Of a stretch of DNA of 64,000 bases, positions 1 to 64,000 are shown piece by piece. The notes under the pieces were generated by a model. It saw nothing but the letters and a program-made list of their open reading frames with translations. It did no database searches and was not told the origin of the DNA. A program made the position numbers and the translations under genes. Origin of the DNA: Octopus vulgaris (lineage: Eukaryota); the NCBI GenBank assembly GCA_951406725.2, contig OX597824.1:8618001-8682000 (forward strand). Direction: 5' to 3'. Numbering within the stretch: the stretch's first letter is position 1; each line of letters begins with the position of its first letter.

Positions 1-117
1 GTGGACTGGTGCAACGTGAAATAAAGTGTCTTGCTCAAGGACACAAAGCGTCGCCGGGAATTGAACTCATAACCTAACGATCGTGAGCCGAATGCCCTAA
101 CCACTAAGCCACGCGCC
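1..117 (-). mobile_element. tRNA-derived SINE head (family A), truncated by window edge
   Basis: Reverse complement reads GGCGCG-TGGCTTAGTGG (A box)...GAGTTCAATTCC (B box)...TGTGTCCTTGAGCAAGACACTTTATTTCACG; homologous to 7367-7470 and 9575-9811. Confidence 0.85.
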
Positions 118-254
118 CTCACGTATATATATATTTGAGTTTTTGTGTGTGTTTATGTACGTGTGTGTGTACATACATATATACACATATATACACATAT
201 ATAAACATGCACACACACGCACACATGCATAGATACATATATGCATATATATGA

Positions 255-465
255 TCCTCGTCGTTTAAGCTCCATGCTCTATACTGGTGTGGGCTAGATG
301 GTTTGACACAGTCCAGTGCGTCCAAGAATTGCATCAAGTTCCAGTGTCTGCATTGGCGAAGTATTTACGGTTGGATACTCTTCCTAATGCCTGCCACTTT
401 ACAGCGTGACCAGTGTTCTCTATGGTGCCACCGGCACAACTGAGATTGCCAAGCAATTTGCCGCA
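255..465 (-). mobile_element. Degenerate SINE/retroposon fragment
   Basis: Contains the reverse complement of an AGGAAG(G)G(C)ATCC(A)GCCGTA-like motif and a GTTAAACGA(C/T)GA-type tail; a similar decayed piece lies at about 9860-10050 (+). Confidence 0.4.
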
Positions 466-587
466 GCACTACTAGCTCTGGTGTCAGCTTCATGCTATCA
501 AAGCTGATTCTGTGTGAGCTCGGAGTTTCACATTTGGCGATTCTCAGGCGATAGAGCCCCGACAACGGGAAAAACTCACATAAAAGC

Positions 588-620
588 ACTTACCTATAAA
601 AAAAATAATAATAAAAAAAC
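588..620 (-). other. Candidate recursive splice site (ratchet point), junction 593/594
   Basis: Minus strand reads TTTTTTTATTATTATTTTTTTTATAG|GTAAGT: a T-rich tract and acceptor immediately followed by a consensus donor; same strand as the exon at 38834-38874. Confidence 0.45.
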
Positions 621-1161
621 TATTTCCCAGTATTTTACAGAACTGTGTCTCAATTATATTTCATGCCAGTGTGACTCTACCATTTCTGTAGACACACACT
701 CACATGCGTTCCGAATCCAAAACGTATTGCTCTGATTTACCCTTCTCTGATCAACAGGAATTCGCTAATAAGCATATTTATTCCATTGATTTTATTCTTC
801 GCCATACATGCAATCAAACTCTACTTACATTTTTCTCATTTTATTTGCGTTATATAAATGTTCTTATTAACGATTTTTCTGTATCATTACTCAAATATCG
901 TTTATAAATTAGAGACGTGAAATGTAAAGCCACGACTTTTGAAGTCTTATTATTTATAAATATACTTTGACACGCTACACTCATTAACGAGTGTCGCTTT
1001 GCCGTTTCTTGTTTACACCGAACACTTAACGTTCAAGTGTTTAATCATGTTTGTCCATACACACACATATATACATACACAGGCGTATATATGAGATGCT
1101 TGCCTTGTCTTAACGTTTGTTATCCTCTTTAGCAATTACACACACACACGCACACACATTT

Positions 1162-1212
<51 letters not shown>

Positions 1213-1215
<3 letters not shown>

Positions 1216-1655
1216 TCAGCATATTTGGCATTAGAAATTTTTTTCTTTTGCTCTTGTTTCTAAGTTGCTTATAAATTTATCCTTTAAAGGTATTTTTTAA
1301 TATGCTGGCCATTGATAAAAATTTTGTTTCAAAAAAATTTTATCCTGTATTAGATGTAAATTTAATAGTGTTCACTTCCTGACTGTCTCACTCTTTGAGA
1401 GTTTTCAGTTCGAATCACACGCGTCTCAAATGGGCTGGAGAATTTTGGATATATATGGTTTTCTTAATTGTGGTCATGACTTAGTGTTTGCTTCTTCCAT
1501 GGGTATAAGCAAGTATTTCATTTATTTCTTTGTCGAATTTATCACTCACGAAGAGAAGGTTCTTATGAACTAACTCTGAAATCGGGTCCGATATGGTAAT
1601 AACGGAATTTTTTTTAGAAATTTCTGTCGGCTTTCTTCGATACACGTGCTTATAT

Positions 1656-1660
<5 letters not shown>
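1213..1660 (-). mobile_element. Decayed repeat fragment (possibly Penelope-like) between (TA)n tracts
   Basis: 1213-1365 is an inverted, diverged homolog of about 2925-3075; broken reading frame on the minus strand. Confidence 0.4.
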
Positions 1661-1714
<54 letters not shown>

Positions 1715-1736
1715 AATTATATAGTAATGACCACTA

Positions 1737-2229
1737 AGAGGAATGAGCACTAAAGTGACACCTAATATGCTAAACATAGACGTCAAATCGCCATTACCAC
1801 GAAGAATGTGTTCTCAAGAAAAATCTCAGGAAAACGCCAAAATGTAAAAATGAGCAAGACAAATGGCGGCCTCAGCGCGCCAAAGCGAAGACATTTGAAA
1901 AATACACCCAAATATAATTTGTAGAACTTTATACATGTTCGATTTCGGTTGAGCGTTCTGTATCTAGTTCTGGAAATTGTGTTTTGTAAGCGACAGACTA
2001 CGCTGACGATATTGCAGATATCTGCGTGTTTGCATTCGTAGATATTAACAAGTGAAACCATTGGTATGTAGGTAATCGTTTTTTATTACGTATATTTTCA
2101 TTTGTCTTGCTCATTTTTACATTTTGGCGTTTTGCTGACATTTTTTCTTCAGAACACATTCTTCGTGGTAATGGAGATTTGACGTCTATGTTTAGTATAT
2201 TAGGTGTCCACTTTAGTGGTCATTCCTCT
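1737..2229. mobile_element. MITE with ~130-bp terminal inverted repeats, TA flanks
   Basis: 1737-1865 (AGAGGAATGAGCACTAAAGTG...GAGCAAGACAAATG) is the reverse complement of 2099-2229 with few mismatches; TA at 1735-1736 and 2230-2231. Confidence 0.85.
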
Positions 2230-2307
2230 TAATTTTTTATGTAACAGAATTTTTAATCTTCGGATTTTTAAACATGCTAAGCCACTGGTTTTAATTGATT
2301 AAAACTT

Positions 2308-2432
2308 ACAAGGCTTTGGTCGACCCGAGGCTATAGTAGAAGACACTTGTCCAAGGCTCCACGCAGTAGGACTGAACCCAGAACCACGTGGCTCGGAAGC
2401 AAGCTTCTTACTACACAGCCACTCCTGCACCT
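2308..2432 (-). mobile_element. tRNA-derived CORE-like SINE (family B) head
   Basis: Reverse complement matches the 5' part of the full copy at 33080-33468 (GGAGTGGCTGTGT..., CCTTGGACAAGTGTCTT). Confidence 0.85.
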
Positions 2433-2495
2433 ATATACATATATGTATATATATATGTATATGTATATGTATATATATGTATATATATATATATG

Positions 2496-2544
<49 letters not shown>

Positions 2545-2613
2545 TAGTTTCAGCCCAGAGCTGCGGCTATGCTGATGCACCGTTATACATATGTACATGT
2601 ATATGTATATGTA

Positions 2614-2724
<111 letters not shown>

Positions 2725-3034
2725 ATATATATACACACACAGAATGTTAAAAAAATCATAGTCTCTCCGCAGTAAATATCTTATTACAAAATAAATATTT
2801 ATAAGATGGTATAAGATTACAAAAGAATATATTAGGCTTTACAAGTCTTTAAAGAAAAAGTATAAGAGATTTTGAAAGTGACGTCCTTCATTTTCAATAC
2901 ATAAGTTGACTCTTCAACACATGTATATATAAATTTACTTCTAATATAGGATAAAATGTTTTCAAAAAATTTCATCAAGTGGCCAGTATATTAAAATACC
3001 TTTTAAGGTGAAAATTATAAACAATTATAAATAT

Positions 3035-3177
3035 GAGCAAAAGAAAAAAAATTCAAAACCAATATTCTGAGAAATAGACTTTAAAGGATCAATCACCACA
3101 TACAATATATTGTATGTGGGGATTGACGATTTAAAGTCTATTTCTCAGAATATTGCTATAGGAATTTTTTATTTTGC

Positions 3178-3180
<3 letters not shown>
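3035..3180. repeat. ~145-bp palindrome centred at 3107/3108
   Basis: AATATTCTGAGAAATAGACTTTAAA...CACATACAATA|TATTGTATGTG...TTTAAAGTCTATTTCTCAGAATATT. Confidence 0.9.
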
Positions 3181-3224
<44 letters not shown>

Positions 3225-3227
<3 letters not shown>

Positions 3228-3382
3228 TATAGTCAATTATAAAAGGGTAAAACTAATTAATTATTAATGATCAATTTTACCAAATAGTGTTCAGTATGTA
3301 AAAAGACCATTTACGGTGTATTTAAAACATTACGTTATATAATTAGGGTTCTGTAAAATAATTTACCTTACCACACACCGTG

Positions 3383-3385
<3 letters not shown>
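3225..3385 (-). mobile_element. Diverged fragment related to the hammerhead element at 14172-14841
   Basis: Aligns by eye with 14670-14810 (AAGGGT.AAA.TAATTAATT...ACCAA.TAGT.TTC.G.ATGTAAAA...CCTTACCACA.ACCG). Confidence 0.6.
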
Positions 3386-3453
<68 letters not shown>

Positions 3454-3633
3454 GTGCACGTGAGTGTGCGTATGTATGTTCATTCTACAGAATGTAGCCG
3501 AAAAGTATACATCTGCTTTTAAAAGGTATCGTTATTTTCTTTGTTTCTTTTTTCCTGCTTATTTTTTCCTTATTCTATGGTATTCTTTCTTTGAGCGTAC
3601 AGTTTACTGTGCGAAACTTTTCATGTAATTTTG

Positions 3634-3686
<53 letters not shown>

Positions 3687-3857
3687 TTGTCATCAACTTC
3701 TGATGTTTGGTCTGTCTGCTGTAACCTTTCACATTGACCAATTGTCTGTCCCTTAGACTGCTCGTTCTTTTTGTGCTATTTTACACACAGACACATACAC
3801 ACACACACGTGCGTAACATACACATACATATATACGTACATATATGTATGTATATAC

Positions 3858-4072
3858 GGCGGCGAGCTGGCAGAAACATTAGCACGCCGGTCGAAATACT
3901 TAGCGATATTTCGTCTGTCTTTACGTTCTGAGTTCAAATTCCGCTGAGGTCGACTTTGCTTTTCATTCTTTCGGGGTCAATAAATTAAGTACCAGTTGCG
4001 TACTGGAGTCGATTTAATCGACTTGCCTCCCCCTCCTGAAAAATTTCAGGCCTTGTTCCTAGTGTAGAAAAG
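3858..4072 (+). mobile_element. tRNA-derived SINE (family C), alternative tail
   Basis: GGCGGCGAGC-TGGCAGAAAC (A box), GAGTTCAAATTCC (B box), central CTTTCAT.CTTTCGGGGTC.ATAAATTAAGTACC domain. Confidence 0.9.
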
Positions 4073-5449
4073 CATATATGTATGTATGTCTATATAAATA
4101 TATATATATATGTATACATATCTTTATATCCCTATGTATGTATATATATACACATATATATATATGCATATATGTATTTATATATATATATACATACATA
4201 CACACACACATTCTTATGAACAATTTGACTCACTTCCATTTACTGAAAGCTTTGTGGGCGTCGGAGACATCCACTTCGTCAGGTGTTCAGAAAGAGATTG
4301 ATGTATTCTACGCCCACGAAACTTTAAGTAATGCGGAGCTGAGTCACTTACGCGTGTGTGTGTATGCATTTGCATGAGTGTTGTCTACTGATAGAACGAC
4401 GCATGTGTTGTGAGACTGCTTGTCTGTGTGCCTGTGTGCGTGAGCGTGTGAGTGGTATAAAGTGTATGGTTTTGTGCAACAATTCCACTAAGTCTCCAAT
4501 CTAGTAGACATGCGCATGTGTATTTTTTTCGAGATTATATTAATATTTGACTATGACGTCGGCGCATACCTGACTGTGAATCTGCACATGTGTGCGTATG
4601 CGTGTGTCTGCTTGCCTGTGAATATAAGAGCTCGTATGTACATGTGTATGTGTGTGAGTGTGTGTGTGTGCTTTCCAAGTTTGCAAAATTTTCATTAAGA
4701 TTTTGAAAAAAATCATTTCAAAATTCTACAAATTTTCTTTCTTCTTTTTCTTCCAGTTTTTCGCATTCATTTGAAATAAAGCTTACAAAACGATCTGCCT
4801 TCCCCACTCGACACAAATATTTTAATCTTTTCATCGCAATCTTCCATCTGCGGCTATTAGTTGCTGATGCGATAAAAATTCAGAGTTCAATAAAATCGGT
4901 GAATTTCAGCGTCGATAATAATTAGTCAATACGATAACTATACTACATGGAACGGGTGTTAAATATCCTTTTAACGAAAAACCCCCATAAAATATGAGGC
5001 AGATATGCTTGAATTGTAGGATTTTATTCTTCGTAGGAGAGGGTAATGTTTTGCTATTTTTGCGTTCGCATTAGCGCCAAGCTATTAAAAATGTGTTATA
5101 CTTCATGTGTGCTTACTTGTAACCAAAGCAATTTGGATTTTCTTTTCTCCCCCTCTTGTTTCTACGCTCTTAGATGAAACTTCTGGTTCTTTACTTTCAT
5201 ATGTACTATTTCTTATATATCGAAGCAAGAGTCTCGTCTTAGCAAATGTCAGGCGGGTGCACGGTGTTTACAAGTACCAAATAGAGTAAAATGGCGTCTT
5301 TCGTCCTTTATGAGTCACTACCGCAACGAGGCTCGCCTCGTTCCGACAGAAATTGTGTTTTTAACATAAGTCTTTGAAGAGATTTTACATACGTCCATAC
5401 ATACACGTACACGCATGCTCACGCAGGTACACACATACACATGCACACA

Positions 5450-5740
5450 CACTATTACTTCGTACACAAACACGCACATACAATCTTACTTCGTTCACAC
5501 ACACACGCACGCACACGCACACACAATCTTACTTCGTACACACACACACATACAATCTTACTTCGTACACACACACGCACGCACACGCACACACAATCTT
5601 ACTTCGTACACACACACACAATCTTACTTCGTACACACGCACACAACCTTAATTCATACACACACGCACACACAATCTTACTTCGCACAGACACACGCAC
5701 ACACAATCTTAATTCGTACTCACACACGCACACACACAGC
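5450..5740. repeat. Compound minisatellite: CAATCTTACTTCGTACAC core separated by variable (CA)n spacers, about 9 copies
   Basis: Core or variants at about 5451, 5481, 5524, 5553, 5595, 5618, 5644, 5673 and 5704. Confidence 0.85.
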
Positions 5741-6928
5741 TTGCTGACGTCAATCAATTTTCACCCATATAACATTAATTCTCGCGAAGCAAGAAACATG
5801 CTAGCCCAATGTGCTACGCGCTAGAACTGAACACGAAACAATGTGGTTGCGAAGAGAACGTCTTTACAACACAACCACGCCTACGCTCCTGCTTTGAGGC
5901 GTTGATCAAAGTCTTTTCTTGGGTGTGTATCTGATATCATTTGAAGAAACCGATTAATCAATACTGCTATAGAAGCTACGTCAGGTGTTAGAAGCAATGT
6001 ATTAAAATTAAGAGCTGCATCATTGTTAATATTATGAGTATGACTTATAGTGAAATCCTTTCTGGAGGGAACCAAATCTTGGCGAGAAACTTTTGATAGC
6101 ATTCTTCATCAAATCTAATGAATACACATTATAGATTACCTTCTAATAGTTGTATCACCCAAAAGAGGAACATAATTATAGTTTCTCAGAAAATATTTAA
6201 AAGGGACCTTTATACATCCAAGAAAAGAGCAACCGATAGTAATTCTCTAATATGGCTGCTTGAAACAATCTCTCATGGAAAGTAACTTTCATATTCGTGG
6301 ATAATAGGGGAGCTTACTGTGTGAAAAGAATCGACAAGATCACTTCACTCTTTGCAATACAAATAGAACATTTCGCTAGGATATTTCTTGGAGGATAAAA
6401 TTCCAGAACTTGATATTTTTAGCATAAAACCAACACCTTAGATTAGCTGCAACAAACGCGTATTCTCTATCAGCGTATTCAAGCGCCAACGGCCTTATTG
6501 CAGAGAAAGGCATCGCCAGGCACGCTGCTGTTTCTTGCACATAAGCAAAGTAACTGACTGAACTTGTCAATAACCACAGGATGATATCTATTATTTGTGT
6601 TGGATAGGCCCTTAGAGTCTACTCTGTCACTTTCCTGTTGCTGAATCAGTTTAATAAATTAGGGGGTATTTTCCCGCAAGACACAGGACAGCGGTTTGCT
6701 CTGAGGCGGATTCGGTAATAATACATTTATAGCAGAGGTTGTTCTGATATAACTGAAGAATAGGGAAAGTGACAGGAATTAATGAAATAATATTGGAGAA
6801 TTATTTCTGGATCATGTAAACGTTCTATGAATAAAGTTGAGAATGTAATGTTACAAGATACATACATCCATCCATACACACATGTGAAAGTGTGTATTCA
6901 TATAAAATACATGTCACATGTATATATA

Positions 6929-7313
6929 CTAGCAGTATCGCCCGGCGTTGCTCGGGTTTGTAAGGGAAATAACTATATAAGAATTTTTAGAGATGTAAAG
7001 TATAATAGCCATCTCAATATGGCTAACCACAAAGGGGGAGGGGTGTTACTGTAGCTTTTTACGTTCTGAGATTTAATAATACATTTTTATAGAGTTACTT
7101 CAAAATGCATTAAAAATGTGAAAAATTGATGGTAATTTTTTTTTTAAATCGTAGACTCATCGTAGACGCGCGCTAATACCCAGAAGGGCTCGATATAAAT
7201 CACGACTATAAGATATCCGGTTTTGGTTAAACTGCACCGCAAAATGTGGGAGTAGTTAGGAATCTAAATTGTAGGAGACAGACAGCACACAACCTCACTT
7301 TTATATATAAAGA
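6929..7313 (-). mobile_element. Non-autonomous Helitron
   Basis: Minus strand: A|TCTTTATATATAAAAGTG...CCCGAGCAACGCCGGG (subterminal hairpin) CGATACTG-CTAG|T; inserted between A and T, no TSD. Confidence 0.85.
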
Positions 7314-7366
7314 TATAATATGATATAATATAATATATAATATAATATATATTGTATGTGAGTGAA

Positions 7367-7470
7367 GGCGCATGGCTCAGTGGTTAGAGCGTCGAGCTTA
7401 CGATCGTGAGGTTGTGAGTTCGAATCCCAGACCGGGCTGCGTGGTGTGTTCTTGAGCAAGACACTTTATT
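7367..7470 (+). mobile_element. tRNA-derived SINE head (family A), 3' truncated
   Basis: TGGCTCAGTGG A box, GAGTTCGAATCC B box, TGTTCTTGAGCAAGACACTTTATT. Confidence 0.85.
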
Positions 7471-7481
7471 AATCGGTTTCG

Positions 7482-7575
7482 ATTGGTTTGGAATTATGTG
7501 ACGTCAGCAACTGGTGTTTGTGGAATTTCATTGGACTGGAGGTGGGTGACGTCAGCATCTTGTATATATATAAAT
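7482..7575. promoter_or_regulatory. Duplicated CCAAT/CRE composite motif
   Basis: ATTGG-N12-TGACGTCAGCA at 7482-7509 and again at 7530-7557, followed by a TATATATATAAA tract. Confidence 0.35.
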
Positions 7576-7659
7576 ATATGTTAGTATACTTATTAGTATA
7601 TCTACTCTTAGATATATATGTGCATTAAACAATATATTCTTTTATTTATTCATTATTTT

Positions 7660-7858
7660 GGTTGTTTCAGTTATTTCACTGCGGCCATGCTGGAGAACCG
7701 ACTTTAGTCGACCAAATCGACCCCCAGGACTTATCCTTTGAGAGCCTAGTAATTATTCTATCGTTCTCTGATTGCTGAACCGCTAAGTTAAGGAAATGTA
7801 AACACGCCAACATCAGTTGTCAAACGATGGTGGGAGGACAAACACAGATGCACAAATA

Positions 7859-7860
<2 letters not shown>
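7660..7860 (-). mobile_element. SINE family B 3' module
   Basis: Reverse complement of the TAAGTCCTGGGGTCGATTTG...CTCCAGCATGGCCGCAG tail seen at 33290-33468. Confidence 0.85.
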
Positions 7861-7913
<53 letters not shown>

Positions 7914-8564
7914 TATATATATATATATACACGGGCTACTAATTGCTTCATAAACGGAACGTGTTATCTGTATACAGTAAGCAATATTTATCTTACCCGA
8001 TGGAGTATTTTATATTGATCTTACCTTAACGGAAAAGTAGAAGCAAAAATTATGTATGCATATATGTATCTACGCATGTAATACATGTATACATGTTTGT
8101 AACGTATGTAAATATAACATTTAGTGGATGCAGTTATGAGGCATGTGGTACTTTTACTATTTTCAGAATTAATTAATACTAATGAAAGGCAGAAATATAA
8201 AAATGAAAATATTTAAAATTTAACAAAAAAACGAGAAAGCAAACGCAAGTATTTATTCATAAAAAAACTGAATTTGAGATATTCAGAGAAAATGCATTTG
8301 TGTGAAATATGTTTCCCGCTTTTTATATTTTACATGTTTGTTGTTTTGCATTCATGATTGTGTTTCGAATTTTTTTTTTTGCTCACAAATTTATTAGACG
8401 TGCAAAAGCAGCAGATGTATGGCGTCCAGCGTGAATGCGGAATTTATTATTTTATTTTATTGTATCTACTTTGGCGGATGACGTGTATGAAATGGATGGA
8501 TATAAATGTAATATATGGATATAAATATGTATGAAATGGATGGATATATATATATATATATACC

Positions 8565-8691
<127 letters not shown>

Positions 8692-9087
8692 TGATGGATA
8701 GGCAGAGAGAAGGGCGAGAGAGGGAGAGGTGGAGGAATAGACAGAGAGGTAGATAGATCGATCGATAGATTACATAGAAAGGGCGGATGAGAGGGAGATA
8801 AACACACACACACACGCAGATCAGAAATATGATCTGCCAAGCAAGTGCTATAAATCTACACACACATATTCACACAAACACTCACGCACATACACACGCA
8901 TATACATACATATATACATACAAACATATATACATACATACATACATACATACATACATACATACATACATACATACATACATACATACATACACATATA
9001 TGCGCGTGTATACGTGTGTGTATGCACCCGTATGTTTGTCATGGTCATGTCTCTCCCTCTTTTTCCCTCTCTCTATTTATATATATA

Positions 9088-9123
<36 letters not shown>

Positions 9124-9162
9124 TACACACATACATACATATATATATAGACATATATATAG

Positions 9163-9201
<39 letters not shown>

Positions 9202-9295
9202 CATATATGTATGTATGTACACGTATATGTACATGCTCACACACACATTGACACACGCACACACGTGTGTATGCATGCATGTATAAATTTATGTT

Positions 9296-9454
9296 CAAGC
9301 ATGGTTGTGTGGTTAAGAAATTTGCTTTCCAGTTGCGTGGTATCGAGTTCAGACCAACTGTGCGGCACCTCTGGCAAGTCTCTCCTACTATTGACCCGGG
9401 CCGACCCAAGCTCTGCGACTGAATTTGAGAGAGGAAAATCTAAAGAAACCCCAT

Positions 9455-9457
<3 letters not shown>
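9296..9457 (+). mobile_element. SINE family B head, diverged
   Basis: TGGTTGTGTGGTTAAG...GAGTTCAGACC...GCACCTCTGGCAAGTCTC; similar diverged heads at about 10094-10220 and 11973-12135. Confidence 0.7.
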
Positions 9458-9505
<48 letters not shown>

Positions 9506-9574
9506 ATATATATATATATATATGCAAGTATATATGTATATAGATGCAAGTATATATGTATATAAAATAAATAA

Positions 9575-9811
9575 CCCTTTTAAAGCCCAGTCAGGTTCAT
9601 GGGCCCGGTTTCCATGTTTCTATGGCATATGTGTTCCCCAGCTGGACGGGACACCAGTCCATCGCCGCGTTACTCATTTTTGCCAGCTGAGTGGACTGGA
9701 GCAACATGAAATGAATTGTTTTGCTCAAGAACAGAACGTTTCGCCCGGTCCAGGAATCGAAACCACAGTCCTACGATCATGATGCTGACACCTTAACCAC
9801 TTAACCATATG
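9575..9811 (-). mobile_element. SINE: family A head with tail X
   Basis: Reverse complement gives a tRNA-like head, TTCTTGAGCAAAAC, CCAGTCCACTCAGCTGGCAAAAATGAG, then GCGATGGACTGG.GTCCCGTCCAGCTGGGG; tail shared with 25608-25909. Confidence 0.8.
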
Positions 9812-10453
9812 TATATGCGTGTATGTTTATGTCTATTTGTTTTGACAGCGTGCGTAATTGTAAAGTGAACATCGTCATATATGAGGTGTTGTTCGTTTCG
9901 CATTAACATGTTCAGTCAGCGACAAGTACTACCTTGTTAGGAAACAGGTGTAAAGAAGATCATTCGGCCGTAAGAAATCTGCTTCAACAAACTCCGTCTG
10001 ACTCATTCGAGAATAAAAATGCGGAGGTTAAAACGATGATGATGATGGTGGTTATGATGATTTGCATGTATAAGGATATATGCAAATATTTCCCAGTTAC
10101 GTAGTTCCGGATTCAGTCCCACTGCGTGGCACCTTGGACAAATCCTTTCTGCTATTGTCTCGGGCCGACCAAAGTCTTGTCAGTGGATATGGCATATAGA
10201 GACTGAAAGAAGCTCGTCGTATATATATATATATATATATATGGAAAAAAAAAGTCAAGATAGAAAATGCTAAATTAATTTTATAAAAAACATTTCAGTA
10301 CCGGTTTCAGTCATTGAAACTTTTTCAACTTTAACAATTAAATAATTAAATTTAGAAAAATTAAAAGAAAATATTTTAAAAAGAATTTTGTATAGTGTTC
10401 AAATACAAGTGGCGTTTTCCTTGTTTCTGCCTGTCGCTATCTCTCTTGTTTAC

Positions 10454-10522
<69 letters not shown>

Positions 10523-10819
10523 TATGCATCTATGCGTGTGTATGTATGTGCGTGTGAGTGTTTGTGTTCGTGGTGTGTGGTGTGTGTGTTAGTGTGTGTG
10601 TACTGAAGCATAGTCTTGTGTGCATCGTATAGATTATCTCGTGGTAGTTGTTATGGTTCTCTACGCTATGGGTTCTTCCTTTTTTCAGCCCATAAATAAA
10701 GTTTCAGTCCTGCTTTGGTGGAGAGAAGACATTCTTTTTTCTTTTCTTCCTTTCTGTCTACGCACATACACACATATCTATATGTGTGTGTGTATGTATA
10801 TGTGTGTGTATGTGTGTGT

Positions 10820-10909
10820 GTGTGTATGTGTATAAAAGTACATTCATACATATACTTATCTATCTATTTTTCCTCTCCCCCTCTTTCAACCTCTCTCTTT
10901 CTATCTTTC

Positions 10910-10950
<41 letters not shown>

Positions 10951-11329
10951 ATATATATATATATATATGTGCGTGTGTATGTGTATATACTCTCTTTCTA
11001 TCTTTCTTTACACACACACACACACACATACACTCACACACACACGCACACACTCATACACACATATATATATATATGTGCGTGTGTATATGTATATACT
11101 CTCTTTCTATCTTTCTTTACACACACACACACATACACGTACACACACACATACACACACGCACTCACAAACACGCACACACACACGCACACACGCACAC
11201 ACACATATATATATGTGTGTGTGTATATATATGTGTATAAATGTACATTCATACATAGTTATCTATTTATTTTGCTTTCCCCCTATTTCCGCCTCTCTCT
11301 TTCTATCTTTCTTTACACACACACACACA

Positions 11330-11376
<47 letters not shown>

Positions 11377-11380
11377 GTAC
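10820..11380. repeat. Higher-order tandem repeat built of microsatellite blocks
   Basis: CTCTCTTTCTATCTTTCTTTACACAC recurs at about 10893, 10990, 11099 and 11295; TGTATAAA.GTACATTCATACATA occurs twice. Confidence 0.75.
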
Positions 11381-11784
11381 ATATATCAATGCTATCAAAA
11401 CAAACAGTGTATTCTAGGAAATAAGCTGGAACCAGTGTTTACCAAATACATTACCATAAAACACACCGCATGTGTCTGCTACAAACCTCTTATAACGCAT
11501 CGTACATCGACAGGCCTACGTTTGTGACCAAGGTTCATTTAGCAAAACTTTATATTTTCTCAATAATCAATGTGGCATGCTTTCCATACATATATAACGC
11601 TAGCTTCATTATGACATGTTCTATATATAACGTTCTTACAAGCGAAGCATACGCACGTCACACTAAACACATTTTATTCAATATATGCTCGCTGCATATA
11701 TTTCTAATGGTTAATTAAAATGAGTTACGGTATAAAACATATTACACACACACACACATATATATATCTATATATATATGTATG

Positions 11785-11920
<136 letters not shown>

Positions 11921-12210
11921 TTTATGTATATATATGAGCACAGACACATGATATATATTTCAAACGTTCAGGATAGGCGCAGCCATGCTTGCTTGGTTTC
12001 GAAGCTCGTTATGGAGTCGCTTGTATTCGGTTTCGTTCCACTACGAGGTATATTGGCCAAGTGTCTTCTACAGCCCTGGGCCGACAAATAACTTGCAAGT
12101 AAATTTGTTTGGCTGAAACTGTGTGAAAGCACTCGTATACATACATGCATGCATACATACATACATACATCCAACCATCCATCCATCCATCCATCTATCC
12201 ATCCATACAT

Positions 12211-12525
12211 AGTGTAAAAGACAACACCTATGCTGAGCTATTGAGAAATCTGCAGTACCTCTATCCAGATTACAAGTCCATGTTTATACCTGTAATCATT
12301 GGGGTCCTGGGATATGTAACACACTGCCTATATGCTAATCTTGAGAAATTAGGCGTCATAAAACCATTAAGAAGAAAGCTAATTCGAAGACTACAGATCC
12401 AATCCATCACTGGAACAATCTGTAAAACTTTCCTGAAGTTTATCATTTAAACATATATGAGCATGTTTAGATATGCAACTATATGCATGAGAATACATAC
12501 ATAAGACAAAATATACAAATTTTCA
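12211..12525 (+). mobile_element. 3' fragment of RLE-type LINE (Dong/R4-like)
   Basis: Translates VKDNTYAELLRNLQYLYPDYKSMFIPVIIGVLGYVTHCLYANLEKLG...LQIQSITGT..KTFLKFII*, with the IPVIIG(A)LG C-terminal motif of restriction-like-endonuclease LINEs; homolog at 54291-54751. Confidence 0.75.
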
Positions 12526-12703
12526 CATATACATACATGCATACATACATACATACATGCATACATACATGCATGCATACATACATGCATACGTACATAC
12601 ATATATACATACATATATACATACATACGTTCATACACGCATACGTACATACTTACATTCATACATACATATATACAGTCATTCATACATACATACAGTC
12701 ATT

Positions 12704-12735
<32 letters not shown>

Positions 12736-13360
12736 CATACATACGTACATACATACAGTCATTCATACATACACACATACATACATACATATATACATAC
12801 ATACATACATACAGGCAGACAGACATTCATACATACAAACATACATACAAACATACATACAGTCATTTATACATACATATGCACACTTACATATATTTAT
12901 ATGTATACCTACACCCACACACCCAACACACACATACACACGCGTATGTGTATGTATATTTGGGCCTGTTTGTCCCAACCACAACGCTTGACAACTGGTA
13001 TGGGTTTGTTCACGTCCCCTGATACAATAAGCACCAGACATAAAAGTACTGCGGTCAATCAGTGCTCCAGTATGGCCGCAGTCCAATGACCGTAACAAGT
13101 AAAAGATGAAGGGAAAGATAAAAGATACACATTTTGTATTGGATCATGCCACATTGAACACCATCTCGATGTTCGTCCATTGAATCTTTTCTGTGAATAT
13201 CGTTGGAAGAACATATTTTGGCAGTTTTTTTTCCTATATATAGTTTCATGCCTAATTAAGCCGACCTTTCATAACAACATTATTTCGAGAACAATCTGTT
13301 TCCAATAAGATTTCTTTTATTCTTCCCTTCAATCTACAACCTCAGTTTATGCTTATTTCT

Positions 13361-13428
<68 letters not shown>

Positions 13429-13632
13429 CATACACACACATGCATGCACGTATAGATCAATACAGAGCAGAGTTTATTAGAGAAGATAAAAATAATAAAC
13501 TTCGTTTGTATATTCTCAGCGTTGAAAGGGCTTTGAACTCGTGACCTTCATGATTACTTTTACTGCTAAACTACGTGACACATAATTATGTAAACAATAT
13601 AGATGAATAATGTTTACAGACCAAAAACAAAA

Positions 13633-13708
<76 letters not shown>

Positions 13709-13713
<5 letters not shown>

Positions 13714-14087
13714 ATATAAACGGCAGTTTGTCTGTGCGTGTTTCTGTGTGTCTGTTTGCTTGTACCCTCACTCTGACCACGGCTTTCAACCGATTCTGAT
13801 GAAACTTGACACACACATAGCCCAATGTCATAATTCAAAACTAAAGCAGCGAAAATTTTGAAAAGTTCACCCAGTTCTGAAAAAAATCGATAAATTCGAC
13901 ATTGGGTCGAGAATCAGAAACACAAACCGCAAACTGTCTAGGGGACGCAACTCCACCTTTTTTTAACTAAAAAAAAATTTACCATCATTTTTTTCCATTT
14001 TTTGGCTATTTTTTGGCTATAACTCTCTAAAAATGCTTTATAGTTATTTCCCTTACAAACCTGAGCAACGCCGGGCGATACTGCTAG
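13709..14087 (+). mobile_element. Non-autonomous Helitron
   Basis: A|TCTCTATATAAACGG...CC(T)GAGCAACGCCGGG CGATACTG-CTAG|T inside (TA)n; 3' end shared with 6929-7313. Confidence 0.85.
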
Positions 14088-14104
14088 TATATATATATAG
14101 GTAT

Positions 14105-14171
<67 letters not shown>

Positions 14172-14173
<2 letters not shown>

Positions 14174-14836
14174 CTAAGCAATAAAGGGTTTGGCAACGAA
14201 TTGCCTTACCACATACCGAATTTAGAAATAGCAGTCAAAGAGTTATAGCTATTTCTTCTACTAAAAAGGGAGATCTCAGTAAAAACAGCAATTGGAAGGC
14301 AGACACAAACAGGTAAGAGGGAATGAATTGACGGCAATCTATCATACAATTTTAAGTTATCTACGGACGTACGTTTCGAAATCAAGTTTTTAGGAAAGCA
14401 TAAGAATTAAATATTAAATAATTCTATCTTACCAAGAACTTCTTTTCTCTTCAGCGTAGATTACTATAATCATAAATGATTATATATTGAATTTTGAGAT
14501 ACTAGAAGGCATCAACTCAACTCAGTATCAGAGCGAGCTAGAATCCGCAACTAGTATCACCAAATTCAATGTGTGAATGAAAAGATTGTGTCACCAGCCC
14601 CTTCCCACCCGCGTGTAGCCAAAACAAGATGCTGTGGTCATCTACTGAGATAAAATATGGTTATCCGTAATAATGAAGGGTGAAATTAATTAATTTGGAA
14701 TAATTATCAATTACACCAAGTAGTCTTCGGCATGTAAAAGCCTCATTCGAGGAAAATTTAAGTAATACTAAGCAATAAAGGGTTTGGCAACGAATTGCCT
14801 TACCACATACCGAATTTAGAAATAGCAGTCAAAGAG

Positions 14837-14841
<5 letters not shown>
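14172..14841 (-). mobile_element. Non-coding hammerhead-bearing element, 594-bp unit plus 76-bp terminal redundancy (retrozyme-like / non-autonomous Penelope-like)
   Basis: 14172-14247 is identical to 14766-14841; internal hammerhead; no ORF; TA-rich microsatellite on both sides. Confidence 0.75.
14359..14461 (-). ncRNA. Type I hammerhead ribozyme
   Basis: Minus strand: ATCTACG-CTGAAGA-GAAA[long stem-loop II]TTTC-GAAA-CGTACG-TC^CGTAGAT; 7-bp stem I, intact core, palindromic stem III, GUC cleavage triplet. Confidence 0.85.
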
Positions 14842-14903
<62 letters not shown>

Positions 14904-14978
14904 ATATATGTATATGCATAGGTATATATATATATATGTATGTATATATATATGTATATGTATATATATATGTATATA

Positions 14979-15027
<49 letters not shown>

Positions 15028-15071
15028 GTATGTATATATATCGAAATAAGCAACAGGATATCAAGAAGTGA

Positions 15072-15157
15072 TGCAGTACGACCGTTTCAAGAGCCTCCAT
15101 TTAATTGAACAATGTAATCATTATATCAATTAAAATGCAGAGCTATCATCAGTTGCA
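15072..15157 (-). ncRNA. Type I hammerhead ribozyme (slightly decayed)
   Basis: Minus strand: TGCAA-CTGATGA-TAGCTCTGCATTTTAATTGA...TCAATTAAATGGAGGCTCTT-GAAA-CGGTCG-TA^CTGCA; lies in a ~240-bp insert (15040-15280) between (TA)n tracts. Confidence 0.7.
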
Positions 15158-15321
15158 CAAATAAATAGAATTTTAATCAGTTGGACACATTAATATAATT
15201 TTTCTCAAATACTTTAACGGTGCAAGAAGATAGAAGAAATCCATGTTGTCTCTGTAGTAGCTAAGAATAGACTACTAAGATATATATATATATATAAAGA
15301 ATATCGACTTCAGCACGCGAT

Positions 15322-15870
15322 AGGTACTTAATTTATCGACCCCGAAAGGATAAAAAGCAAAGTCGACCTTAGCGGAATTTGAACTCAGAACATAACGGCA
15401 GACGATATACCTATTTTTTTACTACCCACAAGGGGCTAAACACAGAGAGGACAAACAAGGACAGACAAACGGATCAAGTCGATTATATCGACCCCAGTGC
15501 GTTACTGGTACTTATTTAATCGACCCCGAAAGTATGAAAGGCAAAGTCGACCTCGGCAGAATTTGAACTCAGAACGTAAAGACAGACGAAATACCGCTAA
15601 GCGTTTCGCCCGGCGTGCTAAAGTTTTTGCCAACTCTCAGCCTTTCGCCCAGTTTACAATAATAATAATAATAATAATGGTTTCAATTTTTGGCACAAGG
15701 CCAGAAATTTGGTAGGAGGGGATCAGTCGATTATATTGACCCAAGTGCTCAACTGGTACTTTATTTATCAACCCCGGAAGGATGGAAGGCAAAGTCGACC
15801 TCAGTTAAATTTAAGCTCACAACGAAGCGACCGGCGAAATACCGCTAAGCATTTCGTCCAGCTCGCCGCC
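15322..15870 (-). mobile_element. Cluster of SINE family C copies (15322-15650 with internal duplication; 15680-15870)
   Basis: Repeated GGTACTTAATTTATCGACCCCGAAAGGATGAAAGGCAAAGTCGACCTCGGCGGAATTTGAACTCAG-like segments. Confidence 0.85.
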
Positions 15871-15871
15871 T

Positions 15872-15918
<47 letters not shown>

Positions 15919-16319
15919 CTACTACTACTACTACTACTATAATAACGGAAATAATCATTTCATACATGCTGCTGGTGGGAAGCAATAAGAATTAGTGTTA
16001 ACCACAATATGTCGGTTTTGCCGTTCTTTAACGGATTAACTTACATAACAATGGGAGGTGTATATATCTAATTCTACTTTTGTCTGTTTTATGGTGAATA
16101 TGTTCAAATGTCTTCTTAGACAATTCAGCAAATTTATTTTCGATGGTCAGAAAATCGACCAGAGCCTTTTAGAGGATTTATTTTCTAGCAAGCAGCCTTT
16201 CAAAAGCTGGCTTATCTAATACTCTTTTGACATTGATAATGGAGAAAGGAACTTGTCTATAAAAAATGTATGTGTATATATATACATATGAGTGTGTGTG
16301 TCTTATTGTTATGTAGTTT

Positions 16320-16860
16320 GTCTTTTACTTATTTTAGTTGTTGTTGGACTGCGGCCATGTTGGGTCACCGCCTTGAAGGATTTTCAGCGAAACAAATGAA
16401 CCCCAATATTTATATCTGTAAAGTCTGGTGCTCATTTTATCAGCCTCTTTTGGCGAGACACTAAGTTACACGGACAATAACAAACCAACACCGGTTGTCA
16501 AGCGGTGGAGGCGGGTCGGACAAAAACATTAAGACGTACACACATATACCCAGACACACACACAGATACACACAAACACACACACACACACACACACGCA
16601 CACAGACATACACTCAGACACACCCACACTCACACACACACGCACACAGACACAGACACACACACACATACACAACAGGTTTCTTTCAGTTTCCGTTTAT
16701 CACCAAATCTACTCACGAAGCTGTGGTCGGAGCCCGGATGTAGTCGAAGGCATTTCCCCAAAGTTGTAGGCAGCAAGATTGAATCTGAAGCTGTGTTTGG
16801 AAAGCAAACGTATCACACTACCATTCCAGCGTCCATAAACACAGCTATGTCTGCGCCTAT
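16320..16860 (-). mobile_element. SINE family B, diverged near-full copy with internal (CA)n
   Basis: Tail module at 16320-16530 and head at 16675-16860, both matching the reverse complement of 33080-33468. Confidence 0.7.
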
Positions 16861-17268
16861 AATGGTACAGAAACTTAAAGTTCTGTATGTAAGTCCCCTT
16901 ATCTCTATAATTCAATAAATATAATCCTCTTTTCTCTTTTCTAAACAACATTGTAGTCTACCTCATTTGTCGTCACACGTGTTTCCGTTTACACCAAATC
17001 TACTCACGAAGCTGTGGTCGGAGCCCGGATGTAGTCGAAGGCATTTCAAAGTTGTAGGCAGCAAGATTGAATCTGAAGCTGTGTTTGGAAAGCAAACGTA
17101 TCACACTACCATTCAGCGTCCATAAACACAGCTATGTCTGCGCCTATAATGGTACAGAAACTTAAAGTTCTGTATGTAAGTCCCCTTATCTCTATAATTC
17201 AATAAATATAATCCTCTTTTCTCTTTTCTAAACAACATTGTAGTCTACCTCATTTGTCGTCACACGTG
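16689..17268. repeat. ~290-bp tandem duplication
   Basis: 16689-16980 repeated at 16981-17268; differences are only small indels. Confidence 0.9.
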
Positions 17269-17275
17269 ACATGTC

Positions 17276-17357
<82 letters not shown>

Positions 17358-17619
17358 TAAATTTATCTTTGTTGATGATAAATTTAGAGGAGCCTGGCCA
17401 TACCTCTAAAAATAAAGGAATTCAAAGAAAGCAACCTGAATGCCAGTATATTCAGTGCATAAACCTAACTCCTATAAAGTGCATTTTGTTTCGCCACAAG
17501 GTTCATCAGGAATTGGCAGTGGCCTGTAATGTTGCTAGTTGTGTGGAAAACCAAAACACGAAGAAAACTATACAATAGTTGGGTATTTGGAGTGTGAGTA
17601 GGCTGATAATGTGGGTGAT

Positions 17620-17912
17620 GTTATCATGGCCGTCGACTCGTGACCGAGGAAGACTATTGCTGACCTTCAGGAACATTACACGCTCTAGGACTAACTTATA
17701 TTTTGCATTTGCGGCTCCGTTGGTGGCTAATGAGCCCTGCTCTTGACAAGCATACACGACTGCAAACATTGCAGACCAAGCTTTCCCCATTTACTACACC
17801 AGAAGTGCGCTTTCAAGCAGCACGCTTAAGTTCTTCATGCAGTATGCGTGCTCTCTCAGAAGTATCGAGCTCTTCCTTAACCTGCTTCCTCTATCTATGG
17901 CGATGATGTTAT
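17620..17912 (-). mobile_element. RTE-clade LINE 3' end (pseudogenised)
   Basis: Minus frame RHR*RKQVKEELDTSERARILHEELKRAA*KRTSGVVNGESLVCNVCSRVCLSRAGLISHQRSRKCKI*; the CxxCxRxCxSRxGLxSH C-terminal zinc finger is typical of RTE elements. Confidence 0.8.
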
Positions 17913-18359
17913 AAGATCTTCTAAGGGGTCATGGATGAGGGTGCTGGGGTTTAAGGGGTGATGGATGAGGGTGAATTTTGGTGATGGTATAGATGGTGTT
18001 AAAGATAAAGGTGAAGATGAAGATAATGGTGGTTGATGCTATCAATGATGGTGTAGGAAATTTAATGGTTGTGTATTTAGTGGCCTTGTTTGGTTTACAT
18101 GTTAGTTATTTTTTGTGCTGATGGCGGAGAGTAGAGGAAACAACAAAGATGGGAGCACGCGAACGTATTGGCGCACACATGCATGTATACATACATACGC
18201 ATATAGAGGGAGTAAGAAAGAAGAAGTAAAAGAAGAAGAGAGAGAGAGAAACAAGGAAGTCTACTAAGGTAATTGATTACTTAAAAATAGCACATCATAG
18301 CAGTTTTATTTCATCTGGCTTTTTCATTGACCGTTTTACTGAGCCAAAAATATATAAAA

Positions 18360-18560
18360 ACCGCCGCCGTCGCCACGACCGCCGCCGCCGCCACCACCGC
18401 CGCCACCACCACCACCACCACCACCATTGTGTTGGAGATTACCCAGTTGAAAACCAGGGGAACAAAGGGATGGAGGGAAGGAGGAAGTGGGGAGAGATCC
18501 CTTGGGATAAGACTAACGCTTTTCGTAGTCTTTTGTTGTCGGGAGGAAGTTTTAATAATA

Positions 18561-18591
<31 letters not shown>

Positions 18592-18596
18592 TAATG

Positions 18597-18675
<79 letters not shown>

Positions 18676-18863
18676 GTCTCACAAGGTATCTGGTACGAAT
18701 ACAACCTCGTCAAACGGGTCGCCAAGGTGAGAATCAACATGCTAGATATAGCTGCCAAAAAGACCTCAAATTACACAACAACAACGACAACAATGATAAT
18801 AATAACAATAATTAATGATAATAATAATAATAAATGATAATAATAATAATAATAATGATAATA

Positions 18864-18896
<33 letters not shown>

Positions 18897-18971
18897 ACAA
18901 CAACAACAATGATAACAATAATATTAATAATAATAACAACAACAACAACAACAATAATAATAATAATAAAG

Positions 18972-19045
<74 letters not shown>

Positions 19046-19520
19046 CGATCCCTAGCCTACCATCCATGCTGGAAATGCAGAAGATTGTCTTAAGTGATAA
19101 CTGGTCACATGTATTGAGAAGGGGCATGGAGCTGTGAATTTCCTTTCTTAAGGGGTGATCTAGGGTTAAGCAACATCGCTATCATGACCACGACCGCGAC
19201 GCAGCTACCCTGACCACTGCCACCCACCAATCACCATCATCACTACCGTCAGCATCCTCACTGCTGCCACTGCCACTGCCAACCCACCACCACCACCACC
19301 ACCACCATCAACTTCATCATCATCATTATCATCATCATCATCATCATTATCGTCATCGTCATCATCGTCGTCGTCATCATCATCATCATCATCATCATCA
19401 TCTTCATCATCATCACCATCATCATCATCATCGTCGTCATCATCATCGTCATCACCATCCTCCTCCTCCTCCTCCTCCTCCTCATCATCATCATCATCAC
19501 CAACGGCGACGACGACATTA
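18360..19520. repeat. Trinucleotide repeat field: (GCC/ACC)n, (AAT)n, (AAC)n, (CAT/CGT)n
   Basis: Direct inspection. Confidence 0.95.
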
Positions 19521-20075
19521 TTCGTAAATTCATACAAATGTTCCTCGTTGACCTCGTCTCTCAGCAGAGAGAGTAATTCTTCAAGGTACAGAGGTGGACT
19601 TAGTCATCCAAAGTGAAACATTGTCATCGGGTGCACACGATGGATCACAACTGACAGAATATAAACCTGACAACTGACATGGTGAACTTCGGTGACAGCG
19701 TTTGATGGGATTTGATCCACCGAATATTTTCATTGCTACATACATGCATACATACGCATATACATACATAATATACACGCACATACATATACATATTCAT
19801 GCTTATGCATACACATATAATACATACATATGTCGGTAACATGCTTACAAACATATATAAATACACACATGTGTGTATCTATATATCTATATCTATATAT
19901 ATATATATATATGTAGGTCCCGGGTTGATTCGGGGTTAACCACAGTAAGTAAGGTACTCAATACATGCTTCCTGAAGATTTCTCTTGAATGAAACAGTAC
20001 TAGTCCTGTAGAAGCTCCTTCTATATAATAAATTAATATATATATATATATATACACATAGATACACACACATAA

Positions 20076-20131
<56 letters not shown>

Positions 20132-20348
20132 AAATATGTATTCATATATGCACAATTATATTCACATACAAACACGTGCATACATACTTATATACATACA
20201 AACACACATACCTACAAATACACATACATATATATATGTATATATGTATGTGGATGAATACAGGCATGTATATATGCATGTATGAATGTATGTATGTATG
20301 TATGTATGTATGTATCTATCTATCTATCTTTCTATCTCTCTATCTCTA

Positions 20349-20407
<59 letters not shown>

Positions 20408-20408
20408 A

Positions 20409-20475
<67 letters not shown>

Positions 20476-20575
20476 TTCTCTCTCTCTCTCTCTCTTTATC
20501 TATCTATACGTATGCACGTAGATATATATTTGTATATTTCTAACATATACATGTACATAAATACATACAAGTACG

Positions 20576-20613
<38 letters not shown>

Positions 20614-21531
20614 CATATATATTTGCGTATATATATTTGAATTGATAAATACGTAATAAACAAACGGATCGATATCCACATTCACCTACCCCCCCCCCCC
20701 CAACACACATATGCATGCACACATAAAGTGTGCGCATACAAAAATAAATATCTCCATACAAACACATAAACATACATACACATACATACACATTCATACA
20801 CATACATAAACATACTTACACATATACAGCGGCATCCACATATATTTCACATAACAAAAATAACGCTCGTAACTAGAATTTGCGAAGGAAATTTGTCATA
20901 ATTTCTTCAAAAACAGCCGCCGTGTAAGTGTTAATATATCAAAATTGATGAAATAATATGATTCTACGGTTTCTAATAATAGAGTGTAATTTTGCGAGAA
21001 CGGAGAGTATGCGATGATTCGTTAAGCGAATTAGTTAAAGAAATCGATTTCCAAACAAGCATAAGTATATAGCTTTAGCTTAATGGAAATGCATTTTTAG
21101 AGTAGAAGAATTCCAAGAAAAGTGTCAAAGTTTATGGCAGCTAAGACTTAGAGTGCACCAGAAAAATTAGACAGGTAGTATTAAAGTAGAACATTCTAGA
21201 CAAAAATCTTGACGTTGAACGTAGGATAATGAACTTGTTTACATCTATCGTATGCTGGTGTATTTATTTCGCCTACGATGCGAATTTTAGGCACATCTTT
21301 TGTGTAAATTATATATATCGTATGTAAATATGATTGTAACAACGCTTTCAAAGCGCAACATATCATTATAGATGGGCACACAAACGCATATATGCATTAG
21401 TTCACGCACACACACACACACACACACACACAGATGAATATAGATACGTATAAATACACGTAATTATACTCTCCATTAGTTATATATGCATATATAACAT
21501 ATATGCATACATATATACATGCACAAATACA

Positions 21532-21580
<49 letters not shown>

Positions 21581-21664
21581 GTATGTATGTATGTATGTAT
21601 GTAGGCGCTGGCGTGGATAAGCTGAGAAGTGTCTGATTCACAACTACACGGGTTCAAGCATATA

Positions 21665-21722
<58 letters not shown>

Positions 21723-21725
21723 TAC

Positions 21726-21774
<49 letters not shown>

Positions 21775-21867
21775 TGTATTTATGTATGTATGTATCTATA
21801 TTTAACTACCTAAATATATATATGTATATATATATATATGATTATATATACACACATATAAATGTAT

Positions 21868-21917
<50 letters not shown>

Positions 21918-22257
21918 AACAGTAACATTCGTCCCATCCAGGACCGCCACATTATGTTGTGATTTAGAAATATTTCCATTTATCAGATCAGTGACTGTGT
22001 GTGTCACTTTGAAAATTATATATTTTCGAACGGAAATTCCGCAGCGTCGTCCAGCCAAGCAGCTAGTCCGCGCTGAGAAGGTGCAATAACCCAGAAACCG
22101 GTCCACAGATGTTGCTTTCTGGTAGATGGAGCTACTGAGCTCTCCTGTTCGAAAATATAAGGACAGAATTTTGTGTCGTATAACCAGCTGGAAACGACGT
22201 TTCCTAGGACTAGACAACAGTTACAATAGTCCAATCCAGGACTGCCACGTGATGTTG
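21918..22257 (+). mobile_element. Old hammerhead-bearing element, 298-bp unit plus ~42-bp terminal redundancy
   Basis: AACAGT.ACA.T.GTCC.ATCCAGGAC.GCCAC.T.ATGTTG at 21918-21959 and 22216-22257; decayed hammerhead CCGCG-CTGAGAA-...ACCCA-GAAA-CCGG-TC-CACAG at about 22068-22108. Confidence 0.6.
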
Positions 22258-22320
22258 GCAAATAGTCTTGACTTTAAAGTACTGTTACTGAATATATATA
22301 TATATATATATATACATACA

Positions 22321-22428
<108 letters not shown>

Positions 22429-22522
22429 AAGTATATATACATATATATATATACATTATATATGTATATATATATATATATATACATATATAAATTTCTG
22501 AACGAGGTATAAACTGCACGTC

Positions 22523-22786
22523 AATGTGAAGTATAATTGCCACATAAATATGACTAACCACTAAGGGCGAGTGTCGCGCTGACGACGGGTAAATACCCAG
22601 AAACCCGTGTTCGTGCGTATCACGTCAGGTCGACGATGGGAAGGATGGCTTCCCTTTGCAAATACTGATAGGGCACAGAGAGTGCGTCAATAGCCAGCTG
22701 GAGAAGATGTTATCCTGGGGCTACAAGCTACAGTAGCATCCACCCTTAGTGGTTAGCCACATTTAAGTAGCAAATATACTTCACAT

Positions 22787-22787
<1 letters not shown>
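22523..22787 (+). mobile_element. Hammerhead-bearing element with ~45-bp inverted ends (Penelope-like architecture)
   Basis: 22523-22567 is inverted at 22743-22787; CGCG-CTGACGA-CGGGTAAATACCCA-GAAA-CCCGTG-TT-CGTG at 22575-22615; body similar to 22068-22235. Confidence 0.65.
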
Positions 22788-22817
<30 letters not shown>

Positions 22818-23247
22818 ATACATACATACATATGAGATGGACGCAATATAATATATATATATGTATATGTATATATTATAATATATGTATATTATACATA
22901 AAATAGCACATACAGTAGAGAACCTATTTTTGCTGAGGCGTGTGAAAATATATTCACCAAGTCCGCTCTATCAATAACGGCACCAGATTAACAGGTCTGA
23001 CATTTTATGGAGAACTATGGGAGCAGCCACTCCCTACAGGGCAAACCAATAACTTATAATTAAATACATTAATCTATGAATAATATTTATCGATATTCAT
23101 TTACATATTTATACTATACTGGTGCGAGCACGTGTTTTGTGCGTCTGATGTCGAGTGAGCCTGTTTACTTTCGTATACATATATATATATATATATATAT
23201 GTATAATATCTATAAACAAGCCAGAGGGCATTGTAAGTCAATTTGTT

Positions 23248-23319
<72 letters not shown>

Positions 23320-23894
23320 TATACATATATATACATATATATATACATATGTACATACATATATATATACATATATATATATATACATATACATATGTAC
23401 ATACATATATATACATATATATATGTATACGTATGTACGTAAGCACTTGCGTATGTGTGCGCGTTTGCATGTATGTATAAACATTGAATGATACCCATAG
23501 ATGTATAAGCACACACACACATGTCGACATATCAGTATACGCACACGCATACACACATACAGGACCATACATATATATATATGTACATATATATATATAT
23601 ATGCACACAAACACACGCATATATGCATGTGTATGTGAGTGATTCCATAACTAGGTTCGCTGTATTGAGAAGCTCTTTCTATTAACGGGAACCATTTTTC
23701 TTTAACGGACCGTGTAGGAACTCTAAGAATATGCATCGATCTTAAAGATCCCTGTCCATACTTACTGTGAGGATGTGTGGAGGGAGCTGTTGCTTTACGC
23801 ATAGCTCCTTGTCTAAGATTTATTGATTTCTGATGTAGTATGTAAAAGGGGCGTACAATATTTCATGACACACACGAATTATACTCTTTTACCC

Positions 23895-24100
23895 ACGATT
23901 ATTTGTATGTCATTTTGTCTGCGCTCATGCTGGAGCAATGCCTTATAGTCGAACAAACCGACCTCCTGGGCTTATTCTTTGTAAGTCTAGTACTTAATCT
24001 ACCGGTCTCTTTTTGCCGAACCGCTATGGAGCACATAAGCACACCAACATCGGTTATCAAGTGACGGCGGGGGCATAAACACAGACACAAAGACACACAC
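23895..24100 (-). mobile_element. SINE family B 3' module
   Basis: CATGCTGGAGCA...CTTATTCTTTGTAAG.CTAGTACTTA...TTTTGCCGAACCGCTA. Confidence 0.8.
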
Positions 24101-24142
24101 ACACACATAAATATTTACATACATACATATATATGCATATAT

Positions 24143-24201
<59 letters not shown>

Positions 24202-24212
24202 TATATATATAT

Positions 24213-24419
24213 AGGGAAAGTTTACGAAAAAAAACAAAAGACGAAGACAGGTGGTGTACAAAACAAATAGATGTATTAGTATAGCGCTCAGGAACAGAAA
24301 AAAGTCTTTTACGTTTCGAGCCTACGCTCATCTACAGAAAGGGACACAGAAAAAAAAACAAGGAGAGAAAAAAACATGTGTGTAGTGGCTAACGCTCTAT
24401 CATGGCGACTTTGATATCA

Positions 24420-24421
<2 letters not shown>
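24213..24421 (-). mobile_element. Dispersed ~200-bp repeat with hammerhead-like motif (Penelope pLTR-like)
   Basis: Copies at 24213-24421, 29590-29785 and 41463-41655, partial relative at 30922-31020; minus strand GA(T/A)GA-GC-GTAG-GCTC-GAAA-CG-TA motif. Confidence 0.7.
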
Positions 24422-24465
<44 letters not shown>

Positions 24466-24515
24466 CGGAACAGCTGCTCGTGAAATTAACGTGCAAGTGG
24501 CTGAACACTCCACAG

Positions 24516-24572
<57 letters not shown>

Positions 24573-24577
<5 letters not shown>

Positions 24578-24712
24578 ACCTGTATTTTAAAGGACCAGCC
24601 TTGTCACACACTGTGTCACGCTGAATCTCCCCAAGAACTACGTTAAGGGTACACGTGTCTGTGGAGTGCTCAGTCACTTGCACGTTAATTTCACGAGTAG
24701 GCTGTTCCGTTG
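24573..24712 (+). mobile_element. SINE tail Y fragment with local fold-back duplication
   Basis: GTTGTACCTGTATTT...GGGTACACGTGTCTGTGGAGTGCTCAG...GCTGTTCCGTTGA; same tail at 38525-38710; inverted partial copy at 24463-24518. Confidence 0.8.
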
Positions 24713-24772
24713 ATATATATATATATATTTTGATATCAAAGTCGCCATGATAGATCGTTAGCCACTACACAC

Positions 24773-24824
<52 letters not shown>

Positions 24825-25607
24825 TTGATTTCAAAGTCGCCATGATAGATCGTTAGCCACTACACACATTATATATATATATATATATATATACAGTTGT
24901 ACCTGGTGTTAAAGAAGTTACCTGAAACCAAATTCAACCCTCATAGAAAACTAATACCCAGAATCTTTAAACGCGCTCCTTAAACACACAAGGCCTATAA
25001 ATTTGACAAAATGCATGCGTCGGTGTTTGCATGATTGTGAATAAAATTAAAAATAAGGGTTTTCAGTCTCATTTATTTCATGATTAATTGTTAACATTAT
25101 TATTTCAGGATTGTCTTAACGTTTTTTTTTATACCAAATAATAATTTTCTAACGTCAATATTGACGTTAATACTTCAGGCCTTTCACAACGATTGCAAGT
25201 TCATTTCCCTGTTATGTTTGTGTTGCATTTTGAAAAGTTGTTATTTTGAATCTTGTAGTGTTTTTCTCGATGCCTTTCGTGAATTGATGTGAGGTGAGGC
25301 TTTTTAAAAGTTGTTATTCTTTTTTATTATTGGGCATATTCAATAAGGTGTAATTGTGTTTTTTTAATTAATGATTTTCTGATTAAGGTTTGTTCATTAA
25401 TGCATGAGATAATTAATACAGTGAATAGCTTCTTGTTTGTTGCAGGTGATGAAATAGCTTAGGGAACTCCCGAAATACATTTCATGTGAAAGAAAACCCA
25501 TACGTAGCAAATATTATTGTATATCTTCATTATCAATATTTCTTACTCAGTTAAGTTTTTTTTTTACAAAAAAAGAAGAGATTAAACAAATTTATTTATT
25601 TTATTTA

Positions 25608-25909
25608 TGCGCCCTTTTCGAGCCTAGCCAGGCTCATGGGCTCGGTTTCCCGGTTTCTGTGGCGTATGTGTTCCCCCCAGCTGGAAGGGACGTCAGTCCA
25701 TCGCAGCGTTACTCAAGAAACAGGAAGAGAGAGTGAGAAAAAGTTGGGGCGAAAGAGTACAACAGGGATCGCCACCACCGCCTGCCGGAGCCTCGTGGAG
25801 CTTTAGGTATTTTCGCTCAATAAACACACAACGGCCGGTCTAGGAATAGAAACTGCGATCCTCTGACCGCGAGTCTGTTGCCCTAACCACTGGGCCATTG
25901 CGTCTCCAC
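25608..25909 (-). mobile_element. tRNA-derived SINE (family D head, tail X), full length
   Basis: Reverse complement begins GGAGACGCAA-TGGCCCAGTGG-TTAGGGC, B-box-like GGTTTC.ATTCC, and ends in the tail shared with 9575-9670. Confidence 0.85.
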
Positions 25910-27077
25910 ATTAAACAAATTACAAAGTGAAATAACGGAGAGGCTTTGTCTACTAAAGTAGCTACTCAGAAATATTGTAAGCTCTTTTGAATTCATCGCA
26001 ATGTTTGAAACACTTCCGCTTCGTCAGCAGGTACCTAAGAACCACAAGAGTTTCGCTCCTTAACCTGTACGCATCACCTAAGTTTGGAAGCGAGGACTAA
26101 ATTAGTCTTCTCATGCAGAAGAAGGGCTGCTCGTGCAATCTCTTGTCAATCACAACTATCTTGAGCTGGTTTCAGCTGCCATACCTATTGCCTTGATGGG
26201 TTTGATTTCTTCAGTTGCCTGGGTTCCAGACCAATCTTCTGCAGGAAATAGCGCACCAATCTAGCTTGGAACCTATGACAGCCGACTTTAATCGGAAATA
26301 AGGTCTAAAACTGTCTTTGAAAGATTCAGTATTAAATCCATTAGGTGACACGAGGAAGGTTTAAGAAATTTCGTCCCAAACAAAAATTTGTTAAAAAACT
26401 AAATTTTGCACAATTCCCTACTGAGGCGTTATATTTTCTCATAGAAACCTCTTATTAATTCCAAATGCAGGTTTTCAAATATGTGGTGTGTGTATAATAA
26501 AAATAAGAATATAGAATTAAACAAAAATGGACCCTAAATACATTTGCATATAATTATTAACCTGTTTATCACTTTTATCGCGGCAACTCTTGCGATCAAT
26601 CACTGTACTAGGAAAAGCTGGGCTACAGTGACTTGTTCGAATTAATAACGTAGTAGTATTAGTTATGGAATGGGGGTGGAAAATTTGATGTTTTCATGTG
26701 AAATCTTATATAAGACGTAGGTCATATTTCAGTTGAATCATAACTAATCATGCCTCTGGCTTGCTACGAATGTGAACATTTGTAATATCATCATTATAGC
26801 CCTGTCGTCTGTACCCACCGTTGCATCATGCTTAATACGTTGTGGGTTCTGCGTTACGAAATGTTTTTTTTAATAAAAAAAATGTCTCTATTTTACGATT
26901 ATGAAGAAGTCCTAAAACAAGTTTCTTTACATCTCGCAATACATACATACACACATACGTTCATACATACATACATACATACACACATTAATGTACGTAT
27001 ATATATGTAATATATATATCCATATACATGTATATAAATGTATATATACATGCCTATATACAAATATATCACATATA

Positions 27078-27131
<54 letters not shown>

Positions 27132-27359
27132 ACTATATATACAAATATACATATATTTGTATATATCTATATGCACATATATGTTTGATATATACATACA
27201 CCAACATATACACATATATGCGTATATATATAAATATATATATATATATACACACACATACAAGCATTCATATATATAATTATATATACATAGATAGATA
27301 GATACATACATACATACATACATACATACACACACATATATATATACATACAAACATAC

Positions 27360-27391
<32 letters not shown>

Positions 27392-28065
27392 TATACACAC
27401 ACACACACGCATGTATATATTTGTGTAGCTTGATGATTAATAACACTCATGACGTGTTCTGTTTTATCTAATGTTATTTACAAGAAAATTAGTCTATTCT
27501 ATAACCAATATACATTTGGGTCATATTGTAATAATATATACGCAGCGTTTGTTTCCAATGTCGTAAATGAATGATATATCTGTTGCATATTTTCATTTCA
27601 TATTCTTTCTCTCTGTTATTTCTTTTGTTATTCATTTTCGTGTATTCCCTTATCGAAGTAGAGTATTAACTACTTTTTTGTTTGAATTGATTGCGTTCTT
27701 TTTGTTGTACAGCTTCTGATGAAGAGAATCTCAGAAAGCCTATATGATGAAGGAATTTTTACAATAACATATAATACCCTGCATGATATACCTTAGAAGT
27801 GTTCGGTGTAGACTGATATTAAAATATTCTTTATTATTCTTACATTAATGTCTAACAATGTTGCTCGCCGAATTCTTTAGATCCTTATCTATTTTATATT
27901 AAAGATGGACGCCGAAAGCGGTATTCAAGATCTTGGTTTATTTTTGACTCATTTTGCGCGTTTGTGTGTTGTCACAATAACGACATTGTTCATATTAGCA
28001 GCAACACCGCCCCCTAGCGGTTTTCTACTAGTCATAATAGTGATAAGTATATATTTACATATGTG

Positions 28066-28096
<31 letters not shown>

Positions 28097-28351
28097 GTAG
28101 ACACGCACAAGCACGCACACACAGACACTCATGCATATATATGAGTATATATTTACATGTATGTATACACACACAATTAAGCAGATACGAAAAACACGTC
28201 GTATTCAAATGATGTAAGATGTGTTTTGGGAAAGCAATATGTGCCTATGCACACACACACACATACATACATACATATCTGTACATATACATACACACAC
28301 ACATGCAGTGAAAGTAAGAGTAAAGTTTCTGTGTGTGTGTGTATATATACA

Positions 28352-28418
<67 letters not shown>

Positions 28419-28947
28419 ATATTTTATATATTTATATATATATGTATATATACAATGATTGCCACATATGTATGTATGCATGTATATATATATATATGTG
28501 TGTGTGTATATGTGTGTGTGTATCACAGTGTAATAGTATATTAAAAATATATTGCATTATCTGATATGGAACTCAATATGCTGGCATAGAGACGATGAAG
28601 ATATATACATACATCTATATATAAATAAATATATGTATATATATATATATAGATGATGAAAATATATATATGTATATATATATATGTATATACGCACCCA
28701 CACATATATGTATATGCTTCTGTATGTATATGTGTATGCATGTACGTGTTTATGTTTACAAGATCTGCGCTTTTGATTGGGAATGAAACTGGAGTAGGCC
28801 TTCTCTGAAGAACGAGCAATAAAACGTCAAACAGTGGGGACCACTGCCTATATTTTCTGCGCATTAATAGCATGGGAAGAATTATGACTTTTCTATGGGC
28901 ATAAAATAGATATTATGGACATTAAGAATGAATGTGGTACGAAGAAA

Positions 28948-29035
<88 letters not shown>

Positions 29036-29388
29036 AATAAATAATACAAAATAGGAAAATGGAGAAATACATCTAAATAAAATATCGATTACCAGATAAT
29101 ACCCAATCACATACTTTTATTAAACCACCACATAAGAAACTTTAAGGACAAACATAATAAAGTAGAACAAAATAGTGTACATAAAGGAGTGTACATAAAG
29201 GAGTAATGTTATACAATAAGTACAATATGTATAAGAGAATATAAAAATATAAGTATAAATATAGACTGCATCTTACAGCTGTTTCGTATTTATGTATATA
29301 TATATGTATATATATATATATATATATACATTTATGTATTAACTTTGTTGGGTACTTGCATTTACAACCCCTATCTCAATTTATACAA

Positions 29389-29520
<132 letters not shown>

Positions 29521-29589
29521 TTATATATATACATATAGGTAAATAGATAGATATATGTACACGCACACAGACATACGTATATATATATA

Positions 29590-29785
29590 TAGCGAGAATT
29601 TACAAAAAAAAAACAAAAAAAACAAAAGACGAAGACAGATGCTGTAAACAACAAACACATGTATTAGTTTAACGCTCGGGAAGTGAGAAAGTATTTTACG
29701 TTTCGAGCCGACGCTCTTTGACAGAAAGGAACACAAAAATAAACAGAGAGTACATAAAAAGGGTTTAGTGGCTAGCGATCTATCA
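29590..29785 (-). mobile_element. Dispersed ~200-bp pLTR-like repeat (copy 2)
   Basis: Homologous to 24213-24421. Confidence 0.75.
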
Positions 29786-29975
29786 CACACACACACTCAC
29801 ACAAACACACACACACACACACACATACATACGCACATACAGCCACACACTCATATATATATATATATATATAAACATACATGCATACATATGTATGCAC
29901 ATATACACACACATGCATACATACATATATCTATATCAATCTATCTATCTATCTGTCTGTCTGTCTGTCTGTCTA

Positions 29976-30008
<33 letters not shown>

Positions 30009-30679
30009 TTATCTATGTATTGTCCGTCCGTTCGTCTGTCTGTCCAATCCCTTCGTCCGTCCGTTCGTTTGTCCGTCCGTCAGTCCGTCTTCCTGTCTAC
30101 CCATTCATCCATGCATCCATCCATCCGTCCGTCTGTCCGTCTTTCACTTTCCGCCTCCCAATTCCATTCACAAGGTTTTGGTGAGTGCGAAGCTACAGCA
30201 GGAGACACTACTTGCTCAAGGCTCCACGCTAAGGGATTGAACACACAACCATGTCGTCTGGAAGGAAACATCTTACGAAACAGCTACGGCTATTCTAGTG
30301 TATATCTTGCATAAGATTTTGCTACTATTTCGATGATATTAACGTTGACCACCCGGAAGCATACACATTGGGCCGAAGAAAAGAATAGTTCTCGTTCTAG
30401 AATTCCCCAAACCCCACCCACCCGAGACACAACATTTTCTCTCCTCCAGACCCTTAAAGTTGTATGGTTTGTAGTGATTGTTTTCTGTTTATCGACTTCC
30501 AAATCGTTTCGGAATTCAAGAGGCTAATAACACAAATTTCAACCAATATTCCTCAGTTCTGGTCTAAAAAAATAACAAAAAACAAAATATAAAACAGCAA
30601 AATTTGCACTAAATTCTAAAATTCTTAGAGACGATATTACTTGAAGCAGGAAAACCGAGCTGTACGAGCCACTCGGATG

Positions 30680-30720
<41 letters not shown>

Positions 30721-30810
30721 CGCACACGCACACCTAAGTATACAATCATAAACTCAAACACATTTATTCACACATTCATTCATACACAAATTCACGCACA
30801 CAGACATGCG

Positions 30811-30882
<72 letters not shown>

Positions 30883-31289
30883 TGCATACATACCTACATA
30901 CACACACATATATATATAAATAGTTAATCCAAACATGAACAAAGAGAAAACACAACAACGCGAGGACGTGGAACAGTATAGTGTTATTGGACGCTCTGGC
31001 AAGGAAAGAAAGAAGGAGGGGATATATATATATGCATATACGTAAATATATATATAACTATATATATCTATATATATTTATATATGCATATACGTACACA
31101 CACACACACATATATATATATATACATTCATATCTTTGTATATACATACATGAGTGCATATAAATATATATGTAATATATATACATATACACACGCGCAT
31201 ATACATTCATGTGTATACATAGATACGTATGCATATCTACATATGCATTCATAAATACACATATATATATATAAATGTTTTCTATATAC

Positions 31290-31331
<42 letters not shown>

Positions 31332-31548
31332 AATATAAAAAGGAATAAAAAAAGGTAAAATAACCTCGTCTTGTTTTCCACTGCAAACTCCATGAAATGT
31401 CACGAGAGGAAAACGGAAGATATATAAAAAGGCCAATAAGACATTAAGTTTAAAAACATTCAAAATGTAATTATTTTACTAAAGATATAAAAGCAAAACT
31501 GCCAAAATTCCCCTCAATAAGACCACTATACACACATCCACTAATCTG

Positions 31549-31664
<116 letters not shown>

Positions 31665-31908
31665 CGCACACAAATGTATAAGAAGCATTTATATATGCAT
31701 ATATGAAAGTAAATATGTGAATGTGTATATACTGTATATGCATGTATACATATACATACTTACATACATACATACATATATATTCCACTTTGTTATATAA
31801 AATCTTATATAGATTTTGTCTTTATATTATATATATATGTACATATATATATATGTATATATATATATATGTACATATATATATATATGTACATATATAT
31901 ATATGTAC

Positions 31909-31970
<62 letters not shown>

Positions 31971-31996
31971 GTATATATATATATATATATATGTAC

Positions 31997-32085
<89 letters not shown>

Positions 32086-32451
32086 TTTAAACAATGATAT
32101 AAACTCATTTATGCATGGACGGAAGTGAACAAAAAAATTCCGTCTTCCTTTGCTCGAGCAAAGTAAAAGAAAAGAGAGAACGAAAAGGAAGAATGAATGA
32201 ATGAATGTAAGAAAGGAAGAACGAAAGAGAGAAAACAGGCAACAATGAAAGAATGAAAGAAAGAGAAAGAAAGCAGGCAAGAAAGAGATTTTTCTCAAAA
32301 TTGGTTGCTAAAAGATGAAAGCCAAGTAGAAATAGTTCGCCATCTAGATAAATAGATATAAGGAAAAAAAATACACACACACACACACACACACTCTCTC
32401 TTTCTCTCTCTCTCTCTCACACACACGAATGAGCGCGCTGTTATGATATAA

Positions 32452-32501
<50 letters not shown>

Positions 32502-32621
32502 CGCGTGTGTGTCATTGAGTGTGTGTTATATTGACAACACACAAATATAAGCGCGTATTTTATCGTTAGAACAAAATAACAAAAAAAGACTTCAAAAGCT
32601 TAATATTAGTTTAAAATAGCA

Positions 32622-32671
<50 letters not shown>

Positions 32672-33049
32672 CGCATACATGCACGCAAATCGAATGCAGT
32701 ATTTGAGTTTCCGTACGCATGCCGCCAAGTAAAGTAAAATTCAATACCGCGAGTCGAGTAATCTTTACTTCAGCAATAGGAAAGACCATATCACGTGATT
32801 GCTCAGATTCAGGAAATATTTTGTGCGACCTCTTCTGGCGAATATTAAATTTCGTCGTCGCAATAGAAATCAGGGAATGGTTGGGATTGTGTTATAGGCA
32901 CGACGGAGGGGTTTTTGGCGAGGAAGAATTGCGGTAAAGAATTGAGCGAGACAAATGGAAGGTATGCATACGTGAGGGGGTGTTAGATTTATTGATAGTT
33001 TGTAAGGATTGGCAAAATCTAGAAACATTTATATATAGAAGTGTGAACC

Positions 33050-33079
<30 letters not shown>

Positions 33080-33080
<1 letters not shown>

Positions 33081-33468
33081 GCACAGGAGTGGCTGTGTGG
33101 TAAGGAGCTTGCTTAACAGCCACATGGTTCCGGGTTCAGACCCACTGCGTGGCACCTTGGGCAAGTGTTTTCTCCTATAGCCTCGGGCTGAACAAAGCCT
33201 TGTGAGTGGATTTGGTAGACGGAAACTGAAAGAAACCCGTCGTATATATGTATGTATATGTATGTATGTTTGTGTGTCTGTGTCTGTCCCCCAACATCGC
33301 TTGACAACCGATGCTGGTGTGTTTACGTCCCCGTAACCTAGCGGTTCGGCAAACGAGACAGATAGAATAAGTACTAGGCTTCTAAAGAATAAGTCCTGGG
33401 GTCGATTTTCTCGACTAAAGGCGGTGCTCCAGCATGGCCGCAGCCAAATGACTGAAACAAGTAAAGAG
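33080..33468 (+). mobile_element. Full-length tRNA-derived CORE-like SINE (family B) with internal microsatellite
   Basis: TGGCTGTGTGG A box, GGGTTCAGACCC B box, GCACCTTGGGCAAGTG (CORE-like), internal (TA/TG)n, conserved 3' module ending ACTGAAACAAGTAAA. Confidence 0.9.
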
Positions 33469-33547
33469 ATACACACACACGCACACACACACATATACAA
33501 AATAGAAGAAAGAAAAAGTGAACCAGTAAAGATGTATCAGTCTAAAG

Positions 33548-33853
33548 AAAGGTTTCTCAACCATTTTCTACCTATCGACCCCTATGATCCCTATTTTATT
33601 CTGATGAACCCTTATGGCTATTTGATATTTAAGAACTAATTTTATTGAAATTTCTTTTTAAATTCCACATTAGTTTGTGTAGGTTGGGCTATGCAAAACA
33701 GAGAACGAAATCTGGCTGTTTCTTGCAAATTTTTTTTCAAGAGCCCTTAAAATACTATTGTAAACTCCCAATTTACTATTTTTTGTTTAGAACCCCCTCT
33801 AAATCTTATATTGACCCTCGGGAGGCTATATGGACGCTGGTTGAGAATTTCTG
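33548..33853. mobile_element. hAT-type MITE (decayed)
   Basis: Termini (A)AAGGTTTCTCAACC ... GGTTGAGAATTTCTG; left flank GTCTAAAG resembles the Charlie-type target. Confidence 0.6.
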
Positions 33854-35097
33854 TTTTATATCAGGAAATTTATATATTTTTGTATAATTACTGAATTGTT
33901 ATAAAAGAGAAGTTAGAACAGAGTGTATCTTAAGAAATAAGCCAGTAAGAAGATGATACGCTCCAATGATACAATTCTATTGTAACAACACAACAATTAG
34001 GATTAAATATATAAATTTTACGCTCAGCCATTCGCTGGTAGACTTATAGCAATGAATTTTATGCTCAGCTCATAGCCATTCATTGCTAGACAGCTACAAC
34101 GTCATTCTTTGTTTTAGTCGCAGTTCGGTCAGAGTTTTTGGTTGTTTGTCGACATGAAGGCTAATTGTATATACCTATTACATCACGTCATTAGATGTAC
34201 TTTTATCTAAACTCTGTGTGTGTGTGTGTATTGTTTAGGACACAAGAATATCTAAACAGTCGAGAGAATGTGAAATAATTCTTTGTACCTATCATGTCTA
34301 AAAGAGATATATACTAAATCATGGAGCCAACCACTTAACCTCTCTCTCTTCCAATCATGATCCAATAGCCATCTTCAGTCACTACACGTTTTAAGTCTTC
34401 TCCCTTGATCACATTGAATTGTAGTTGTATACTACAATCAATCATTCACTCACAAACAACATGAGAGTATTTTCCCATATTTTATTTCAATGATGTGTGT
34501 TTCAATATGCAGAAACGAATTTGCATACTCGCCCTACATTATAAACTAGAGTTCCATCTTCTTCACGAACAAGCAAATATCATACATACAGCTACACATT
34601 CACACTCCCTACTTAATAAACAATCACCAATCCCCACACAGCCGTCGTAATTAACAAACGATTAATCACACAAATACAATACCCAGTTATTTACAATTAT
34701 TTTAAAGTATTCATAAGTAGTCATATTATTTATTTTTCGCATCTGTCTCACTGAAATGCCTACTTAAATATATAACTAACCCTCATTTATATAGATTAGA
34801 ATCGATCTCATAACAACTCCTCATACCATCATCCATCACTCATCTATCACTCATTGTTTGGCTTTCAATCATTCTGATTCACCACATATGATTTCTAGTC
34901 AATGAGGACACCTCCGTGCACCTAACTTTACACCTGCTCTTTATTAATTACTCTTTACTATCTATCATATTTCACAGATATAGATCGAAGTTCCAAAAAT
35001 ATTCAGTCGGTCAGAAGAATTGGATGAAACTGGCAGTGACCGGAATATTTTAATATACCCCCTCCTCTCTCTCTGTGTCTGTCTGTCTGTCTATCTG

Positions 35098-35176
<79 letters not shown>

Positions 35177-35320
35177 GTCTGTCTGTCTGTCGGTCTGTCT
35201 GTCTGTCTACACACACGTTTGTGAGTGTGGACATGCGCATGTGAGAGTGAGCTTATGTACGTATATGTATAAATGTGTTGGTATGCATTTAAAGGAGCAT
35301 ATATATATATATATATGTGT

Positions 35321-35359
<39 letters not shown>

Positions 35360-35469
35360 TGTGTGCGTGTGTGTGCGTGTGTGAATGTGGGTGTATGTAT
35401 ATATATGTATTTGCATATATTTGCATGTATGTGTCTGAGTGTTTAAAGTATCAATATATACACACATAC

Positions 35470-35503
<34 letters not shown>

Positions 35504-35678
35504 CAGTCTCTGTATCCATCTGTGTGTGTGTCTAAACCTCTATGCATACATATACATTCATATGTTTATATGCAAACATATCCATGCATATATACATACA
35601 TACAAATATACAAACATATATATATATATATCTTTGTATATGCAAATACATATACGCATCCATATATGCGCAGAAGCA

Positions 35679-35724
<46 letters not shown>

Positions 35725-36114
35725 CGTATGTCTGTGTCTGAATATTTTCTATTTCATTTAACGCTCTGTAAAAACCTTGCAGGAGGAAATATTCTCGTTA
35801 TATCTGCGAAATAGTTATTCCTACAACACACATACACAAACACACATAAACACACACACACACACTCACACACACTCACACACACACACACAAATACAAA
35901 TACACACACTCACTTGCACACAACCAGGCACATATATATACACACACAGATGGTGTGTGTAAGGGAGTGAGGGAGTTTGAAACACACACATAAATATATA
36001 CGCTCTATATACACTCACATATATAAGTATATATATATGTGTGTGTGTTTATATCTATATATATAACTATAGCTATATATATATTTATACACACACATAC
36101 ATATATATATGTAT

Positions 36115-36154
<40 letters not shown>

Positions 36155-36813
36155 TCATACTTACATACGCATATATATATATATGTATATATATATGTGT
36201 GTGTATGTATATATATATACATATATATACATATATATACATATATATATGTGTATGTATATATATATACATATATATATATATACATATATATATACAC
36301 AGAATATATGTGTGCATAAGTTTGTATCCATACGTGTATCCATATATAGACTGTGCATTATATATTTAAGGCCTAATTTGTATTCAACGGAAAAACTGAG
36401 ACCGAGAAAAGACAAGAAGAAACAAAAAAGAAAAGATGAAAACTTTAAAAAAAAAAACACAAAAAAGGCGTAAAGCGCAACCACTACTGAAGCAGTAACA
36501 AGAAGATGAAGAAGAAGAAGAACAACAGCAACAACAAGCATTGCTATGAGAGCAACAGCGGCAGCAACAAAAAAGTTATTTTAAATTCCTGACACTTCAG
36601 TAAGCTAACCAAGGTGATGACGTAGTTATGTGAGCTGTGAGTTATGGCGGTAGAGAGGGAAGATGTATATTTTTGAATGTGCATATACACAGTGGCATAT
36701 ATATATGTGTGTGTGTGTGTGTGTATAATATATATTTACACATGTGCATACATTTAAACAGATATTGCATGTGTGTTTGTATAAATATCTATAGATATGC
36801 CTATCTATCTATC

Positions 36814-36891
<78 letters not shown>

Positions 36892-36908
36892 CATCACTCA
36901 ATCAATTA

Positions 36909-36989
<81 letters not shown>

Positions 36990-37297
36990 CAACCTAAATC
37001 ATGTATGTAATGTATATATATATGCATATACATTTACATATATGCATATATAAATACACATATATTTATAATGTATGCATTTACGTACATGTACATGCAT
37101 CTATATAATAAACACACACGCACACATATAAATACACACATACATATATATACACACATACATATATATACACATATATACATACACATCTCAGTGCACG
37201 CGCCTATTTATTCTGTAATGGAATGTCTCCCATTCTCTCAATCTGTATACACACAAACTCACACACATATATACGTGTGTGTTTGTACACACACTCA

Positions 37298-37344
<47 letters not shown>

Positions 37345-37652
37345 ACACACACACACACTCACACATACACAAAATTACACACGCATATACATTTACTGAT
37401 GCACGCACGGACACACATGTATCTAGTTATCCACTATTCTCCTTCCTCTCCTCTTGTGTGTTACAATGTGGAGAGAAAGTTAAAAGTTTCGGATTTTCTC
37501 TTTTTTTTTTATATTTTACTTCTCGTTAAATCACACGTGATTTCAATAACATCCCTACACTGCCACCAAAAGAAACGTTAACTTGGCAAACGTTCAATTT
37601 CTACGCCAAGTTGAAATAATTAAATAAATAAATGAATGAACATGAGATAGAA

Positions 37653-37688
<36 letters not shown>

Positions 37689-37778
37689 TCTTATATATAT
37701 GTATATATGTGTGTTATATATATATATATATATATATTCTATATATATATATATATATAGATAGATATAGATATATGT

Positions 37779-37845
<67 letters not shown>

Positions 37846-37885
37846 CATACATATATATGCATAAAACTTAGATGAATCTTAGATA

Positions 37886-38437
37886 TGTTTCGACCAAAGA
37901 TTGGTTCAGGCCGTGTCTAACTTAATAGCACCACCTGATAGGATTATCTAAATCCTTTTTATGTCAAGTTTTGTGGTAGCATGGTCCATTCAAGTAGTGA
38001 GTTCTTGTTGAGTAAGTTGTATGCAGGTATGAGTGGCTTATCTGGTATTCCTTGAAGAAATTTGTCCAGTCTCTGTTTAAAGGTGATGGGATCTTTTTCC
38101 TCTTTGATCAGTTTTGGGACAATGTCAAACAGGGAAGGGCCTGTTGAGGAAAAGAAATTTGTGTCACAGTGTAACCATATGTTGTGATCCTGAATTGGCC
38201 AGGGCACGTATGGCCCGTGATCTCAGCCTTGGATAAACCTTGAAGCTAACGTTGAAGTCGTTTGGGCAATGCTGGCGGTATATTCTCCACACCGTGCAAA
38301 TGATGTACCGATCGCAGCGGCGCTGGAAAACGGAGAGTTTCAAGGTTTTAAGGCGGTCCCAGTAATCGAGATCAGTCATGCCTTCAATTAGTTTAGTGAG
38401 TGCCCTCTGAGGTGATTCAATTTTCGAGATGCTGTTA
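37886..38437 (-). mobile_element. CR1-clade LINE 3' fragment
   Basis: SKIESPQRALTKLIEGMTDLDYWDRLKTLKLSVFQRRCDRYII... then NFFSSTGPSLFDIVPKLIK...FKQRLDKFLQGIPDKP (frameshift); matches the CR1 post-RT signature E.QR.TK.I.G...Y..RL..L.L....RR.R; second copy at 59463-59627. Confidence 0.8.
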
Positions 38438-38494
38438 GAAAGCGAACTTCGTATCACGCATCCAAGGCTGCGCCAATATATATATACATGGAAT

Positions 38495-38710
38495 AACTTT
38501 CTCTCACTCTTTCTTCCTGTTTCTGTTGTACCGGTATTTCAAAGGGTCAGCCTTGTCACAATCTGTGTCACGCTGAATCTCTCCAAGAACTACATTAAGG
38601 GTACACGTGTCTGTGGAGTACTCAGCCACTTGCACGTTAATTTCAGGAAGAGGCTGTTCCGTTGATCGGACCAACTGGAACCCTCGTCGTCATAACCGAT
38701 GGAGTGCCAC
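38495..38710 (+). mobile_element. SINE 3' portion: family D body with tail Y
   Basis: AACTTTCTCTCACTCTTTCTTCCTGTTTCT (reverse complement of about 25716-25745) joined to the tail seen at 24573-24712. Confidence 0.8.
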
Positions 38711-38833
38711 GACGATATTTTCATATAAATATATGTACGCGTTTATATATATATATATATATATACGTATTGAACACTAAAAAAAACGCTAGAATAAAAA
38801 GGATAATGGGATAAAAGAAAACGAGATACTCAC

Positions 38834-38874
38834 CTTCCAAATTAAGCTGCTGAACGGATTGTCATCGATTGGAT
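38834..38874 (-). CDS. Isolated 41-nt internal exon of an unidentified host gene; open frame (x)PIDDNPFSSLIWK, phase 1 to phase 0
   Basis: Acceptor TTTCTTTATTCTATTTCAG|, donor AAG|GTGAGT, TTAAT branch-like motif upstream; only one of three frames is open; unique sequence. Confidence 0.65.
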
Positions 38875-39283
38875 CTGAAATAGAATAAAGAAATTTCGAT
38901 GATTAATATATAAATAGATACACAAATACATAATCAATATATAAATATATATAACATCAATACATAATATGTAGATAGGGCTATAATAATCCAAACTGTG
39001 TCCTCATGAAGTTTATCCACGTATTCAGTTCTCTTATGTTTATTTGTAGATGTTATATTTTATAGGTGAGTAGAAACTAGTGAGAGAATGCTGTGAAGTC
39101 CTGGAAAGTATGTTTTGCAGAGTAATTACATGTTGAAATAGAAGACTTGAAAATTTTGAGTATTGTTGACCTCACATTACATACGTTTCATTACTTGATA
39201 TGAATGACATAGGTGTACGTGTAGAAAGACATGCAAGTAATTATTTAGACCGAGAATAAAAATGATACATCAATATATATATA

Positions 39284-39325
<42 letters not shown>

Positions 39326-39385
39326 CTGTATCTATCTATCTATATAAATATAATTACATATAAGAGACCAAAGTGCACGTACGCC

Positions 39386-39430
<45 letters not shown>

Positions 39431-39884
39431 GTATGTATAAATATATATATATATATAGAGAGAGAGATAGATAGATAAATAGACAGAGAGAGAGAGAGAG
39501 AGAGTGAGAGAAGAATGAAAGAACAGAAGAGAAAGAGAAGAAAGAAAGAGAGAGGAAAGAAACAGAAGATGCCAAGAAAAGATGTACTAGGTCAATGCTA
39601 ATTGCTTTCATATTGATTCTTATGATCTTTGATAAACTCGTTAAAGTGTCGCCCATAAATGCGTTAGATTATTTCTGTTGGCTCATTATGATTTGAGTTC
39701 CAATCACCCCAAAGTCAGAAAAAGTACTGCGGTTGATAAAATACAGCTCTAATCAATTATTAGGTTAGATGGTATTAACTTCTCCGCCCCCATCAAAATT
39801 GTTATTGTTCTCAAAGAACAAAAATAAAATAGAGAAAAAAAAAACAAAAAACAAAGCGAAGCAATATTAATTAAACCCTTCTTT

Positions 39885-40255
39885 TATAAGGGCAGGGGAA
39901 GTCCGTTGATTAAATCGATCCCATTATTTTATTTTATTAACCCCGAAAAGATAAATAAGCAAAAATGACCTCGGCGGGATTCGAACGCGAAATTCCCAAA
40001 GATTTCTGTCCGCCGTCTTACCTGTTCTTCCAATCGGCAAATCAAGAGAAACGGCTTCTGATTTAGAGACAAAGCTATCAGTTTTGATGGGAAGGGCTTA
40101 ATCAATCATTCCGACTGCAGTGCTTAGCTGTTATTTTATTCTATTGACCCTGAATGGGTGAAAGGCAAAATTAACTTTAGCGGGATTTGAACTCGCAACG
40201 TAAAAGTCCTGAATAAAATACCGAAATGTATTAAATTCTGCCAGTCTAACGCCCT
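39885..40255 (-). mobile_element. Two degenerate SINE family C copies
   Basis: ACCCCGAAAAGAT...ACCTCGGCGGGATTCGAAC and GACCCTGAATGGGTGAAAGGCAAA...GGATTTGAACTC. Confidence 0.65.
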
Positions 40256-40850
40256 CTGCTTTACTAAAAGGATAGCAGCGTCAACAGTTATAATTATAAA
40301 CCATTCCTCGTGCCCCCCCCACGCTTCCAACACCTCCACCGACCGACAAATCAAAATAAGATAAAAATAAAATATTATAAAATATAAATAAAAATAAATA
40401 GAAGAGAAAACTCTGCCACATCTCAGTACTTTGCTTTGCGAATATTGAAAACGTATAATTAAAGGTAATTTGCGAAAAGTTAATAATATTCCTGCCGAAA
40501 ATCGCGAAAGCATGAAAATGTAATAGTTCCATGCCATTTTGATTTCAGTCGAAAATAATCTTAAGTAATTAAAAACACATACAAAAATTCTAAAAAAACT
40601 TGCTGCTTGTCTGACATTTATTTTCTTATATTTTACATAGATTTCAAAACTGAAATTTTCCCGTTTCATTTGTTTTTGTATTTTAAAATATATTTTTTTG
40701 TTTTGTATTTTTTTAATGATATAAAATGAATGAAGCAGTCAGTACGTTAAGTTGATAGAAAGGATATTATGTCAGCTGTTGTTGTTGTTGTTGTTGTTGT
40801 TGTTACTGTAATTGTTGTCAATAGTGTTGTTAATATTTAGCTCCAGCTAG

Positions 40851-41092
40851 GGTGGCGAGCTGGCAGAATCGTTAGCACGCCGGACGAAATGCGTAGCCGT
40901 ATTTCCTCTGCCGTTACGTTCTGAGTTCAAATTCCGCCGACGTCGACTTTGCCTTTCATCCTTTCGGGGTCAATAAATTAAGTAACAGTTACGCGCTGGG
41001 GTCGATGTAATCGACTTAATCCGTTTGTCTGTCCTTGTTTGTCCCCTTTGTGTTTAGCCCCTTGTGGGTAATAAAGAAATAGGTATTTCGTT
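40851..41092 (+). mobile_element. SINE family C, full length
   Basis: A and B boxes, central domain, tail TTTAGCCCCTTGTGGGTAATAAAGAAAT. Confidence 0.9.
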
Positions 41093-41139
41093 TGCTATTT
41101 CTAGTAAGTGGAACAAGCTTAAGAACATCTAATTGTTAA

Positions 41140-41419
41140 ACTTTACTCTTTTATATGTTTCAGTCATTTGACTGCGGCCATGCTGGAGCATCGCCATTAG
41201 TCAAACAGATTGATTCCCCAGGACTTATTCTTTGTAAGCCTAGTACTTATTCCATGGGTCTCTTTTACCGAACCGCTAATGTACGATGACGTAAACCCAC
41301 CAACATTGGTTGTCAAGCGATGGTGTGGGAACAAACACAGACACACAAACACACACACGTACACACATACACACACGCGCGCACACACACACACATACAC
41401 ACGTACACACATACACATA

Positions 41420-41463
<44 letters not shown>

Positions 41464-41960
41464 CGGGGAGAATTCGCAAAAAACTGAAGACGAAGACAGG
41501 TGGTGTAGACAACAAACAGATGTATTAGTATAACGCTCAGGAATTGAAAAAAGTATTTTACGTTTCGAGCCTACGCTCTTCCACAGAAAGGAACACAGAA
41601 AGAAACAAGGAGAGAAAATAAAGAATGTGTATTGGTCAGCGATCTATCATAGCGAAGGACAGGCTTCTCTCAGATTCCGTCTACCAAATCCACTCACAAG
41701 GCTTTGGCCGGCCCGAGGCTATAGTAGAAGTCACTTGTTCAAGGTACCACGCAGTGGGAGTGAACTCGGAACCATATGGTTGGGAAGCAAGCTCCTTACC
41801 TCACAGCCACACCTGCGGCTGTATAGAATTTGTACATGCACACACACACATATTGTTTAATGTATGCTGAATATAATTATGGGCTACTACTCAGTGGGAA
41901 TGAACTCAGAACCATGTCGTTGGTAAGCAAGCTACTTACCACACAGCCACTCCTGCGCCT
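41140..41960 (-). mobile_element. SINE family B interrupted by the pLTR-like repeat (41463-41655), plus an extra head at 41890-41960
   Basis: Tail 41140-41345, head 41655-41820; nested insert lies at the internal microsatellite. Confidence 0.8.
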
Positions 41961-42342
41961 ATAGATAATTTTAAAGAAGTGAAACGGATCCAAGTCATAG
42001 ACGAATTGTAAGTGGTATTTATACAGTAATCAGGATGCGGAAACGGCTGTTATAATTTCATTCAAATCTACGTCGATTGCGTTCAGGAAGAATGGAATGG
42101 CTGGTTGCTTGCTTCAACTGATCATCAGACAGAATGAAATCGGTTAGAAAGAAGGTGTGACAATGAAGAACGAACAAAAACGAAAAAAAAAAACAAACCC
42201 CAAAGCAAAAAGAAAACTCTGGAAATATTTTAAAATAATAGACTATAAATGTTTGAAAGCAATAATTTGAACGGCCGATTATGTCCTTAGGGTGTTTTTA
42301 TGTGTAAAGAAAGATATTTGTAAACACACGCACACACACAGA

Positions 42343-42385
<43 letters not shown>

Positions 42386-42810
42386 TAAACACCTCAACAT
42401 ACATACATGTATTCAGACATAAGCACATACCTATATGTAAGCGAGTCTATATATTTGCATTTATTCCCATATACTTTCCAAAGCGTTAGAATATATATTT
42501 ATCCTTATGTGGGCATTGATTAAATATTCTAGGTTTCGTGTCTAGTCAGTTTCAGACATTTCCATTTGTATAAAATGCGTATTTCTATGTTGTGCAATAG
42601 CTGCACTTTCTTGATCTTTTGCCGACTGATCTCAATCTTGCTAGGACTTTATATATGAGGTTTCTAGATGTAGCTGTATATCATCTTGGCATAACTCTTT
42701 CTCTCTTTTTAATGTTTTTAAGGTTCTACAATGGTGAAGAACGTTTGTATTTATCTTGAACCATGGCAATATTATTTCTTTCCCCTTTTCTTTCTCTCTC
42801 TCTCTCTCTG

Positions 42811-42913
<103 letters not shown>

Positions 42914-42920
42914 CACATAT

Positions 42921-42983
<63 letters not shown>

Positions 42984-43025
42984 TATGTACATACATACAC
43001 ACACGCACGCACACATACATATCTA

Positions 43026-43072
<47 letters not shown>

Positions 43073-43073
43073 G

Positions 43074-43118
<45 letters not shown>

Positions 43119-43133
43119 CTCTCTCTCTATATA

Positions 43134-43186
<53 letters not shown>

Positions 43187-43271
43187 GCCTGTCTGTCTGT
43201 GTGTCTGTCTGTCTGTATGTATGTATGTATGTCCGTATGTATGTATGTGTGTATGTATACATAATGTCAAG

Positions 43272-44042
43272 GGCTAATTACGATCTGTAAAACCACTCGC
43301 ATGACGCAATTCTGGCAGAAATTTGGAAACGGCATACTGTACTTCTTGGCATTTGCACCGGAAGCTCCAATATGAACATTTCAGAGTGTTTGGGTGTCAA
43401 TCTGACGACAGAGCGGAGGATTCGGAAAGAGTTGGATGCATCTAATGGTGATTACGAAGGTGTTTGGAATGGTCACTAGTAATGGCGAAGTTGTGCCTCC
43501 ATTCATCTTCCTACACGGCCTCACACTCAACACGAAGGACTACATCACATGCCTGGAGGAGGTAGTGCCTCCTGAGTCAAGAGGGTGGCTGCTAGAAGAC
43601 CCTATGTCTGGCAATAGGACTCTGCACCATGCCACACAAGTAGCAGTTCCAGTCATGGCTGTCGGACAATTTCTGCGACCACATCTCCCCTAACATCTGG
43701 TTACGTAACTCCCCAGACCGCAACCCCATTGATTATTATGTGTGTGGTGCAGTTGAGCGAGAGACCACGAAAATTCCTTGTAACACCAAAGCTGAACTGA
43801 AGGCAAGGATTGTAGCAACATTGACCAACTTAAACAATGAGACCATCTAGAAGAGTTGCAGGAGATTCCGAAGTCATCTGGTGGCTGTGGTTGAAACCAA
43901 CGGTGATTTTATTGAATAATTTTACTCTTTAGTATTTCAAGATATTCTTTTGTAATTTTGGTAAATATATCTACTAAAATGAGATGTTAGTGTTATTTTC
44001 ATTTTTGCGTATCTTAGACGACAATATATTCACCGCACCCTG
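43272..44042 (+). pseudogene. Decayed Tc1/mariner-superfamily transposon, maT (DD37D) type, internally deleted
   Basis: VFGMVTSNGEVVPPFIF...YVWQ*DSAPCHTS..QSWLSDNFCDHISPNIWLRNSPDRNPIDYYVCGAVE...NGDFIE*; about 37 residues between the second and third D after repairing a frameshift; right end TTCACCGCACCCTG|TA. Confidence 0.85.
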
Positions 44043-44669
44043 TATATACATATACATCTATATAACTATCTATAGATCTGCTCCTCTTTATATATGTATG
44101 TATATATGTGTGTGTGTGTATATTTGGTTGTATGTATGCTAGAATTTTTTCTGATTGTGTTCACAAATAACTGATCATATGAAACAAAGCTCCCATTTTT
44201 GTGTTAATTAGACATAAGTAATCAATACCAATTTACTAATACTCTGCCTAATTGTAGCATATTTTTTCCACGCTTTTCTAATGAGTTCTCTTCTTTTAAG
44301 CGTTCTCTACTTTTAAGCGTTCTATTCTGTTTGAATCGTTCGTTTCTCTGAAGCATTCTTCTTTAAAGTAATATTTTCGTTGTTTTAAAAAGTATGACTT
44401 AATCCATATGTATCTGTTATCTAAATTACCAAGTTACAATGAGAATTCGGTAATTGACTAAGTTTAGTTATTCCGTATTTCCGTATGTTTAGCTAATATT
44501 TTTTTTAATGGAAATTGTAACAGAGAGTTTTGAAGACCGAACTGGGGAATGTGAATTATTCTTTGCCAATGGCGTATAAACAGGAGCCAGCCATTCATTA
44601 AATGCTGAGCGAGTGACAGTTGAAGTAAAGCATCTGATCCGATGTCGTTTGAACGAATATTAATTTATT

Positions 44670-45000
44670 TTGATTAAACAACTGACATTTACAGATACCC
44701 TTCAACATTTGATTCATTGTGGTTCTGTCTCTCCTTTCTGTTTTCTCCTCCTGCTATTACAATGGCTTTTGCTTCTTGGAACTGGTTCTGTGCAGTCTCC
44801 ACTCATGAATTCCCAATTCCCGCTTCTTTACTTCTTCTTCCTATCAATCACGTTATTTCCAAATCCCAAGCCCCATTCTAAGTCTTACTCCCAATATTTC
44901 CCCACTAAAACCTCAATTCTTTGGAATTTTCTCGATGTTAATGACTCTCCTGCAGATATTTCCTTGCAACAGTTCATATGGAACATCAGCGACATCAGTT
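44670..45000 (+). mobile_element. Highly decayed LINE 3' end (CR1/Zenon- or Jockey-like)
   Basis: Fragments CYYNGFCFLEL...SKSYSQYFPTKTSILWNFLDVNDSPADISLQQFIWNI resemble the Y..SF..RT...WN.LP...FP....LQ.FK terminal motif. Confidence 0.5.
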
Positions 45001-45044
45001 TCACCGGTATCCCAGGGTCCATGAAGGCTATGGTCACTGCCTAT

Positions 45045-45261
45045 AAGGCGGCGAGCTGACAGAATCGTTAGCACGCCGGGCGAAATGCGTAGCCGTATTT
45101 CGTCTGCCGTTACGTTCCGAGTTCAAATTCCGCCGAGGTCGACTTTGCCTTTCATCCTTTCGGAGTCGATAAATTAAGTACCACTTACACACTGGGGTTG
45201 ATGTAATCGACTTAATTCGTTTGTCTGTCCTTGTTTAGCCCCTTGTGGGCAATAAAGAAAC
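45045..45261 (+). mobile_element. SINE family C with 15-bp target-site duplication
   Basis: ATGGTCACTGCCTAT at 45030-45044 and 45262-45276. Confidence 0.92.
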
Positions 45262-45609
45262 ATGGTCACTGCCTATTCTTGCAGACCCAGTGAAAAATAG
45301 ATCCTATAATGCATCAGAATGGCCTACTAATATTAACACTTTTCTCCGAACTCTTAGATTATTTTCTCATATTTGATAAGAGAAATCTTTCCCGAAATAT
45401 TATAGGAGCATTAAACAAACTATGTAAATTAATAGAATATCTTTTTGTTATTATTTATTGGCATCGCCTTACATAATTTATCTACCTTCTCGCTTGCACC
45501 AATTAGAGTTTATGTTTAGAAAAATATTTATACAACTTACACATTGCAATGCTTCAAACAAATTACAATATTCGTTTATCCTAAAAATCATTCTACGGAT
45601 AATTATCAT

Positions 45610-45960
45610 AGTTACACATTAGAAGTTCAGATTCGGCTCAAATTGCTGATTTAGTCGGCATATATATACTTCATAAAATGGCCGACCAGTTCCCAGACAT
45701 CTGTGGAGGTCTATATCGTGATGATTGTTTGCTTTACCTCCAAAACATTTCAAATCAAAAAATACAGAAGGTTAAGAATAGATTAGTTAGGTTTTTTCGT
45801 AGAATGGGCTTTCACATCGTTTTTGACGATGAGTTAACTAAAGCTAACTTCTTAGATATTACTCTTAATTTGAAAAAATAACTCATACTTCCCGTACCAC
45901 AAACTTTCCACCTATCTCAAGTATATTAGTCCTTCCAGTAATCACGCTAGGGCACTATAT
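45610..45960 (+). pseudogene. Penelope-like element reverse transcriptase fragment
   Basis: SSDSAQIADLVGIYILHKMADQFPDICGGLYRDDCLLYL...ANFLDITLNLK/NSYFPYHK...YISPSSNH; GLYRDD, FLD and SNH motifs are characteristic of PLE RTs. Confidence 0.88.
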
Positions 45961-46379
45961 TACTGGTATTTTTTTTTATCAAGATTAGAAAGTGAAACAG
46001 AAATCCAACTCTTTCCTTCCACAATGAGATTTGAACCCAGAACTTAAAACCAAATTAAACACAGCTGTCTGCTGATTTACTACCTCGTCCACCTAAAAGG
46101 TCTAAAAATAATACTAATAATCATGTACACAAGTTGCGCAAAGCTTCTTGATAATTAAATCAATTTATTTCTTTATTTCTTTAGTTAATTATTTAGTTTT
46201 AAAGTGAAAGAACTAATTACGTGTTTTTCTAAAATTTATTAATTATTTTACTTTTTTTAAAAAAAAGTTTTATTTTGTTTTTCTTTTTCCGAAACCAATT
46301 CCCACAACAGCACTATAATTCATTAGAAGTTTCCAAATAGCCAATTTGTGCAATCGGATCGTCGTTTTCCGATCACGCT

Positions 46380-47027
46380 GCCGCCACCACCACCACCACC
46401 ACCACCACCACCACTATTGCCGCAACTGCCACAACTACAACACCCGCTGCAACCACAACCACCACCACCACCACCACCACGACCACCACCACCACAACCA
46501 CAACCACAACCACCACCACTACCGCCATTACAGCAACTGCCGAACTGCCACAACTACAACAACCACCACAACAACCACCAGAGCCATTACCGCAACTGCA
46601 ACACCACAACTACCACCACCCCTGCCATCATCACCTTCATTACCGCCACTACCACCGCAACCATTGCCAACACACACCACTACGCTTACCATCACCATCA
46701 TAACTACCACCACCAACACCATTACCGCAACTGCCGCAACTACAACACCCGCTACAACCACCACCACTACCTACACCACCACCACCACCACCACAACTAC
46801 CACCGCTGCCATCACTACCTTCATTACCGCCACTATCACCACAACCATTGCCAACACACACCACTATGTCACCATCATCATCATAACCACCACCACCACC
46901 ACCATCACCACCTCCGCAGCAACAACCGACATAGTGACGTTCACCACCATCATCTCCAAACTACATTAGCCATCCCCACCACAGACACTACCAACACCAA
47001 CACCAACACCAGCATCACCACTGCCAT

Positions 47028-47081
<54 letters not shown>

Positions 47082-47320
47082 GACAACCACGACCACCACT
47101 ACCACCACCACGACCACCACGACCACCACGACCACCACGACCACCGCCACGACCACCACCACCGCCACCACCACCACCACCACCACCACTACTACTACTA
47201 CTACTATTACTACTACCACCATCATCAGCACAACCAGCATCGCTAAAACCACCACTATAATTACTACCATTGTTATCAAAAATCTCTTAGCCATGCACAT
47301 CATCATCATCATCATCATTA
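46380..47320. repeat. Degenerate (ACC/ACT/CAT)n field with internal block duplications
   Basis: 46622-46705 is repeated at about 46806-46890; 46415-46460 is repeated at about 46720-46765. Confidence 0.9.
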
Positions 47321-47662
47321 ACTGTAGTAGTAGCGTCTGCAACATCGTCGTCTTCACCACCGTTTCCTTCCTTCAACATCTCTCCATCTCTCTCCTCCCC
47401 TTTTCCTCCTCCCCTCCTTCCACCCCTTCCTTACTTCTCCTTCCTCTCCTCAATACCAACAGTAACATCGTCGCCATTTGCATTAGAACATATATTGCGC
47501 AGTGTACGGTGCACTATGTGCACCACACTGCTGTGTACAGGTCAAAACATCAGAGAGGCGGACAGATCTACAGATATACAGAAATACAGTGAGGCAGACA
47601 AACAAGGAAGCAGACTGGAATCGTTGATACCATTCTACAGCTTAACATAACACTTTAACTAT

Positions 47663-47940
47663 TTTTCCTTCGATGGAGTTGGAAAAAAAACTGTTTGACG
47701 TGAAGGCTTTGATAAAAAAAAACTCTTTGCTCTGATAGCATTACTGAAAAGCATCTTTACCCAAAAGAATTTAGAAAAAAATAGGAAGAACTTTTTAATC
47801 TGATAGTCTTGATAAGAACTAGCTTTGCTTCGATGTTATTGCGAAAAAAAATTCTTTGCTTCGATGGCGTTGCTAAAAAATACTTCTTACGCCATGATGG
47901 CGTTGCTAAAAGTTAAATTTGCTCAGCTGGCGTTGATTCA
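47663..47940. repeat. Degenerate ~30-bp minisatellite (consensus about TCTTTGCTTCGATGGCGTTGCTAAAAAAAA), about 9 units
   Basis: Recurrent TTTGCT(T)(C)GAT(G)G..TTG..AAAAAA. Confidence 0.7.
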
Positions 47941-48692
47941 TTGGCTTTTGTTACTCTTTAGCTACAAGACAGATGTTCGATTGAAAGTGTTCCATCCATG
48001 GCTATCACTTCTTTTAAGGGTGTGTTGGAATACATTATTTATAGTGTATTTATAATGATCTTTTCTTTCCCAAGGCTTTAAGAAGGATTTAAGGGATAAG
48101 TGGCTGCTATTTCTAACATGTTAAATGACCGCGCAGGTTTTCAAGAATTATATCGTTGTTTCTATTCAAAGAAATACGTGACTTGTAATGGTATATTCTT
48201 ACGCCGATTGCCAACTTAGGCCCTGGGTCACAGTTTCAGTAAGTGAGTCGCAACCTCCAAGATCTTGCTGTCCGCGAAAGTGTCATGCTTACGACCCGAG
48301 CGGGTATAGAAAACAGGTTTTTCTCATCCATGCGTTTGCTACCCTGGCAGTTCAATTTGTTAGGATTTATGATTGCCGTTGTGCATGTGTGCCATGGATA
48401 AAGTAACCATTTTGTTTAGCAAAGGGATCAGTAACATCTCATTATAATGGCCCACATTTCACTTTTAGCGTTTGCCCATGGCCCCACTGTATATTATGGC
48501 ATATCTTAAGTTTATAACAATGTCTCCTCTGCGCATCCTCCTTTTCCGCTATCGGTAATGATTACGTAAGCAAAAATTAAATGATCACGTGAGCAGATTA
48601 TTCAAACGTCATCAACTTAAAAGTCCACAAATAAGATAAATTGAAAAAAATTGTTTTTAGAAAAAGCGCGAGGGCCGCAGAAAAACCCTTAG

Positions 48693-48925
48693 GGCGGCGA
48701 GCTGGCAGAATTGTTAGCACGCCGGACGAAATGCTTAGCGGTACTTCGTCTGCCGCTACGTTCTGAGTTCAAATTCCACCGAGGTCAACTTTGCCTTTCA
48801 TCCTTTCGGGGTCAATAAATTAAGTAACAGTTACGCGCTGGGGTCGATGTAATCGACTTAATCCGTTTGTCTGTCCTTGTTTGTCCCCTCTATGTTTAGC
48901 CCCTTGTGGGCAGTAAAGAAATAAG
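48693..48925 (+). mobile_element. SINE family C with ~10-bp TSD
   Basis: AAACCCTTAG at 48683-48692 and 48926-48935. Confidence 0.92.
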
Positions 48926-49117
48926 AAACCCTTAGTGGCCCACTTCTGGGCGGCAGCTCACCCGTTGTCGACGCCACTTGTGGGTTTGATTTGTCTGGAA
49001 TGCTGTTGATGGCACCGCGAAAGGTTTTTGTTTATAGGGAATGGAAAAGAAATATTTCAATGACACAGCTTGAATTACGTGTCTCCGGATTTAGTGTCCT
49101 TTTGTAATACGCAGAAG

Positions 49118-49148
<31 letters not shown>

Positions 49149-49289
49149 GGGAGAGAGGGAGAAAGAGAAAGAAGATTGAGGGAGATAAAGGAGAGAGAGA
49201 AACAAAAAAGAGAAATTAGAGAGCAATAGAGTGGCACGAAGAGCAGTAAGAAAAGGAGAGAGAGAGAAAGAGGGGAGAGAGAGATCATC

Positions 49290-49578
49290 CTCGTCAGCTT
49301 TGTCGTCAACATCATCCTCCGCACCATCGTTGGCGCCGTCATTGTCGTTGTTATCGTCATCATCACTATGATGATGTTCATCTTCCTCCTCCTCATCATC
49401 ATCGTCATCACCGCCATCGTCCTTATATGTTCTCCGTTGCCGATTCGCCGTTGTCGTCGTCGCGTCGACGGGAGTGGTTGATAAATGGAACGAAAACAGT
49501 TTTATCACCGAATACAAAGGAACTATCTTTAACGCGGTGCTGAAGGGTCACTGCGACGACGACGACGACGACGACAAG

Positions 49579-49621
<43 letters not shown>

Positions 49622-50329
49622 GCAGCCACGAAGTACGACGACCAATCATATATACAGAAGACAACGATACGTCATTACGTAGAAACACTACCGCTGCCTC
49701 CACCACCACCACCACCACCACCACCACCACCACCACCACCGCCGCCATTAATAAAAGCAAAAACAACAACAACAGCAATAACAACAACGTATAGATCATT
49801 ATTTATAACAACAACAACAACTGCAGCAAAAACAAATAACGAAGCTTCAATTTCAAAGAGAAGGACGACTTTAACAAGGAACAACAACATCATTAACAAG
49901 ATCGACAACCACAACAACAACAACAACAACAACAACCGCGAAAACAACAATGGAAAAAAAAATAACAACTACAAATGCGACATCAACAACACCAACAACA
50001 ACAACGGTAACAACCATTTGACCGATTGCTGAAGAAACAAACAACTCCATTTGTAAGGACAGCAACAGCAACAACAATAACAAAAGACAACATGGCCGAC
50101 GACGACGATGACGGCGATGGCGATGGCGATGGCGGCGGTAGCACGGATATGATGACGTCAATGGTTTTGACATGAAGGTTGTTATATGAGACCACACAGC
50201 ACTATCACCGATACTACTCCTACCACTACCGCAACTACCTCCGCCACCACTGAGACCACACTGCCGCATATACTATCTTCACTCTGGCCACTACGACACA
50301 TCACCGCGCGACTACTACTGCCACTACTG

Positions 50330-50372
<43 letters not shown>

Positions 50373-50412
50373 AATCACCACCACCACCACCACCACCACC
50401 ACCACCACCACC

Positions 50413-50459
<47 letters not shown>

Positions 50460-50698
50460 CACCACCACTACTACTAATACTACTACCACCACTACCGTTA
50501 CCAGAATAGCTACTACTACTACTGCTGCCACTACTACTACTACTACTACTAGTGCTACTGCTGCTACTACTACAACTACTACTACTACTACTACCACTAC
50601 CGTTACCACAATAGCTGCTGCTGCTACTACTACTACTACTACTACTGCTGCTACTACTACTACTGCTGCTGCTACTACTACTACTACTACTGCTGCTG

Positions 50699-50738
<40 letters not shown>

Positions 50739-50760
50739 CGCAGTACGCTACTATCACTGC
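49290..50760. repeat. Trinucleotide repeat field (CAT, GAC, AAC, ACC, ACT, GCT)
   Basis: Direct inspection. Confidence 0.9.
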
Positions 50761-50995
50761 CACAACTGTCGCCACTTTCACACATTAGCCCCGAGTAGGT
50801 TACTGGTTGTGTGGGTGTTTGTTGACAGACCTGAAACGGCCAAAGGCAGCAGGAAACATTCACCGATGACCGTTCCAAGTGCATCGCAGGAAGAGGAACG
50901 CTGATTCGCTTTCAGTTTCGTTTGTGTTGTTCTTGAGAGAGAGTTCAAAGCCGATCGTTAAGAGACCGACAAGACATTCCGAGTTGAGAGAGAGA

Positions 50996-51057
<62 letters not shown>

Positions 51058-51299
51058 AAAAGAGTTAGATAGATAGATAGAGAATGAAAGAGATAAATAG
51101 ATGGAAAGAGAGAGAAAGAGAGAGGGAGTGTGTGTGTGTGTATGCATGTTTCTTCTTTGAGTCTCAAGTCCTTGAGAGAGTTGAAGCCGGTTGCTAACAA
51201 AGCGACAAGACATTCCGATTTGAGAGAGAGAGAGAGAGAGAGAGAAAGAGATAGATTGATAGATAGATAGAGAAAGAGAGAGAGTATGAGTGTGTGTGT

Positions 51300-51495
51300 G
51301 TATGTCTGTGTGTCAGTCACTCCACCATCGTTTGACAACCAATGCTGGTGTGTTTACGTCCCCGTCACCAAGCGATAGAATACGTACTACGTTTACAAAG
51401 AATAAGTCCTGAGGTCGATTTGTTCGGCTAAAGGTAGTGCACCAGTATGGCCGCAGTCAAATGACTGAAACAGATAAAAGAATAAACGAATAAAA
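51300..51495 (+). mobile_element. SINE family B 3' module
   Basis: TTGACAACCAATGCTGGTGTGTTTACGTCCCCGT...AATAAGTCCTGAGGTCGATTTG...GCCGCAGTCAAATGACTGAAAC. Confidence 0.85.
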
Positions 51496-51799
51496 GTACA
51501 AAAGAATACTGCTAATAGATTAAATCTGGAGAAGCTGAGTCAGTTTCTTTCGCTATTTCTTTGCGAACCTTGGTATTTCTTGGTTCTTGTGCAAATTCGA
51601 ACTCAGAACATAAAATGCCAGAATGGTAAAAAAAAAAAAAAAAAAAATTTCCCCGAGCTTTATGTCAGACGTTCTAACAATCGTGCCAGCGCTCAGGATG
51701 AATGATGCTAAAAGGACACGGCAGCATCACTTGCTTAAGCAGCGACGCAACCACACCGTCAGCCTCTCATTTTATGTAACCGGGGAAAATGGTCATTAT

Positions 51800-51874
51800 C
51801 ACATCAGTGTCATCATCATCATCATCATCATCATCGTCATTATCATCGTCGTCGTCGTCGTCGTCATCATCATC

Positions 51875-51906
<32 letters not shown>

Positions 51907-52296
51907 CATCAGCATCGTCATCATCACCATCACAATCATCATCGTCATCATCAGCATCGTCATCATCACCACAATCATCATCGTCATCGTTATCATCATC
52001 ATCACCATCATCATCATCATTATCATCACCATCATCATCGTCCTCCTCCTCCTCCTCATCATCATCACCATCATCATCACCATCACCATCACCATCATCA
52101 CCACCATCATCATCTTCATCAGCATCACCTTCATCATCATCGTCCTGATCATCATCATCATCATCACCATCACCATCACCATCATCATCATCACCTTCAT
52201 CATCATCGTTCTCATCATCACCATCATCACCACCATCATCATTATCATCATCGTCCTCCTCATCATCATCATCGTCCTCATCATCACCATCACCAC

Positions 52297-52327
<31 letters not shown>

Positions 52328-52771
52328 TTCACCAGCATCATCATCATCATTATCATCACTATGATGATCGCGAGCAGAAGTAACCGCCAATCAGTAAGAA
52401 AAAAGAAACACCCCAAAACAAAATACAAAACACCCTCAAAATAACAACAATAACTCCCCCCTAAAAAAAAACCCCAAACAAACAAGCAAAAAACAAAAAA
52501 CAAAAAAGGCGAGAAATAGTGAACTTAATTGAATTAGTGAATTATTGTAAATGGGAAGACTATGAAAGCCTGTTATTTCTGGTGGGTTGATGAAGATTTA
52601 TTTGGTGCATAAATAACCATCGTCGTCATCGTCATCACTACCATCATCACCATCATCACCATCATCACCATCATCATCATCATCATCATCATCAACCATC
52701 ATCATCATCATCATCATCATAATCATCATCACCATCATCATCATCATCATCATCATCATCTTCATCATCAC

Positions 52772-52868
<97 letters not shown>

Positions 52869-52879
52869 TTCATCATCAC

Positions 52880-52930
<51 letters not shown>

Positions 52931-52942
52931 AATCATCATCAC

Positions 52943-52974
<32 letters not shown>

Positions 52975-52997
52975 CCATCATCACCATCATCATCATC

Positions 52998-53028
<31 letters not shown>

Positions 53029-53044
53029 TCATCGCCATCATCAC

Positions 53045-53115
<71 letters not shown>

Positions 53116-53179
53116 CCATCATCACCATCATCATCATCATCATCATCACCATCATCATCACCATCATCACCATCATCAC

Positions 53180-53213
<34 letters not shown>

Positions 53214-53228
53214 GCCATCATCACCATC

Positions 53229-53291
<63 letters not shown>

Positions 53292-53535
53292 GCCATCAAC
53301 GCCACCAAAGCGACAAGAGATTCCGATTTGAGAGAGAGAGAGAAAGAAAGAGATAGATTGATAGATAGATGGATAGAGAAAGAGAGAGAGAGTGTGTGTG
53401 TGTGTGTGTGAGTGTGTGAGTGTGTGTGAGTGTGTGTATGTATGTCTATGTGTCAGTCACCACCATCATCATCGCCATCAACGTCATCATCATCATCACC
53501 ACCATCATCACCATCATCATCACCATCATCATCAT
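51800..53535. repeat. Very long (CAT)n/(CAC)n arrays (51800-52370, 52618-53300, 53460-53535)
   Basis: Direct inspection. Confidence 0.95.
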
Positions 53536-53931
53536 AAATATGTGTGTATACACACATACACACACACACACACACACATAAATATACATATATATATATA
53601 CATACATACACACACATACATATATATATGCATATGTAACTACACACGCACACACGCAAACACACATGCAGATATATGCACATATGCCGCACCTCTACGC
53701 ATTCTTATCCGTGCTGCATATATCTTTCAGCAGACAGATTCTTGTGGGTAGAGATGCCTCTGCGATATGTTTTACGGGTTTTGGGGGAATTTTTTGGGTT
53801 GTCGTTAAGCTTAAGGTTAGCCACAGTTAAGTAAAATAACAAAGGGGGTATTAATGATGATGACGACGACGACGACAGCAACGATGATGATGATGATGAT
53901 GATGATGGCAAATGGTGATGATGGTTTAGAG

Positions 53932-54207
53932 CAGTGATTCTCGAAGTAGGCGGTATTGACCCCCCCCCCCCCTTGGGGGGAAGTTCCAAGGAGGCGTTGA
54001 AGAAAAATGGGGTGATAATGGGGGAGTGATTCATGTAAAAACAACGAAATAATGGGTTCAGTAGGTTAAAGTTTTGTGAAAAACCGTTGCTTTGAATTTG
54101 CTTCAGAAAGAAGTCTGTGTCTGTGATGGTTAGTTGGGGGTGGGGGCACTAGGAACCTTGTCTGGGCATCAAGGGGACGGTAGCCCGAAAATGTTTGGGA
54201 ACCACTG
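53932..54207. mobile_element. hAT (Charlie-like) MITE
   Basis: CAGTGATTCTC ... GGGAACCACTG termini; imperfect 8-bp TSD GTTTAGAG / GCTTAGAA. Confidence 0.75.
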
Positions 54208-54290
54208 GCTTAGAATTTCATCCTTCTAAAGAAATAATTATACATACATACATACATACATACATACATACATACATACATACATACATA

Positions 54291-54751
54291 GTTAACATAG
54301 AGCTAAAGATCAGTGAAAAAGAGAACATCTATGTTGAACTATTGAGAAATCTGCAGTTACTCTATCCAGATTACAAGTTCAGGCTTATACCTGTAATTAT
54401 TGGGGCCCTGGGATATGTAACACTGCCTAAATGCCAATCTTGAGGAATTAGGTTTCTCAAAACCAGAAAGGAGAAAGCTGATTCGAAGACTACAGATCCA
54501 ATCCATCAGTGGAACTGTAAAAATCTGTAAAACTTTCCAGACGTTTATCATTTAAATATATATCTAAGCATGTCTAGATATGCAACTATATGCATGAGAA
54601 TATATACCTAAGGCAAAACATACAAATCTGTACATACAAACAAAAATACCCGTTGTTGATGTTGAAATTCCAATGAAGGAGTTTTGGATCTAGGTTAGAA
54701 ACCAGTTCTTTCTCTATTGGCAAGAAATCTTGAAATAAAACTGAACAATGA
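54291..54751 (+). mobile_element. 3' fragment of RLE-type LINE (Dong/R4-like) with complete 3' UTR
   Basis: VNIELKISEKENIYVELLRNLQLLYPDYKFRLIPVIIGALGYVT/CLNANLEELGFSKPERRKLIRRLQIQSISGTVKICKTFQTFII*; (CATA)n on both sides. Confidence 0.8.
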
Positions 54752-54805
54752 CATACATACATGTATACACACACATACACACACACACACATATATATAT
54801 ATAAT

Positions 54806-54836
<31 letters not shown>

Positions 54837-55228
54837 GTATAAATAACATATACATGCATAAAAATACATACGTATACATACATACTTACATGTATACGTA
54901 TATACATATGCATATGTGGCCACAGGACGTCACAAAACATAAACATGTCCTCGAACATAAACAACATGTTTAAGGAGTTGTTTTTGCAAGCAACGAAAGA
55001 ACAAAATGGAAAACAAGACAAGCAACACAAAGGACAACCCTTCATCAGTTGTCGGCTGTTTTTCGAATATATACATACACAGACAGGCGTGGACACACAT
55101 ATGTATGTATAGGTATGTGCTTTCTCAATATACACTGAGAAACATTACTTAAAAGAAAAAAACTGGTGTTTTCATCTAGTCATTCTGTGAATGAACGACA
55201 AATCTCCATCAGATCACATGCTAATAAA

Positions 55229-55266
<38 letters not shown>

Positions 55267-55267
55267 T

Positions 55268-55311
<44 letters not shown>

Positions 55312-55399
55312 ATGTATATATATTCAGCCAATATATTGCTGGTTGTTGCACATAACTGGTCAGAATGTTACCGTTAGTTTCGCACCGAATATTAGCGCT

Positions 55400-55680
55400 A
55401 GACAATATGAATGACTCTTCGGACATACCAGTCGGAAGCACATAGCCTCTTATGCGCTGAAGATATATAGACTCTGGCTATATATGGTGATTAAAAGAGA
55501 AGGAATGATCATATATTATCAAGGGAGGTTGTTGGAACAATCTAAACTGTATCTTAATGGTAGAAAGAGATGTAGTCTCTGCCTGGCGGAGAGAAAAATC
55601 TTAAAATTTCTTGAAATTGAAAAGCGAAATTCTCAGGTAGTGTGCTCATGGGCGCAAATTCGTTTTGGCACCATGGTCAT
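55400..55680 (+). pseudogene. Penelope-like GIY-YIG endonuclease C-terminal remnant
   Basis: YIW*LKEKE...LYLNGRKRCSLCLAERKIL...EILR*CAHGRKFVL; the C..C...C.H motif is typical of PLE C-termini. Confidence 0.7.
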
Positions 55681-56037
55681 ATCCATTTTTGAGCTAGAGC
55701 ACGATACACACACTGCTTATACACTTCATCAGTGGCGAACACCAATCCAAGGAGAATAACTCTGCCTCTTTTCTTTTTCAACCAATAAATATTTTTCATT
55801 AAATGTTGACTCACCCTTTTGCCACGATTAAAATAGCCCAGGGTCAATGAAATTCAGCGCCAGGGAGAATGTCTGACGAATGTTCAATATTTTCTAGTTG
55901 CAAGATTCCACAGTGACCTTTTGACCAGTTGTATTCTATGACCAGTAATATACAATTTGACCATATAAAAATATAACCGGTCTCTTAATATTATTCAGTA
56001 TATTGCTTCTACTTCTGATATAAAGACAACTAACTGA

Positions 56038-56101
<64 letters not shown>

Positions 56102-56246
56102 GTACTTACAAGCACATTTATATACGTACACACACACACACACATATATATTCTGCCATCAATAGAAACAGCAAATGTCTTTTATTTTTTTCCCCATTTT
56201 CGCTTTGTTTTCATGAACTGAATTTTGTTGTTTACACTGATTTACT

Positions 56247-56300
<54 letters not shown>

Positions 56301-56350
56301 TTATATGTATGTATGCATGTATACATATTTGTATATATATATACATATAC

Positions 56351-56415
<65 letters not shown>

Positions 56416-56848
56416 CCTACTTGTCTCACTGAGTTATTTCTGGGATGTCAAACCGGAAATAGTTTCAGTGTTGTCTTTGAATTGGTCTTATGACACGAAG
56501 AATACACACACACACACACACACACATATCCTTATCCACATAACGAACATTCTGTTTCCCTGTATGTATGCATATATATATATATATACATGTGTATGTA
56601 TATATGCTTATGTATGTGTCTATATGTGTTTATATATGTATATATATATATTGTTTTACAGATCTGCGTATATATCATTTCTCCATATATGTAAATATAC
56701 ACCCTAAGAAGCATGTGAATATATATACATACATAATTACATTCAGATCCATGCATACACAAATATATGTAATTATACCGATACAACGACACACAGACTC
56801 ACACACACGTAGAAGCCTATATATATAGATGTATATGTGTGTCTGTAA

Positions 56849-56909
<61 letters not shown>

Positions 56910-57278
56910 ACATGCATATATGTGCACACACACAAAAAAAAAACACGCACACACACACACACACACAGACGTGAGTACAGCACACTATAAGATCTGTATC
57001 AGTGTACATGATTCGAATATGTAAATTTGTATGTCGGTAGAAATGCAATTCTAACTTTGTGTGTGTGTATATATATATATGTGTGTGTGTGTGTGCTTTT
57101 ACATAAACACAGACACACTCACATACATATATATATCTATGTATACGGCCAATCATGTATGCATTACATATACCCACACATATATTTATACAGAAGGACA
57201 TACATGTATGCGCACATACGTACACACACGTACGTACACAAAATCATGTATGTGTAAATCTTTCAGCGCATCTGTCTA

Positions 57279-57361
<83 letters not shown>

Positions 57362-57434
57362 CTATATCTATCTCTATATCTATCTCTATCTATCTCTATC
57401 TATCTCTATCTAACTATCTATCTACACATGTAAG

Positions 57435-57478
<44 letters not shown>

Positions 57479-58067
57479 CATTCACACATACACACACGGA
57501 CCAACTAACACACACACACACACAAAATATATGTGTATAAGTGTTACCTCTAGGGACCATCCTATCTTATCTCACTTCCACACACATTCTCCGTCTCTCT
57601 CTTTCTTCATCTCACACACACTCACACACACGCACGCGCACACACACACACCTATCCCCTGGCACAATCACATCACGTGCATACTAAAACATACATCAAT
57701 GCTACTGTTGCCTGTGTTTTCAAGCTTGTTAAAACTAATGATCCCTTCCGAACGAATGCATTTTATGGTTCGCTTTCCTCTGTCTTCAATTGTGTCTCCA
57801 TTTCTATTTCAGGAATCTTCCGTTCTCCAGAATGCTATTCTTTGCTTAATAGAACATTCTTTTATAAAATAGCATTATAGAAGAAGAAAAAAAAAACAGA
57901 AAAAAAAAAGAAAAGATCTCCTACCGTTATTAACTCCACCACTGTAACTAGTTTTATTCGTTATCACTAACATGGAGGCAAGACATGTAGTCTTCGGTAG
58001 GACATGTGGCAATAATAATACTGTTTGTCACTCAGTCTCTGTATCTTTCTCTGTATTTGTCTATCTG

Positions 58068-58145
<78 letters not shown>

Positions 58146-58804
58146 AAACGGGAAGGAAGAGCTATTTTTATCATACTTGTGGCTATGGCGAAAGAATGTA
58201 TCTGGTGGACGCGTCTGAAAGGATTAGAGACAAACACTTTCCTCTCTGGTCAATCTCTCATCAACTTCTTCAAGTATCACTTGAAGAAAAAAGTGAGAGT
58301 AGAGAGGCAAGTTTTGTCTAGTGAATGTTTTAAAAAAGATGGGTGAATGTAGCAAGGATGGCACGTATGAATGACGAAGCCATCTTGACTATGATTCTAT
58401 GAACCGTAAAAATTAATACAGAGAGTTGCTTATTTGCAAAAAAAAAAAAAAAAAAAAAAATATAACATGTGACTTCATTGACCGAGGTTACCGTGGTCTT
58501 TTCCGTAGGGTTTTCTTTCCACGGGTAAACCTCACCTGTCCTCCCCTTTACACTTCCTATTGACATTTCTGTGATAACGATCCCTATTGATCAATTTTTT
58601 CCTCTCCCCCTTTTTTTTAACCCCCCTTTTTTGTGTCCTCTTTCTCTCCTTTTACGATCCCTTTTGATCGACCCCCCTTTTTTATTTTATTTTTATTTTA
58701 TTATTTTATTTTTTATTTTTTTTATTTTTTAAACCTTCAAAAGAAAAGCTCTACCTTGTAATTTGTTCTATCTGTGTGCAGCCCTGTGTGGCTAATAAAG
58801 AAAC
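58146..58804 (+). mobile_element. L1-clade (Tx1-like) LINE 3' fragment
   Basis: KREGRAIFIILVAMAKECIWWTRLKGLETNTFLSGQSLINFFKYHLKKKVRVERQVLSSECFKK/RWVNVARM...IL*; AK..IW..R...F...W motif of Tx1/L1 ORF2 termini; pyrimidine-rich UTR ending AATAAAGAAAC then (ATCT)n. Confidence 0.7.
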
Positions 58805-58805
58805 A

Positions 58806-58860
<55 letters not shown>

Positions 58861-59138
58861 GTGAACCGAGGTTACCGTGGTCTTTTCCGTAGGCTTTTCT
58901 ACGGGTAAACCTCACCTGTCCTCCCTTTATTCTATTGACATTTCTGTGATAACGATCCCTATCTATTTTTTTTTTTTTTTTTTCTCCCTTTTTTTAACCC
59001 CCTTTTTTGTCCTCTTCTCTGCTTTACGATCCCTTTTGATCTCCCCTTCCTTTTTTTTTTTTTTTAAACCTCAAAAGAAAAGCTCTACCTTGTAATTTGT
59101 TCTATCTGTGTGCAGCCCTGTGTGGCTAATAAAGAAAC
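58861..59138 (+). mobile_element. Second, diverged 3' UTR copy of the same Tx1-like LINE
   Basis: Homologous to 58481-58804 with multiple indels; flanked by (ATCT)n. Confidence 0.8.
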
Positions 59139-59139
59139 A

Positions 59140-59204
<65 letters not shown>

Positions 59205-59227
59205 GTCTGTCTGTCTGTCTGTCTGTC

Positions 59228-59274
<47 letters not shown>

Positions 59275-59389
59275 GTCTGTCTGTCTGTTTGTCTGTCTGT
59301 ATATCTATCTATCTATCTATCTATCTGTCTATCTATCCATCTACCTGTTTGTTTTTATCTGCCTGCCTGTAGGTTTCTGTACTTGTCTG

Positions 59390-59433
<44 letters not shown>

Positions 59434-59462
59434 AATAATATATTTGTATATAACTTTGATAT

Positions 59463-59627
59463 CTAAGATTGGTCCAAGCCATATTTAACTTAATAGCACC
59501 AGCTGATAGGATTAGCTAAATCCTTTTTAAGTCAAGTTTTGTGGTAGCATGGTCCGTTCGGGTTGTATCCAGGTATAGGTGGCTTATCTGGTATTCGTTG
59601 AAGAACTTTGTCTGGATTCCGTTTAAA
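59463..59627 (-). mobile_element. Short CR1-clade LINE 3' end
   Basis: Homologous to 37890-38082 with an internal deletion. Confidence 0.8.
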
Positions 59628-59738
59628 TGTATATATCTATATCTCTACATATTAATACATATATATATATTTGTATATAATATATATGCATATATATGTA
59701 TATATTATATATGATATTATATTATGCATACATACATG

Positions 59739-59790
<52 letters not shown>

Positions 59791-60944
59791 TATATATATA
59801 TATGTATATATATAACGTATATATTTGGTTATGACGAATTTTGATAACGTAGTTCTTTTCAGGTACGAAAACGAAGTTTTGGTCCTAGGTCGAATGCTTT
59901 TCATGAGAGACTTGTTTGACCAAGGTTCATACAGGGCTAAACGAAAGCTGTAACAAGAACGACAAACGCAATGTTAACCATCAACTGCCCCTTAGCAGCC
60001 AATGAGCTGCAACATAGAAATAGCTGTCAACCATACTTTATGTTTGGCCATTTTAAAAAAGAATGACACTTTGAATAACTAAATATACATGAAAATATGA
60101 AAAAAAAAAAAAAAGAAACGCACAAGATAGTCGGAAAATCCTCGACTTTTCGCCTGTTGGATGCGGTGTCTTATTTCCATGACCCTTTATAGGGCTTCGA
60201 AGACAGGAGGGAGGGTGGAAGGTATCCTCAAATCAGAAATCTGACTGCATGCTTGCAAAAGAGTTGACTCCAGAAATAGCATCCAAAGTGTCAATGAGGA
60301 ATAAGTCTAACGTTCTGGTAGGGCGTGCTGAGATTTGAGCTCAGAGCGCAAGGAGCCAAAAGTCAGCCTCGGTGGAATTTGAACTCAGAACGTAAAGACA
60401 GATGAAATGCTAACGATTCTGCCAGATCACCACGAAAGTTTTGCTTCCAGCTGGAAGATAGTGTATAAAGAGTTAGAACTAGTATTCGTCTCATTCCAAG
60501 ATCCACTCACCTCTCTTCCCGTCACCTTCATCGCAATAACACTCCGCCCCTGGTTCCGAAATAACACCAAGTCCCTTCTCCCCAGAACACCAAAACTCAC
60601 TGGAATATTTTTGCCTGCAGTTGTTGATCTGTATCACTGTATATGTTACATTAACTACATTTAGCTCACCGATGTCGGACAGCCTACAGCGACCATGAGC
60701 TCTACCTCTTTCTTCAGACTCAAGCAAACAAAACAAATAAAAACAGATACAAAAATTCGAAATACACAAGAAAACTAATAAATTCGTCCGAATTTTACTC
60801 TAAAATAATTATTACATGGCATGAAAATAAACAAAAAAAAAACCAACAAAGAACAACCTAGCCTGAGCCTTGAATGATTGGAAAATTACGTTACAATAGC
60901 TGTTGTTTAATAAAACATTTTGTCGCCATATTCCATCGCTACGT

Positions 60945-61083
60945 TTTTACTCTTTTTCTTTTATTTGACTGCGGCCATGCTGGAGCACCGCCTTTAGTCG
61001 AACAAATCGACCACATGACTCATTTTTTGTAAGCCTAGTACTTATTCTATCGGACTCTTTTGCCGAACCGCTAAGTTACGGGG
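60945..61083 (-). mobile_element. SINE family B 3' module
   Basis: TTTGACTGCGGCCATGCTGGAGCACCGCCTTTAGTCGA...TTTTGCCGAACCGCTAAGTTACGGGG. Confidence 0.85.
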
Positions 61084-61381
61084 AAAAACCAAATCTATGG
61101 TCAGAAAAGAATTTGGTACCTCGCTTCACTTTTTCCCTACTGTACCACCATTCCATTAATGGTGGTATTTGCTGGTTCTCATTCTCTCTCTCTCTCTCTC
61201 TTCCACAAGTCTTGAAGAATGTCTAAAGGCCACAGCATTGACATTCCACTTCTGATTAAACGGTAAATAACCAATAATTTATTCTAAACCAAAAGTTCTT
61301 TCGCATTTTTCTCCTGTTAAGCCGTCTGTTGTCCTTTGTCTGTCTTTCCACTCATCCACTCACCTACCTACTCCCTTACCC

Positions 61382-61464
<83 letters not shown>

Positions 61465-63819
61465 TATATATATATATATACTTATATATATATATATATG
61501 CAAATTGATACATAGTTAAATAGTATATGTATATATATACACACACACATATATATATGCATATACATATATATGTTGTGCATATACATGTATATATATA
61601 ATGTATATATGCGTATGTATGTATGTACATGTGTGTGTGTGTGTGTGCGCGTCTGTCTATCAGATTGTGTCATTTGAAGTTATTCTTTGTTAAAGCTGTA
61701 AAGCCCCCAAGCAACATGACAATTTCTTGTTATTCAATTGACTGTAAACCATTTTATTGATGTTGGTATCTTCTGTTGTTGTTTTGTTTCAAATTCCCGC
61801 AAACCCAACAAATGTTAGAATTAAACTTGCGTTTAAAAATTTCTCTTAGAAAAGAAAAAAAAAAAACAAATCGAAAAAGAAAAAAAAGCCGACAAAAACA
61901 AAACATGCACAAAAGAGACAAAAACAGAAAACAAAACAAGAAAAACTGACAAAAGAGAAAAACAAAAATAAAAAGAACAACACGGATCTAAGATTCTCTG
62001 AACGTGATTCAAAGATACTGGGTTTTCCTCCAGAATTCCTGAATACTTTAATCTGAAATTGTTCTGATACCCGCAATGGAGAATATTGTTATATCAATAA
62101 AATATTTACTGTAATTAAATAAGGGTGCCAGCCACATCGATAAAAATACCAACAAGAGAGCCTCCACGTGGTTCCTTACTCAAATAGATATAGTAGCTAA
62201 ATCTTTTTTTTATCTTTCACCAAACCTATCGTGTAGGACAATGGTTCTCAGCCAGAAGTATATGGGTCCCTGAAGGTCTTTGGATCCTGCGCCGTCCACT
62301 GAAAATCGTTCAGGGTTGGGTCGAAGAGCTGACTTCGAAATTTGGTGGGCAGACAGACTTTTTAAAAGGCTTGGTTGTCCGTGGGAAAAGTTGTCCTTGG
62401 CAATGAAATATTAGAGACATTCTAGTCTACAGAAAGGGAAGGATATGTTGAAGTGTTTGGTCTTGGGTTATATCGAAGTATGTGGTTGGTTGTCGCAAAC
62501 ATAATGATTTTTGTTATAAACCCACTCGCTCAGAGCTAAACTAGGGAGAAACAATGACAGCCACAACAACTGCATTTATATTACCAGTCCGAATTACAGA
62601 GTGTGACAAGGCTGGACTTTTGAAGTACAGATACAATCCACGCGATGAGCTTCTATACAGTTTCCTTCTACCCAAGTCCACTCGCAAGGCCGTGGTCAAT
62701 GTAAGGCAATGGTAAATGTACTCGCCAAAGGTACTACGCTTTGAGATCGAGCCCGCGACCTCAAGGTTGCGAGGCGAAGTCCTTAAAAATTTCAGTTATG
62801 TCTGTGCCCTCGACGCATCGAACAATGTAGTCCTAGATATACTGTATCTAAAAGAATAGAAAACTCCGGCACAGTTATGGATATTTAATCTTAGGTGTCC
62901 TGTATCAGGGCTAGCCTAGGGCTAAACAACAACAATGATAAAAAGAATAAGAACAACAATAACATTGAATTTATGCCCAGAAAAGAGAAATCAATATTCT
63001 GTTTAAGAAAGAGAAGGTAATAAATTGTAGACAGTTAACTATAGTGTTTGGCACAAGGATGGAACATAGGAATATATTGAAGGAATAGAGAAAGGAAGAA
63101 CGTGTAACTTCGGATAAAAGGAGCCAATTTAATGAAGTTTAGCTAAGGCAGTCAAGTTGAAAGCAGGAAACACGTGGAAAAAAGGAGGGAAGGGAGAGAT
63201 GGAGAGATAGATAGAAAGATAGATAGATAGGTAGATAGATATATAGATAGATAGATAGATAGATAGATAAGGAGGCAGAGAACGAGAAATGGCGTGAGAA
63301 AGAGTGAGAAGGGAGAGGACAGAGAGCGAAGGAAGGGATGTAGAAAAGGGTGGAGAGAGGAAAAAGAACAGGAGCGTGTGTGAATATGTGTATATGCTAT
63401 AAGTGTGTGTGAGTATGTGTGTGCGTATGTGTGTGCGTGTGTGTATGTGTGAATGGAGAGACGGGTAAGGGTAAGAGATAAACAATTTTGATTGATTGAC
63501 AGACGATCAAGTAAAGGAGTAAAAGAAAAAGAAAGCAAATCATTGAGAGAGAGAGAGAGAGAGGGGGAGAGAAATAGAGGAGGGGTGGTAGGAGGCAAGG
63601 AGTAGTATAGTAAGAAAGACCATGAAAAGAATAAAAGAATTCTTCAAATGGTGAAGGAACCGAGGGAAAAGGACGTATTGATGCATAATGCTGAAAGAAG
63701 AGCGACACACGTTGCCTTCTAAAAAAGAATTTGAAATTTTCTTATAATATGCGTCTGTGTATGTCGGCATGTATGTCTATCTTCTTTTACTTGTTCCAGT
63801 TATTAGGGAGACAGACATA

Positions 63820-63860
<41 letters not shown>

Positions 63861-64000
63861 CGAGAGAGAGAGAGAGAGTAAGAGAGGAAGTGGGATAAAT
63901 AGGTTGGTAGACGGTTAGGTAGACAGACAGAAATGTCTGTAGGTGGACAGGTAGTTCTATGCATACATATATATGCAGCGACAGAAGGCTATAAAAGACA

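Follow-up and report, generated by a model that had tools for sequence, protein, structure and literature searches.

A retrozyme-like, non-coding element of Octopus vulgaris with a predicted hammerhead ribozyme and an unusually long stem II arm

A 64,000-nt stretch of the Octopus vulgaris genome (hereafter the window) contains a 594-bp non-coding unit with an exact terminal repeat, inserted in a (TA)n microsatellite. As judged from its sequence, this is a non-autonomous element of Penelope type that resembles retrozymes. Its predicted type I hammerhead has an unusual stem II arm of 70 nt, and the unit probably uses the enzymes of Penelope-type retrotransposons (Penelope-like elements, PLEs). 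Its features are listed in Table 1.

The two copies of the repeated segment are exactly identical over 77 bp, or 76 bp if counted from 14172 as in the initial annotation, and are spaced 594 bp apart. Likewise, the TA-rich setting described initially was recovered, with (TA)n on both flanks. The tract shares an ATA microhomology with the left end of the unit and a TATA microhomology with its right end (14841 side), and no target-site duplication is discernible at either (TA)n junction. In six frames, the longest stop-free stretch of the unit is 66 aa and the longest frame starting with ATG is 36 aa. Penelope-type proteins of at least 300 aa (34 of 150 fetched) gave a best tblastn E value of 0.52, leaving the unit without a Penelope-type coding remnant or the reverse transcriptase (RT) plus GIY-YIG ORF of an autonomous PLE, in agreement with the earlier statement that it holds no ORF. 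The locus amounts to 1.13 units with one hammerhead, i.e. fewer than two consecutive units with a complete hammerhead. Both repeat copies have G (at 14192 and 14786) where A accounts for 87-100% of the depth in four sequencing runs, and the sharing of this minor allele points to one donor template, a pattern that fits a circle and a homogeneous array alike.

Table 1. Coordinates of the features of the unit, its flanks and its diverged relative (positions within the window)
Feature	Position	Strand	Remarks
Short diverged relative between two (TA)n tracts	3227..3387	-	69% over 153 columns; spans unit junction
Left (TA)n target tract	14088..14171	.	from sequence
First copy of repeated segment	14171..14247	-	putative RNA 3' end and reverse-transcription start
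Full 594-nt non-coding unit	14172..14765	- (putative RNA strand)	34.7% G+C; long rod fold, hammerhead as side arm
Type I hammerhead	14359..14461	-	stem I 14461-14455/14365-14359; CUGAAGA 14454-14448
Hammerhead GAAA, stem III and C17	14377-14374; 14374-14367; 14366	-	stem III an 8-nt palindrome
Hammerhead stem II, 4 bp	14447-14444/14381-14378	-	opens with G10.1-C11.1
Stem II extension, 62 nt	14382..14443	-	2x2 internal loop at canonical loop 2 place, then irregular AU-rich hairpin
Conserved structured block across unit junction	14662..14824	-	helix 14814-14805/14735-14726 and hairpin 14717-14679
Partial second unit, 77 bp exact	14765..14841	-	putative 5'-truncated end
Right (TA)n-rich target tract	14842..15043	.	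from sequence

The minus-strand hammerhead is the sole descriptor match in the 64 kb and exceeds chance expectation: none of 20 shuffled windows matched its stem strength (7/4/2) or better, and two of the 20 gave a weaker match. All the parts originally ascribed to it are in place at this locus, namely a 7-bp stem I, a CUGAAGA/GAAA core, a GUC site and a stem III that is palindromic. Cleavage is predicted to fall between 14366 and 14365. Two details of that description changed. The stem II arm, put at ∼65 nt, measures 70 nt, with 62 nt between the 4-bp strands. The 7-bp stem I holds for the 594-bp locus but not for the family, because 87-100% of the depth in four runs has another base at 14461, which makes the seventh pair peculiar to this copy and leaves a family stem I of 6 bp. 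A common variant at 14360, also in stem I, keeps a U-G pair. Stems I and II each lead into a 2x2 internal loop. No variant affects the 19 core positions among the 40 variant rows listed (53 further exist), which is weak evidence with 1.3 expected; three of the 11 listed indels of other copies fall in the stem II extension and none in the core.

Canonical metazoan hammerheads have helices of 6 and 4 bp and a short palindromic helix III (PMC4209133), and reviews tie hammerheads of this size to retrozymes rather than to PLE ends (PMC7761336). With helix I at 6 bp in other copies, retrozymes fit better than the minimal hammerheads of Penelope. A type I motif with such a stem II arm was not described in the literature searched, including the accessible text of PMC3088659. 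The hammerhead models of Rfam, proposed earlier as a check on the motif, gave no match at gathering score on the window, and at E ≤ 10 the unit returned four weak unrelated matches, none of them a hammerhead. This failure is presumably due to the long stem II arm. A relaxed scan of the 64-kb window for minimal hammerheads gave no match. In computed folds, the pair probability is 0.99 for stem I and 0.98 for stem II, with values of 0.98-0.99 both for the motif alone and in the 594-nt circle, whereas stem III of a single motif reaches 0.04. Pairing of the 8-nt stem III palindrome between two molecules has a computed energy of -9.8 kcal/mol. A stem III so weak by itself, together with a favourable two-molecule duplex, makes it plausible that cleavage would need a dimer.

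We next consider the distribution of the unit in sequencing runs. It is present in 20 of the 24 runs listed (10 studies, four organisms), at 0.60-0.79 of the sampled words; none of these 20 runs is on record as RNA, which says nothing for or against expression, and for X3 and X13 an RNA origin is no more than a guess. Contigs from four runs (X2, X3, X7, and X13) were placed on the unit at 85% likeness. Two DNA runs placed 1576 and 2370 contigs on it, with a summed depth of 10^4-10^6 per bin, which is not a copy number but is far from single-copy. When the unit is drawn as a circle, all of its 594 links are bridged by pieces that reach 31 or more letters to either side, and 543 of them are bridged by pieces at least 5% diverged (n = 23), as counted among the 32 pieces listed (4092 further exist), which represent two organisms and several subfamilies. 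Links 14191-14194, 14271-14279, 14383-14395, and 14442-14466 are bridged by near-identical pieces only, which could be alleles of the 594-bp locus. Under the bridging rule, one piece bridges the junction at 14765 (seven cross it) and two bridge that at 14247 (six cross it), and both repeat junctions were found in diverged copies (X7 record 30, X13 record 1, and X2 record 12). One 372-nt contig covers 14330-14701. No contig from the four runs exceeds one unit in length, contigs being by nature unable to show circles, and the table of joints in contigs was empty for all four, with no read-through joint or tandem array seen.

Because the circle is bridged by diverged pieces and the runs come from four organisms, the unit belongs to a multi-copy family and is not a local duplication, as was claimed initially and as far as contigs can show. 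We are highly confident that this family is ORF-less, with variable ends in microsatellites. The adjective "young", used in the initial annotation, suits the copy at the 594-bp locus; the family also includes members that are 9-15% diverged. In neither DNA run did any of the placed sequence continue into unlike DNA (share 0), and in the other two runs the share was 0.03-0.04. Among the 24 loose ends listed of 238, several lead into microsatellite (ahead of 14668 and 14765, or past 14263, 14284, and 14287), most of the others look like divergent variants of the unit, and strongly supported or ORF-like branches are absent. As far as contigs can show, this agrees with the expectation that copies are not contiguous with a PLE ORF. 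In X2, a depth dip at 14655-14677 carries no weight, ∼80% of the run having been read. In the same run, 13 contigs (agreement 0.58) form a loose end behind 14262 that is similar to the sequence around 14342-14357, a hint that a subfamily shorter by ∼75 nt (14262-14345) may exist. Exact-pattern scans gave 0 and 0 loci in prokaryote genomes; 0 and 4 loci in viral contigs and one in metagenomes were rejected as chance matches, with likeness only over about the length of the pattern.

These data bear on the view that the unit is the pseudo-LTR of an autonomous PLE, in which case the locus would be a rare ORF-deleted by-product and the depth would come mostly from truncated parent copies. Type I hammerheads do occur at PLE ends, and most PLE copies are 5'-truncated (PMC4209133, PMC8557442, and bioRxiv 10.64898/2026.07.22.740005, as far as their accessible text goes). 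Moreover, 14678-14765 and 14172-14390 have for the most part a depth several times higher than 14400-14670 in organism A, and a portion of the unit is therefore common to more abundant relatives. Unitigs stop at branch points, and an ORF-bearing parent, although disfavoured, could be missed for this reason. We nevertheless consider this origin unlikely. There is no coding remnant in the unit and no strong loose end among the 24 listed, the hammerhead is of canonical size rather than of the minimal PLE type, and 14498-14725, the expected place of an ORF on the model of Poseidon (RNA-downstream of the starts), is bridged by 9-15% diverged pieces in two organisms.

A related fragment within the window provides information on the RNA strand and on the ends of the family. 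This diverged relative aligns to 14662-14824 (blastn E value 6e-15; alignment score 137, compared with a shuffle maximum of 70) and is devoid of a hammerhead. The two-sequence consensus fold has 30 pairs and -19.3 kcal/mol on the minus strand vs eight pairs and -3.6 kcal/mol on the plus strand. When the unit's own fold is taken, eight of 37 minus-strand pairs are broken in the relative where 13.3 are expected (p = 0.02), vs 16 of 37 on the plus strand (p = 0.92). Pair-keeping changes are not in excess (seven, with 8.1 expected), so what two sequences reveal here is conservation of paired positions, not covariation. This comparison lends modest support to a minus-strand RNA with a conserved structure at the junction. 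A short palindrome at 3059-3157, just upstream of the relative, has no similarity to the unit.

Four observations bear on where copies begin: an X3 contig and the relative both start at ∼14662-14668, and an X13 contig (behind TA repeats) and the 594-bp locus both start at 14765. Apparently, there are two internal start points ∼100 nt apart (∼14668 and 14765), and the conserved block, which contains both, is a candidate recognition site for the mobilising enzyme. In a Poseidon PLE, two internal initiation sites explain the "tail" (PMC11167929), although they lie 30-40 nt apart there, and (TA)n targeting has been reported for several PLE clades (PMC8557442). The features of PLE-type insertion, i.e. 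partial tandem, variable truncation, alternative starts and a microsatellite target, are all present here, as seen in a handful of ends. We therefore hold it very probable that the unit was inserted by PLE-type target-primed insertion from a more-than-unit template.

An event at the DNA level would instead invoke a local 77-bp duplication, or Helitron-like rolling-circle read-through past a terminal hairpin, with an incidental hammerhead. A hairpin at 14210-14187, within the first repeat copy, indeed ends ∼13 nt before the left boundary. In addition, the same TA tract is abutted by a segment at 13711-14088 that begins with TC, ends with CTAG before a T, and has a G+C-rich hairpin; by these terminal features, it looks like a non-autonomous Helitron. 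Helitrons have 5' TC and 3' CTRR termini and fixed ends. The unit itself was rejected as a Helitron, having neither a TC start nor a CTRR end, and its ends are not fixed. A DNA-level event is very improbable when the occurrence of both repeat junctions in diverged copies, the span of the 69% relative across the unit junction, the variable ends and a hammerhead exceeding chance are considered.

The whole unit is highly structured. The linear minus-strand unit folds at z = -7.9 (100 shuffles), and both strands fold well as circles (z = -5.9 for minus and -5.5 for plus, 30 shuffles), with 16 G-U pairs in the minus vs six in the plus circular fold. Of 40 available control stretches, 14 were folded with eight shuffles each; 13 of these had z between +3.6 and -4.6, and the fourteenth is a long palindrome. 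Variation among other copies shows no avoidance of pairs in the whole-unit fold: of the 40 variant rows listed, 13 break pairs, with 13.7 and 16.4 expected, and compensating changes could be among the 53 further rows. On the plus strand, T>C outnumbers A>G in X2 (14:6) and X3 (18:9), at p ∼0.01 each although the two are not independent, and in X7 (12:7, p = 0.06), the figures for X13 being 12:16.

This T>C excess fits G-U tolerance or A-to-I editing of a minus-strand RNA. On the latter basis, a far-reaching scheme may be drawn, in which the unit would be an abundant, rod-shaped, viroid-like circular RNA, probably of octopuses, with a helix I-II contact through the two internal loops and a junction recognised by PLE enzymes with two start sites, and would be A-to-I edited before copy-back, so that editing drives diversification. 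The excess of RNA-strand A-to-G over U-to-C in two of four runs is in line with editing, but G-U tolerance predicts the same, and we regard this scheme as unlikely.

Candidate partners were sought among the Penelope-type remnants of the window. The RT remnant announced near 45610 is solid at 45612-45893, with 832 relatives at E ≤ 0.001 and a tblastn E value of 7e-28. The endonuclease (EN) remnant announced near 55400 fared less well: it has a weak tblastn match (1.5e-4, 55415-55606), a profile E value of 0.09, a best atlas value of 0.85 (unnamed) and no Pfam match. A third, weak PLE-type endonuclease-like remnant lies on the minus strand at 42489-42820 (profile E value 2e-5, tblastn 0.016). 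Two full-length relatives of the RT remnant show, by eye, an RT core, a cysteine linker and a GIY-YIG-like end, and a layout of RT, linker and GIY-YIG is that of the linker-bearing PLE clades (PMC8557442). Pfam gave a single sub-threshold RT match on nine relatives of the RT remnant and no match on the three remnants, and a word-index protein search with 45612-45893 returned no match. No unit-like DNA lies beside the three remnants in the 64-kb window. These remnants show that PLE-type elements are present in the genome, not that they moved the unit.

The initial annotation had read the locus as part of a cephalopod family of self-cleaving, possibly circular-RNA parasites mobilised by Penelope RT. 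The multi-copy non-coding family, its microsatellite ends, the canonical-type hammerhead and the more-than-unit insertion all stood up to analysis. In a retrozyme-like cycle that would account for them, the minus strand would be transcribed from multimeric copies, two hammerheads would be held together by the 8-nt palindrome of stem III and would cleave behind the GUC at 14366, and the monomer would then be closed by a host ligase into a rod-like 594-nt circle. A PLE RT/GIY-YIG protein would then bind the 14662-14824 block and nick a (TA)n tract. The cDNA would start at one of the two internal sites (14171/14765 or ∼14668), pass the cleavage site, proceed once round plus 77 nt and join the tract at the TATA microhomology, giving the 1.13-mer. 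We give this full sequence of transcription, dimeric cleavage, circle and target-primed copying into (TA)n an even chance. Since the cDNA must have read through the cleavage site, its template was either a circle or an uncut multimer; if insertion was of PLE type, a ribozyme-made circle is the somewhat better candidate. The 594-bp copy itself is probably a dead-end monomer, as it has a single hammerhead whose stem III hardly forms within one molecule.

The uncut multimer deserves consideration in its own right. The same PLE-mobilised family could spread with no circle, by uncut linear read-through of head-to-tail arrays, the hammerhead being a passenger or protein-dependent. All the DNA evidence fits this equally, including the passage of the cDNA through the cleavage site, and a homogeneous array would also yield identical repeats. 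In the accessible text of PMC11167929, a PLE hammerhead cleaves only with protein and is dispensable for insertion by a PLE protein in vitro. As reported in bioRxiv 10.64898/2026.07.22.740005, only one of nine Xenopus retrozyme dimers cleaved in vitro while the other eight remained uncleaved, and in our unit the usual loop 2 is lost to the long stem II arm. On the other hand, the hammerhead retains an intact core, helices of canonical size and a perfect palindrome, and repeats of like build from coral, mussel and axolotl all gave circles (PMC7229834). The end of one contig (X13 record 3, depth 4.5), whose run is RNA by guess only, falls precisely on C17 (14366), an observation with n = 1 that was made post hoc. 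Spread without a circle is the main alternative, although the less probable route.

How does the unit compare with described systems? As far as the accessible text of PMC7229834 (Cervera and de la Pena 2020) and bioRxiv 10.64898/2026.07.22.740005 (Li, Clavereau and Pollet 2026) goes, it resembles the animal non-LTR retrozymes in being non-coding with a G+C content under 45%, in its canonical-size type I hammerhead with a palindromic helix III, in a monomer with extensive self-pairing that, in the predicted fold, keeps the arms of the hammerhead intact, and in co-occurring with PLEs, dispersed monomers having also been reported for retrozymes. It differs in having one hammerhead at the locus rather than two or more tandem units, in the 62-nt extension that replaces loop 2, and in a (TA)n insertion with no visible target duplication. 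The preprint defines a retrozyme by at least two consecutive units, each with a complete hammerhead. By that definition, the locus does not count as an active retrozyme in its own right but falls in the "monomer" class, being at most a monomer derivative. The earlier claim that the monomer is larger than typical is right with respect to the tested invertebrate retrozymes (150-450 bp, PMC7229834) but not with respect to the range of 51-972 bp in the preprint, which gives a mean of 650 bp in ray-finned fish.

The unit is equally reminiscent of the pseudo-LTR or "tail" insertions of endonuclease-bearing PLEs (PMC4209133, PMC8557442, and PMC11167929, in their accessible text), with which it shares a partial tandem, variable truncation, microsatellite targets, a type I hammerhead and apparently two internal starts downstream of the ribozyme. 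It departs from them in its lack of an ORF or coding remnant and in a hammerhead that is canonical rather than minimal. Chlamys MRC1, as described in PMC8557442, is also a non-autonomous PLE derivative with pseudo-LTR/head-to-tail insertions and a microsatellite bias, although the Chlamys elements come from green algae and mostly have no canonical hammerheads.

The kind of element is therefore already known. We found no description of retrozymes in octopus or other cephalopods in a search short on subscription journals, repeat databases and supplements, and databases may already contain the family under a different name. The main text of a 2026 repeat annotation of Octopus vulgaris (PMC13282606), in its accessible part, uses neither "hammerhead" nor "ribozyme". 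Circles of animal retrozymes have been shown in three species and PLE enzymes have been proposed as partners, but one review, in its accessible part, reports finding no conserved motif that would identify the partner of retrozymes. The family described here offers a candidate recognition structure, two mapped starts, a defined (TA)n target and many copies, so that the choice between circle and tandem template can be put to a direct test, as can the question of whether the ribozyme is needed.

Two further repeats were observed in the window. A near-perfect fold-back element of ∼500 nt at 1729-2233 is MITE-like (z = -39.6 and -17.8). Finally, a SINE-like repeat of 138 nt occurs three times in 15293-15862, its copies being 71-80% alike, and similar sequence is present near 45050-45230.
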